In this document: in pieces, positions 1-64,000 of the stretch
How positions within the stretch are numbered: position 1 is the stretch's first letter
Layout of the letters: each line of letters opens with the position of its first letter
Assembly (NCBI RefSeq): GCF_963921235.1
Contig: NC_086097.1
Coordinates: 30,506,001 to 30,570,000, forward strand
DNA: 64,000 bases
Direction: 5' to 3'
Source: Mobula hypostoma
Taxonomy: Eukaryota
The notes under the pieces: generated by a model
Database searches by the model: none
Told to the model about the DNA's origin: nothing
Seen by the model: the letters and a program-made list of their open reading frames with translations, nothing else
Program-made: the position numbers and the translations under genes

Positions 1-362
1 ATCTACGTGAAACATTGCCATAGAAGAGCAGCGTCCAAAGATCCTCACTACCCAGGCCACGCTCTCTTCTCGCTGCTGCCATCAGGTAGAAGGTATAAGT
101 TCCTCAGGAACACACCACCAAGTTCAAGAACAGTTACTACACCTCAACCATCAGGCTATTGAAAAAAAGGGATAATTATACTAATTTAAGGACTCTTACC
201 TCATTATTTCATGATTATTTATTGCTATTTATTTATATTTGCATTGTCCATTGTTTACAGTTACTGTTCTATAGATTTGCTGAGTATGCCTGCAGAAAAA
301 TGAATCTCAGGGCTGTATGTGATGACACGTAGGTACTCTAATAATAAATTTTACTTTGAACA
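1..362 (+). mobile_element. Rex1/Babar-type LINE 3' end
   Basis: PGHALFSLLPSGRRY...TT.FKNSY coding remnant, then a UTR ending aataaattttactttgaa. Confidence 0.75.
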
Positions 363-663
363 CTACCGTGCAACCCTTCCAGCTCATATTCAGAACCCTC
401 CAAAATAGAAGGGAGGGGACCTGGAATGTATTAACCATGATCAAGCTGAATAGTGAGGCTGGTTTAAGAGGGCAAGAGGCCAACCCCAGCTCCGATTTTC
501 CAACATTCCATATCCCTTTGAAAACTAACATGTACTTCCTGCAAGTTGCCACAAGCAGGCTGCTAATGACAGCATCAAGCTCCTGGAGAAGACAAAATAC
601 CAGAGTTATCCATGCTGGGAGCAAGATGGGAGAACTCAGAATTACACCCCTTACAGCAGATTA

Positions 664-815
664 CAAACACGAGATTGTGCAGATGCTGGAAATCCAGAGT
701 AACACCACAAAATGCGGGAGGAATTCAACAGGTCAGGCTGCCTCTACAGAGGGCAATAACAGTCGATGTTTCAGGTTGAGACTCTTCATCAGCACTAGAA
801 AGGAAAGAGGAAGGA
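664..815 (-). mobile_element. Penelope terminal module with degenerate hammerhead (761-796)
   Basis: gcagatgctggaaatcc...caggtcaggc...agtcgatgtttcaggttgagactcttcatcagcact, the same module as 14905-15030. Confidence 0.8.
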
Positions 816-1224
816 AGCCCCCCCCCCGCACCAAAAAAAGCCCCTTGTAGCAGAGAAGGTTTGGGGAAAGATTATTGTTCAAAAGTGAGGAGTTTTAACA
901 AACTTCAAAATTTCAGGAACACTGATTTAAGATAATGGGCCAGAGACAAGATTTATTTTCAAAAATCTAGACTGCATTACCCAAAAAGGAGACAGAACAT
1001 AGCACAGTACCATACAGGTTGTGCCATCCTTTTTAACCTACTCCAAGATCAATCTAACCCTTTCCTCTCACATAGTCCTCCATTTTGCACAAGAAGCAGA
1101 CACAACAGAAATTAGATACGCTAACAGGAATATGAAGGAAGAGTGGATATGGATGCATATCATATTAACTGAACACAACTAGGAGCTGAATAACTAGTGC
1201 AGAGAGACCTTCCAGTTTACACAC

Positions 1225-1862
1225 ACATAACTACAGGTTGAGTAAGGAAGGGAAATGCAATGTCAGCATTCATTCCAGAGGACTAGAATATGAAAGCAAG
1301 GATGTAATGCTGAGGCTTTAGAAGGCATTGGTCAGACTGCATTTGGAGTAGTTTGAGCAGTTTTGGGCCCCTTCTCTTAGAAAGTATGCGGTGGCATTGA
1401 AGAGGGCCCAGAGGAGGTTCACGAGAATGAACGAGCTAACATATGAGGAGTGTCTACGAAAGCTCTGGGCCTGTACACACTGGAGTTTACAAGAATGAAG
1501 GGAGATCTCATTGAAACTTACCGAAGAGCGAGTGGATGTAGAGAGGTTGTTTCCAGTAATGGGAGAGTATGGGGACCAGAAGGCTCAGCTTCAGAATACA
1601 AGGACATCCCTTTACAGCAGAGATAAGGAATTTCTTTGGCAAGAGGGTGGTGAACCTGTGGAATTTTTTTGTGTCAGACAGCTATGGTGGCCAAGTCACT
1701 GGGTACATTTAAAGTGAAGATTGAAAATTTCCTGATTAGTAAGGATGTCACAGGTTATGGGGAGAAGATAGGAGAATAGTTTTGAGAGGGAAACTAGATC
1801 AGCCGTGATGGAATGGTGGAGCAGACTTGATTGGCCTTTATCTGCTCCTATGTCTTATGGTC
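1225..1862 (+). mobile_element. CR1 3' fragment
   Basis: Degenerate KANAM.AFI.RGLEY...LERAQRRFTR region; tail tgctcctatgtcttatggtct. Confidence 0.85.
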
Positions 1863-2184
1863 TCTCACACACACAAGGAGTGCCTTGTCAGAGACAGGAG
1901 CAGGCATATCTGGTGAAAGGTAACTTCAGCTATTATAAGGGCGGCAGGGAGCTTCCTTATTGTTGGCAATGACTTAAGTCACAGCTGTCTCGGCATCATT
2001 CTGGGGACAATTTATTTTAAAGCATCTCGCGAGATCAGAGTCATTGTATTCCTGATGTGCAGTCATTAAAGAGTCAGGCTCAAATTGAATGGTCTGTATC
2101 TGATACCAGAATCAATCATAAATCAATGTTAGGTGGGGGAAGAGATATCCCACACACAAACACTTCACAATTGACTGCAAGATG

Positions 2185-2465
2185 TAAAACAACACCAGTG
2201 ACCCAGGTCCAATTCTGCTGCTGTCTGTAAGAAGTTTGTACATTAACCCAATGACTGTGTGGGTTTCCTCCAGATGCTCCTGTTTCCTCCCACGTTCCAA
2301 AGCATACAGATTAGGGGTTAGTAAAATGTGGGCATGCTATGACAGTGCCAGACGCATCGACACTTGTGGGTTGCCCTCAGCACATTCTTGAACTGTGTTG
2401 GTTGTTGACACAAACAAAGCATTTCACTGTATGTTTCAATGTACATGTGACAAATAAAAATAATC
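2185..2465 (+). mobile_element. V-SINE/HE1-type SINE
   Basis: gtgggtttcctccagatgctcctgtttcctcccacgttccaaag central domain; tail catgtgacaaataaaa. Confidence 0.75.
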
Positions 2466-3849
2466 TTAATATTACGACTTCATGGAGTGGACAATACATT
2501 TCCAACTCTAACATTCCGTTTGAAACACCATGGATCAAGCCCACATCACTGTCAGCAACACCACCAAAACACCACTTTGATTTTACAGCACCATTTACCA
2601 CAGGAGAGCAAGTCACCTCCCAGGTGAGTAGACAGCTGAAACACTGACCACTCACGGGATCATTAGGGCAGCTGACTAAAACTTGATCCAAAAGGCAAGA
2701 GAGAGAAACAATTAGAACAGATGCCTGGGAGGCGTGATTAAACACTGCAGTGGATGTATTTATTTCTTTCCGGGGTGTGCTTGGAGGACGTGGGGAGTGA
2801 AGTGGGAGTGGTCCGTATATTGAAGGTTGGAGGCCAGATGTCTGAGTGTCTGAAAGTCCAGGGCCAAGTACTAGAGGTCCATTGGTGGCCAGTGCTGGGG
2901 TCGGAGGCCTATCTATGTGAAAGGAAGGTGGGAAAGGGGCTTGTTTTTTCGTTGTTGTTGCTGCTTATGTTGTTCTGTTGTTCTGCCGAGCACAGCAGAC
3001 ATGCTATGTTGGCGCCAGAATGTGTGGAGACATTTGTGGGCTGCCCCCAACATATCCTGAAGTTGTGTTGGCTGTTAATGCAAGCAATGGATTTCACTGG
3101 ATGTTTGAAGCACATGTGACAAGTCTGAATCTGAGAAAATAACAGTTTTATTGTCTCATCTGTAGGTTACTTTTAAGTAAGGAAACTGTTAAGTTAGAGC
3201 CCTAGGTTAGCAGCTGCCCAACTGGGAATATGGAAAGGTACAAGGTAAAACCATCACTGTACACACTACAGAAACAGGTCATTCAGCCCTCCGATTCTAC
3301 ACCATCATTTATGCGCCATCTCATCCTACAATGTACAGCAATACAGTTCAAAAACAGTCACTCAGAATCAACATGGTAGAAACCATTTTCTTTGTCCAGT
3401 AAGTCTGTGTGTTGCTGTGAGCCTATTCACCTGGAAACATTCTACAGATGTTGCAGGTGGTGGAGAGGGAAGGGTGACACAGAAGAGGTCTCTGCAGTCA
3501 GGAATGGATTTAGTTCAGTAAGGTAGGTACCATATGTACAAAGGAATAGCCATACATTAACCCTTTCATTCCCCGGTTCACAAGGAGGATCCCAGGAATG
3601 ACAAGGTTAATGTGGAGGGGTGTTTGATGGTTCTGGACCTTCTAAAACCTGATGGTTCTAGAAGCTAGCATTTAGAAGAATGAGAGGGGAATTCATTGAA
3701 ATCTATGGAATACTGAACATCTAGATAAGAGTGGAAGTGGAGAGAAAGCTTCCAATAGTGGGGGAGTCTAGAACCAGGGGGCACAGACTCAGAGTACAAG
3801 TACAATCCTTTACAACAGAGATGAGGAGGAATTTCTTTAGCTAGAAGTG

Positions 3850-3960
3850 GTGTGCAGAAGAGCATCTATGAATGCACAACACATCGAAGTGGATGGGCTA
3901 CAGCAGGAGAAGACCACGCTGGGTTCACCCCTGCACCCAATAATCTGACCGCTGAGTATA
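3850..3960 (+). mobile_element. Probable short non-autonomous Tc1-type remnant
   Basis: gtgtgcagaagagcatct...ggatgggctacagcag.agaagaccac...aataatctgaccgctgagtata resembles the short Tc1 deletion derivatives common in fish genomes. Recognised from memory only. Confidence 0.45.
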
Positions 3961-4489
3961 TATTCCCAAGATCAGACCAACTAACCTTCACTCAGAGGAT
4001 GCTGCGAGTGTAGAACAAGCTGCCAAAGGAAGTGGAAGTCCTGAGTTCAATTGTAACATTTAAGAGAAGTTCACATAGGTACATGGATGAGAGGGGTTTT
4101 GAGGGATATGGTCCAAATGCTGGTCAATGGGACAAGAGAGAAGGCCAGTTTCTGTGCTGTAGTGCTCACTGATTCTAAACAAGCAATGGGTGAGCATAAC
4201 ACCTGACTTGCACTGGGAGCTCCTGAGAAGACCAGGTGGGGTCTCATTGTTCTATAATTCTTTGTCGCACCACTTATTTAATCATGTATCCAGCAATTCA
4301 ATCCATTAGAAGAATACAAACGGAGCAAAAAATATTGGAGGTGTACAGGATTGGGTTTCTAACATGCTGCCTCCAGGAGCCATCTGGCAATTGGATTGAG
4401 TACACTGAGCAAGAGTGACCTTAATCAGATGATTTACGGCGTGATCTGTGTTTCTCCTACATCCTTTATGTGGGATGAACTTGATAATG

Positions 4490-5222
4490 TTCCACGTATG
4501 TGAGGTGATACACTTTGGAAAGTCAAACTTGAAGGCAGAGTACAGAGCTAATGGCAGGATTCTTAGCAATGTGCAGGAACTGAGGGATCTTGGGGTCAAC
4601 ATCCACAGATCCCTCAAAGCTGATAGTGTATACTGTTAAGAAAGTGTATACTGGCACTCATTAGTTGGGGAATTGAGTTCAAGAGCCGCAAGGTAATGTT
4701 GCAGCTCCATAAAACTCTGGTTACACCACACGGAGTATTGTGTTCAGTTCTGGTTGCCTCATTATAGAAAGGATGTGGAAACTTCAGAGGGTGCATAGGA
4801 GAATTATCAGATTTTTGGATTAGAGAGCATATCTTATTGGGATAGGCCAAGCAAGCTAAGGCTTTCCTCTTTAGAGCAAAAGATGAGAGGTGGCTTGATA
4901 GAGGTGTACAAGACAATAGACAAAGTGGACAGAGAGAGCTTTTATCACAGGGCAGAATGGCTAATACGAGGGGACATAATTTTGAGGAAAGTATAGGAGG
5001 GATGTCAGAGGTAGGTTTTTATTTCTTTACACAGAGTGGTGGGTGCATGGAAGACACTGCCAGAAGTGTTAGGCATAGTTAAGAGATCCTTAGGCACCAG
5101 GATTAAAGAAAAATGGAAGGCTATATAGGAGGGAAACGTTAGATTGATCTTACAGATGGTTAAATGTTTGGTGCAACATCATGGGCTGAAGGATCTGTAC
5201 TGAGTTGTTCTGTGATCTATGT
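4490..5222 (+). mobile_element. CR1 3' fragment
   Basis: CEVIHFGKSN...RDLGVNIHRSLK through to the 3' UTR. Confidence 0.85.
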
Positions 5223-6721
5223 AATTCCAGGCTGTTGCCAGCGAATGTTACCTGTTTAAGCCCCAGGTGACTCCACAAAGTTATCACAGCAATAGTACAC
5301 TGCAGGTAGTCAGAGTCATACAGCGTGGAAACTGGCCTTTCAGCCCAAATGGTTCATGCCAATCAAGGTGCCCCATTCACACTTGTCCCATTTACCAGAC
5401 TTCCAACTCACAAGCTTGTTAACCTTCAAGATGGTGCAAACTAACAACGCAACCAATGGCAACATCCTGCAGACAGTTCAAAAAACTTTTAATTCTTTGT
5501 TCAAATACGATTCTACTACTAAGCTGCATGCGATCAGAACCTGAGATTTACATCTTGATAATGTGTTTTTGGGCTGATGTCTGTCGCTTTGCTGTCTCCA
5601 AAGGTTTGGTGAGGTTTTGAGTGGAGTATGTGGGCTGGAAGCCTGGCGAGCGCAGAGGATGGGTGGGCGCTCGATGCCATCTGCCTGCATTTGACCAGTC
5701 TTCCTCTCCCTCTTACCAGCTGCTGTCAGAGGAAAGTGCAGTAGTCTTGGGATCCACTTTGTAACGATCGAACAGCAGGGTTGACGACTCGCTTTTAGGG
5801 ACTTTGTCATGTTCCATGTGTCCCTGGATTCTAGATACTCTTTTTCTTTTCGCTGTTTGATCACCGCCATCGACCTGGACTGAGGTGCTTCAGCGAAGAA
5901 CGTCCTTGCGGCCTGCAGTGGAGTAGCGATGCAGTGCTGAACTGAACTAAACTGAATACCACTGGGCTCCTGGTTTGATGTTTGATATTCTATGTGTTAT
6001 TCGCTCACTTTTTCCCATGTGTGCAATTTGCTCTTTTTTCAAGCATTGGGTATTTGATGTTCTCTTGAATGGGTTCTATGATGTTTCTTTGTTTCATGGC
6101 TGCCTCCAGGATGATGAATCCCAGAGTTGTATTCTTTGTATATACTTTGATAATAAATGTACTCTGAATCTTTAAATCTTTCCTGTCCAGGTACCTCTGT
6201 ACCTATCTTGGCACTTCTGACAGCTGATTCCACATAGATCTCAACACATGTGTAAAAATATTTGCCCAAGTTCCTCTTGAGTCTTACTTCTCTCAGGTTA
6301 AACCTATGTCTTCTAATTCTAGATTCACCAACCCTGGGAAGAGACTGAGCATATTAATCCTGCATATTGCCCTCATGATTCCAATCATCTCTCAGTTTCC
6401 AAGGCTCGAAAGAACAATTTAAACAGTCTGTACCATGCCAACTTACCAGAACATCCTTCAAGGCTACCTGAACAGCTGCACGTGGGAGCACCACCCTCTC
6501 CCCTAAAACACTTATTACCCGAAATAGAGAGTAAACAGTAGTTAAGAATGCCTCAAGCTCAATACTCGTACTCTAGAAATGAAAGTTTATTCCCGCTTTA
6601 ATTTCACTCCAAATGGAAGATTAACAGTACTGGTAGCCCTTGAGAACATTCCCTCCTCCAAAAATGTAATGGTACATTTGGAGGGATAGTGAACTTCCCT
6701 ACTTCAGGACAACTGGCTGCT

Positions 6722-7300
6722 CACAAGACATCGGAGCAGAATTAGGCCATTCGGCCCACCGAGTCTGCTCTGCCATTCAATCACAGTTGATTTATTATCA
6801 TTCTTAACCCCATTCTCTTGTCTTCTTCCCATAATCTTTGATCCCCTTACTAATCAAGAAACCTTCATCCTCTGCTTTAAATATATCCAATGACTTGGCC
6901 TCCCGGGTCATCTGTGGCAATGAATTCCACAAATTCACCACCCTCTGGCTCAATAATTTCCTCATCTCTGTTCTAAAGGGATTGTCTGTGTATTCTGAGG
7001 TGGGCTCACTGGTCCTGGACCGCCCCACTATTGGAACCATCCACTTTATTTCCGTCTTTCAATATTCATAAGGTGTGAAATGAGATCCCACCTTATTCTT
7101 CTGAACCCCAGTGAGTACAAGCCCAGAGATGCCAAACACTCATGTTAACCTTTTCATTCCTGGGATCATTCTTGCAATCCTCCTCTGGACCCTCTCCAAT
7201 GCCAGCATATCCTTCCTTAGATAAGGGGCCCAAAACAGCTCGCAATACTTCGTGCAGTCTGACTAATGCCTTATAAAGCCTCAGCACAGCGTCCTTACAC
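6722..7300 (-). mobile_element. CR1 3' fragment
   Basis: LRLYKALVRLH; SQRVVNLWNSLPQ...DIFKAE. Confidence 0.85.
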
Positions 7301-7629
7301 TTAGTGATTCAGTTTCCGCTAAGCAGGATGTCTTGCTGCACTTGACATCAGCAGCTTCTGAAAGGAAAGAATCTACTTCCCATGTGGAAGTGTGAATCAC
7401 TCCAGATTTGTCTGGCACACTCCTCACAGGCAGGAATGTTCACTGGCCACACCACAGAGAGGAAATTGCTTTGGAGCTGCTTTACAAACTATTACGGGGA
7501 GCAAGGTCAAGTTTAATGTGCGAGGCAGACACTTCCTACAGCTAACACAAACTGGACAGGGTCATCAACTTGTAACATCAACTCCTTTCTCCCAACTGAG
7601 TTTCCCTAAAACAGCTGTGTTCTGCACCT

Positions 7630-7925
7630 CAGCATGGTAGCATCACGGTTAGTTCATAGCACCAGTCATCGGTGTTCAGTTCCTGCTGCTGTCTATAAGG
7701 AGTTGATACGTTCTCCCCATGACTGCTTGGGCTTCCTCTGGATTGCTCCTGTTTCCTCCACATTCTAAAGATGTACGGGTCAGGATTACTAAATTGTGCT
7801 GGAAAAGTGGCGTCACTTGCAGTCTGTCCCCAGCACATCATCAGACTGTGCTGGTCATTGGTGCAAACGACGCATTTCACTGTAATGTTTTCGTGTTTGA
7901 TGTACATGTGACAGCTAATCTCTAA
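7630..7925 (+). mobile_element. tRNA-derived V-SINE/HE1-type SINE
   Basis: Head plus central domain tgggcttcctctggattgctcctgtttcctccacattctaaagatgtacggg and tail catgtgaca. Similar copies at ~2185-2465 (+), 8395-8660 (-), 24415-24715 (+), 37885-38125 (+), 38303-38615 (+), 47440-47712 (-), 57820-58105 (-) and 63235-63420 (-). Confidence 0.75.
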
Positions 7926-9169
7926 CGTCTCTTTATTCTTTTCTCTTTGATTACTTCCATTTATTTTCTTCTATTTATGACTCCTGCAGACAGATCAGCT
8001 ACGATTAACAAGTCTCATCAATCATTCTGAGATGGCATCAACAGCCTGCATCTCCCCGGGACAATCTCAGTCTCCACTCCATCACAGATTACCTCTTTGT
8101 TCATGCCACCTCTCCCCCCCCCTAAACTTAACTTTGCTTTCTTAACTCTTCTCTTTTGAACACACATTGGAAAAAGCCCAGAGATAAAGTCAGATGTGCT
8201 GTGATGAATAAAGTTAGTGCAGGAAGCCAGTATGAAGTTTGGAGGCAGGTGGAGGGACACACAAAAAGTCTTCCACTTGAAACATTAACTCTTTCTTTCA
8301 CAAATGCTGCTTGACCTGTTATTTCCTGCAATTGTTTTTTTTTACATTTTTTATTTCAGATTTGCAACATCTGCAATTTATATTATTTTTATTATTTAGC
8401 GATACAGTGCGGAACAGGCCCTTCCGGCCCAGTGAGCCGTGCCACTCAGCAACCCACCTATTTGACCCTAGCATTATCACAGAACAATTTACATGACCCA
8501 CTAAACAGTACTTCTTTAGACTGTGGGAGGAAACTGGAGCACCTGGAGGAAACCCATGTGGTCACAGGGTGCACTTACAAACTTCTGAAAGACAACAGCA
8601 AGAATCAAGCCCCCATCTTACAACTGGCACCATAAAGCAATGTGCTAATCACTATGCTACTGTGACATCTCACTGTACAATCTACAAATCATTTAAAAAG
8701 CAACAACAGAAGGTCCTCCACCCATATAATTGACCGAATTCCAAGGTGACACAAGTCAAACATAGAACAGTCCAACTCAGGAACAGGCCTTTCGGCCCAC
8801 AATGTTGTGCTAAAATAATTACGCTAACAACAACTAATCTCCTCGGCCTGCAGATGGACCATATTCTTCCATTCTCTGCACATTCATGTGCATATCCAAT
8901 AAACTCTTAAATGCCTCTATTGTATCTGCTTTCACCACTATCAGTGGCAGCACATTCCAAGTACAACACTTCTTTAAAATAAATGTGTCCTGCACATCTT
9001 TGAACCTTCCCCTCTTACTGTAATTGCAATCCCTTCAGAATTAGAAATTTCAGCCTGAGGGTAAAAGTTATCAACTCTCCACTCTATGCCTTTCAATCTT
9101 ACAAACCTCCATCAGATCCCCATCATTACTTGCCACACCAGAGAAAACTACTTCAGTTTTTACAACTTC

Positions 9170-12100
9170 TCAGTCATAGAACACTACAGCAAAGAAACAG
9201 GCCCTTCAGCCCATCTAGTCCATGCCAAACCATTAATCTGCCTAGTCTCATCGACCTGTCTGTAAACCATAGGCTTCCATACCCCTCCTATCCATGTACC
9301 TATCCAAATTTCTCTTAAATGTTAAAATCGAATTCACATCCACTACTTCCACTGCCAGCTCATTCCTCTCTCACAGCAGGCTCGGATTGAAAAAGCTCCC
9401 TCTCATGTTCCCCGAAACATTTCATCTTACACCCTTAACCCATGACTTCTAGTAGTCTCACCCAACCGCGGTGGAAAACACCTGCTTGCATTTACCCTAT
9501 CTAGATCACTCAATTTCACATACCTATCAAATCTCCTCTCCATCTTCTACACTCTAGGGAATAAAGTCCGAACCTATTCAACTCTTCCCTATAACTCAGG
9601 TGTTCAATTCCTGGCAATATCCTTGTCAATTTTCTCTGCACTCTTTCAATCATATCTACATTTCCTGTAGGTAGGTGACCAAAACTGCACACAATACTCC
9701 AAATTAGGCCTCACCAACATCTTATACAACTTCAACATAACTTCCCAACTCGTATTCAGTACTTTGATTTATGAAGGCCAATGTGCCAAAAAGATTTCAT
9801 AACAACCCTATCTACTTGTGATGCCATTTTCAAGGAATTATGGACCTGTGTTCCCAGGTTCCTGTCTAACACACTCCTCAGGGCCCTTCGGCTCACCGTG
9901 CAAGACCTATCCTGGTTGGTCCTTCCAAAGTGCAACACCTCAGACCTGTCTGGATTAAACTCTATCCGTCATTTTTCAGCCCATTTTTCCAGCTGGTGCA
10001 AATCCCCTGGCAAACTTTGATAATCTTCCTCGCTGTCCACTACACCCTCAGTCTTGGTGTCATCCACAAACTTGCTAATCCAGTTTACCACATTATCATC
10101 CAGATTGTTGATATAGATGAGAAACAGCAGCCGGCACCAACACCAATGTCTCTGGCACACCACTAGTTACAGGCCTGCAGTCAAAGCAGCAGCTATCTAC
10201 TACCTCACCTTGAATGTCAAGCGACTGAACTTTCCTGATCAAGCTCTTACGCGGGACCTTATCAAAGGACTTGCTAAAGTCCATGCAGATAACATACACT
10301 GCTTTTCCTTCATTTACTTCCTGAAAAAAAACACTAAGATTGGTTAGGCACAACCTACTATGCACAAAGCCATGCTGACTATCCCTAAACAATCCCTGTC
10401 TATCCAATACTCATATATCCAGTCCTTTAGAATACCTTCCAATAACTTTCCCGCTACCGTAACTTCCTGGCTTACTTAAACAACAAAGAGCTTTTCTTAA
10501 ACAAAACAATATTAGTTATCCTCCAAACTTTCCTACACTTCACCTGTAAATAGTGGATGCATTAGTGATAATTTTTCAAAACTCGTTAGATTCTGGACTA
10601 GTTCCTGAGGATTGGAGGGTGGCTAATGTAACCTCACTTTTTAAAAAAGGAGGGAGAGAGAAACTGGGGAATTATAGACCGGTTAGCCTAACGTCGGTGG
10701 TGGGGAAACTGCTGGAGTCAGTTATCAAAGATGTGATAACAGCACATTTGGAAGGCGGTGAAATCATCGGACAAAGTCAGCATGGATTTGTGAAAGGAAA
10801 ATCATGTCTGACGAATCTCATAGAATTTTTTGAGGATGTAACTATTAGAGTGGATAGGGGAGAACCAGTGGATGTGGTATATTTGGATTTTCAAAAGGCT
10901 TTTGACAAGGTCCCACACAGGAGATTAGTGTGCAAACTTAAAGCACACGGTATTGGGGGTAAGGTATTGATGTGGATGGAGAATTGGTTAGCAGACAGGA
11001 AGCAAAGAGTGGGAATAAACGGGACCTTTTCAGAATGGCAGGCGGTGACTAGTGGGGTACCGCAAGGCTCAGTGCTGGGACCCCAGTTGTTTACAATATA
11101 TATTAATGACTTGGATGAGGGAATTAAATGCAGCATCTCCAAGTTTGCGGATGACACGAAGCTGGGTGGCAGTGTTAGCTGTGAGGAGGATGCCAAGAGG
11201 ATGCAGAGTGACTTGGATAGGTTGGGTGAGTGGGCAAATTCATGGCAGATGCAATTTAATGTGGATAAATGTGAAGTTATCCACTTTGGTGGCAAAAATA
11301 GGAAAACAGATTATTATCTGAATGGTGGCTGATTAGGAAAAGGGGAGGTGCAACGAGACCTGGGTGTCATTATACACCAGTCATTGAAAGTGGGCATGCA
11401 GGTACAGCAGGCGGTGAAAAAGGCGAATGGTATGCTGGCATTTATAGCGAGAGGATTCGAGTACAGGAGCAGGGAGGTACTACTGCAGTTGTACAAGGCC
11501 TTGGTGAGACCACACCTGGAGTATTGTGTGCAGTTTTGGTCCCCTAATCTGAGGAAAAACATCCTTGCCATAGAGGGAATACAAAGAAGGTTCACCAGAT
11601 TGATTCCTGGGATGGCAGGACTTTCATATGAAGAAAGACTGGATGAACTGGGCTTGTACTCGTTGGAATTTAGAAGATTGAGGGGGGATCTGATTGAAAC
11701 GTATAAGATCCTAAAGGGATTGGACAGGCTAGATGCAGGAAGATTGTTCCCGATGTTGGGGAAGTCCAGAACAAGGGGTCACAGTTTGAGGATAAAGGGG
11801 AAGCCTTTTAGGACCAAGATTAGGAAAAACTTCTTCACACAGAGAGTGGTGAATCTGTGGAATTCTCTGCCACAGGAAACAGTTGAGGCCAGTTCATTGG
11901 CTATATTGAGGGAGTTAGATATGGCCCTTGTGGCTACGGGGATCAGGGGGTATGGAGGGAAGGCTGGGGCGGGGTTCTGAGTTGGATGATCAGCCATGAT
12001 CATAGTAAATGGCGGTGCAGGCTCGAAGGGCCGAATGGCCTACTCCTGCACCTATTTTCTGTGTTTCTATGTTTCACCTGTGGCTAAGGACTATTTAAAC

Positions 12101-12590
12101 ATCTCTACAGCGGCCCCTGCAATTTCTGCACTAGCACCCCAAAGGATCTGAGGGAACACCTTGTCAGGCCCTGGAGATTTATCTACCCTAATATGCCTCA
12201 AGACAGCAAACACCTCACCAGTAAACTGTATAAGGTTCATTACCTCACTGCTGCTTTGCCTCACTTCTACAGACCCCACGTGTGTCTCTCGAGTAAATAA
12301 CGATGAAAAAAATCAACTTAAGATCTTCCCCATCTCTTTAGGCTTCATGCATAGATTATCTTTCTGATTTTCTGGAGAACCAATTTTGTACGTTGCTATC
12401 CTTTTGCTCTGAATATATCCGTAGAAGCCCTTGGGATTCTCCTTTACCTTGTCTACTTTACCTTTCAGCTTTCTTGATTTCCTCAAGTGTTTGCTTGGAT
12501 TTCTTATGCTCAAATACCTCATTTGTTCCTACATGCCTAGAGCTGCTATGCACTTCCTTTTTCTTAGCTAGGGGCTCAGTATCTCTCAAA
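9170..12590 (-). mobile_element. Older degenerate CR1 LINE, split by the young CR1
   Basis: Frameshifted RT pieces (SQHGFV..LCLTNL, DFSKSFDKVP, YINNLD..FVDD). The sequence is continuous across the TSD, and the 5' part (VDKSPGPDKVFP; KENPKGFYGYI) lies at 12082-12590. Confidence 0.9.
10548..12072 (+). mobile_element. Young 5'-truncated CR1 LINE (RT domain + 3' UTR)
   Basis: ORFs 10553..11332 and 11348..11980 are in the same frame, split by one TGA at 11330-11332. Motifs NYRPVSLTS, LDFQKAFDKV, GVPQGSVLGP, FADD. CR1-type tail ttctgtgtttctatgt. 9-bp TSD ttcacctgt at 10539-10547 and 12073-12081. Confidence 0.96.
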
Positions 12591-13934
12591 AATAAATACA
12601 TAATATAACTGATATTATAAATATCAATACAAATTATATCATAACCAACAGAATTTTCTGCATCTCCTTCATATAACTGCAATGTAACTTCTCCACTCTC
12701 GTCCTTGATGCCGTGAAGTTAAGGTGGGTGAGGAGGCAGACGGAAGGCAGAAAACGCTACTGGTGCATACCGGACAAATGGATTGATCAATTGAGAGCTG
12801 TTGACCAACCACAACAGCAACATCTAGCAAAGAAAACTGCTAGAGGAAATCAGCGAGTCAGTGGCTTCTATGGGCAGGTGGCAGAAGTAATGGTCGGCAT
12901 TTCAGTTTGAGACCCTGCATCGACACTGGACTCAGCAATATCGAGCAGTGGTCTAAGCAGATTCCTCAAGACATATCGTTTAGTACTTCAGTCATACAGC
13001 ATGAAAACAGGCCCTTTGGTTCAACTTGCCCATGCCAACCATGTTGTCCAGTGATCTAGACCCATCTGCCTGCATTTAGTCAGAGCTATAGTGCACTACA
13101 GCACAGACAATGGGCCATTTGGCCCATCTAGTCAATGTCAAACTGTTATTCTGCCTAGTGCCATTGACCCACACCTGAACCACAAACCTCTCTCATCCAT
13201 GTACTCTATCCAAACTTCCGAAATGTTGCAATCAAACTTGCTTCCACCATTTCTGCTGGCTGGTCATTTCACACACACCATCCTATGATTGAAGAAGCCT
13301 CCTCACATTCTCCTTAAATATTTCGCCTTTCATCCATAATCTATGACTTCGCGTTCTAGTCCTACCCAACCGCAGTGGAAAAAGCCCTGTTTGCATTTAC
13401 CCTATCTATACCCCTCATAATTTTGTATACCTCTATCAAATCTCCCCTCATTCTCCTACACTCCAGGGATAAAGTCCTAACCTAATGAACCTTTTCCTAT
13501 AACTCAGGTCCTCAAGTCCTGGCAATATCCTTGTAAATTTTCTCTGCGCTCTTCCAATCTTCTTTATATTATTTCTATAGGCCTCTAAACCTCTTCTACC
13601 TATGTATTTATCTGAATGGCTTTTACGTGTTGTTAATATACCTGTCTCAATCACCATTTCCGGCAGCTTATTTCAAATACATACCACCCTTTGTGTGAAG
13701 CAGCTGCCCCTGATGTCCCCCTGAAATCTCCCACCTCTGATCTTAACTCTGTGAGTTTAACATTTTCTAACTTGAACAAATCAACACATCCTAATGCATA
13801 TCTTTATATAGTTCAGTAAGTTATACGGTAAAAAAAAAAGCACTTCAGCCCACCATGGTCATGCCAACTTTATGCCCATCTACACTAATCCTGTTTGCTT
13901 CAATTAGACCTGTACACTTCTACACCCTTGATTA

Positions 13935-14340
13935 TTCAAACATCTGCCACATTCCCATTCCGGGTCCTCTGTCCACGGCTTCCTTCATTGCCATGAGGAC
14001 AACAAACTCAGGTTGGAGGAGCAGCACCTCATATTCAATCTGGGTAGTCTCCAAACTGATCGTACGAACATCAGTTTCTCCAACTTCTGGTAATTTCTCC
14101 TCTCCCGCGACCCCCTCCCCCCAACTTCCTCTTCTCTTTCTCCATTCCGGTTCCCCTCTCACCCCTCCTCTTCTTCTTACCTGTCCATCACCTCCCTCTG
14201 GTGGCACTCCTTCCCTTTCTTCCATGGACCATTGTCCCCTTCTAACAAATTACTACTCCAGGCCTTAACCTTTCCGATCCATCTCCTCCCAGCTTCTTTC
14301 CTCACTGCCACCCACCCCCCCACAACCTGGTCTCACCATA
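13935..14340 (+). mobile_element. Penelope-like element 3' fragment
   Basis: Similar to 16815-17150 (cactcaggttggaggagcagcacctcatattc...ttctccaacttc, then the pyrimidine-rich UTR). Confidence 0.75.
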
Positions 14341-14990
14341 GACAAGGTGGACAGTAACTGTCTTTTCTTCAGGACAGGGCAGACCAAAACTAGAAGGTAT
14401 AGGGTTAGGGTGAGATAGGATATATGTAAAAGAGAGCTAAGGGACTTGTTTTTTTAAGTGCAGAGGGTGTTGAGTATATGGAATGAGCTTCCAGAGGAAG
14501 TGGTTGAAGTAGGGAAACGTATAATTTAAGTAGTACTTGGATTGGTACATGGAAGGGAGAGGCTTGGAGGAATTTAGCCAAACACAGGAAATTGGGATTG
14601 GCTGGGTGGACACTCTGTTCGGCATAGACTGGTTGGGCAGAGGAGCCTACAGCTGTTAAAAAGCTTCAAGGTTCAAATTTATTTATCACGTTAATAAAAA
14701 CAGTGAAATGGAACATTTGTGTTAACAGCTAACACACACACAAAGGTGTGCTGGGGGTAGCTTGCAAGGGTCGCCACATATTCCAGCCTCAAGTCCCCTG
14801 TCAAGCTCACACTTCTCACCTTAAACCCTATTAGTTTGGAATTTCCCCACAAAGAACAGGCCATGTCCTTCTGAGCAAGGTAAACAGCTTCAACAAAAAC
14901 AGGAATTCTGCAGATGCTGGAAATTCAACTAACACACATCAAAGTTGCTGGTGAACGCAGCAGGCCAGGCAGCATCTCTAGGAAAAGATA

Positions 14991-15028
14991 CAGTCGATGT
15001 TTCAGGCCGAGACCCTTCGTCAGGACCA
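14991..15028 (-). ncRNA. Hammerhead motif copy in the inverted left arm (one stem III mutation)
   Basis: Minus strand GGTC-CTGACGA-AGGGTCTCGGCCT-GAAA-CA-TC-GACT. ACGT has become ACAT, a CpG-type change. Confidence 0.7.
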
Positions 15029-15612
15029 ACTGAAGGAAGAGTTAGTAAGAGATTTGAAAGTGGGAGGGGGAGGGGGAGATCCAAAATGATAGGAGAAGAC
15101 AGGAAGGGGAGGGATGGAGTAAAGAGCTGGACAGGTGATTGGCAAAAGGGGATACGAGACGATCATGGGACAGGAGGCCCAGCGTGAAAGACAAGGGGGC
15201 GGGGGGAACCCAGAGGATGGGCAAGGGGTATAGTCAGAGGGACAGAGGGAGAAAAAGGAGAGTGAAAGAAAGAATGTGTGTATATGAATAAATAACGGAT
15301 GAGGTACGAGGGGGAGGTGGGGCATTAGCGGAAGTTAGAGAAGTCAATGTTCATGCCATCAGGTTGGAGGCTACCCAGACGGAATATAAGGTGTTGCCCC
15401 TCCAACCTGAGTGTGGCTTCATCTTTACAGTAGAGGAGGCCGTGGATAGACATGTCAGAATGGGAATGGGATGTGGAATTAAAAAGTGTGGCCACTGGGA
15501 GATCCTGCTTTCTCTGGCGGACAGAGCGTAGGTGTTCAGCAAAGTGGTCTCCCAGTCTGCGTCGGGACTCGCCAATATATAGAAGGCCACATCGGGAGCA
15601 CCGGACGCAGTA

Positions 15613-16961
15613 ACTCCCTATATACTTCCATCCCCCATCAGGAAGGTCTTAAAGTTCTCCACTTCTTTTTGGATTCCAGACCTAATCAGTCCCCCTCTAC
15701 CACCACTCTGCTCCGTCTAGTGGAATTAGTCCTTACTCTTAATAATTTCTCCTTTGGCTCCTCCCACTTCCTCCAAACTAAAGGTGTAGCTATGGGCACC
15801 CGTATGGGTTCCAGCTATGCCTGCCTTTTTGTTGGCTTTCTGGAACAATCTATGTTCCGTGCCTATTCTGGTATCTGTCCCCTACTTTTCCTTCGCTACA
15901 TCGACGACTGCATTGGCGCTGCTTCCTGCATGCATGCTGAGCTCGTTGACTTTATTAACTTTGCCTCCAACTTTCACCCTGCCCTCAAGTTTACCTGGTC
16001 CATTTCCGACACCTCCCTCCCCTTTCTAGATCTTTCTGTCTCTGTCTCTGGAGACAGCTTATCCACTGACGTCTACTATAAGCCTACTGACTCTCACAGC
16101 TATCTGGACTATTCCTCTTCTCACCCTGTCTCTTGCAAAAATGCCATCCCCTTCTCGCAATTCCTCCGTCTCCGCCGCATCTGCTCTCAGGATGAGGCTT
16201 TTCGTTCCAGGACGAGGGAGATGTCCTCCTTTTTTAAAGAAAAGGGCTTCCCTTCCTCCACCATCAACTCTGCTCTCAAGCGCATCTCCCCCATTTCATG
16301 CACATCTGCTCTCACTCCATCCTCCTGCCACCCCACTAGGAATAGGGTTCCCCTGGTCCTCACCTACCACCCCACCAGCCTCCGGGTCCAACATATTATT
16401 CTCCGTAACTTCCGCCACCTCCAATGGGATCCCACCACTAAACACATCTTTCCCTCCCCCCACCCCGCTTTCCGCAGGGATCGCCCTCTAGGCGATTCCC
16501 TTGCCTATTCATCCCCCCCATCCCTCCCCACTGATCTCCCTCCTGGCACTTATCCTTGTAAGTGGAACAAGTGCTACACATGCCCTTACACTTCCTCGCT
16601 CACCACCATTCAGGGCCCCAGACAGTCCTTCCAGGTGAGGCAACACTTCACCTGTGAGTCGGCTGGGGTGATATACTGCATCTGGTGCTCCCGATGTGGC
16701 CTTCTATATATTGGCAAGACCCGACGCAGACTGGGAGACCGCTTTGCTGAACACCTACACTCTGTCCGCCAGAGAAAGCAGGATCTCCCAGTGGCCACAC
16801 ATTTTAATTCCACATCCCATTCCCATTCTGACATGTCTATCCACGGCCTCCTCTACTGTAAAGATGAAGCCACACTCAGGTTGGAGGAACAACACCTTAT
16901 ATTCTGTCTGGGTAGCCTCCAACCTGATGGCATGAACATCGACTTCTCTAACTTCCGCTAA
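15613..16961 (+). pseudogene. Truncated Penelope RT/GIY-YIG ORF (open from SLYTSIPH to the stop, N-terminus missing)
   Basis: Uninterrupted frame with RT motifs B and C, thumb, Cys-rich linker and GIY-YIG. It begins just after the motif-A aspartate position (normally D-x-x-SLYT). The first ~42 codons of the track ORF 15486..16961 come from the antisense arm. Confidence 0.9.
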
Positions 16962-17237
16962 TGCCCCACCTCCCCCTCGTACCCCATCCGTTATTTATTC
17001 ATATACACACATTCTTTCTTTCACTCTCCTTTTTCTCCCTCTGTCCCTCTGACTATACCCCTTGCCCATCCTCTGGTTCTCCCTGGGCCTCCTGTCCCAT
17101 GATCCTCTCGTATCCCCTTTTGCCTATCACCTGTCCGACTCTTGGCTCCATCCCTCCCCCTCCTGTCTTCTCCTATCATTTCAGATCTCCCCCTCCCCCT
17201 CCCACTTTCAAATCTCTTGCTAACTCTTCCTTCAGTT

Positions 17238-17273
17238 AGTCCTGACGAAGGGTCTCGGCCTGAAACGTCGACT
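17238..17273 (+). ncRNA. Minimal type-I hammerhead ribozyme motif in the Penelope pseudo-LTR
   Basis: AGTC-CTGACGA-AGGGTCTCGGCCT-GAAA-CG-TC-GACT. Stem I AGUC/GACU, core CUGANGA and GAAA, short stem II, palindromic ACGU stem III, GUC triplet (predicted cut after 17269). Confidence 0.85.
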
Positions 17274-18899
17274 GTACCTCTTCCTTGAGATGCTGCCTGG
17301 CCTGCTGCATTCACCAGCAACTTTGATGTGTGTTGGTTGAAGGTAAACAGCTTGTTGCTTTTCACATTTAATCATTTGAGATTGTTTTTTTTCCAAAGAA
17401 AGGGCCATGAAAGCATAGCCCACCACACCCAAACCTAACAACCATCTTGGGAACTGAGGAAGTGGAGAGTTAATGGTGTATAACTGTTTCAGGCATCTGA
17501 GAATAACTTGCTGGAAAATGAGACAAAATGGGCTCCAGGGTAACTGATCCCAGAGAGCTGAAGAGAGCATCTGTAACACCAGTGCCTATTCCTGCAATGT
17601 CATGCTGCAGTGCATTTGGCTCAACAAGCTGGTGTGTGGGGCCTCATGTGCATTCTTCAATATTTAATGATTCGGTGTATTATTACAGACCTTCCTGCTT
17701 GTGCTCATCATATCTCTCTGGATGAGGGCTGGAACTGGTTCAATCTCTAAAAGGCAGTGTATCAGGTGATCAAAGTCTTCCTGTAGTGAGGTCCCCACTG
17801 ACTGCAATTATTCACATCAACTGCCCGATCCTTCGCCCATCCCCTCCCTCTGCCCCTACCAGATCCGTACGAGTCTGCAAAGAACAAGACCTACTGAGTA
17901 TTTATCTCTCTTCAGTCAGTTCATTCTAAACCACAGAATGGTTTTGGGCAGGAAACCAGTTGGCAGGGAAGACTTATTGAAACCTATCAAATACTGAAAG
18001 GATTGGATAGAGTGGATGTTTCCTATAGGAGGGAGTCTCGGACCAGAGGGCATAGCCTCAGAATAGAACATCCCTTTAGAACCAAGATGAGGAGGAATTT
18101 CTTCAGCCAGATGTTTGAAGGGGCCAAATCACTGGATACATTTAAAGCAGAGGTCGACAGGCCCTTCATTGATTTGTAAGGGGGTTGAGGGTTATTGGGA
18201 GAAGGCAGGAGAATGGGGTTGAGAGGAATAATAAATCAACCATGACGGAATGGGAGAGCAGACTCCATGGGCAAATGGGCTAATTCCTTAAGACTAGTTC
18301 AACTGGCTCAAACAGTGCCTTCCTTGAATTGTATGTGTGTTCTAGGTACTTCCTGTCTTAAAAAGGAATTTAGGAAAAATTAAAACGCATTCCACCGGCA
18401 GCAAATTTTCCACATAGGGACTGACTACATGGAGTGAAAAATGTTTCTGGCCTTTTACAGCAATATTGAACAGGATGGAGTTGCTTGAGACAACAATGGA
18501 ATTAAATTCCAGGTCCATTTCTTGCTATAAATAACCGATGTTGTAAAAACAGAGCAAAAATCAAAAGTGCCCACACACCAGGAAGGAAAAGAGATTCAAC
18601 ACAAAACAGGAAGGCATCAAGGGTTCTTAAAGAAAAGACTCAAATGCAATTTAATTTGCTGCATTCAAAGTTCAAAGTACATTTCTTATCAAAGTATGTA
18701 TACCATGTACAATCTTGAGATTCATCTTTTTGCAGGCAGCCAGAAAACAAAGAAACACAATAGAACCCACTAAAAACAAAAAACACTACACAATCTGGTG
18801 AAAAGTTTGGGTATTTTTTTTAAATTAGAAGAGAAAATTCTGGAAATACAATACTACTCTTTGAGAGGAAAATTTAATTCAGACACTTCAAAATTAAAC

Positions 18900-19545
18900 A
18901 TTTTGCTGAGTCTTGAGGATCTGAGTTATAGGGAAAGGTAGAATAGGTTATGAGTTTATTCCCTGGAACATAGGAGGAGGAGGAAGATTTTAAAGAGGTA
19001 TACAAAATTATGAGGGATATAGAGAAGGTAAATGCAAGTAGGCTTCTTCCACTGAGTTTAACTAGGACTAAAATCAGAGCTCATTGATCAAGGGCAAATT
19101 CAATTTTAAGTAAATACTTCATCTTTAAAAGAAACATGAAGGGGAACTTCTTCACTCAGAGTATGGTACACGTGTGGAACGAGCTGCCAGAAGCGGTAGA
19201 TGTGGGTTTGATTTCCACATTCCAGGGAAGTTTGGAGGGATGGGAAGGGTATGGCGGCCCAAGGAACTAGGCAGAATATAACAGCTTGGCATGACAAGAT
19301 GTCCCGCTTGGTGGCATAATAATCAGTGCTGGACTCCAGAGCAAAGGTTCCCGAGTTTGAATCCAAGTCGGATTGAGTGTTGAGCTAGCAACTCGGCCTC
19401 GTAAAAACAAGAATAGCTTGCTGCAGAAACACCGTCATGACAGTGCCTCAAAAACTCCACTGTCGAGTTAAGAGCTATTCTTCTTCTCTTCTTCATAACT
19501 AGATGGGTTGCAAGACCTGTTTCTGTGCTGTAGTTCTCTATGACT
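18900..19545 (+). mobile_element. CR1 3' fragment containing a nested SINE
   Basis: DLSYRER..RL...NFFTQ..V..WNELPE remnant and 3' UTR. Confidence 0.75.
19302..19493 (+). mobile_element. tRNA-derived SINE with (CTT)n tail, inserted in a CR1 3' UTR
   Basis: A-box/B-box-like head (tggtggcataat...gagtttgaatcc) and tail ttcttcttctcttctt. Degenerate TSD catgacaagatg (19290-19301) / cataactagatg (19494-19505). Confidence 0.65.
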
Positions 19546-19939
19546 GACAGTATTTTTTAGGTTCTTCTTTAATATTTTCAACCTTTGTAATGGCCTCAAG
19601 TTATCCAACCAGAAATCTCAATGAAAACTTTTCCCCAACAGAATGGTAAAAAAATCAACATTTCAACTTAAAACCCAGAGTGCCACATAGTTCTCGTCAG
19701 TAAGGTTGCAACACCCACTGAGACGTAGGTAGATTCAGGCAACATCCCAATAGCATAGAGCTATATCTCTGGAACATCATTATTTTCCCCGATGACGTCA
19801 GGGTAGCAATTAAGACCAGACTGACTTTCCCAGTGAAAGGGATCCAGATACAGGGTCTGAACCAGAAACACTGACCATCCTTCTGCCTCTAAAAATACCA
19901 TTTTGCCCACTGAGTTCCCCCAGCAGTTTGCTTTAGAAC

Positions 19940-20585
19940 GCAGAACAGTACAGGGACGTCGGCCCACAAATGTGTGTTAACTCCTGAACATGCTCCAAGA
20001 TCAATCTAGCCTCTTTCACCTATATAGCCCTCTATTTTTCTTTTATCCATTTGCCAAAAAGTGTCTTAAATAAACATGATGTATCTGCATCTACTATCAC
20101 TCCTGGCAGGGCGTTCCAAGCTTGCACCACTCTGTAAGAAACCTACCTCTGACATCACCCCTATACTTTCATCCACTCACTTTAAAATTATGAGCTCTTG
20201 TATTAGCCATTTCCACCCTTTGAAAAGTCTCCAGCTGTCCATTTTATCTATGCCTTTAATCATCTTGTACACTTCTATCAAGTCACATCTCATCCTCCTT
20301 CACTTCAAAGAGAAAAGCCCCAGCTCACTTAACCTTTTCTCATAAGACATGCTCTCTAATCCAGACAGCATCCTGCCAAATCTTCTCTATCCTCTCTAAG
20401 GCTTCCACATCCTTCCTATAATGATGTGACCAGAACTGAACACAATTCCCCAAGTATGGTCTAGTAAGAGTTTTATACAGCTACAACATTAATTTGCGGC
20501 TCTTGATCTCAGTCCTCCGATTAATGAAGGCCAACACACCAAAAGCCTTGTTAACCATTTATCCACTTGCACAGCAACTTTGAGG
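19940..20585 (-). mobile_element. CR1 3' fragment
   Basis: Reverse complement of a CR1 ORF2 C-terminus and UTR (gaccagaactgaacacaat..., agaacagtacagg tail). Confidence 0.8.
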
Positions 20586-21124
20586 TAACTTTTACGGATA
20601 AAAGGGCATTTTTTCATCCACAAACATATCACAAGTAAATCACTATTGAGCAAGACCAGTATTTTGCCTACATGTTGAACAAAGGTAATTTTAAAAAAAG
20701 AGAAAAAGTCAAAAATAAATTTATAACCAAGTACGTTCAGGTCACCACATCATACCAAGGTTCATTTTCTTGCAGGCATTTACAGGAAAATAGACATGCA
20801 ATAGAATTTATGAAAAAACTATACATAAAGATTCATAAACAAATGTACTAAAGACAAATCATGCAAATAATAAAAGAACAAATAAATAATACAAAGAACA
20901 TGAGTTGCAGAGTGCTTGAAAGAGTCAATTCAACACCAAGGTGAATGAAGTTATCCACACTGGTTCTGGATCCTGATGGTTGGGGAGTGGGGGGAGGGTG
21001 GGTAAAGCACACCCCCACCCAACACACACACACAAAATGCTAGAGGATCTAAGCAACTCAAACAGTATCTATGGAGGGGAATAATAGATGACATTCTGGA
21101 GTGGACTCTCGAGTTTCAGCACAA

Positions 21125-21700
21125 AACAAGACAACTGGTGGCAGAATCTCAGATGGTGATGTGAAAGTGTACAAGAGTGAGAAAGATTGACTGGTGTCAC
21201 AACAACTTTGCACTCAACATCAGTAAGACCAAAGGATTGATTGTGGATTTCAGGAAGGGGAAAATGGGAGAACACACATCAGTCCTCATTTAGGGATCAG
21301 CAGTGGAAAAGGTAAGCAGCGTCAAGCTCTTGGGTATTTAGATCTTTGAAGATCTATCCTGGGCACAACACACTGATGCAGTTACAAAGACACACATGCA
21401 GCTAGTATATTTCATTATGTGTCTGGGAAGATTTGGCTATGTAACCAAGGACTCTAGCAGATTTCTACAGATGCACCGTGGAAAGCATTCCAACTGGCTG
21501 TATCACTATCTGGTATAGGGGTGCCACTGCACAGGATTGGAAAAAGCTACAGAGGGTTGTAAACTCAGACAGTTCCATCATGGGCACTAGCCTCCCACCA
21601 CTCAAGCCGGCAGCATCCATCTTCAAGTACATTCACCACCCAGGACATGCCATCTTCTTATTATTACCATCAGGGCAGAGGTACAGGAGGCTGAAATCAC
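21125..21700 (+). mobile_element. Rex1/Babar-type LINE 3' coding fragment
   Basis: LNISKTK.LIVDFRK; ESIPTGCITIWY...KKLQRVV...HPGHAIF.LLPSGQRYR. Confidence 0.8.
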
Positions 21701-22802
21701 TGTTTTTTGAACACAAGCACATGCAACTGATGCTATTTAAAAACTATTCACACTAAGCATAGTGCAGCATTTAATGGCCACAAAGGTGCACATAACTGAC
21801 GAGAGTTAAAAAACTGTTCAGCAAAAGTCTCCTGTCCCAATTAAGTAGCACAGAGTCCTAAATAAAGGAAGGGAACCCCAGATATTTACTTGATTAGTGT
21901 TTTTATCTTTAAGAATTATTCCTAATAAACGGCTGCCCTGATCAACCGAAGGTCCAATTAACTGGAATCCATCAATTTTGTTTTTAATTGTCACGTACTT
22001 GTAATATTTTTATGTACCACACTGTATTGCTGCTGCAAAACAACATATTTCACAACATATGACAGTGATAATAAACTTGAATCTGATTCTGAGGTGGTCT
22101 AATCTCATTGAGGCCAGACCACCTTCCAAGACACTGATGAGGCCAACAGGATTCATAGCAATCCAGTATCATTCTGGTCACTTTTATCAAGACCTACCTA
22201 CTTCATTTTACATAATTTCTTCGATTTACGTCCCAGAGATGCAGTGATGTAATGCAAACTCAACTTTCCACGTACAGGTTCAGAAAGATCATCACATTTC
22301 CATCATACTCTTTAACCATCAGACCAGTCAACGACTTCCGACAGTGAGCTCAGACGACTTCAGTCCTTCCTTCAAAACATCACAGACTTGAGAAAACAAT
22401 TACTAAAAGTAGAAGTATTGCAAAACTTGCTTACAAGTAGAGAAGGGGTCACCCTCCGGAGAAAGGAAACACATGGAGAATAAGGACTATAAACACAGTT
22501 GTATTAATGGACACAATAGAAGCCAGTGCTTTATTTAGATGTGTCCCTGGACATGGGGAGACTTCCAGTGATGACGTGCACTAGTAGTAGTGAACAACAT
22601 CTCATTCTGTGATACCCGTGACTGTCTGGCTCAAAGCACCACAGTGGCAGGTTTTCAACCAAGCTGGGCATGCCAAAGGCTTCACGTCATCTTAGAGAAA
22701 TTGGAGGAAGGAGAACGTAGGAGGGAATGTAAAATTTAGTAAGAATTTTGATAGCCTTTCATATCCCACAAAGCTCTAAACAGCTTGACGGACAAATCAG
22801 CC

Positions 22803-22980
22803 ACACATAAAATATTGGAGGTACACAGCAGGTCAGGCAGCATGTACAGAGGCGAATAAACAGTTGACATTTGGGGCTGAGATGCTTCATTTGGACTGGA
22901 AGGGGAAAGAACACAATAAGGTGAGGGGAGGGGGAGGAGTACAAGCTTGGCCAGTGATAGGTGAGAGCAGGTGAGGGAGA
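22803..22980 (-). mobile_element. Penelope terminal module, degenerate
   Basis: cagcaggtcaggcagcat...cagttgacatttggggctgagatgcttcatttggactgg, followed by the purine-rich complement of the UTR. Confidence 0.7.
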
Positions 22981-24414
22981 TTGCAGCTCAGACTTTGGTG
23001 ATTTTTTTTTCCTTTTAAAAGGTGTAGGGATGGTTTTGGGGACAGAGAGGGGAGTTAGAAGTCAGGTTAGAGTCCAGAGACAATGATGTTAGGGAGTGAG
23101 AGATCAGATGAAAGGGACGCAAAAGAGTTAAGAGGTCAGGCCTCCCCTCTACATCCTTTCTCTTTGTCACCTGTCCACATCGCTGGAGTTCTGTGCATTT
23201 CACTTTAAGTTTCAATGCACCCATGATAAATTAATCAGAATCAGAGCCCTACAAACTTACTTCCTTTCAGACACTTACTAATACCCTACTGAACTGAAAA
23301 CAATAAAACATACCATAAGCGGAACTCAATCCAGAACATGCTGCAACGCTCTGCCTCAGCAGATGCTACCTGACCAGCTGAGCCCCACCAGTAGTTTGGT
23401 TTTTGGATTACAGTAACTCCCTACTGAACTGAATCCAACTCTGCCAGTACCCACGATAGCACTTTCAGACACCATTTACTTAAAACAATAAAAAAAACCT
23501 TGCCACTTTACAAGGATACTGCCTGAATGAAATGGCTCAAGTTATAGGGAGAGGTATTTTTAGTTGCAATTTGTCCTGCACGATGTTGTTTGTTAGTCTC
23601 TTTCTGTATAGTTTTTCATAAGTTACGTTGTGTTTCTTTATTTTCCTATAAATGCCTGCAAGAAAATGAATCTCAAGAGAGCATATGGTGACACATACAT
23701 TGATAATAAATTTACTTTGCAGTTGGCCATGGTGGATCTTTATTTCTTGGAGCATAGGGGAATGAGTTTATTAAATGAGGTGTACGGATAATGTGGTCGC
23801 TTATAGTTTTTTTCCCCAAGGTTAAGGAGTTCAAAACTCGAGGGCACAGACACAATACAAGACAGGAAAGATTTAAAAGATACCAGAAAAGCAACTTCTT
23901 TATACAGAGGTTAGTAAGCACCTGGAATGAGCTGCAAGAGGAAATGGCCCAGGCAGATGCAATTGCAGCATTTAAAAGGCATTTGGATAGGTGCATGGCA
24001 GGGAGCAGCTTGAAGGGTTATGGGGCAAACTTGGGCATCTGGGACAAGCAGAAAAAAATGCTGTGGTTAGCCTTGACTAGTTGGGCCGAAGGGCCTGCTC
24101 CCATGCTGTATGACTCCATGGAAACTGGGAACTAAAAACCGTATGTAGAAAGATGGCAACTTTCAACAACAGAATCAGACTCCTTATACTTCTCAAAAAT
24201 AGCTCACTAGGCATGGAATACAGGAAATGCTATATTAAGGCAAATTGTTTCTATTTGTTCTGTTATGGGAACTCGCTTACAATTCAAGCCAAAGTTCCCA
24301 CCACCACGACCAAAAATAGATTAAAGGGGTCACTCATCACATTGCTGTTTAATTGATCTTGCTGTGCACAGAGATTGCTACAGCGGCAACGGAACAACCA
24401 CTGCACTGCCAAGC

Positions 24415-24715
24415 AAGCAGCGTGGTAGCGTACTGGTTAATGTAACGCTTTACAGCACCAGGAACTGGACTCAATTTTTGCCACTGTTTGAGAGAAGATT
24501 GTACTCCTTCCCATCATGGTGTGGGTTTCCACTGCGTGCTCTGGTTTCCCCTCATGTTCCAAAGATGTGTGGGTCAGGGTTAATGAGCTGTGAGCATGCT
24601 ATGTTGGCACTAGAAGCATGGCGACACTAGCAGGCTGCTCACTGTTGGTTGTTGACGCAAACAATACACTTCATAAGTTTCCATGTACATGTGACAAATA
24701 AAAAAACTAATCTTA
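24415..24715 (+). mobile_element. V-SINE/HE1-type SINE
   Basis: gcagcgtggtagcgtactggtta head, central V-like domain, catgtgacaaataaaa tail. Confidence 0.75.
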
Positions 24716-27700
24716 AAAAATGTCCAAGACTGGCACAGAATGCAATGCAAATTATTGTTCTTTTGGTACATTTAAATTGATTTAGAGATACCCTTAAATC
24801 TCCATGGCAAACATAACCAGAGTCAGGCAGAATCCAATGAGTCCATTTGCAAGTTAGTATACATGGATCAGTACCTTAGTCTCAGTAACCTTGGATTAAG
24901 TCCATTTCTGCAGCACATTTGGCGTTCCTTCTGGAAACCTCATTGTCAATATACACAACGATGAATAAAAACACAAGTCAGCAGTGTGACAGAAAACTCT
25001 CCATTTACCTAGATGAGTAAATGAATCAGCACTACAGCACAGAAACAGGCCCTTGGGCCCATCTGGTCCATGTCGAACTGTTATTCTGCCTAGTCCCATC
25101 AGCCAGGACATGAACCATGGTGCCCCTCACATGTACGTACTTATCCAAACTTCTCTTAAATGTGGCAATCGAAGCTGCATCTACCACTTCCGCTGGCAGC
25201 TATTCTGCTCACACCACCTTGTTCCCCTTCAGGTTCCCCTTGAATATTTCAGCTTTCACCCTAAACCTATGACCTCTAGTTCTAGTCTCAGCCAACCTCA
25301 GTGGAAAAAGTCTGACTGCATTTATTCCATCTATACCCATCATAATTTTTGTACATCTGTCAGATATCCCCTCATTCTATCTGCAGGTAAAAGAAAGTCA
25401 AAACCATTTCAAACTTTCCCTATAACTCAGGCCCTCGCATCGTAGCAACATCCTTGTAAATTTTCTCTTTACATATCCAAGAGAGCAGACAAAAAAAACT
25501 GGATGAGAAGCAGCACATACAGCAGAGTAGCAGTCACTCTGGAAGTGTTCAGCCTGAATTTTGTACTCGGGTCGCTAAAGCCAGGATTGAATTTACCACA
25601 AGAATTTAATAAATCTAGGATCAAGGATCAATTTTACACATTTTAGAAATTTGCTGTGATGCAATGGGCAGGGTGTGACATGGAACGAAGAACATTCAGC
25701 ACTTCTAAAGCATAAAGCAATAATTAAAAAAATAAAGGATTATACAGTATATAAATAAAAAGCTAATAAACTTAAAGTACAGATATGGAATAAAATGTGT
25801 ATAAATAAATATCAGCATATATTTTCAATATAAAGAGCATTACAAAACATGGTTTAAAGTGTTTACAGTGCATTGACAAGGGAGCTGTTTCCTCACTGTT
25901 CCTGAGACTCAGGATCAATTCTGACATCAGGCGCTGTATATGGCGTATACAGGCCATCTCTGTGCCCATCTGAGTGTCCCCTGTTTGCTATAATTTCCTA
26001 CCATATCCCAATTCTGTGCTGGTTACAGATTGGTCCATAGTGTGAAGGTGAGGGGTGAAATCTGGGAAGAGTCAATGATAACATGGGGAGAATAAAATGG
26101 ACCAGGGCAAGTTATAAGTGGCATCTGATGATCAGCGCCGAAGGCTATTCTTAATAACACAAGTGAAGTACTTCAAGCTCTAGCTCTTCAGGATGGCTCA
26201 AAGATAATACTTTCTACTTAAGAATGTGACAAGCTGGAAATCCTGAGAAGAACTGACTGAAAATTTTCCAAATCATATACACTTTTGCAATGAGTGTTGC
26301 AAAACTGCAAACTATTGGTTCCATCCACAAATTTCTCAGTTAAGTACAAATCATCTATACAACAGCAGGAACAAGGAACCTTGCAGAGCCACAATGATCA
26401 GAGTTCTCGTACTCATAACAACCCTTCAGCTCTCCACTTTCCTTTGGATTCTACGGGTTATTACTTCCAGGATGAATCTATCACACCGAACTTCAAAGAT
26501 ACCTTACTAAAGCCCACAAGGATTACATCAACCAAGTTATCACATCGTCACTCCTTGTTAACCTCATTGAAGGTTTTGTAGTTAGTCAGGCACTGCCTTC
26601 CAGTACTTCCATTTGAATGTCCTTGATAAACTAATGTCTCTGACTAATGCCACCCTTTCCAAATATTTCCAACAGGTCACAGACGTCAAGTTGCCTGACC
26701 TGTAGTTTACTGAGTCAATCCCTGCTGCCCATTTTAAACAACAGCACAACATCAGACCCCAAGTCTTTAACACACCTGTGCACAAAAACCTGAGTCAGTG
26801 TTTTCCTGCCCTAACAGTTCATTTACTTTTCGGATTCATCGCATGTATATTGAAACATATAGTGAACTGCGCCCTTTGCATTAACAACTCTATCCAAGGC
26901 TGGGGGAAGCTCGCAAGAGTCACCACACATTCTAGTGCCAACATAACATACCCACAATGCTCAGCAGAACTTTTAAAGATGTAATACCCCTTTATGTTTT
27001 CTCTGCTTATAATTTTGCATAATTCACCTTCATTTGCCTAATGTCAAAGCCTGCATCATATCCTCTGAAGACTGATACAAACTAATCCATCAGAAACTTG
27101 CCTTACTTCTCAACCACAGGAAATCTCACCCCATCAGCTTTACAATGCCTCACACAACAATCCCATCTCACACCAACTACTCTTGTAATCATCTCCTGGA
27201 TTCCACCAGTCATTTAGACACTAAGGACAACTTAGCCAATTAACCCACCAACCAGCATGTCTGCATGTCTTTGGGATGTGGGAGGGAAATGGAGCACCCA
27301 TTTGGAAAGGAAGAACGCCTTCCATTTTCACACCCAGACTTGTAGTCTAAATTCCTAATACTTACCACAGATGTTTCTTCATCATACATTAATGTATACA
27401 ATAAGGAATGGCTGATCAAGCTAGAGCTTTTCTCTTTGGAAAGGAGGATGAGAAGTGACTTGATAGAGTTGTCCAAGATAACCAGAGCCTTTTCTGAGGA
27501 TGGAAATGGCTAATAAGAGGTGGCATAACTTTAAGGAGATTGAACACAAGTGTAGGGAGGATGTCAGAGGTTCACAGAGCGGTGGGTGCGTGAAATGCAC
27601 TGCCAGGATTGGTGGTAAAGGCAGATACATCAGGAATATTTGAGAAATTCTTAGGCACGTGGATGAAAGGAAAATGGTGGGCTACAAAGGAGGGAAGGGT

Positions 27701-28384
27701 TAGATTGATCTTAAGAATAGTTTAAAAGGTTGACTCAATGTTGTGGGCCGAAGGGCCTCAACTGCGCTGTAATGTTCTATGTTCTATAAACAAGCACTGA
27801 CAAAAACTTTCATTAGTTATTTCTTGGTCTTTCTTTTATTTGCCTTCCGAATTCACTCCTTTCCCTTGCAGGCTTGTTTCTCAAACTCCTCCCATTCACA
27901 TCAAATTATGCCATGCTCTCTTCTGAAACTTGTCACATGGATACATTGGTACATGGCTAGGAAAGATTTAGAAGGATATCAGCAAAACACAGGCAAATGG
28001 AACTAGCTAAATGAGGCAACTTAGCCATTATAAAGATTGGCAGAAAAGCCTACTTACCAAGCTGCATGGCTCTGAGTAAACAGATGACTGGGGTCCCATT
28101 CTGTATCTCACCAGGTGAGGATACACTGCTAGAAACATTCATAATCCAATGAAGGTAAACACTCAGTCTCAGGCTCACCACACCCAGGAACACAAAAAGT
28201 TGCAGAGAGCAGTGGACTCTGCCCAGTACATTAGGGGGACATTCCTCCCACCATCTACAGGAGATGCTGCCTCAGGAAGGCAGCATCCATCAAAGATTCT
28301 CACTACCCAAGCCACACCCTCCTCTTGCAGCTACCATCGGGCAGAAGATACAGAGGCCTGAAGTCCCACACCTCCAGGTTTAGG

Positions 28385-29220
28385 AACAGCATCCTTCAGG
28401 AGGGTGAACCCACGGGAAAGCATTCAACCCAGGTGGGGTATCTGGGCAAGTACTAGAGACCTGTGCTGATCAACTAGCTGCAGTGTTCACCAATATCTTT
28501 AAGCACTCACTTCGACAGCCTGTTTCAAGTAGGCTTCAATTATACTGGTGCCCAAGAAGAACGTGGAAACTCGCCTCAATGACTACCCTCCAACAGCACT
28601 GACATCCACTGTGATGAAGCGTTTTGAGAGGTGGTGGTGAAGCACATCAACCCCTGCCTGAGAAGTGACTTGGATCTGCTTCAATTTGCCTAATGGCACA
28701 ACAAGTCATAGCAGGTGTTGTTTCGTTGGCTCTTCACTAAACCCTGGCACATCTGAACAGCAAAGATGCATGCATCAAGATGCTCTTTATCGACTATAGC
28801 TCAGTATTCAATACCATCATCCCCTCAAAACTAATCAATACACTTCACAGCCTTGGTTTCAATACCTCCCTGTGCAATTGGATTCACTTATTTCCTCACT
28901 TGCAGACCCCAGTCAGTTTAGATTGGCAACATTTCCTCCACAACCTACATTCAGCATAGGTGCACGACAAGGCTGTGTGCCTAGCCCCCCGCTCTATTCG
29001 CTTTACACTTATGACTGTGTGCCTAAGCATAGCTCCAATGCCATATTGAAGTTTGCTGACAACACCACTGTCATTGGCTGAATCAAAGATGGTGACAAAT
29101 CAGCACATAGGAGGGAGATTAAAAATCTGGCTGAGTGGTGTCACAACAACCACCTCTCACTCAATGTCAAAAGACCAAGGATATGATTATTGACTTCAGG
29201 AGGAAGAAACCAGAGGTCAT
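28385..29220 (+). mobile_element. Rex1/Babar-type LINE RT fragment
   Basis: [62 protein letters not shown]. Confidence 0.85.
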
Positions 29221-29524
29221 ATAGACTCAATCCTCAGGTACTGCACTCAATCATAAACTAAGTCAATTGCTCAGAAGCCATCAACCAATTTGCTTTTCAC
29301 TATCTTTTTTCTCAAAATAGCAATGGACAGTTTTAGAGATTGGATTTTATTGTGGACAAATGATCACCAATAATCCTTTCATTATCATCATAAAGGTATT
29401 AAAACCATTAAAAGTGAGATTGACTTCAAGATGTCGAGGAGCTTTTATAACAAAGGACTGTTATAAAACAGATGGGCAGCATGATAGTATTGCAGTTAGT
29501 GTAACGCTATTACAGCACCAGTGA

Positions 29525-29708
29525 CCCACCCTCCCCTCCCCTCCTCCCACTTTCTTACTGACTTCTCATCTCTTCTTCCACTCCTGATGAAGGGTTTCAG
29601 CCCAAAACGTTGACTGTTTACTCTTTTCCATAGATGCTGCCTGGCCTGCTGAGTTCCTCCAGCATTTTCTGTGTTACTTTGATTTCCAGCATTTACAGAT
29701 TTTTTCTC
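29525..29708 (+). mobile_element. Penelope terminal module (hammerhead at 29580-29615, GAAA decayed to AAAA)
   Basis: ctcCTGATGAagggtttcagcccAAAAcgttgact...gatgctgcctggcctgctgagttcctccagcatt...gatttccagcatttacaga. Confidence 0.85.
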
Positions 29709-29921
29709 ATCAGTGCCAGAGTTGGCTTCACCCAGAAGGCTGTTCCCCTCCCCCCTCCCCATCCCCTCCAACAGTATTCAAAGCAGATACTTATTATTAA
29801 GGGAACAGCCACAGAGGTGCTCTGCACTGGCTGCCTTATTCCGCTTCCCTATCCTGAGAGTCACCCAGGTACCTGGCTCCTGCAACTTACAGGTGATTAT
29901 CTTCCTGCAGCTCCTGTCTAT

Positions 29922-30468
29922 CAGAATCAGAATCAGGTTTATTATCACCGGCATGTGATGTGAAATTTGTTAACTTAGCAGCAGCAGTTCAATGCAATAT
30001 ATAATCTAGCAGAGAAAAAAAAGTAATAATAATAATAAAATAAAAAATAAGTAAATCGATTATGTATATTGAATAGCTTACAAAAACATGCAAAAACAGA
30101 AATACTGTATATTAAAGAAAAGTGAGTTAGTATCCAAAGATTCAATGTTTATTTAGGAATCCGATGGCAGAGGGGAAGAAGCTATTCCCGACTCACTGAG
30201 TGTGTGTGCCTTCAGGTTTCTGTACCTCCTACCTGTTGGTAACAGTGAGAAAAGGACGTGCCCTGGGTGCTAGAGGTCCTTAATAATGGACGCTGCCTTT
30301 CTGAGACACCACTCCCTAAAGATGTCCTGGGTACTTTGTAGGCTAGTACCCAAGATGGAGCTGACTAGATTTACAACCTTCTGCAGCTTCTTTCAGTCCT
30401 GTACAGTAGCTCCTCCACAGCAGACAGTGATGCAGCCTGCTAGAATGCTCTCTACAGTACAACTATAG
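29922..30468 (-). mobile_element. Rex1/Babar-type LINE 3' end with (ATTCTG)n tail
   Basis: agaatcagaatcaggtttattatc tail, and a GHVLFSLLPTGRRYR remnant on the minus strand. A near-identical family member lies at 59479-59820. Confidence 0.8.
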
Positions 30469-30716
30469 AACACCTCTTCATTCTCCCATATGAGCCAAAG
30501 ATCAAGCTCCCGCTCCTTACAGTTGCTAAGGAGATGCAGCTTGGTGTATTTCATGCAGACGTGGTTATCAGGGAGACTGGAGGTCTACCAAAGTTCCCAC
30601 ATCTCACTCAAAGGACATAACCACCAACTCTGGACCCATTCTCATCACACTAATTATGTATTAATAGAAAAAGAAATACATGGGTGTAATTGCTGGGCCA
30701 CATGAGCCTACTACCA

Positions 30717-30935
30717 CACTCACAACACACTGGAGGGACTCAGCAGGTCAGGCAGCATGTGGAAACGATCAGGCAGCATCTCGGGCCAGAACCCTTCATC
30801 AGGACCTCTGATGGAAGGGTTCCGGCCAGAAACGTTGACTGATCGTTCCCACGGATGCTGCCCGACCTGCTGAGTCCCTCCAGCGTGCTGTGAGTGTTGC
30901 TTTGACCCCAGCATCTGCAGAGTATTTTGTGTTTA
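30717..30935. mobile_element. Palindromic Penelope-derived mini-element (two back-to-back hammerhead modules)
   Basis: Left arm 30717-30805 is the reverse complement of the right arm starting at 30808. The right arm has an extra tail ending cagcatctgcagagtattttgtgttt. Possible short TSD tacca (30712-30716 / 30934-30938). Confidence 0.85.
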
Positions 30936-30979
30936 CCATGCTGCATCTCTCTAAATAAAACCTGAAACTGATTACTTAC

Positions 30980-31040
30980 TTGCATTCCCCAGGGACATCA
31001 CACCCTCCATGGATCGAATGACAACCCTGCTTGCATATGG
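30980..31040 (-). CDS. jag: Jagged-family Notch ligand, coding exon equivalent to JAG1 exon 5 (EGF-like repeat 1)
   Basis: Not in the ORF track. Minus strand reads (G)CC ATA TGC AAG CAG GGT TGT CAT TCG ATC CAT GGA GGG TGT GAT GTC CCT GGG GAA TGC AA = [21 protein letters not shown]. Polypyrimidine tract and cag acceptor at 31041, gtaagt donor at 30979. Length 61 bp, in frame with the upstream exon across a 775-bp intron. Confidence 0.95.
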
Positions 31041-31815
31041 CTGAAATAAGAAAAAAAAAGGATATTCCTCAATCCATCATTCACTGACGTATTTCAGAAT
31101 TACTTTTGTGCTCTGGATCCCAGGGGTCAGTGTCTTCAGCATGGACTACCGAGTCAACCAAGTGCTCAAGTGCTCATCCTCCATCACCTCACTGTCGGAC
31201 CTCTGGCTGACAACAGCCAAGCCTCCGTCTGTCCACACAGTGAGCGTCTCCACCCAGCGACAGATACAGTCCATTAAATGAAGTTAAAACATATGGAGGC
31301 TCTATCCCCTTCAAATCCACCTCTCTGCTCTATAATGTAGCTTTAAGGTGAGTGGGGGGGAAAGTTTAAAGGAGATTTACAAGGCAAGATTTTTTGTTCA
31401 AACACAGTACCTTGAACATGCTGCTGGGGAAATGATGGAATCAGATATAGCAACAAATACTTACAAGACACCCAAACAGGGTATCCTGGACATCTCCCCC
31501 TCTGTTCCCTCAACTGTGATGGTTTAAACAGTAGCACTTAGACAGGAAACTGAATAGCAGGGAATAGAGGGACATAGCTCCTGTGCAGGATGATGTAATG
31601 TTAGGGTTGACTTCAAAGTTAGCTCAAATATTGTGGGCTGAAGGGTTTGTTCCTGTGCTACACCATGGAGACAAAGTCCTGCCCCCTACAAATGTTGAAC
31701 TTTCTCTACAGTCTCCATAATTTTGTAATCTTAACACTAGTTTCCATTCTCAATATGCTAACAAGCTAAATTGTATTGTTCAAGCCATAGATGCCACAGG
31801 GAATTTTTTCGTTAC

Positions 31816-32070
31816 CTTTTTTGCAGTCCTGGCCCATCCAGCCCTCCATACAGAGCTTGTTCCCATTCTGGTCGCACATGAAGTGGCCGAAGAAGTCGTC
31901 CCGTGGCCGGCAGAGCTTGTTGCAGCCGGTCCCATAGTAGTGCTCTTCGCACCTGACCCGGATGCTGTAGTTAAAGTGAGCCACTGGCCCATTGTATTGC
32001 AATGTCATCCAGGGGCCTCCAGGGTTGATCATTCCTGTCTGAGAGCCTCGCTCAATCAGCTGGCCTTCAC
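31816..32070 (-). CDS. jag: Jagged-family Notch ligand, coding exon equivalent to JAG1 exon 4 (end of MNNL/C2 domain + DSL domain)
   Basis: Translates as [85 protein letters not shown], with the DSL cysteine pattern and the jagged-type GMINP and [10 protein letters not shown] motifs. Acceptor ttttcacgtag| at 32071, donor G|gtaac at 31815. Length 255 bp, phase 1-1, as for JAG1 exon 4. Paralog (jag1/jag2/other) not resolved. Confidence 0.96.
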
Positions 32071-32628
32071 CTACGTGAAAAGATGACAGCACATGCATCA
32101 AGTTTCACTCAGGCATAAATCCACTGCAGTATTTACAACCTGCTGGAAGAATGTGTTGGTCAAACAGCATCTGTGGGGGGAAATGAACTGTCAATGTATC
32201 GGGTGGAAAGCTTGCATCAGATTAGACTGTTTACTCTGTGAGCTTCAAGCAAGCAAGGGACTTCACTGCATCCTGGTGTATGTGACAATAAACTAATTAC
32301 ACCAGCACAGGGGGCAATATTCTCAAAGAGCAACAAGGTCTACTTGTTGGATCATTACCTACTTAGTCCAATTTTTTTGCCTAGCATAGCCATGATGGGT
32401 GCATGGCCTCCGGAGACAAATGACTACAATCTTCATTCATCTCAACAGAACCCCCCGCCCCCCCACAATCAAATAGTTTACTGTTGCCACATTTACGGAG
32501 ATACTGTGGAAAAATGTTTGCTTGCATGTCATCCAGACAAATCATTCCATACAGAAGTGCAACAACATAGTTTAAAAAAAAGAGCGCAGAATATAGTGTT
32601 ACAAGGGAGAAGAAACAGTCTTCCAAAT

Positions 32629-33175
32629 CATAAACAAAATGCTGAAGGAACTCCACAGGTCAGGTAGCATCTATGGATAGAAATAAACAGTTGATGCTTC
32701 AGGCTGATATCCTTCACCAGGGCTGGAAAGGAAGAGGGCAGAACAGACTAAGGTGGGGAGAGGGGAAGGAGTACAAGCTGGCAGGTGGTAGGTGAGACCA
32801 GGTGAGGGGGCAAGTGAGTGGGTGGAGGAGGGGGAATGATGCGAGAAGCTGGGAGTGGATAGGTGGAAAAGGTAAAGGACCGAAGAACATGGAATCTGAT
32901 AAGATAGGACAGTGGACCATGGGAGAATGGGAAGGAGGAGGGGCACCAGAGGGAGGTGATGGGCAGGTGAGAGAGAAGAGGTAAGAGTGGAACCATAATG
33001 GGGAAATGAGAAAGAGAGGGAGGGGAAATTACCTGAAGTTACAGAAATCGATGTTCATGCCATCAGATTGGAGGCTATCCAGATGGAATATGAGGTATTG
33101 CTCCTCCAACCTGAAAGTAACCTCTTGACAATAGAGGTGGCCATGGACTGACATGTCAGAATGGGAATAGGAAGT
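32629..33175 (-). mobile_element. Penelope-like element 3' fragment, older
   Basis: Similar to 16820-17330 (end of GIY-YIG, UTR), with a degenerate hammerhead at ~32689-32724. Confidence 0.85.
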
Positions 33176-33326
33176 TAAGTAAATGAGGTCTTAAAGACTC
33201 CATCTACCCCTTCAAGACAAAAACATTTCCCACAGCGCTATTCAAAGAGCAGATTCCCTTGTCCTGACTACCAATTCCCTCTAACTCATACTCCAACAAA
33301 CTGAAAATCTCCTTGTTATTTCTCTG

Positions 33327-33400
33327 CAACACACATCAAAGTTGCTGGTGAACGCAGCAGGCCAGGCAGCATCTATAGGAAGAGGCGCAGTCGACGTTTC
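33327..33400 (-). mobile_element. Very short, young Penelope terminal fragment
   Basis: Nearly identical to 14931-15003. Flanked by tttctctg at 33319-33326 and 33397-33404. Truncated within the hammerhead GAAA. Confidence 0.8.
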
Positions 33401-33587
33401 TCTGTAGATTTTAGAAATGTGAACAAACCAGTTACATTTTCTTCATTATAACAGTGAATAACAACTGTCTGACTATAATCGACTCTGGTGAATTCCATGA
33501 CAATGGTAGTGGCTACTACATACAATGCAGCAATTTGACACCTTCCACACAAGACTCCTCCATCTAATGCAATCAACATTCATTCCA

Positions 33588-34465
33588 GCAACACACACAA
33601 AATGCTGGAGGAAATCAGCAGGCCAAACAGCATCTATGGAAGAGATAATAGTCGACGTTTCAGTCTGAGACACTTCATCAGGACTGGAGAGAGAAAAAGA
33701 GAAACGAGGACTCACTAGTTAGAAGGTGGGGGGAGGAGAGGAAGAAACACAAGGTGATAGGTGAAACTAGGAGTAGGGGGAAGAGGAGCGAAGTAAAGAG
33801 CTATGAAGTTGATTAGTGAAAAAGATACTGGGCTGGAAAAGGGGGAGGAGCACCAGAGGGAGGTGATGGGCAGGTAAACTGAGAGGGAAATGGGAATGGG
33901 GAATGGTGAGGAGGGAGGGGCATTACTAGAAGTTCGAGAAATCGATGTTCATGGCATCAAGTTGGAGGCTACCCAGACGGAATGCAAGGTGTTGCTCCTC
34001 CAACCCGAGTATGGTCTCATCATGGCAGTAGAGGCGGCCACGGACTGACGTGTCGGAATGGGAAGTGGAATTAAAATGTGTGGTCACTAGGAGATCTAGC
34101 TTTTTCTGGCAAATAGAGCATAGGTGTTCAGCAAAGCGATCTCCCAATCTACGTCGGGTCTCACCGATATACAGGGAGCCACACGGGGAGCATCAGATAC
34201 AGTAGATAACCCCAAAAGACTAACGGGTGAAGTGTCACCTCATCTGGAAGGACTGTTTGGGGCCTTGAATGGTAGTGAGGGAGGAGGTGCAGGGGCAGAT
34301 GTTGCATTTGTTCCACTTGCAAGTGCAAGTGCCAGGAGGGAGATCAGTGGGGAGAAACGAATGGACAAGGGAGTCATGCAGGGAGCGAGCCCTCTGGAAA
34401 GCAGAAAGCTGGGGGGAGGGAAAGATGTGTTTGGTGGTGGGATCCCGTTGGAGATGGGATCCAAT
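33588..34465 (-). mobile_element. Penelope-like element 3' fragment (linker, GIY-YIG, 3' module with hammerhead)
   Basis: Track ORFs 34235..34474 and 33926..34147 match the C-terminus of the ORF ending at 16961 (CKWNKCNICP; GDRFAEHL...GSLQLDAMNIDFSNF), followed by the pyrimidine-rich UTR and hammerhead module. Confidence 0.92.
33650..33685 (-). ncRNA. Hammerhead motif with intact core, same strand as the jagged transcript
   Basis: Minus strand AGTC-CTGATGA-AGTGTCTCAGACT-GAAA-CG-TC-GACT. All core nucleotides, stem I and the ACGU palindrome are present. Confidence 0.8.
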
Positions 34466-34504
34466 GGTATCCATTCCAGCTTCCCTTGATTCTCAATTGC
34501 AGTC

Positions 34505-35640
34505 ATAAAGTCACAAAGCAATAAAGCACTGATACAGGCCCTTCTGTTCAACCAGCCCATGCTGACAATGATGCCCATCCAGCTAGCCCAAATTCCTCCA
34601 AACCCCACTCCCCCAGGCTCCATGCCCCTATTCAAGTGCCTCTTAAATGATACTATTATACCCATCTCGACCACTTCCTCTGGCAGCTAGTTCCATATAC
34701 TCACTACCCTCTGCATGAGAAAGTTGCCCCTCAGGTCCCTTTTAAGCCTTTATAAATCATAAATCTATGCTCCCTAGTTTTAGACTCACCTTCTCTGAGG
34801 AAATGTGTTACCACCCACTTTATCTGTGTCCCTCATAATTTTTAAACATTTCTATAAGGTCGTCCTCTCATTCATCATGTTCCTAGGAATAAAGATTTAA
34901 CTTGGCCAACCTCTCCCTAGAACTCAGCCCTCTAGACCTGGCAACATCCTCAAATCTCTGCATTCTTTCCAATTTAAGCACAACTTTCCAATAACAGGAA
35001 AACTTCTTTTGCCCCTTATGTCGCTGGCGTTTAGGGCAGCAATGAAGCTCCTCCTTCTCTGGCAGCATTCACAGCTTCCTTCATCGTGTCAGTAGCTTCC
35101 ACTCAGTTTACTGTCAGTTATGCAAGTCCCAGGTGGAGACTCAAGAATACCATTGTACACAGATGTAGAAGGATTCTTCATTTTATTGTTTCCATAACAG
35201 TTTTGTTTTACCGGTCAGGGTTGTTAGCCCTGAGCTGAACCCCTGAACCTGGAGGACAGGGGGACCATTGTTAGTCTGGCCTCTACCCTTTGACCTGTTG
35301 AGCATGGGCGACCCTACCAAAAACCAAAGCAGAAAGCCCCGACTCCAGACAGCATAGCTCTCCGGGGTCACTGAGGCACACAAGCCTCCAAATTACGACA
35401 AGGTTGTGGTCCTCTTAAAGGACCAAATCACTACACAGCACTCCAAGTGTGGCCTCCTCAACAACTTCAACAACAACATAATGTCCCAACTCCTGTACTC
35501 AGTGCCCTGACACTGCTTTCAACAAACTATGCACTCCAAAATTGCTCTGTTCCATGACACACCCCAGTGCCTTCTCTTTCATAGTACAAGTCATGCACCG
35601 GTTAGACGTTCCAAAATGCAACACCTCACACTTATCTATA
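34505..35640 (-). mobile_element. CR1 3' fragment split by the RTE-derived element
   Basis: CR1 C-terminal coding remnant on both sides of 35002-35418. Confidence 0.75.
35002..35418 (-). mobile_element. Short bipartite RTE-clade-derived element (5' UTR joined to 3' end), inserted in a CR1
   Basis: The minus strand begins accacaaccttgtcgtaatttggaggcttgtgtgcctcagtgaccccggagagctatgc, which resembles RTE/BovB 5' UTRs. It ends ggagcttcattgctgccctaaacgccagcgacataaggggc (RTE ORF end, ..SFIAALNA..) plus a short aag tail. CR1 sequence flanks both sides. Confidence 0.65.
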
Positions 35641-37884
35641 TTCAAATTCCTGAATTCCTAATCAGATTTAACAGTGACTATCTGACATGCACTACTAAAG
35701 GGCATAGCTTTAAGGAGAAAGTTTAATGATGTTTACAAAGCAGGTACAATGACAATGTTTAAGAGGCATTCCGACAGGCACGTAGGCAGGGAATGAGCCA
35801 CATGCAGGTAAGTGAGATTAATTTGAATTGGTATCATGGTTGGTATAGACACCATGGGCCAAGAAGGCCATCCTGTACTGTACTGTTTTACATGCAACTG
35901 AGAGAGAATATTCCAGTCTTCTACAATTATTAAGTCACCTCAACGCTCTCCAGAACTTTGTATTTTTAACAATAGCTTCCCCTCTCAATATTATAGATGA
36001 AGCTGTGGTTAATTGCCTCTTGCCAAATGGTTCAAACCACAGATGCTACACAGTGAACTTCTTACCTATAGTAGTAGTTTCCCCCCATAATTCCTCTTCT
36101 TCACATCTACCCTTTAAAGCATTTATAATCCATAAGGAGTAATAAATTAAAACCTCACCTTCCTTTGCTGTTCAGTACAGAACATGAAGGTCTGAGGCAA
36201 ACCTTTTAAGGATTAGCTTTCTATTTAATATGTACATCGAAACATCAAAATATACAGTGAAATTGTGTCATTTGCATCAGGGTCCGAGGATGTGCTTGTG
36301 ATAGCCCACAAGTGTCGCCATGCTTCTGTCACCAACAGAGCACGTCCACAACTTACTAACCCCATAATATGGACCATTCAGGAATCTGATGGCAAAGAGG
36401 AAGAAGCTGTTTTTAAAGGCAGGCACGTCCTGGCTCATGAGAGTCCTTAATGATGGATGCCGTTTCCTTGAGGCATCGTCTTTTGAAGGTGCCCTTGATG
36501 CAGTCTGACCTAGGGACATGATACTTCCATAGCAGTTCTCCAGTCAGGTTCATAGAATATGTTGTACAGTCGATGATGTACTGATCTTTTGGGCATTGTA
36601 TGCAACTAAGATTCTGAAAAGAAAACACATCTACCTTTTATATCCCCCAATACTTTCTCCCATTCACCTTAAATTTATGCCACCTCGTATTAACCATCTT
36701 GCCCTGGGAAAATGGTTATTCACTCGATCTATGTCTCTTATCATCTTGTACACGTCCACTAAGTCACCTCTCATCCTCCTCCATTCCAAAGAGCAATGCT
36801 CACTCAACAGTTCTTCATAAGACATATGCTCTGCAGTCCAAGCAGCATCTTGGTAAATGTCCGCTACACCCTCTCTAAAGCTTCCACATCCTTCCTATAA
36901 TGAGGTGACCAGAACCGAACACAATATTCCAAGTATGATCCAACCAGATTTTTATAGAGCTGCAGCTTTACCTCGCGGCTGTGAACTCAATCCCCTGACT
37001 AATGAAGGCCAACAGAGCATACACTTTCTTAAACCTATCAATTTAAGTAGCAACGTTGAGTGATCTATGGACGTGGACCTCAAGGTTTCCACTGCCCTTT
37101 CAATTAAGTGAAAGGTGCCTGGAACATGAGGAATCACACAAAAGGACAGCAGGAAAAGAAGAAAATATAAATTCTCATCAACATCAAGGGCACTAACCTT
37201 ACAAATAAGGGAGTAACTGGATTATTATTTGATAACTTTACATTGTTTTTAGTTTTCCTACAAACTTTCCAGGAAGTTCTGCTGAGAAGACATTTTTTTG
37301 CCTTTCAGCCAGAACGGAAATATTAAGGAATTGTGAAACAAAACAAGTATCAGAGCTTGTTATTTTCTCAAGACAGCCAGGCACACCACACCCAACCAGC
37401 AGCAGAAAGCAACAGAGACAGATTTAAGACAGCCACAAATTTCAACGGTTCTGTGGCCTTAACAAAGCAGACAATGAAATAAACAATGCGTTTCCGCATA
37501 CTTCCCTTAGTCTCCCACTTCCCACATGGAGACTCGACTCTGCTGCATCAAACAATATACACTGTTGGACTCTGGGATTGTGCCTTGCTTGAGTACATTA
37601 ATCCATGATGATATTAGTCCAATATTGAGGGAATGGCACTATCAGTTGAGAAATCAAACCACAACTAAAAAGCATCAAGAGTTTTCTTCTAGTACCCGCA
37701 ACCAGTATCACGAATACATTCATTGTAGTGTGAGAGACAGGGTCACTGTGACAGAGTTGTACAGCACGAAGTGTGTCTTAGTCGAGATGGACCAGTTGGG
37801 CCAAATGGCCTGCTTCAGTGTTGCCTAGCTCCTTGACTAAATTGACTTAGTTGATCTTGGCTTGAAAGCGTCTAATGCTTTGGG

Positions 37885-38615
37885 GTGGCAGAGTAATATA
37901 GCGCTTAGCCTAACACTGTTATAATGCTAGCAACCCAGGTTCAATTCCACCTCTCTCTATCAGCAATTAGTATGTTCTCCCTATAACTGTGTGGGCTTCC
38001 TCTAGGTATTCTGGTTTCCTCCCATATTTGAAAGACGTATGGTAAACTGATCATGTGGGTGTAACTGACCAGGCTTGTTGGGCCAGAAGGGCCTGTTACC
38101 GTGCTGCATCTCCAAATAAAAAATAAATAAAAGCAGGCCAATCAGCCCAATGGTCCATGTTGACAAAGATGCACTATCCAAGCTAGATGCCAATGTTTGG
38201 CCATTAATCTCCAAAACTTTTCCAATCCATGTGCTTGTCTTACAAGTTGTTCCTGAACTTGCCTCAACCACTTCCTCAGGCAGCTCATTCCATAAAGAAT
38301 AAGGTGGTACAGCAGTGTAGCAACTAGCATAATGCTTTACAGTGCCAGCACTCAGGGTTCAATTCCCACCATCGTCTGCAAGGAGTTTACACGTTCTACC
38401 CATGACTGCTTGGGTTTCCTCTGGATGTTCCCATTTCATCCCACATTCAAAAGGTGTACAGGTGAGTAAATTGTGGCCATGTTAGCACCTGAGGCATGTG
38501 ATTCTTGCAGGCTGCCTTCAGCGCATCCTTGGACTGTGGACTGTGTTGGTCATTGATCCAAATGGCAGATTTCACTATGTTTTGATGTACACATAACAGA
38601 TACAGCTATTCTTAT
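37885..38615 (+). mobile_element. Two V-SINE/HE1-type SINEs (37885-38125 and 38303-38615) separated by a CR1 3' remnant
   Basis: Both have a ggttcaattcc B-box and the tgggtttcctc..ggt domain. Confidence 0.7.
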
Positions 38616-39407
38616 CTTTAATTTTTAAAAATTCTAACACAGGCAATTAGAATTAGCGTAGATGAGCAAAAATGTCTATATGGACATGATGGGCCAAAAA
38701 GGCTTTCTTCTGTGCTATACAACTCCCTGACTAACAGCAAGCAGGTCCTGAAAGATGCCATTGCCCATGTGGGGTACATAGCATAACACAACATGGAAAC
38801 AGGCCCAACTTGTCCATGCCGACCATATTGCTCACCAAGCTGGTCCCACTTTATCTGCATTCAGCCAATATCCCTCCAAACCTGTCCTATCCAAGTAACT
38901 GTCAAAATTCCTTTTAAATGTCATAATTGTACCCAACTCTACCACTTCCTCAGGCAGCTCATTTCATATACCCATCACCCCATGTGTGGGAAAATTTGCC
39001 CCTTGGGTCCCCTTTAAATGGCTCCCCTCTATAGAGAAAGAGCTAATCTTGGATCAAAAATCAATGCGTGTGGGTATCAAATGACAACCGGATTGGAACC
39101 AGTGGTGAGGGCAACAGCCAATGGCCTCACAACATTCATCCAGAATCACACATACAACATAGTAAACCTTACATTGGAACAAGGCCATTTTTCCAATTAA
39201 GGCTTCTTGCATAATTGAAACAACCATCAGGTTTCTCCTTCTTACACAGAGTCATACAAGCATAGAAACAGACCCTTTGGCCTCAACGTCTGTGCCAGAC
39301 TTTAGGTCCTGAGCTTGAAGAAGCGCATTACCCAGCATTCATTCATAAACCTTCTTCTGTGCCAAGGCATTTCAAGGGCTTATCCGAATGTTTTGAATCC
39401 TTCTGAA

Positions 39408-40195
39408 AACATAGAAAACCTACAGTACAATGCAGGCCCTTCAGCCCACAATGCTGTGCCGAACATATACTTACTTTAGAAATTACCTCAGGTTACCCAT
39501 AGCCCTCTATTTTTCTAAGCTCCATGTACCTATCCAGGAGTCTTTTAAAAGACCCTATTGTATCCACCTCCACCACTGTTGCTGGCAGCCCATTCCACAC
39601 ACTCACCACTCTCTGTGCAAAAAAACTTACCCCTGATATCTCCTCTGTACCTACTTCCAAGCACCTTAAAACTGTGCCCTCTCGTGCTAGCCATTCCAGC
39701 CCTGGAAAAAAGCCACTGACTATCCACACGATCAATGCCTCCCATCATCTTATACACCTTTATCAGGTCACCTCTCATCCTCCGTCGCTCCAAGGAGAAA
39801 AGGCCAAGTTCACTTCACCTTTTCTCATAAGGCATGCTCCCCAATCCAGGCAACATCCTTGTAAATCTCCTCTGCACCCTTTTTATAGTTTCCACAACCT
39901 TTCTGTAGTGAGGTGACCAGAACTGAGCACAGTACTCCAAGTGGGGTCTGACCAGAGTCCCATGTAGCTGCAACATTCCCTCTCAGCTCTTCAACTCAAT
40001 CCCACAGTTGACGAAAGCCAATATGCCGTATACCTTCTTAACCACACAGTCAACCTGCACAGCAGCTTCAAGTGTCTTACGGACTTGGACCCCAATTTCC
40101 CTCTGATCCTCCACACTGCCAAGAGTCTTACCATTAATACTATATCCTGGCATCATATTTGACCTATCAAAATGAACCACCACACTCTCAGACAG
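39408..40195 (-). mobile_element. CR1 3' fragment, relatively well preserved
   Basis: RRRMRGDLIKVYKMMGGIDRVDSQ; FFAQRVVSVWNGLPATVVE...FKRLLDRYM. Confidence 0.9.
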
Positions 40196-40309
40196 TGCTT
40201 TCCAGATTTCAGTCACCTTCCAGGTGATACTTCAGGTTCCTCTGAATCTCCTACCCTTTCAAACACAGCTCCAGCACATCACAGAAAACAGCCTTCCCTC
40301 CATGGAAGG

Positions 40310-40403
40310 CACACAAAATGTTGGAGGAACTCAGCAGGCCAGGCAGCACCTATGGAAAAGAGCAAACAGTCGACGTTTCGGGCTGAGATCCTCCACCAGA
40401 ACT
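40310..40403 (-). mobile_element. Penelope terminal module with mutated hammerhead core
   Basis: cacaaaatgttggaggaactcagcaggccaggcagc...cagtcgacgtttcgggctgagatcctccaccagaact. Confidence 0.75.
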
Positions 40404-40939
40404 TCACTCCATAGACTTCTCACTACCTCAGTAAAGCAGCCAGCATAATTAAAGACCCCATCAACCTCAGATGTTCTCTCATCTCCTCCCTTCCATCAGA
40501 CAGAGAAAAAACTGAGAACACCATACCACCAGTGTCAATGACAGCTTCCATCTTGAATGGCCTAATTTTGCTTCTATGTCTTCTGGTCTCTGTTTATATT
40601 CTTTACCTTTAATCTTTATCACCAGCCCCCAACTAATTCTCCAACTGCAGTGTTGAAATCTTCAGAAACTTTCTAACTAACGTAATATGCCACGGGAAGG
40701 AAAAAAAAGAGAAGTGCTTGGGGAAAAAAGCTGGAATGTGCTGGGGGAGGGGGTTTAGAATGGAAACTGATGGGCGAGAGGCAAGGTACAGGGAAGACCA
40801 TTAACACTATTAGAACAGAATTAGGCCATTTGGCTTATCGAGTCACTCCACGGACAACTTATTATCCTTAAGCCCATTCTCCTGCCTTCTCCCCATAACT
40901 TTTGACACCCTTACTAATCAAGAAGCAATTCTTCAATAG

Positions 40940-42835
40940 GTTTGACAATTGCTCTCTTGTTCACACCCCCCTCGGCAAACAGGCCCAAGTGCCAGGGCAC
41001 CTCAGCAACAACACCTCCCCCACTCCCCCACCTCCAATTCAATACGTGGATGAACAACACAGGCTACCTCTGTCTACATCCACTTCTTGCCCTGCACTTA
41101 CTATCCACACCTCCATATACCAACAATCATCCCAATCTTCAATTTCCCCAGCCCCCACCTTCCATCAACTCCCCCGTCATCATGGACTCACCTTCACTAC
41201 TGAGCAGGTGAGAAGGGCTCTGGGGAAACTCAAGACACACCAAAGCATTGGGACCGGATAGTGTGAAACCCAAAGTCTTGAAGGAGTGTGCTGAACAGCT
41301 CTGTTGAGTTCTTCAGTGCATTTTTAATCTGAGTCTCAGCCTGGAAAGGGTCCCAACCGTGTGGAGACATTACGTGTGGTCCCAGTGCCCAAGAAGGGCC
41401 AACCAAAAGTCTTGAATAACTACTGTCCAGTGACCCTGACCTCACATATCTTGATGATCCTTGAGCGCATGATTCTTGTGCACCTCCAACCACTGGTCAG
41501 AGTCACTCTCAATCCCCTGCAGTTTGCTGGCCAGGAGTACACTGGAGTCAACAATGCTCTCATCTATCTCTTGAACAGAGCCTGCTCCCAGTTGGATAAG
41601 CAGGGCAGCACTGTGAGACATTGTTTTTAATTTCTCAAGTGCCTTCAATATCACACAGCCCTCATTGCTCCATTCAACCAGGTTGGCACTTCCATTGCAT
41701 CCTGGATCATGGACTACCTGACTGGCAGACCACAGTTTGTGCAGCTTCAGAGTGGTGTGTCAGACATGGCTATAAGCAGCACTGGGCCCCACAAGGGACT
41801 GTATTGGCTCCCTTCCTGCTTACCCTGTATACCTTGGACTTGAGATACAATACTGAGCAATGTCATCTGCAGAAATTCTCTGATGACTCAGCAATAGTTG
41901 GGTGTATAAAGGGAGGATGGGAGGATGAATACAGGGCTCTGGTGGAAGCTGAATCATCTGCAGCTCAATATCAGTAAGGCGATGGCAATGGCCTTTAGGA
42001 AGACTAAGCCTGCACTGCTCCCTGTTACTATTGATGGTGAGGACACTCATGTGGTGAGGACCTACAAGTAGCTGGGGGTACACCTGGATGACAGACTTGA
42101 GTGGAGCACCAACACACAGGCTGTGTACAAGGGCCAGAATCTTTCTCATCAGTTTATAGAGCCTGTTGGCATCACCCAAGTTGATGCCATTGCCCCTGCA
42201 CACCACCACATAGAAGATTCTGCTGGCGACAACAGGCTAGTAAGAACATGTGAAGGAGAGGCCTGCATTCTCCAAAGGACCTCAGTCTCTGCTTCCTGAG
42301 GAGACTGAGGTCCTTTGGAGGATGCAGGCCTCTCCTTCACATATTCTATCAGTCTGTTGTCGCCAGCACTATCTTCTATGTGGTGGTGTGCAGGGGCAAT
42401 GGCATCAACACCGGTGATGCCAACAGACTCAATAAACTAATTAGAAAGGCTGACTGTTATAGGAGTCAAACTGGACATGCTGGAGGCTGTGGTAGAATAA
42501 AGGACCCTATGGAAAATCCTGGCAATTCTGGACAATGTTTCTCACCCTCTGCATGCCACCTTGGCTGAACAGAGAATACAATACTCAATATACAATACAA
42601 TACAGACTAAGACAACTGTGCTGCTCCAAAGAGCGCTATACATGGTCATTCTTACCCTCAGCTATTAGGCTCTATAATGAGTCAACCTATAGCTAGGGAA
42701 GTGATAACCTCTTCCAGTTAAACTGTTTGAGACAACTTTTTTTTATTATTTCATACTTCTCTTATATTTGTATAGCCATGCACTTGTAATGTTACTGTAA
42801 TACTTATTTCCTTTGGGATCAATAAAGTATCTATC
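40940..42835 (+). mobile_element. Rex1/Babar-type LINE, 5'-truncated and degenerate, inserted in a CR1 3' end
   Basis: VVPVPKKGQPKVLNNYCPVTLTS, APQGTVLAPFLLTLYT, LQKFSDDSAIVG. Ends aataaagtatctatc. CR1 3'-end sequence (minus strand) lies at 40810-40925 and resumes at ~42830-42965. Confidence 0.88.
42141..42448. repeat. Fold-back inverted duplication (~149-bp arms, 11-nt spacer)
   Basis: 42141-42289 is the reverse complement of 42301-42448, with scattered mismatches. Confidence 0.92.
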
Positions 42836-44314
42836 AACCTCTGCTTTAAAAATACCCAATAACTTGGCCTCTATAGCCATCTGTGACAATGAATTCCACA
42901 GATTTACCACCCTCTGGCTAAAAAAATTTCTCATTTCTGTTCTAAAGGGATATCCTTCTATTCCGAGGAAGATTAGGACCAACAGATATCTGAAGAGCTG
43001 GCACAAGTTTGACAGGCTGAGTGGCCTCTCCAAACACATGTATTAATACCAATAGAACCATTAATCCCTTTTTGACAGGTACTAATCCTGTTCCTTTGTC
43101 TGAGCCAGAACTTGCTCAGGTACCTTGCAGCTGGCGTGCACAGAAATTGAATCTAGCATAATACTATTGACCAAAGGACTGAAGTGATAAAAATCTCCTT
43201 TCATGATTGTTCTGTAATTAACAGGACCGTTCAATTTTTTTTATATATTAAAAAAAGCTTCCTTTTTCTTTTCATCCCCACAAATGCCATCCTTGATGAT
43301 GGCTCTCCTCCTGCAACCTATTTCATAGAAGACTCACCACACATTCTTTCCTCCAGTTCACTCTCATTTTGGATCCTAAAACTAGCACACAGAACAGTAC
43401 AGGCCTTTCAGTCCACAATGTTGTGCAAACCCTCTAACCTACTCTAAGATCAATCTAACCCTTCCCTCCCTCATTGCCCTCCATTTTTCTATTATCTGTG
43501 CGCTCATCCAAGAGCCTCTTAAGTGTATCTAATGAATCTGCTTCTATCACCACGCCAGCACCACATTCCACATGGAGAACATTTCTCTCTCACCACTACC
43601 AGGTTACTCCCCATTACCATTAAAAACAGCACTTAAACAATCAACTATATTAGCACCAGAGGACAGATGGGACCTCTTGGGATAAAACCCAGCTTCCAAG
43701 TGTAGCACCCTCTCAGTACAGTCACCTTGGATTGTCTTGTACTTTGAGCACAGGCTGGAATTCAAAGTTTAAAGCAAATTTATTTTCAAATTGCAAATGT
43801 TATCCTATACAAACTTGAGATTCATTTTCTTCAAAACATTTACAGGAAAATAATAAAATACAATAAAATTAATGAAAAACAGAAGAATGACCAAAAGAAA
43901 TCGTACAAGTCAAAAAAATAAATAAGTAAATAAAAAGTACTGAGAGTGAGTTGCAGAGTCCTTAAGAAAGAGTATTGTAGGTTGTTGAATAGGTTCATAG
44001 TTGAGGTGAGTGAAGTTATCCACGATGGTTGCACAGTAATAATTGCGCTAGAACCCAAGGCTCCTGTACCTCCAGCCCCATGGCAGTAGTTAGTGAACAT
44101 ATTGTCAACGGTAGGAGATGAGAGTATAATTCACCCTCCAATCCTCAATGATAAATGCTTTGCATTTTTTATGTTGCAAGAAAAGTTTATTTGACATTGT
44201 CAAAGACTCCCTTAACACCGTTAATGATGCCTTCACAACCCAACCACCAGCCAGCCATACTAGCTTGCATGATTCAACAGTAGGTTTCCCAATCCAATCA
44301 TCCAAGGCAACATA

Positions 44315-45910
44315 CTGTGCCTATACAAAGTATTCACCCCACCCCTGGAAATTTTCAAGTTTTATTGTTTTATAACATTGAATCACAGTGGATTTAATTT
44401 GGCTTTTTTGACACTGATCAACAGAAGACTCAAGTGCCAAAGTGAAAACAAATTTCTACAAATTGGTCTAAATTTATTACAATTATTAAGCACAAAATAA
44501 TTGACTGCATAATTACTCGCTCCTTCAAGTCAGCACTTAGTAGACGCACCTTTGGCAGCAATTATAGCCTCAAGTCTGTGTGGATAGGTCTCTATCAGCT
44601 TTGTACATCTGAACACTGCAATTTTCCCCCCATTCTTCTTTACAAAACTGCTCAAGCTCTGTCAGATTGCATGGGGATCATGAGTGAACAGCCCTTTTCA
44701 AATCCAGCCACAAATTCTCAATTGTGTCCAGGTCTGGACTCTGACTTGGCCACTCCAAGACATTAACTTTGTCGTTTTTAAACCATTCCTTTGTAGATTT
44801 GGCTTGCTGGAAAACAAATCTTCTCTCAAGTTGCAGTTCTAGCAGAGCACATCAGGTTTTTCCTCCAGGATTTCCCTGTATATTGTTGCAATCATTTTAC
44901 CCTCTACCTTCCCAGGTCTTCCAGGGTCTGCTGCAGTGAAGCATCCCCACAGTATGATGCAGCCACCACCGTGCTTCATGGTAGGGATAATGTGTTTTTG
45001 ATAATGTGCAGTATTTGGCTGACGCCAAACAAAGCGTTTAGTCTAAAAAAAAGCTCAACTTTGGTTTCACATAGAATGTTCTTCCAGCTGACTTCAGTCT
45101 CCCACATGCCTTCTAGTAAACTCTAGCCAAGATTTCATGTGTTCCCACCCCCAGTGGTTTTCTCTGTCACTCTCCCATAAAGCTGCAACTGGTGAAGCAC
45201 CCAGGCAATAGTTGTTGTATGCGCAGTCTTTCCCATCTCAGCCACTGAAGCTTGCAACTCCTCCAGAGGTGTCATAGGTCTCTTGGTGGCCTCCCTCACT
45301 AGTCCCCTTCTTGCACGGTCACTCAGTTTTTGAGGACTGCCTGCTTTAGGTAGATCTACAGCTGTGCCATATTATTTCCATTTCTTAATGATTGACTTAA
45401 CTGTACTACAATGGATATTTAGTGACTTGAAGATTTTCTTGTATCCATCTCCTGACTTGTGCTTTTTAATAGCCTTTTTGAGGAATGGTTTGGAGTGTTC
45501 TTTTGCCTTCATAGGGTAGTTTTTGCCAGGATACTGACTCACCTGCAATCGGACCTTCCAGATACTGGTGTATTTTTACTACAATCAATTAACACACCTG
45601 ACTGCACACAGGTCTCCAAAAACAAATCTCCATTTAACTATGTGACTTCTAAAACCAATTGGCTGCACCAGTGATGAATTGGTATGTCATATTAAAGGGG
45701 ATGAATACTTATGCAATCAATTATTTTGTGTTTTATATTTGTAAGTAATTTAGATCTCTTTGCAGAGATCTGCTTTCACTTTGACGAAAATGTCTTTTTC
45801 CGTTGACCACTGTCAACAAAAGCCAAATTAAATCTACTGTGATTCAATGTTGTAAAACAATAAAACATGAAAATTCCAAGGGACTGAATACTTTTTAAAC
45901 ATCGGCACTG
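44315..45910 (-). mobile_element. Tc1/mariner DNA transposon, full length (~1.6 kb), decayed transposase (resembles the Passport/SSTN-type lineage)
   Basis: Long (~200 bp) inverted terminal repeats (ctgtgcc...aagtattcacc...acattgaatcacagtggatttaatttggcttt / aaagccaaattaaatctactgtgattcaatgt...tgaatactt...ggcactg), with TA at the left end. Minus-strand remnant GYKKIFKSLNI..STVKSIIKKWK*YGTAVDLP..G.PQKLSDRARRGLVREATKRP and a [13 protein letters not shown] region. Confidence 0.9.
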
Positions 45911-48614
45911 TCGTTCAGTTCATTCAATTCAATTACATACCTGTATGTTAGATCACTAAGCCACTGCATGCAGAAAGATTAAACATCACTATCAGGAGAA
46001 AATCATAGGTCTGGAAGCCTTTATTAAAGAATAGTTAAACACAGAATAGTACAGGCCCTTTGGCCCAGAATGGTGTGCTGACCCTTTTAACTGACTCCAA
46101 GATCAATCTAATGCTTCCTTCCCACATAGACCTTTATTTTTCTTACACCCAAGAGTTTCTTACCTACCTCAACCACCACCCCAGCAGGGTGCTTCGTGCA
46201 CCCACCACTGTGTGTGTGTAAAAAAAAAACTACCCATGACATCTTTCCCTCTCTTTCCTCCAATCACCTCAAAATTATTTCCCTGGTATAAGCCATTTCC
46301 TTCTGGGAAAAAAGAATGTGGCTATCCACACGATCGATGCCTCTTATCATCCTCTACTCCTCTCACCCTCCTTCACTTCAAAGACAAAGACCTAGCACGC
46401 TCAACTTATCCTCATAAGAAAAGCTCTCTAATCCAAGCAGTTTCTGGTAAATCTCTGCAGCAGTCACCTTACCCATAACAAACCCAGGTAGAATGCTCAC
46501 AATGCCCTGCAGAGTGTTGTGGAAGGACTGAAACGTACTTCCTGAAAATGGCATCACAGGTAGTAAAGGAAGTGAAAGTGGTGTTCAGCACACTGGCCTT
46601 CATCAAACAGGGATTGTGAAAGGTGCTTTCTGTTCTGAGTGTTTGCAAACTAAATTAGTTCAGTAGGCACATTCCTGGACAGGTGATTGTTACCTTCCAG
46701 TCTCTGCTCCTGCATTTTCAGAGACTGGCATCTTGGCAATCTTTAACCAACCACCCAGTTGAGAGAAACAGTGCAATAATTGGTAAATTGTGTACAGTTT
46801 AGGGTTAGTGAGTTGCTGAGCCATACATAATAAATCTAGAATTGGTAAACTGGTTTATTATTATAGGAAGGAAGTAGACACTTTAGAGAGTGTGCCGAGG
46901 AGATTTACCAGGATACTGTCTGGATTAGAGAGCATGTCTTATGAGGATAGGTTGAATGAGATAAGGCTTTTCTCTTTGGAGTGAAGGAGGATGAGAGGTT
47001 ACTTGATAGAGGATTACATGAGTGGACAGTCAAAGACTTTTTCCCAGGGCAGAAATGAGTAATACCAGGGGGCATAATTTAAAAGTGATAGGAGGGATGC
47101 CAGAGGTAGGTTCTTTACACAGAGAATGGTGAGTGCAAGGGTAGTGGTAGAGGCAAATACATTAGGGGTTTTAAGAAACTCTTAGAAAGGCAGATGGCTC
47201 ATAAAAAATGGAGGGCAATGTGAGAGGGAAGGGTTAGACTGACTTTCGAGCAAGTTAAAAAGTGAGCACAACATTGTTGTGGAACCTGTAACTGTGTTGT
47301 AGTGTTTTATGTACTATTGTCACATGTACCAAGGCACAGTGAAGAACTGTTTGGCATGCCATTTGTTCAGAACATCATCACGTCAGTGCTTTGAGGTAGT
47401 ACAAGAAATTATAGTAATAGTACACAGAATAGACTGATAAGAGATTAGCTTTAATTGCCACATGCACATTGAAACATAACATGAAATCAAATCAGCGAGG
47501 ATTGCTCTGTGGACAGTCCACAATAGTCGCTACACTTTCGACACCAACATAGCATGCTAACAACTCACTAACCCTAACCCATACATCTTTGGAATGTGGG
47601 AGGAAACAGGAGTATCCGATAGAAACACACCAGGGGAAGAATGTATGAACTCATTACAGGTGACTGCTTGGCGATGTAAAGCGATGTATTAACTGCTATA
47701 CTACTGTGCCCATCCTATGGTTAGAGAAAGTGCAGTGTAGGCAGACAATAAAGTGCAAGGTCACAATGAGGGAGATTGAAGACAAGAATTCATCATGTCT
47801 GCTTGATTTATCTTAATAACTTGCAGGATTTTACACTCCCTTGTCTCAACAATAGCTTAAAAGGAACAATCAATCCATTATTTTGCACTCTGGATCTTTG
47901 CAACTCAAGTAGATTCTCAATAATTTATGTTCTGTACAAACACTGGCTCATTTAAGAATTATCACAACAGCTAACTCTACCTCAGAAATAAATAAAATCA
48001 TTACAAGAATCAAGACAAATTAAACATTTTTCATTTACCTGCACTTTTAAGAAATATTAATTGACATAGCATCCACTGTTCTCGAGAAGATAGTGGGTAG
48101 CCATTCCTTCTAGTGAAGGCACTCTCAAATTTGATGCTAAGTTTCAGCAGTTAGAGCCAGCACCAACAAAGGAATGGTAATACATCTCATATCAGGATAG
48201 TGTGGGATTTGGAAGCTCACTTTTGGAATTCTGCCCTTCTCAATTCATACACAAACCAAGGCAGAAATGAAGTTGTGAAACCCAGTGATAGCTGGGCAAA
48301 TATTAGAGAGGGTACAAGAAAGATTCACAGATACATTGCCTGAGCTGAAGCTTTTGAGTTTAAGGAGAGAAGAGATAAGCTGGGGCTGGTTTTCCTGGAG
48401 CAAATGAAGATGAAGAATGATCTTTGTAGATGTTTATAAAATCAATGCACGGTCACAGTCATCTTCCAGAGTTGTCTAATACCAGAGGGCATTGGCTTAA
48501 GGCAAGAGAGAGAAGATTTTAATGGGCCCGGGGGGGGGGGGGGAGGCAGCTTTCCCACATAATGGGGTATATGGAATCTACTGTCAAAGGAAGTGGTAGA
48601 GGAAGGTACAATTA

Positions 48615-48760
48615 CAATGGGTTAAAGACATCTAAAGGTAGATGGATAGGAAAGGTTCAAAGTCCAATGTAAAAGGAATCTAGATGGGTATACGGATAGG
48701 AAAGATACAAAATTCAATGTGAAATACACCTCGACAGGTATGTGGATAGGAAAGGTTCAA
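48615..48760 (+). repeat. Diverged tandem triplication with 50-bp period inside a CR1 3' end
   Basis: ggataggaaag recurs at 48644, 48694 and 48744; caatg recurs at about the same spacing. Confidence 0.8.
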
Positions 48761-49152
48761 GGCTGAGAGGGATATAGGCCAAATGCTGGGAAATGGAACA
48801 AGCTCAAATAGACAACCACTGGTTGGCATGAACAAACTGGGCCAAAGGGCCCGTTTCCATTGTGTATAACTATAAATCTAAAAGTTGAGAGCAGCTATGA
48901 AATAGGATACAGTCCACTCAGATGTAAATATAGGCAACTGGAGAAGGGCCAGTGTCATTGGGATGCAAACAGATCTGGTCCACATAATCTGAAATTAAAC
49001 CTTGGCAGGTACAAGTGTAATTGAACAATAGAAGCCCTTTAACACAGATATTTCAACTGCAGACTAGGTATATTCCTCAAACAGATATTAAGTTGAGGTT
49101 TGATGTCTTATGTTTTATGTTACATGCAGCACAAGAGAATGAGAGGTGCAAT

Positions 49153-49331
49153 CACAAACAAGAGAAAGTCTGCAGATGCTGGAAATCCAAGCAACACAAA
49201 AAATGCTGGAGAAACTCAGCAGGCCAGGCAGCATCTATGGAAAAGTATAGCTGGCATTCGGGCAGAGACCCTACATAGGCCTGAAACATTGACTATACTT
49301 TTTTCTATAAATGCTTCTGGCCTGCTGAGTT
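49153..49331. mobile_element. Palindromic Penelope-derived mini-element
   Basis: The left arm carries the tail (acaaacaagagaaagtctgcagatgctggaaatcc...cagcaggccaggcagcatctatgg...ttcgggcagagaccct). The inverted arm follows (ggcctgaaacattgact...tggcctgctgagtt). No TSD seen. Confidence 0.75.
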
Positions 49332-50470
49332 ACTGATGAACAGAAAAGTAAAACTGATGTCTAATGTACATTTTACAGTAACATTAATTATCGCACGCAA
49401 AATGCAACCCAAACTGCTATCACAACATCCCACCTCCAGAGGTACTGCAGCTATAGAACAGTACAGCACAGGAACAAATCCTCCATGTCCATGCCAACTG
49501 TGCAGGCAGGTGTTAAAATAACAGTGTCATTGTTACAGGGGGCTTCAACTTCCCCAACATAAACTGGGGTGTTCATAGTGCAAGAGTTTGAGATGGACTA
49601 ATTTTTTTTTTGGTGCATGTAGTGGTTTTGCAAACCACTATGTAGATAGTCCATCAAGGGGAGAGGCTGCACTGGACCTGGTGCTAGGTAATGAGCTTGG
49701 CCAAGTATCTGAACTTTCAATGGGTGAGCAGTTAGGGAAAAGTGACCACAACTCCTTAAGTTTTAAGATAGCTACAGATAAGCATAAGTATGGACCTTGC
49801 AGAAGAGTATTAAAATGGAGCGGAGTAAATTACAAGGAACTAGACAGTTAACTGGGAAATGCTGTTTTTGGGTAAGTCCACATCTGGAGAGTGTTTAAAG
49901 ACCAACTGCACAGTTTCAAGACAGGTATGTTCAAGTCAGAAATAAGGACAAGGATGGCAAGGTAAGAACCTTGGATGTCAAGAAAGGATGAATTTAGTCA
50001 AGAAAAAAGTATGTAAAGTTTAGTAACCCAGAATCAAACAGAGCGCTTGAGATTATAAAGAAGCCAAAAAAGAAATCATGAGAGGAATTACCTATGGGGT
50101 GGGGGGTGCATTCTTGGCAAGTAGGATTAAAGAGAATCCCACTACATTATATGCATGCATCAAGAGCAAGAGAATAACTAGGGAGAGGGTAGGTCAACTC
50201 AAGGATAAAGGGGCAGAATATTTGCTTGGATGCAGGGGTTGTGGGCGAGGTCCTTAATGAGTACTTTACATCAGTATTTACCAAAGAGAAGGACATGGAG
50301 GATAGGGAGATCAGTACTGAGCATATTGACATGCCAGGGTATTTTGAGGTAGAGGAGGTGGTAGTCTTGGATCTCTTAAAGAGCATGAAAGTGGACAAGT
50401 TCTCAGGGCTGATGGGATTACCCCAGGTTACTGAGAGAGACAAGGGATCAGATTGCTGGGCCCTTGACTG

Positions 50471-51132
50471 ACAAAGCATTGGGACCACATGATGTGAAAC
50501 CCAAGGTCCTGAAGGACTGTGCCGAACAGCTTTCTGGAGTTCTCCAGCACATTTTCAATCTGAGTCTCAGTCTGGAAAGGGTCACAGCTGTGTAGAAAAC
50601 ATCACGTGTGGTCCTAGTACCCAAGGGCTAATTGAAAGTCCTGAATGACTACCATCCAGTGATCTTGACCTCACATATCTTGAAGACCCCAGAGCACCTG
50701 GTCCTAGCTCACCTCCAAGCCCTGGTCAGATCAGCCCTCGATCCCCTGCAGTTCGCCGATCAGGAGCACACTGGAGTCAATGATGCTCTCATCCACCCGC
50801 TGAACAAAGCTTACTCCCATTTGGATAAGCATGGCAGCACTGTCAGGATCATATTTTTTGATTTCTCAAGTGCCTTAAATACCAATCAGCACTTTTAGTA
50901 AAAGACCAAGACAAACGTACTGTTCCAAAGTGTGCTATTTGAGGTTATTCTTACCCGCGACCATTAGGCTCTATAATGAGTCAACCTATAGCAGGGGAAG
51001 TGATGACCTCCTGTTAAGATTGTTTGAAATAACTTTTTTTTCTTTCTTACTTCTCTTCTAATATTTGTATACCCGTACACTTGTAATGCTACTGTGACTC
51101 TAATATTATTCTTTTGGGCTCAATGACGTACC
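50471..51132 (+). mobile_element. Rex1/Babar-type LINE fragment with internal deletion, nested in CR1
   Basis: KALGP...LKDCAEQLSGVLQHIFNLSL, LNDYHPVILTS, LDPLQFA, IIFFDFSSALNT. The 3' UTR is shared with 42660-42830. Confidence 0.85.
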
Positions 51133-51134
51133 TA

Positions 51135-52709
51135 CAGTGGTGCTGGAAAGTTTGTGAACCCTTTAGAATTTTCTATTTCTGCATAAATATGACCTAAAAT
51201 GTGATTAGATCTTCACATAAATCCTAAAATTAAAGTGAATCCAATTAAATAAATAACAACATTATACTTGTTCATTTATGGAGAAAAATGATCCAATATT
51301 ACATGTATTTGTTCGAAGTAGTATGTGAACCTCTAGGATAATCAGTTCATTTAATGGGGAAATTAGAGTCAGGTGTTTCAATCAATGGGATGACAATCAG
51401 GTGTGAGTGTGGGGGGCCCTGTCCTATTTAAAGAACATAAACCTGAGTCTTCACCACACAGGTTTTGGAAGCGAGCCATGCCTCGATCAAAGGAGATTTC
51501 TGAGGACCTCAGAAAAAAGTTGATGCTCACCAGGTTGGAAAAAGATACAAAAAAAAATTCTTAAGAGCTTGGATTTCACCAATGCACAGTCAGGGAGATG
51601 GTGTACAAATGGAGGAAATTCAACACCATTGTTACTCTCCCCAGGAGTGATCAATCAATATAATTCCAAGAGCAAGACGTGTTATATTCCAGGAGATCTC
51701 AAAGAACCTTAAGAAAATATCTAAGGAGCTACAGGCCTCTCCTGCATGGCTAATGTCAACGTTCATGGGTCTGCCATCAGCCAAATGCTGAACAGTGGTG
51801 TGCATGGCAGGATTACAAGAAGATTACTCTCCAAGAAGAACATTGCTGCCCACCTAAAGTGTGCTCTGTGGATAAGCTGGAAGGCTATTGTTAGTATGTT
51901 CTGCGGACAGAGTCTGAAATAGAACTTTTTTGGCTTAAATGAAAAGCGTTATGTTTGATGAAAAGCAAACATTGAATTCCAGTACAAGAACCTCATCTCA
52001 TCTGTCAAATATACTGGTGGCAGTGTCATGGTTTAGGGCTGCCTCAGGGCCTGGACAGCTTGCAATTGTTGAGGAAACAATGAATTCAAAATTATATCAA
52101 GACATTTTACAGGAGAATATCAAGTTAGTCATCTATCACCTGAAGCATAATAAAAGTTGTATAATGCAACAAGAAAATGATCCGAAAGGCAAGAGTAAAT
52201 CAACAATGGAATGGTTTAAAAGGAAGAAAATTTGTGTTTTGGAATGGCCAAGTCAAGGTCCTGAACCTAAACCTATAGAAGTGTTTTGGAAGGACCAGAG
52301 GCAAGCAGTTCATGCAAGGAATCCCACCAGCATCCCAGAGTTGAAGCAGCTTTGTACTGTGAATGGCCTAAAATTCCCCCAAGCCAATGTGCAGGACTGA
52401 TCAACAATTATTGGGAACATTTGGTTGAAGTTATTGCTGGACGGGGGACGGGGGACGGGGGACGGGGGACAGGGTCCACGCCAGTTACTGAAAGCAAAGG
52501 TTCACATACCTTTTCCAACAACTACATGTAATATTGGCTCTTTTTTCTCTATAAATAAATGAAAAAGTATAATGTTTTTCCTGTTATTTATTTAACTGGG
52601 TTCTCCTTATCTGGTTTTAGAACTTACGTGAAGATCTGATCACATTTTAGATCTTTTTAATGCAGAAACAAAAACTTCTAAAGGGTTCACAAACTTTCTA
52701 GCACCACTG
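51135..52709 (+). mobile_element. Tc1 DNA transposon, full length (~1.57 kb), decayed transposase (resembles the Frog Prince-type lineage)
   Basis: TA TSDs at 51133-51134 and 52710-52711. TIR cagtggtgctggaaagtttgtgaaccctttagaa / ttctaaagggttcacaaactttctagcaccactg, extending ~200 bp. Transposase starts at ATG 51478 (MPRSKEISEDLRK). The DDE region IMQQENDPK...VLEWPSQGPEPKPIE is in ORF 51939..52400. Multiple frameshifts. Confidence 0.94.
52441..52474 (+). repeat. (ACGGGGG)4 ACAGGG tandem repeat
   Basis: Four perfect 7-mers and one degenerate unit at the end of the Tc1 transposase remnant. Confidence 0.9.
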
Positions 52710-53087
52710 TATTCATCCTCATGTCCTCTCTGGCCAAGATCCTGGAGGACTGGCAGATAGCTAATATTGTTCCATTATTCAAGAAGGGAGTCAGGGATAA
52801 TCCTGGAAACTACAAACCACTGAGTCTATGTCAGTGGGAGGAAAGTTCCTGGAGAAAATTCTTAGGGATAGGATTTATGAGCATTTGGAAAACAATGGCT
52901 AATTACGGAGAGCAATCATGGTTTTGTGCAGGGCAAGTCGTGTCTTACTCAAGTTTTTTGACGAGGTGATTGAAGGTAGAACTTTGAATGCTCCCTATAT
53001 GGATTTTAATAAGGCGCTTGACAAGATCCCTCATGGGAGGTCTTTCCATAGAACACAGAGGGTAGTATTTGACTTCTTCTATTTGTG

Positions 53088-53113
53088 ATATATATATATA
53101 TATATATATATAT
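53088..53113. repeat. (TA)n microsatellite
   Basis: About 13 units inside the CR1, at the IYI(N)DLD position. Confidence 0.9.
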
Positions 53114-55869
53114 GACCTGGATGAAAATGTAGATGGGTGGATTAGTAAATGCAGATGATACGAAGATTGGTGGTATTCTAGATAGCGTAGAAGATTGGCA
53201 AAGAATACTGTGGGATATAAATCAGTTGCAAACAAGGGCAAAGAGATGACAGAAGGAGTTTAATCTGGACAGTGTGAAGTGTTGCACCTTGTTAGGTCAA
53301 ATGTAAAAAGACAGAACACTTAAGGACAAGACCCTTGTGTTGACAAGCAGAGGAATCTTGGGGTCCAAGTTCATAACAAACTAAAAGTGACTATACAGGT
53401 TGATAGAGTGGTTGAGAGGGAAAGCATGCCATATATCTTTATTAGTCAAGGGATTGACTACTAAAATTAACAACTTATGTTGCAGCTTTATAAAACTCTA
53501 ATTAAGCTGCATCTGGAGTATTGCATGCAGATCTGGTCGCCCTATTTTCATAAGGCTGTTGAGGCTTTGGAGAGGATGCAAAAGAGGTTTATCAAGATGT
53601 TGTCTGAATTAGAGGGCATTTTCTATAAGAGGTGGACAAACTTAGGTTGTTTTCTCTGGAACGGCAGAGGCCAAAGGGAGATTTGACAGAGGTTTATAAG
53701 ATTATGACAGTAAGACAACATCTTTTCCAAAGGTTGAAATGTCTAATGCCAGAGGACATACATTTAAAAGGTAAGAGGCGGCAAGTTCAAAGGAGATGTG
53801 AGGGGCAAGTTCTTTTTTTGTTACACAGGGTGGTAAGCACCTGGATTGCATTGCCTAGGGAGGTGGTAGAGCCAGATACAGAGAAGTTTAGATGGGCACA
53901 TGAATGTGAAGGAAATTGAAGGATATGGACATTGTGTAGGCAGTGGGGATTAGTTTAGTTGGCCATTTGATGATTAATTTAATTGGTTTGGCATAACATT
54001 GTGGGCCGAAGCACCTGTTCTTGTGCTATACTGTTCTAGCTTCTTTATCTCCTCTCCCTTCACATCGAAAAATATGGGTTGCTTAATCCCCACCCAATAT
54101 CCTACTTTTGTTAAGATAAATAGTGCTTCCAAGTAACAAGAGAACTATTAAGGTCTTGCCTTGACAAGTGCAATTAAAAGACTTGCTGGTTCCACCCAAG
54201 CTGTGAATTTTATTTACATGACATGCACTCTCACTTCCTCAGGCTTTGAGCTCTCCTATTCCCTGCTTTGTTTCCGGCCATAACCCAACATTCCTACTAA
54301 AGGAGGGAAATAAAAAGACAGATCTTCTGTGCGACCAGAAGCCTGAGGCTTCAACTTTTAGAAAGCATCCCTGTTTGGGTAACTCAGCCTAGTGCATCCT
54401 TTCCATAAATCCATATTGCAAACACAAGAGATTCTTAAGACCATAAGGCATAGGAGCTAAATTAGCCATTCAGTCCATTTTTTAAATCCCCCCCAACCCC
54501 ATTCTCCTGCCTTCTCCTTGTAACCTTTGACACCCTTATTAATCAAGGATCTATCAACCTACACTTTAAATATACCCAATAACTGGCTTCCGGAGCTATT
54601 TGTGAAAATGAATTCCACAGATTCACCATCCTCTGGGCTAAAGACATTCCTTCTTATTTCTTACCTTGTATTCTGAGATTGTGCCCTCTGGTCCTAGTCT
54701 CCCCCACTATTGGAAACATCCTCTCCATACCTCCATCTTGGCCTTTCAATTTTGGTTCGCTTTCAATGAGATTCCCCAACCCATTCTTCTAAACAGCGAG
54801 TACAGGCCCAGAAACATCAAACACACCTCATAACCCTTTCATTTCCAGGATCATTCTTGTGTACCTCTTCTGGACCCTCTCGAATTCCAGTACATCCTTT
54901 CTTAGACAAGGTGCCCAAAACTGCTCACAATCTCCAAGTGCAGTCTGACCAGCTGCTTATAAAGCTTCAGCACTACAATCCTTGCTTTTATATTGCTAAC
55001 TGCATTTGCCTTCTTTCCTATAGCAAATTTGCTGCTGTTTCCACCTGCACACCTCCAGGTAGACATTCTTCAAGAGTGAACAAGCTGTTATAGCTCAAGG
55101 GCACCAGAGAATACTCCAATTCAGAGCCTGATTTGGCACGTGCTTGAAGACAAGAGACACACTTCCAAGTTTGTACTCCCCAGATAATTATCTACAGCAG
55201 GATTAATGGTAGATTATTGCCCCTCCCAAGCCCAGGAGTGCCAAGCATAATTGCCGCCCTCACAGTGGCTGCTAACAAATCAAACCAAGCATGGCACGAG
55301 CCAGACATCAAAGTGTGCATCTTCCTATTCTATAGGTCTAACTACCATACCAAGAGCTGCATTAAAATGCAGTCCTGGGAAAACAATTCAGGTATCAATT
55401 TCCTTCTGGAATTAGGCCCCTAGACATTTCACTACATACAAGTGAAATGTAGACCACAGTGGCCCTTTCACGCCCCAGGGACTTGTTTTTAATGCTATCA
55501 GTCTTCATAATGCATAGAATAGAGCAGTACTGCACAGTCCAGGTACTCCAAGATCAGTCTAACCCTTCCCTCCCATATAGCCCTCCATTTTTCTATCTAA
55601 ATACCTACCTAAGAGTTTCTTAAAAGCCCCTAATGTGTCTGTCTCTACTACCATTCCCAGCAGTGTTCCACACACCCACCAATCCATTCTCTGGCTGTCC
55701 ACTCTATCTATGCCTCTTCTCACCTTGTGCACCTCTATTAAGTCACCTCTCATCTTCCTTTGCTCCAAAGAGAAAAGCTGTAGCTCACTCAACCTATCCT
55801 CAAGACACTCTTTCTAATCCCGGTAGAATCCTGGTAAATCTGGTGCTAAGTCCATTTTACCCATAGCAA

Positions 55870-56895
55870 ATAAGGGTAGAACATTCAGTCAATGGTAGGG
55901 CCCTGAGGAGTGTTCTAGAACAGGATGACTAAGGAGTATAGTACCATGAAAATGGTGTCACAGGTAGACGTAGTGGTCAATGCGGCACTTGACATGCCGG
56001 CCTTCATCAAACAGGGCACTGAGTATAGAACAGAAGAGATTTTGCACTTGCTGGAAATCCAGAATAACACACAAAATGCAGGAGGAACTCAGCAACATCA
56101 AGCAGCATCTACAGATAGGAATAAACTGTCAATGTTTTGGGCTAAGACACTTAATCAGAATGAAAAGTCTCAACCCAAAATGTTAACTGCTTAATTCCTC
56201 TCTGTAGATGTTGCCTGACCTGCTCACTTCTTCCAGCATTGAGAACGACTGAGTATAGAAATTGGGATGTTATGCTGCAGTTGTACAAGACTTTGGTGAG
56301 GCTGCACCTAGAGTATTATGTATAGTTTCGGTCACCTTGCTATAAGAAAGATGTCAATAAGCTGGAAAGTATGCAAAGATTTACAAGGATGTTGCCAGGA
56401 ATTGAGAGACTTATTTATGAGGAGGAGAAAGTTGGCAGGCTAAGGGTATTCCTTGGAGAGCAGGAGGCTGAGGGGAGATAGAGGCATACAAATTTATGGG
56501 GGAATGTAGAAAGGGTAAATGCGAGCAGGGTTTTTCCACTGAGTTTGAGTGAAACAAGAACTAGAAGCTATAGGTTAAGGATGAAAGGTAAAATATTTAA
56601 AGGAAACAAGGGGGAACTTTTTCCACTCATACAAGAAAGCAATTAGCATTTTCTTCACAATTTAGAGGGTGGTGCGAGTATGGAACGAGCTGCCAGTGGA
56701 AGTGGTGGCTGCAGGTTCATTTCCAACATGTAAGAGAAGTTTGGATAAGTACATGAATGAGAGGCTATGGAGGGCTATGGTCCAGACATGGGTCAATGGG
56801 ACTAGGCGTAATAACAGTTCAACCCAGACTGGATGGGTTATTCAGTTTGTGTCGAGCTCTTATTACGCTGAAGGGCCTGTTTCTGTGCTGTAGTC
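55870..56895 (+). mobile_element. CR1 3' fragment hosting the palindromic mini-element
   Basis: AFIKQGTEYR|NWDVMLQLYKTLVRLHLEY is continuous across the TSD; VVRVWNELP near the end. Confidence 0.85.
56031..56247. mobile_element. Palindromic Penelope-derived mini-element inserted in a CR1
   Basis: Perfect 13-bp TSD actgagtatagaa at 56018-56030 and 56248-56260. Inverted arms are centred near 56160 and each carries a decayed hammerhead module. Confidence 0.85.
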
Positions 56896-57161
56896 CTCTG
56901 TGTCTCTGCCAAAGTCGGGAAGAGGTGAATCCTAAACAAGTAGGAAGGAGGTACGAGGACAGCTGTTAAATGAGACAGTGCCACAGTGCCAAGAAAAGGG
57001 AAATGGGTATTGGTGGCAGAGTGCACTACAGACTATGGTGGAAATGGTCCCTTCATTTTCTGAAATGGAAGGAATCGATATTTCAGTGCCACTGCAAACA
57101 CAAAGGTTGATTTCATGATGGAAGTCAGCTCATCTAACAACTTTCTTTAATTCAAGTCTAA

Positions 57162-57280
57162 GTGGCTCAGCCTGAAATGTCAACTCTTTGTTCCTTTTCA
57201 TAGAAGCCACCTGATCTACTGAGTACCTCCAACATTTTGTGTGTATTACTCTGGATTTCCAGATCAGCAAAATCTCCTGT
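57162..57280 (+). mobile_element. Penelope terminal module, partial and degenerate
   Basis: ctcagcctgaaatgtcaact...ctgagtacctccaacattttgtgtgtattactctggatttccagatcagcaaaatctcctgt. Confidence 0.7.
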
Positions 57281-59478
57281 TTTTTTTAAAAATCAAAATA
57301 ATCTATTTTCCTAATAAAACCATTTACAAGAATAAACTGCAATGCATTTTCATTCTTACATCCATAGTCACTGCATTAAGTACTTTTATTATTACATTCC
57401 TGAAAACCAACAGCACTGTTGCTACTCATGTGGCCCCCATGGGGTGGTACACTACTACAATAACTGAGGGGCATCCTCACCCAGCCCAGGCCTCCTCTCT
57501 CCAGTAGCAGAAGAACCCTATACTGTGGACCGCCCCTACCGAGCCCCTGCAGTAGCTACACCAAGCTTCAGTGCATCCCTCAGCTCACGCTCCTGAAGCC
57601 TGGAATGTGCCAGTCAGCAGCATTCCTTCACTGACATCTCAATGTCATCTAACTGCTGGAAATGGATGGGTTCCAGCCCTTCCAGTGGTAGCTGAGAGAA
57701 TAAAGCAAGGTAACACTGCAAGTGAGAGAGCATCACATCATCAAGACACTAACACTCCATTTAACCAACTTGCCCCCAGTCAAACATTTTACTTGCAATC
57801 TGGGTGGCTATGAAATTATAAGATTAGCTTTACTTATCACATGTACATCAAAACATAGTGAAATGCATCATTTGTGTCAATGACCACAGTCCGAGGATGT
57901 GCTGGGGGCAGCCTACATTTCTGGTGACAATTTAGCATGCCCACAACTCTAACCCTAACCCTTAAACATTCCAAACACCCCAAGTCTGGAGCACCCTCAG
58001 AGGAAGCCCACAGGGTACAAACTCCTTATAGACAGCTGTGAGAACTGAACCCAAATTTCTGGCAGTGTAAAGCATTAGGCAAACCGCAACACTACCGTGT
58101 CACCCTTGAAGAAATCAATTTCCATTTAGAAACTATCTTTGATTATGCATTGAAAATTTGAACTAAATAGAATTAGTACAGATCGGGATGTTATGGGAGG
58201 TAAACAAAAATTTGGAGAAAGAGGGTTCAGGAGAGAAGCAGATGGAAACAACTACTGGCTGAGAGTGAGAAAGGTGGTGCAAGTCCTGAAGGATTTCAAA
58301 ACTCAAAGGAGATTCAGGGGTATAGATGTACTTAGTGTTAGAGACCAGAACAAGAAATTAGAATTCATTAAAAGAATGCAGATAAAGTAACTAAGGAGAG
58401 AGCTTCCTCAGATAAGCAGCCAAATGGCTGGAAGTCGACCGCCAGCAGGAGGCAGCATCCTCCGAACTGCATAAAAATTATATTAACTCTGTGCAAAGCA
58501 CTTTACAAGCAGTATCTGGAACACTTGGAGATGTGTTCCTTCCACAGAACAAAACAAAAAATGACTAAAAGGGCTGAGGTTGTGTATTTATCATCTCTTC
58601 ATAATGTCTACAATTTAATTGGAGGGCGAGTTTCCCCAGCACAGAAAGAAGCCATTTGAATGGCCTAATTCTGCTCCTGCAGTATGTTTTATGATCTTAT
58701 GCAGCCCATGAACATAACACCACAACATATAGGAGCAAAATCAGGCCATTTGGCCTATTGAATCTGCTCCACCATTCAACCATGACTGATTTTTTTTCAA
58801 CAACCATTCTTCCACCTCCTCCCTGTAACCCATGGTCCCTTTCAATTCAAGGGCTTATCAATCTCTGGCTTAAATAAGCCTCTTTCTTTTATGGCTGGGC
58901 TCTTGGATGCTAGACTCTCTATCCCCAACTTGCTGCCTATCTATACTAAACCTATTTGCCCACAGGAGGCCACTACCTTCATGTCCCAAATCAGTGCAAC
59001 TTCTACAAGTAAGATGGAATCTGGACAAACATTTTTTTTTAAAAAGTCACCAAAAGTTAGGTAGTTTGACCTGCCCAGCAAACTTTTTCCATATGTTTAT
59101 CCAATGCCCTTCTGAATGCTCCTGCTGAAATCACCTCCCAAAATCCATTGCAGCAGTGAACAACAGATCAGAACTTTTCAATGTGGCAATGCTCCAGTTA
59201 CAAGTTCAGACTTAGTCCTCAGAAAGAACTGTGGCCTCACTCCACCCTACTGTCTCGTGCCTGCTTGCTCCACTGTAAATTCACTCTGCTTGGAAAGGCC
59301 AGCCAATCGACCCTCCGCTGTGCTCTTGGCCAAGTGGTTACCTTGCAGTTGCCAAACGCCATGTCTCCATAGCCACAGCACTAATTGTCCCCTTTGCTTT
59401 GAAAGCCTCATTCTGTTTCATCCAAAGTAAATCAGACACCAGGAAAACAAAGTTGAATAGTTCTGAATGAAATTGAAT

Positions 59479-59820
59479 TAGAATCAGAATCAGGTATCAC
59501 TGTCATACGTCATGAAATTTGTTAACTTAGCAGCAGCAGTTCAATGCAATACATAATACAGAAGAAAAAATTAAAATAAATCAATTACAGTATACGCATA
59601 CTGAGTAGATTAAAAATCATGCAAAAAACAGAAATAATATATTTTAAAAAGTGAGGTAGTATCCACGGGTTCATTGTCCATTTAGGAACTGGATGGCAGA
59701 ATCACTGTGTGCTTTCGGGCTTCTGTACCTCCTACCTGACGGTAACAGTGAGAAAAGGACATGCCCTGGGTGCCAGAGGTCCTTAATAATGGATGCTGCC
59801 TTTCTGAGACACTGCTCCTT
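59479..59820 (-). mobile_element. Rex1/Babar-type LINE 3' end
   Basis: CLRKAASIIKD..HPGHVLFSLLPSGRRYRS and the same UTR and tail as 29922-30300. Confidence 0.8.
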
Positions 59821-60193
59821 CAGAGTCACCCACTGCTGATGCCAATATAGTATGCCCCAACTCACTAACCATAACCAGAGGAAACCCATATGGTCACAAT
59901 GCAGATGTACAAACCCTGTACAGACAGTGGCAGGAATTGAATGGGATCTTACAGCTCGTCCTGTAATAGCATTACACTAACTGCTAAGTTACAGTGCTGT
60001 CCAATATATTGGGAGACATAGATATATATATAAAAAAAGTAAATGGAGCTAAAAGAGAGCAAAAATACTGACGACTGTTCAGAAACCTGATGGCACAGGG
60101 GAAAGAAGATGTTCCTAAAACGTTGAATGTGGGCCTTCAGGTTCCTTTCCCTCTTCTCTGATGTATACACTAAAATGAATACCCTGACAGTTT

Positions 60194-60368
60194 ACAGCTG
60201 ACATTTCAGGCCCAGACCCTTCAGCAGGATTCAGTGTCCTGCTAAAGAGTCTCAGCCCAAAACTTCAACTGTACTCTTTTGCATAGATGCTGCCCGGCCT
60301 GCTGAGTTCCTCCAGCATTTTGTGTGTGTTGCTTGGATTTCCAGCATCTGCAGATTTTCTTTTGTTTG
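60194..60368. mobile_element. Palindromic Penelope-derived mini-element
   Basis: Short left arm (cagctgacatttcaggcccagacccttcagcaggat) faces the right arm (gtcctgctaaagagtctcagcccaaaacttcaactg...ccagcatctgcagattttcttttgttt). Degenerate TSD accctgacagttt (60181-60193) / atcttgatagttt (60369-60381). Confidence 0.8.
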
Positions 60369-61979
60369 ATCTTGATAGTTTGGCAGATTAGATATAAAAA
60401 TACTAGAATCCTCAACAGTCCAGTCATGAGAGAAGGGGGAGGGGGAGAAAAAGTTGTTTTCAGTTTCACATCAACAAAGAAATTCATAAATGTTTGAATA
60501 CGCTGAGAGATCTGAAACGCAGCCTTTGCATGTTATGTAATTGTTGGACAATACCCATGTCACACTTAAGTGCTGAGGTTATCTGAATCCTCTCTGCACC
60601 TGGCTTCCTTCTCTGTGGGATTACCAAGGGTAGACAATAACTCATTGAGCTGAATGAAAGCGGGTGCTGTTTTTTTTTGTTGGTGAAAAAAAGTCATTTA
60701 CATCCTCTGAACGGTCACAGGATGGCTAAAGCAAGCCAATTTCTCTTGCTGGCTGAAGAACGTGCCTGAATTGCAACGGCTCAATCTATATACAACAAAA
60801 TCATCTACTCAATGAGTTTCTTGGAATTTGTTTTGCTTGAGGTGGTAACATAGCAGGGCACCACCTCATGTGCACTATATTCCAGTAGGGACTCGCTCTT
60901 CCAGACTGTTTTTTGCAACCACTTTACAATGGTTCGGAAGAATGGCACTGGCTACAAGTATGACGTCAAGAGGTCTGAGAGCTACTATTTTCTCGGAGTG
61001 AACATGATCAATCCCCTCATTCTGACCAGTATCAGACCAATAATTCTACTCTTCATTCTTTTTCCTGTTATTATAAAATTGCATTTCCTGTGAGAGTCAG
61101 GAACATCACCTGATATCTTCATGAGACAATATTTAAAAAATTGAGGAAAAGGGAATTTTTAACTGTAAATTAAAAATAATAGAGCATGAGTTGCAACGCC
61201 TTTTGCACATTTGTTAATTAATGTATTTATGTATAGTTCTTTTTTGTAAAATTCTATTATATTTCTTTATATTTCCTGCAAATATCTGCAAGAAAATGTA
61301 TCTCAAGGTAGTAGTATATGGTAACTGGCACATACTGTTCCTTGATAATAAATTTACTTTGAACTTTGAATAGCCTGTCCTGGTCCAACGATGATGGAGA
61401 TGTACACCACCAAAAGGGTAAAGAAATTCAGCACATCCTCATTGACTCCCACCATTTTTATTGATGCACCATTCTTTGTCCTGTATCTGGATGCACCACG
61501 GTTTGATATGAGAACTGCTCTGCCTGGGACTACAAGAAACTGCAGACAGAGGCTAACACAGCTCAGCACATCACAGAATGGAGACTCCCCTCCACGGACT
61601 GTCTACACTTGACTCCCTTGGTAAAGCAGCCATCCTAAAAGACCCCACCCACCCCATTCTCTTGAACCAACTGGTTAAATACAGTGCAGGCAGACAATAT
61701 GGTACATGACCATGGGTACTTAGTCTGTAACTGTAACACTATTCTCATTCCATTATTATTTTCTCTTGCACTACCTCAATGTACAGATGTGATTAAATAA
61801 GCTGTATGGATGGTATGCAAAACAGTGTTCCACTGTACATCAGTACATGTGACAATTATAAACCAATTAAATTGGAAACAACTGCCACAGTGTGCAAGGA
61901 GCAGGCTCCCACAGCATCCCAACCACTGGATTATCTTGGCGATGCTGGTTAAGAGACTAATATTAGTCAGGGCACCAGG

Positions 61980-62515
61980 AAGAACATAGCACAGTACAGG
62001 CTTTTTGACCCCTGGCATACCATCCTTTTAACCCAACTCTTTCCTCCTACATAGTTCTCCATTTTTCTATCATTCATGAGCCCAAGAGTCTCTTAAATGT
62101 TCCTAAAGTATCTGCCCCTACCACAGCCCCTGGAAGTGTGTTCCATGCACCCAACACTGTATATTAAAAAAAGTCCTCTGACATCCCAATACGGTCCTCC
62201 AATCATCTTATGATAATGTCCTCTTATATACCCATTTCAGCCCTGGGAGAAAGTATCATTTGGCTATCTTCTCTTATATTCTTGTACACCTCTGCCAAGT
62301 CACCTTTCATCCTTCTTCATTCCAAAGAGAAAAACCCCATCTTGCTTAATCTATCCTCATAAGACATGCTCTCTAACAGACAGCAATTATGGTAAACATC
62401 CTTTGCACCCACTCTAAAACTTTCATACCCTTCCTATAATAAGGTGACCAGAAGTGAACACAATACTCTAATTATAGTCCAACCAGGGTTTTATAGAGCT
62501 GTAACATTACCTGGC
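61980..62515 (-). mobile_element. CR1 3' fragment
   Basis: Same family as 19940-20585. Confidence 0.75.
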
Positions 62516-64000
62516 TTTTGCCCAAAAGGCACCAGTGATCTTTGAAACATTTTAAGAGGAAGAAAGGGTCTTGGGTCAAGTCTATGGAATGGGGGTTTAG
62601 CCCACAGCTGTCGGATCTAGAGGGAGTATTGTACAAGACTAGTCTACAAGATGTCTCTTATACACTTGTACAATAGCTAATACAATGGCTAATACAAGAG
62701 GGCATAATTTTAAGGTGGTTGTTGAAAAGTATGGGGCAATGTCAGAGGTAGAGTTTTTTTTATATATAGGATAATGAAAACATAGAACACTGACAGGGAT
62801 GATGGTAGAGACAGATACATTAGAGGCATTTAAGAAACTCCTAGGCAAATGGATGAAAGAGAAATGGGGAGAAAGGATTAGATTGATCTTAGAGTAGGTT
62901 AATAGGTCAGCACAACATCATGGGCTGAAGGGACTATGTTCTATGACTACACTGCTGAACCAAAGTGTTGTCATTGGACGTAAACAGTGGGCAAGCTGAC
63001 CAGACCGAACAGCCAGACTGGGCAGCAAGATTAGTTTCTCCCTTCCACCAATCAGGTAATAATAAAAGAATAATTTGGACCTTTGCAGTAATGTCCACCC
63101 AAGTTAAAATCAGTCAATGTCAATTGACATGCCAGCACTTAGAAGTGGTGTTGGGTATGGTCTCCAATACATCAGGCTCAAAGGCTCCAATGTTCTTCCA
63201 AATATTATCTCATCCTTTATATATAAAAAAAATCAACTGTCACATGTACATCAAAACATATGGTGAAATGCACTGCTTCCATTGGTGATGTGCTGGGGAT
63301 AGCTACAAGTCTCACCATGCTTCCAGCGCCAACATAGCAAGCCACAATTTATTGACACTAACCCATACATGGTTGGTGCAAGGAAACCAGAGGAAACACA
63401 TGTGGTCAAGGGGAAAACGATGTCATGTGCCTGTGAAACGGCTGCAAGTCAGTTTTCCATTTCACCTGTGTGTACATGTAATTGTCCCAATGACAAACCA
63501 AGATTCAGATTTATCACATATGCATTGAAACACAGTACAGTGAAAGGCGTTGTTTGCATTACCAACACAATCCAAGGATGTGCTGGGGGCAGTTGGCATG
63601 TGTCACCACACATTCCAACAACACTTTGATCTCTCAACCTACATTACCAATGGAATATTCAAGCTTGTCACTTGTAGAAGCTTGTTGCTGGATTTCCAAC
63701 TCAAGAGTTAAACTTCCAAATGCACGCATTTGGCTTTAGATCATCAAGGTTATAGAACATGCAACAGATCTGCATGTTGCAACTGATAAATAATTTTACA
63801 TGTGGCAATTATTAATCGTGATACATGAGGCACTAATAGATATATTAAGAGCTTTGGAAACATCCAAGGCTTTTATTCCTCATTCTCAAGGGACAGGATG
63901 AGAAGGGAGAAAGAAATTCTGCAATTACCTTTAGAAATTAACTCCTGCGATATAGGAGTTTCTGGCAATGAGAGTTAGCCTTACCCATTCCAAATAATTC

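What the first reader, a model, noticed from the sequence alone, without database searches (positions are those of the whole stretch)
17238..17273. Intact minimal hammerhead ribozyme motif in the Penelope terminal repeat, with about 20 motif remnants in 64 kb
Seen: AGUC-CUGACGA-(stem II)-GAAA-CG-UC^GACU with a loop-less palindromic stem III (ACGU). Related motifs in various states of decay occur near 761, 8270, 12895, 14991, 19845, 22861, 29580, 30775, 30808, 32190, 32689, 33389, 33650, 40368, 49255, 49280, 56130, 56160, 57170, 60197 and 60237. Decay is often by CpG-type change (CGAAA>CAAAA, ACGT>ACAT). Known: minimal type-I hammerheads of Penelope-like elements are reported to cleave efficiently mainly as dimers. 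Inference: this genome carries a very high load of ribozyme motifs.
Basis: partly seen in the sequence, partly recalled or inferred. Interest (0 to 1): 0.7.

Follow-up and report, generated by a model that had tools for sequence, protein, structure and literature searches.

The report
Penelope retroelement hammerhead, 75,000 intact-core copies
This is a real copy of the tiny hammerhead ribozyme motif that Penelope-type jumping genes are already known to carry, present in tens of thousands of copies in this (likely shark or ray) genome; the copies break off at the motif's front edge and not at its predicted cut site, so it likely did not cut the RNA from which they were made.

Summary
The motif at 17238-17273 is real. 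It is a minimal type I hammerhead in the terminal repeat of a Neptune-type Penelope-like element (PLE), a known association (PMC4209133). Only 2 window copies meet a structural descriptor. Genome-wide, 75,762 sites keep the core (control 1), about ten times the published vertebrate counts; roughly 600,000 remnants are extrapolated. Corrections: the dominant young subfamily has G·U in place of the conserved G10.1-C11.1 pair; the monomer is predicted to fold into an inactive rod; inserted copies decay at CpG rates, catalytic G8 included; neighbours are mostly head-to-head, not tandem dimers. Stem covariation is absent in the window but clear in distant relatives. Insertion anatomy: 43 of 43 head-to-head pairs join one short-ended and one tailed arm, and 40 of 43 share a target-site duplication. 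5' ends pile up at the foot of stem I (23 of 164), not at the cut (4 of 164). The scan noted these features before, on this and other genomes. Known kind; cleavage untested.

The parts
17238..17273 (+). Minimal type I hammerhead motif; extra A at 17249, U11.1 at 17261, loop-less ACGU stem III, predicted cut between 17269 and 17270
   Evidence: cut site inferred from the hammerhead consensus
15613..17339 (+). Right arm of the insertion: 5'-truncated PLE copy, ends about 70 nt after C17 (short end, no tail); 93% identical to a natural full-length copy (L093)
15615..16961 (+). Remnant reading frame: RT palm onward, CX4CxxC linker, GIY-YIG endonuclease with internal CxxC (the 492-aa frame from 15483 runs 130 nt into the antisense of the other arm)
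16962..17339 (+). Pseudo-LTR: pyrimidine-rich stretch, YAG, hammerhead, 70-nt downstream segment
14891..15612 (-). Left arm of the same insertion: inverted, 5'-truncated copy with the 30-40-bp tail (ends about 101 nt after C17)
14992..15027 (-). Hammerhead of the left arm, stem III palindrome broken (ACAT)
14877..14890 (+). Left copy of the 14-bp target-site duplication
17340..17353 (+). Right copy of the 14-bp target-site duplication
33650..33685 (-). Second remnant with intact core; stem II pairs only in the shifted (A-U) register, 3 bp
33328..33400 (-). Young short copy that begins inside the hammerhead, 7 nt before C17; 8-bp duplication
759..796 (-). Older decayed remnant
29582..29617 (+). 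Older decayed remnant (G12>A)
30771..30841 (.). Head-to-head pair of decayed remnants (30771-30805 minus, 30808-30841 plus)
40366..40403 (-). Older decayed remnant
56128..56189 (.). Head-to-head pair of decayed remnants
60194..60272 (.). Head-to-head pair of decayed remnants

Best explanation
The motif is a minimal type I hammerhead in the terminal repeat of a Neptune-type Penelope-like retrotransposon, likely a weak, partner- or protein-assisted self-cleaver that is kept by selection only in the source elements, while the genomic copies are decaying by-products likely made from RNA that was not cut at this site. Shown: motif, element, copy numbers, decay, insertion anatomy. Inferred mechanism: the element's endonuclease cuts both target strands about 13-15 nt apart; the RT starts internally at two sites (about 65 and about 102 nt after C17), one per cut end; each cDNA runs through the uncut hammerhead; the two cDNAs are joined head to head. 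Short copies likely run off an RNA 5' end near the foot of stem I. The ribozyme would act at another step (processing read-through or tandem transcripts of source elements), where dimer formation or the element's protein refolds it from its rod-like ground state.
For: Element: natural copy L093 has repeat - 1043-codon frame - repeat plus tail; RVT_1 and GIY-YIG hits (weak); nearest named relative 72% identical, from a bamboo shark. Selection in source lineages: relatives at 33-62% protein identity carry the same core, extra nucleotide and palindrome with about ten different stem I pairings, 100-330 nt after the endonuclease in 11 of 34 loci, antisense 0, reversed 0. Neutral decay after insertion: G8 changed in 1,681 and G+1 in 2,086 sites per 36,060 unchanged. 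Uncut template: 4 of 164 copies begin within -2..+3 of the cut against 7 expected if the 92 short-copy ends were uniform; 23 begin at -33..-29; 11 of 18 duplication-flanked solo copies begin at -33..-28 and 1 at -2..+3; L093, L095 and L105 are longer than one unit and span two hammerheads. Two-arm insertion: 43 of 43 head-to-head pairs have one short and one tailed end; 40 of 43 have an exact duplication of 8 bp or more, shuffled control 0.55. Weak activity: monomer folds as a rod; modelled active dimer -11.5 against -22.0 kcal/mol for two rods. Agrees with PMC11167929 (two internal RT starts, both strands cut and extended, ribozyme active only with protein and not needed for insertion in vitro) and PMC4209133 (monomer inactive, dimer weak).
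Against: No cleavage data. A cut-and-religated or circular RNA would also give copies with an intact junction and longer than one unit. The energy model ignores core tertiary contacts. In a 199-copy sample G8>A was rarer than at two other CpG Gs (6 of 199 against 41 of 397, p = 0.001), although the genome-wide counts show only a ratio of 0.81. The relatives were found with a descriptor that demands pairing, and 23 of 34 loci had no hit (several with little downstream DNA). Clade assignment rests on motifs, not a tree with named references. No RNA 5' end was observed. The -33..-29 bin was chosen after seeing the data. 136 of the 164 copies come from the first 5.4 Mb of one contig.
Confidence: 0.75

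Rival explanations
1. The hammerhead cuts and religates (or a host ligase joins) unit-length RNA into a circle that is the RT template, as proposed in PMC4209133.
For: Copies longer than one unit with intact junctions (L093, L095, L105); core conserved with changing stems across families.
Against: A circle has no end, so it does not explain why 70 of 164 copies begin between -59 and -18 with a peak at -30. In vitro, ribozyme mutants of a Poseidon element insert normally (PMC11167929).
Confidence: 0.15
2. The motif no longer cleaves in the young subfamily; after G10.1-C11.1 became G·U it serves only as a protein-binding, promoter or splice-adjacent element, or is a passenger.
For: U11.1 in 161 of 199 young copies against C in 18 of 19 hits from relatives; rod-like fold; PMC8557442 notes that some PLE clades thrive without a hammerhead.
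Against: All core positions are unchanged between old and young consensus states, and G·U still pairs (14 of 14 paired at that position). C11.1 copies of the same young family exist (5,457).
Confidence: 0.2
3. The 5'-end peak marks a 3' splice site (pyrimidine tract plus YAG at -32..-30), where bound splicing factors stop the RT or where a spliced RNA begins, not a transcription start.
For: CAG or TAG lies at that place in 72 of 134 remnants, with 68% pyrimidines upstream; in D. virilis Penelope the intron ends at the 5' end of helix I (PMC4209133).
Against: No shared upstream exon among the 23 copies that begin at -33..-29; most relatives lack YAG there; no joint to this site in contigs of 3 runs over the stretch laid at 95% likeness (a donor further upstream lay outside that stretch).
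Confidence: 0.25
4. The short 95-135-bp copies are a self-propagating hammerhead SINE.
For: 18 of 37 unpaired short copies have their own target-site duplication and similar 5' ends.
Against: Short and long copies carry the same four diagnostic variant classes in similar proportions; 55 of 92 short arms are parts of two-arm insertions.
Confidence: 0.08

Closest known systems
Minimal hammerheads (min-HHR) of metazoan PLE pseudo-LTRs, Cervera and De la Pena 2014 (PMC4209133; parts 1-2 of 4 of the text read, supplement file 2 searched, file 1 not searchable)
   Same: Type I core, extra nucleotide between 9 and 10.1, loop-less palindromic stem III, place in the pLTR, mostly solitary dispersed copies; reported from fish Neptune, Poseidon and Xena elements.
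   Different: Copy number (75,762 core-intact sites against about 4,000 in coelacanth and 9,000 in Xenopus; different search rules); G·U in place of G10.1-C11.1 in the main subfamily; no shark or ray named in the supplement searched.
Neptune-clade endonuclease-bearing Penelope-like elements (PMC8557442; passages read)
   Same: [quoted passage not shown]
   Different: Here the two-arm structure is quantified: one short and one tailed end in 43 of 43 pairs, inside one 10-16-bp duplication. Nematis, which shares the linker, was not excluded by a tree.
Poseidon element of Anolis carolinensis, Frangieh et al. 2024 (PMC11167929; parts 1-2 of 4 read)
   Same: Two internal RT start sites that delimit the tail; both DNA strands cut and extended; no RNA ends at the ribozyme cut; AT-rich targets (63% A+T beyond 3' ends here).
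   Different: Other clade; there the start codon lies inside the ribozyme, here the first Met of the natural frame is about 140 nt after C17.
Non-LTR retrozymes (bioRxiv 10.64898/2026.07.22.740005; parts 1-2 of 5 read)
   Same: Type I hammerheads derived from PLE pLTRs, found in one chondrichthyan too.
   Different: Retrozymes are tandem arrays; no such array in this window, and 10 of 61 close pairs are same-strand.

Membership tests
Minimal type I hammerhead (min-HHR) | Core CUGANGA ... GAAA ... UH | tested here: met
Minimal type I hammerhead (min-HHR) | Stem I (4-5 bp) and stem II (3 bp or more) can pair | tested here: met
   5 bp and 4-5 bp with G·U pairs
Minimal type I hammerhead (min-HHR) | Extra nucleotide between 9 and 10.1; palindromic 15.2-16.2 | tested here: met
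   A17249; ACGU
Minimal type I hammerhead (min-HHR) | G10.1-C11.1 pair (highly conserved, not absolute) | tested here: not met
   G·U in this copy and 161 of 199 young copies; G-C in older copies and relatives
Minimal type I hammerhead (min-HHR) | Covariation of stems | tested here: met
   Not among 14 window copies; about ten stem I pairings among 19 hits in 17 of 80 related loci, descriptor-selected
Minimal type I hammerhead (min-HHR) | Site-specific self-cleavage as dimer or with protein | not testable with these tools
   needs an in vitro assay
Endonuclease-bearing Penelope-like element | One frame with RT and C-terminal GIY-YIG | tested here: met
Endonuclease-bearing Penelope-like element | pLTR-ORF-pLTR, inverted truncated arm, one-sided tail | tested here: met
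Neptune clade | CX2-5CxxC linker before the endonuclease and CCHH motif | tested here: met
   C-x4-C-xx-C in the linker and CxxC between GIY and YIG read from the translation; definition from PMC8557442
Neptune clade | RT phylogeny with named Neptune and Nematis references | not tested
   no named reference sequences were at hand
Non-LTR retrozyme | Tandem array with a hammerhead in each unit | tested here: not met

The most novel reading that the evidence does not exclude
Every two-armed insertion of this family records one reaction in which both cut target ends prime reverse transcription, one at each of two fixed internal start sites, on an RNA that begins at the foot of the hammerhead and is not cut by it; the ribozyme marks the start of the element's RNA and not the end of the mobilized unit, and the subfamily that made most young copies did so with a weakened (G·U) ribozyme. 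With over 75,000 core-intact copies this genome would be the largest natural record of PLE integration chemistry.
Probability: 0.45. Interest if true: 0.6.

Novelty: new member of a known kind. Interest (0 to 1): 0.38.

Why it matters
What hammerheads do in Penelope-like elements is stated to be unclear (PMC8557442), and only one such element has been reconstituted in vitro (PMC11167929). This family gives genome-scale support for that in vitro picture in another clade: two RT start sites, priming from both strands, no footprint of ribozyme cleavage on inserted copies. It also gives sharp predictions (RNA start near -30; one short and one tailed arm per insertion; G·U against G-C activity). 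The motif itself and its place are already described, so the finding as written is an ordinary member at an unusually high copy number.

Tried and rejected
Rfam scan: no hammerhead family hit at E up to 1; minimal motifs are outside those models, so this was not taken as evidence. U11.1 as per-copy CpG decay: rejected, since 36,060 copies carry it with all other CpGs intact. Purifying selection on inserted copies: a sample hint was not borne out by genome-wide counts. Covariation within the window: none. Tandem cis-dimer arrangement: minority (10 of 61 pairs). Spliced copies with a shared first exon: none seen. A DNA search of the genome with the 66-nt downstream segment returned nothing because very common words are skipped. 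RNA runs: no RNA holder listed; only contigs of guessed-RNA runs. Laying them showed coverage that follows the genomic copy profile and cannot show ends, strand or cleavage. The 21 ends at -210..-235 are an artefact of the 260-nt extension limit and were pooled as 'long'; 8 duplicate records from overlapping loci and 1 edge record were dropped (173 to 164). Lunse et al. (PMC5785218, dimer cleavage) is not held; known only from its title and the summary in PMC6765202 (passages). Literature searches: hammerhead + Penelope-like + shark, Penelope + cartilaginous fish, Penelope-like + twin priming + inverted + target site duplication and G10.1/C11.1 gave listings only, with no paper on this family or on the two-arm rule; subscription papers and Repbase are not covered.

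Full report
Observation. The motif is at 17238-17273 exactly as written. Two more positions are partial family copies and two (8270, 32190) stay unconfirmed. At 12 bits the sample holds 134 remnants, 11.5 per 64 kb, which extrapolates to about 626,000 in the 3.48-Gb genome; this is rough, because a third of the sample is one region and the seed came from the window. The window is about 1.5 times richer than the sample mean. Of the 134, 23 meet a min-HHR descriptor (reversed control 0), 2 of them in the window. Direct genome counts: 55,567 for a tight family pattern and 75,762 for core plus stem III with free stem II (control 1). Published counts for coelacanth and Xenopus are about 4,000 and 9,000 with other search rules (PMC4209133).

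The element. The motif lies 276 nt after the stop of a frame with RT, a C-x4-C-xx-C linker and a GIY-YIG domain. A protein search of the genome found frames up to 1058 codons. Natural copy L093 has repeat - 1043-codon frame - repeat plus tail, each repeat with the hammerhead. The nearest named protein is from a bamboo shark at 72% identity, so the host is likely a cartilaginous fish (inference). The linker and CCHH motifs fit Neptune or Nematis (PMC8557442); no tree with named references was made. Sequence at 85% identity or more to this family covers 3.2% of the sample.

The local insertion. 14891-15612 (minus) and 15613-17339 (plus) are two 5'-truncated arms joined head to head, 92.5% alike over 689 bp. 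The left arm ends about 101 nt after the predicted cut (C17) and carries the tail; the right arm ends at about +70. One 14-bp duplication flanks both (14877-14890, 17340-17353), so this is a single event.

How intact is it? Position 11.1 is U. That is not decay of this copy: 36,060 exact copies have U and 5,457 have C; 161 of 199 young copies not chosen on the ribozyme have U. Older remnants have mostly C with a decaying CpG at G12, and U at position 7. So a subfamily with G·U made most young copies. The 40-nt monomer folds as a rod in which core GACG pairs with CGUC, z = -1.07. A modelled active dimer scores -11.5 kcal/mol against -22.0 for two rods (tertiary contacts ignored). This fits the low activity reported for min-HHRs (PMC4209133) and the protein dependence of the Anolis ribozyme (PMC11167929).

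Selection. Among 14 window copies no pair changes on both sides. Related elements from metagenomes (80 loci) give 19 descriptor hits in 17 loci; among the 34 loci whose match reaches the C-terminus, 11 have a sense hit 100-330 nt downstream, 0 antisense, 0 reversed. They keep the core, an extra nucleotide (A in 17 of 19), G10.1 (19 of 19), C11.1 (18 of 19) and a palindromic stem III, with about ten different stem I pairings. The descriptor demands pairing, so this shows conserved architecture and does not measure covariation without bias. After insertion the copies decay: on an otherwise unchanged background G8 is altered at 1,681 sites and the non-core G+1 at 2,086. A smaller sample had suggested protection of G8 (6 of 199 against 41 of 397); the whole-genome counts reduce this to a ratio of 0.81.

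What the ends record. 164 young copies were anchored on the segment downstream of the ribozyme, so not chosen on it (136 from the start of contig C1 around pattern hits, 28 from position-chosen DNA). 3' ends fall in two classes, +58..+76 (94) and +94..+115 (70). Of 61 neighbours within 4 kb, 43 are head-to-head, 10 same-strand, 8 tail-to-tail. All 43 head-to-head pairs have one end of each class, and 40 have an exact duplication of 8 bp or more, mostly 10-16 (shuffled control 0.55). 5' ends: 92 lie within -59..+18; 23 at -33..-29 with 10 at -30 (p = 1e-8 against uniform, bin chosen after inspection); 4 at -2..+3 where 7 are expected; 12 in -200..-60; 60 run further. Of 18 solo short copies with their own duplication, 11 begin at -33..-28 and 1 at the cut. 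Three copies exceed one unit and cross two hammerheads. Short and long copies share variant classes.

Mechanism. Shown: the counts above. Inferred: staggered double-strand cut, priming from both ends at two internal start sites, copying through an uncut hammerhead, head-to-head joining, and run-off at an RNA 5' end near the foot of stem I. This matches the in vitro behaviour of the Anolis element (PMC11167929) and explains the one-sided tail and inverted arm drawn in PMC8557442. The cause of the -30 peak is open: transcription start (an Inr-like TCAGTT lies at -37..-32; motif recalled; Penelope has an internal promoter, PMC2377424 passages), a 3' splice site (YAG in 72 of 134 remnants), or trimming to a hairpin. 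RNA data could not decide. For host transcripts, read-through of a two-arm insertion gives one sense ribozyme that can pair with its antisense arm, which would likely silence it (inference).

Comparison and verdict. It works like, and by all testable features but the G10.1-C11.1 pair is, a min-HHR of a PLE pLTR. It is not a tandem retrozyme. The searches listed under Tried and rejected found no paper on this family or on the two-arm rule. Earlier notes of this scan report the same motif in at least 22 genomes and the same end pile-up and two-arm anatomy in this genome; my counts were made on other DNA, and those notes are not independent support. New member of a known kind; interest 0.38, carried by copy number, the G·U subfamily and the insertion anatomy.

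Noticed in passing
window 42160-42440: A fold-back of about 290 bp with near-perfect arms around 42248-42342; Rfam miRNA matches are all below gathering score. Likely an inverted transposon fragment.
   Followed up: partly
window 10550-11980 (+): LINE reverse transcriptase remnant (RVT_1, E 2.5e-34), split into two frames; looks CR1-like (label recalled).
   Followed up: partly
window 51939-52400 (+): DDE_3 (Tc1/mariner-type) transposase fragment, below the Pfam cut-off.
   Followed up: no
L095 about 4258-4260 to 4501-4504 (window equivalent about 16637 to 16880): Contigs of guessed-RNA runs join a GT donor-like site in the endonuclease region to a CAG-preceded site about 240-245 nt downstream; may be splicing of exonized copies or another subfamily.
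   Followed up: no
L102 5224-5670: About eleven tandem 39-bp repeats of a piece of the RT-coding region, in frame with the rest of a truncated copy; possible repeated template slippage.
   Followed up: no
L105 and L108 (contigs C12 and C13): The same insertion with near-identical coordinates on a large contig and a 516-kb contig: a duplication or an uncollapsed haplotype.
   Followed up: no
window 13950-14118, 33014-33175, 33896-34457: Older endonuclease-region fragments of the same family at 74-81% identity.
   Followed up: no
L146 7135 and pattern hits: A further subfamily with a different stem II loop (TTCCAG type) and a different downstream segment.
   Followed up: partly
L288 3268: A related element whose hammerhead has a 6-nt palindromic stem III (ACGCGU) instead of 4 nt.
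   Followed up: no
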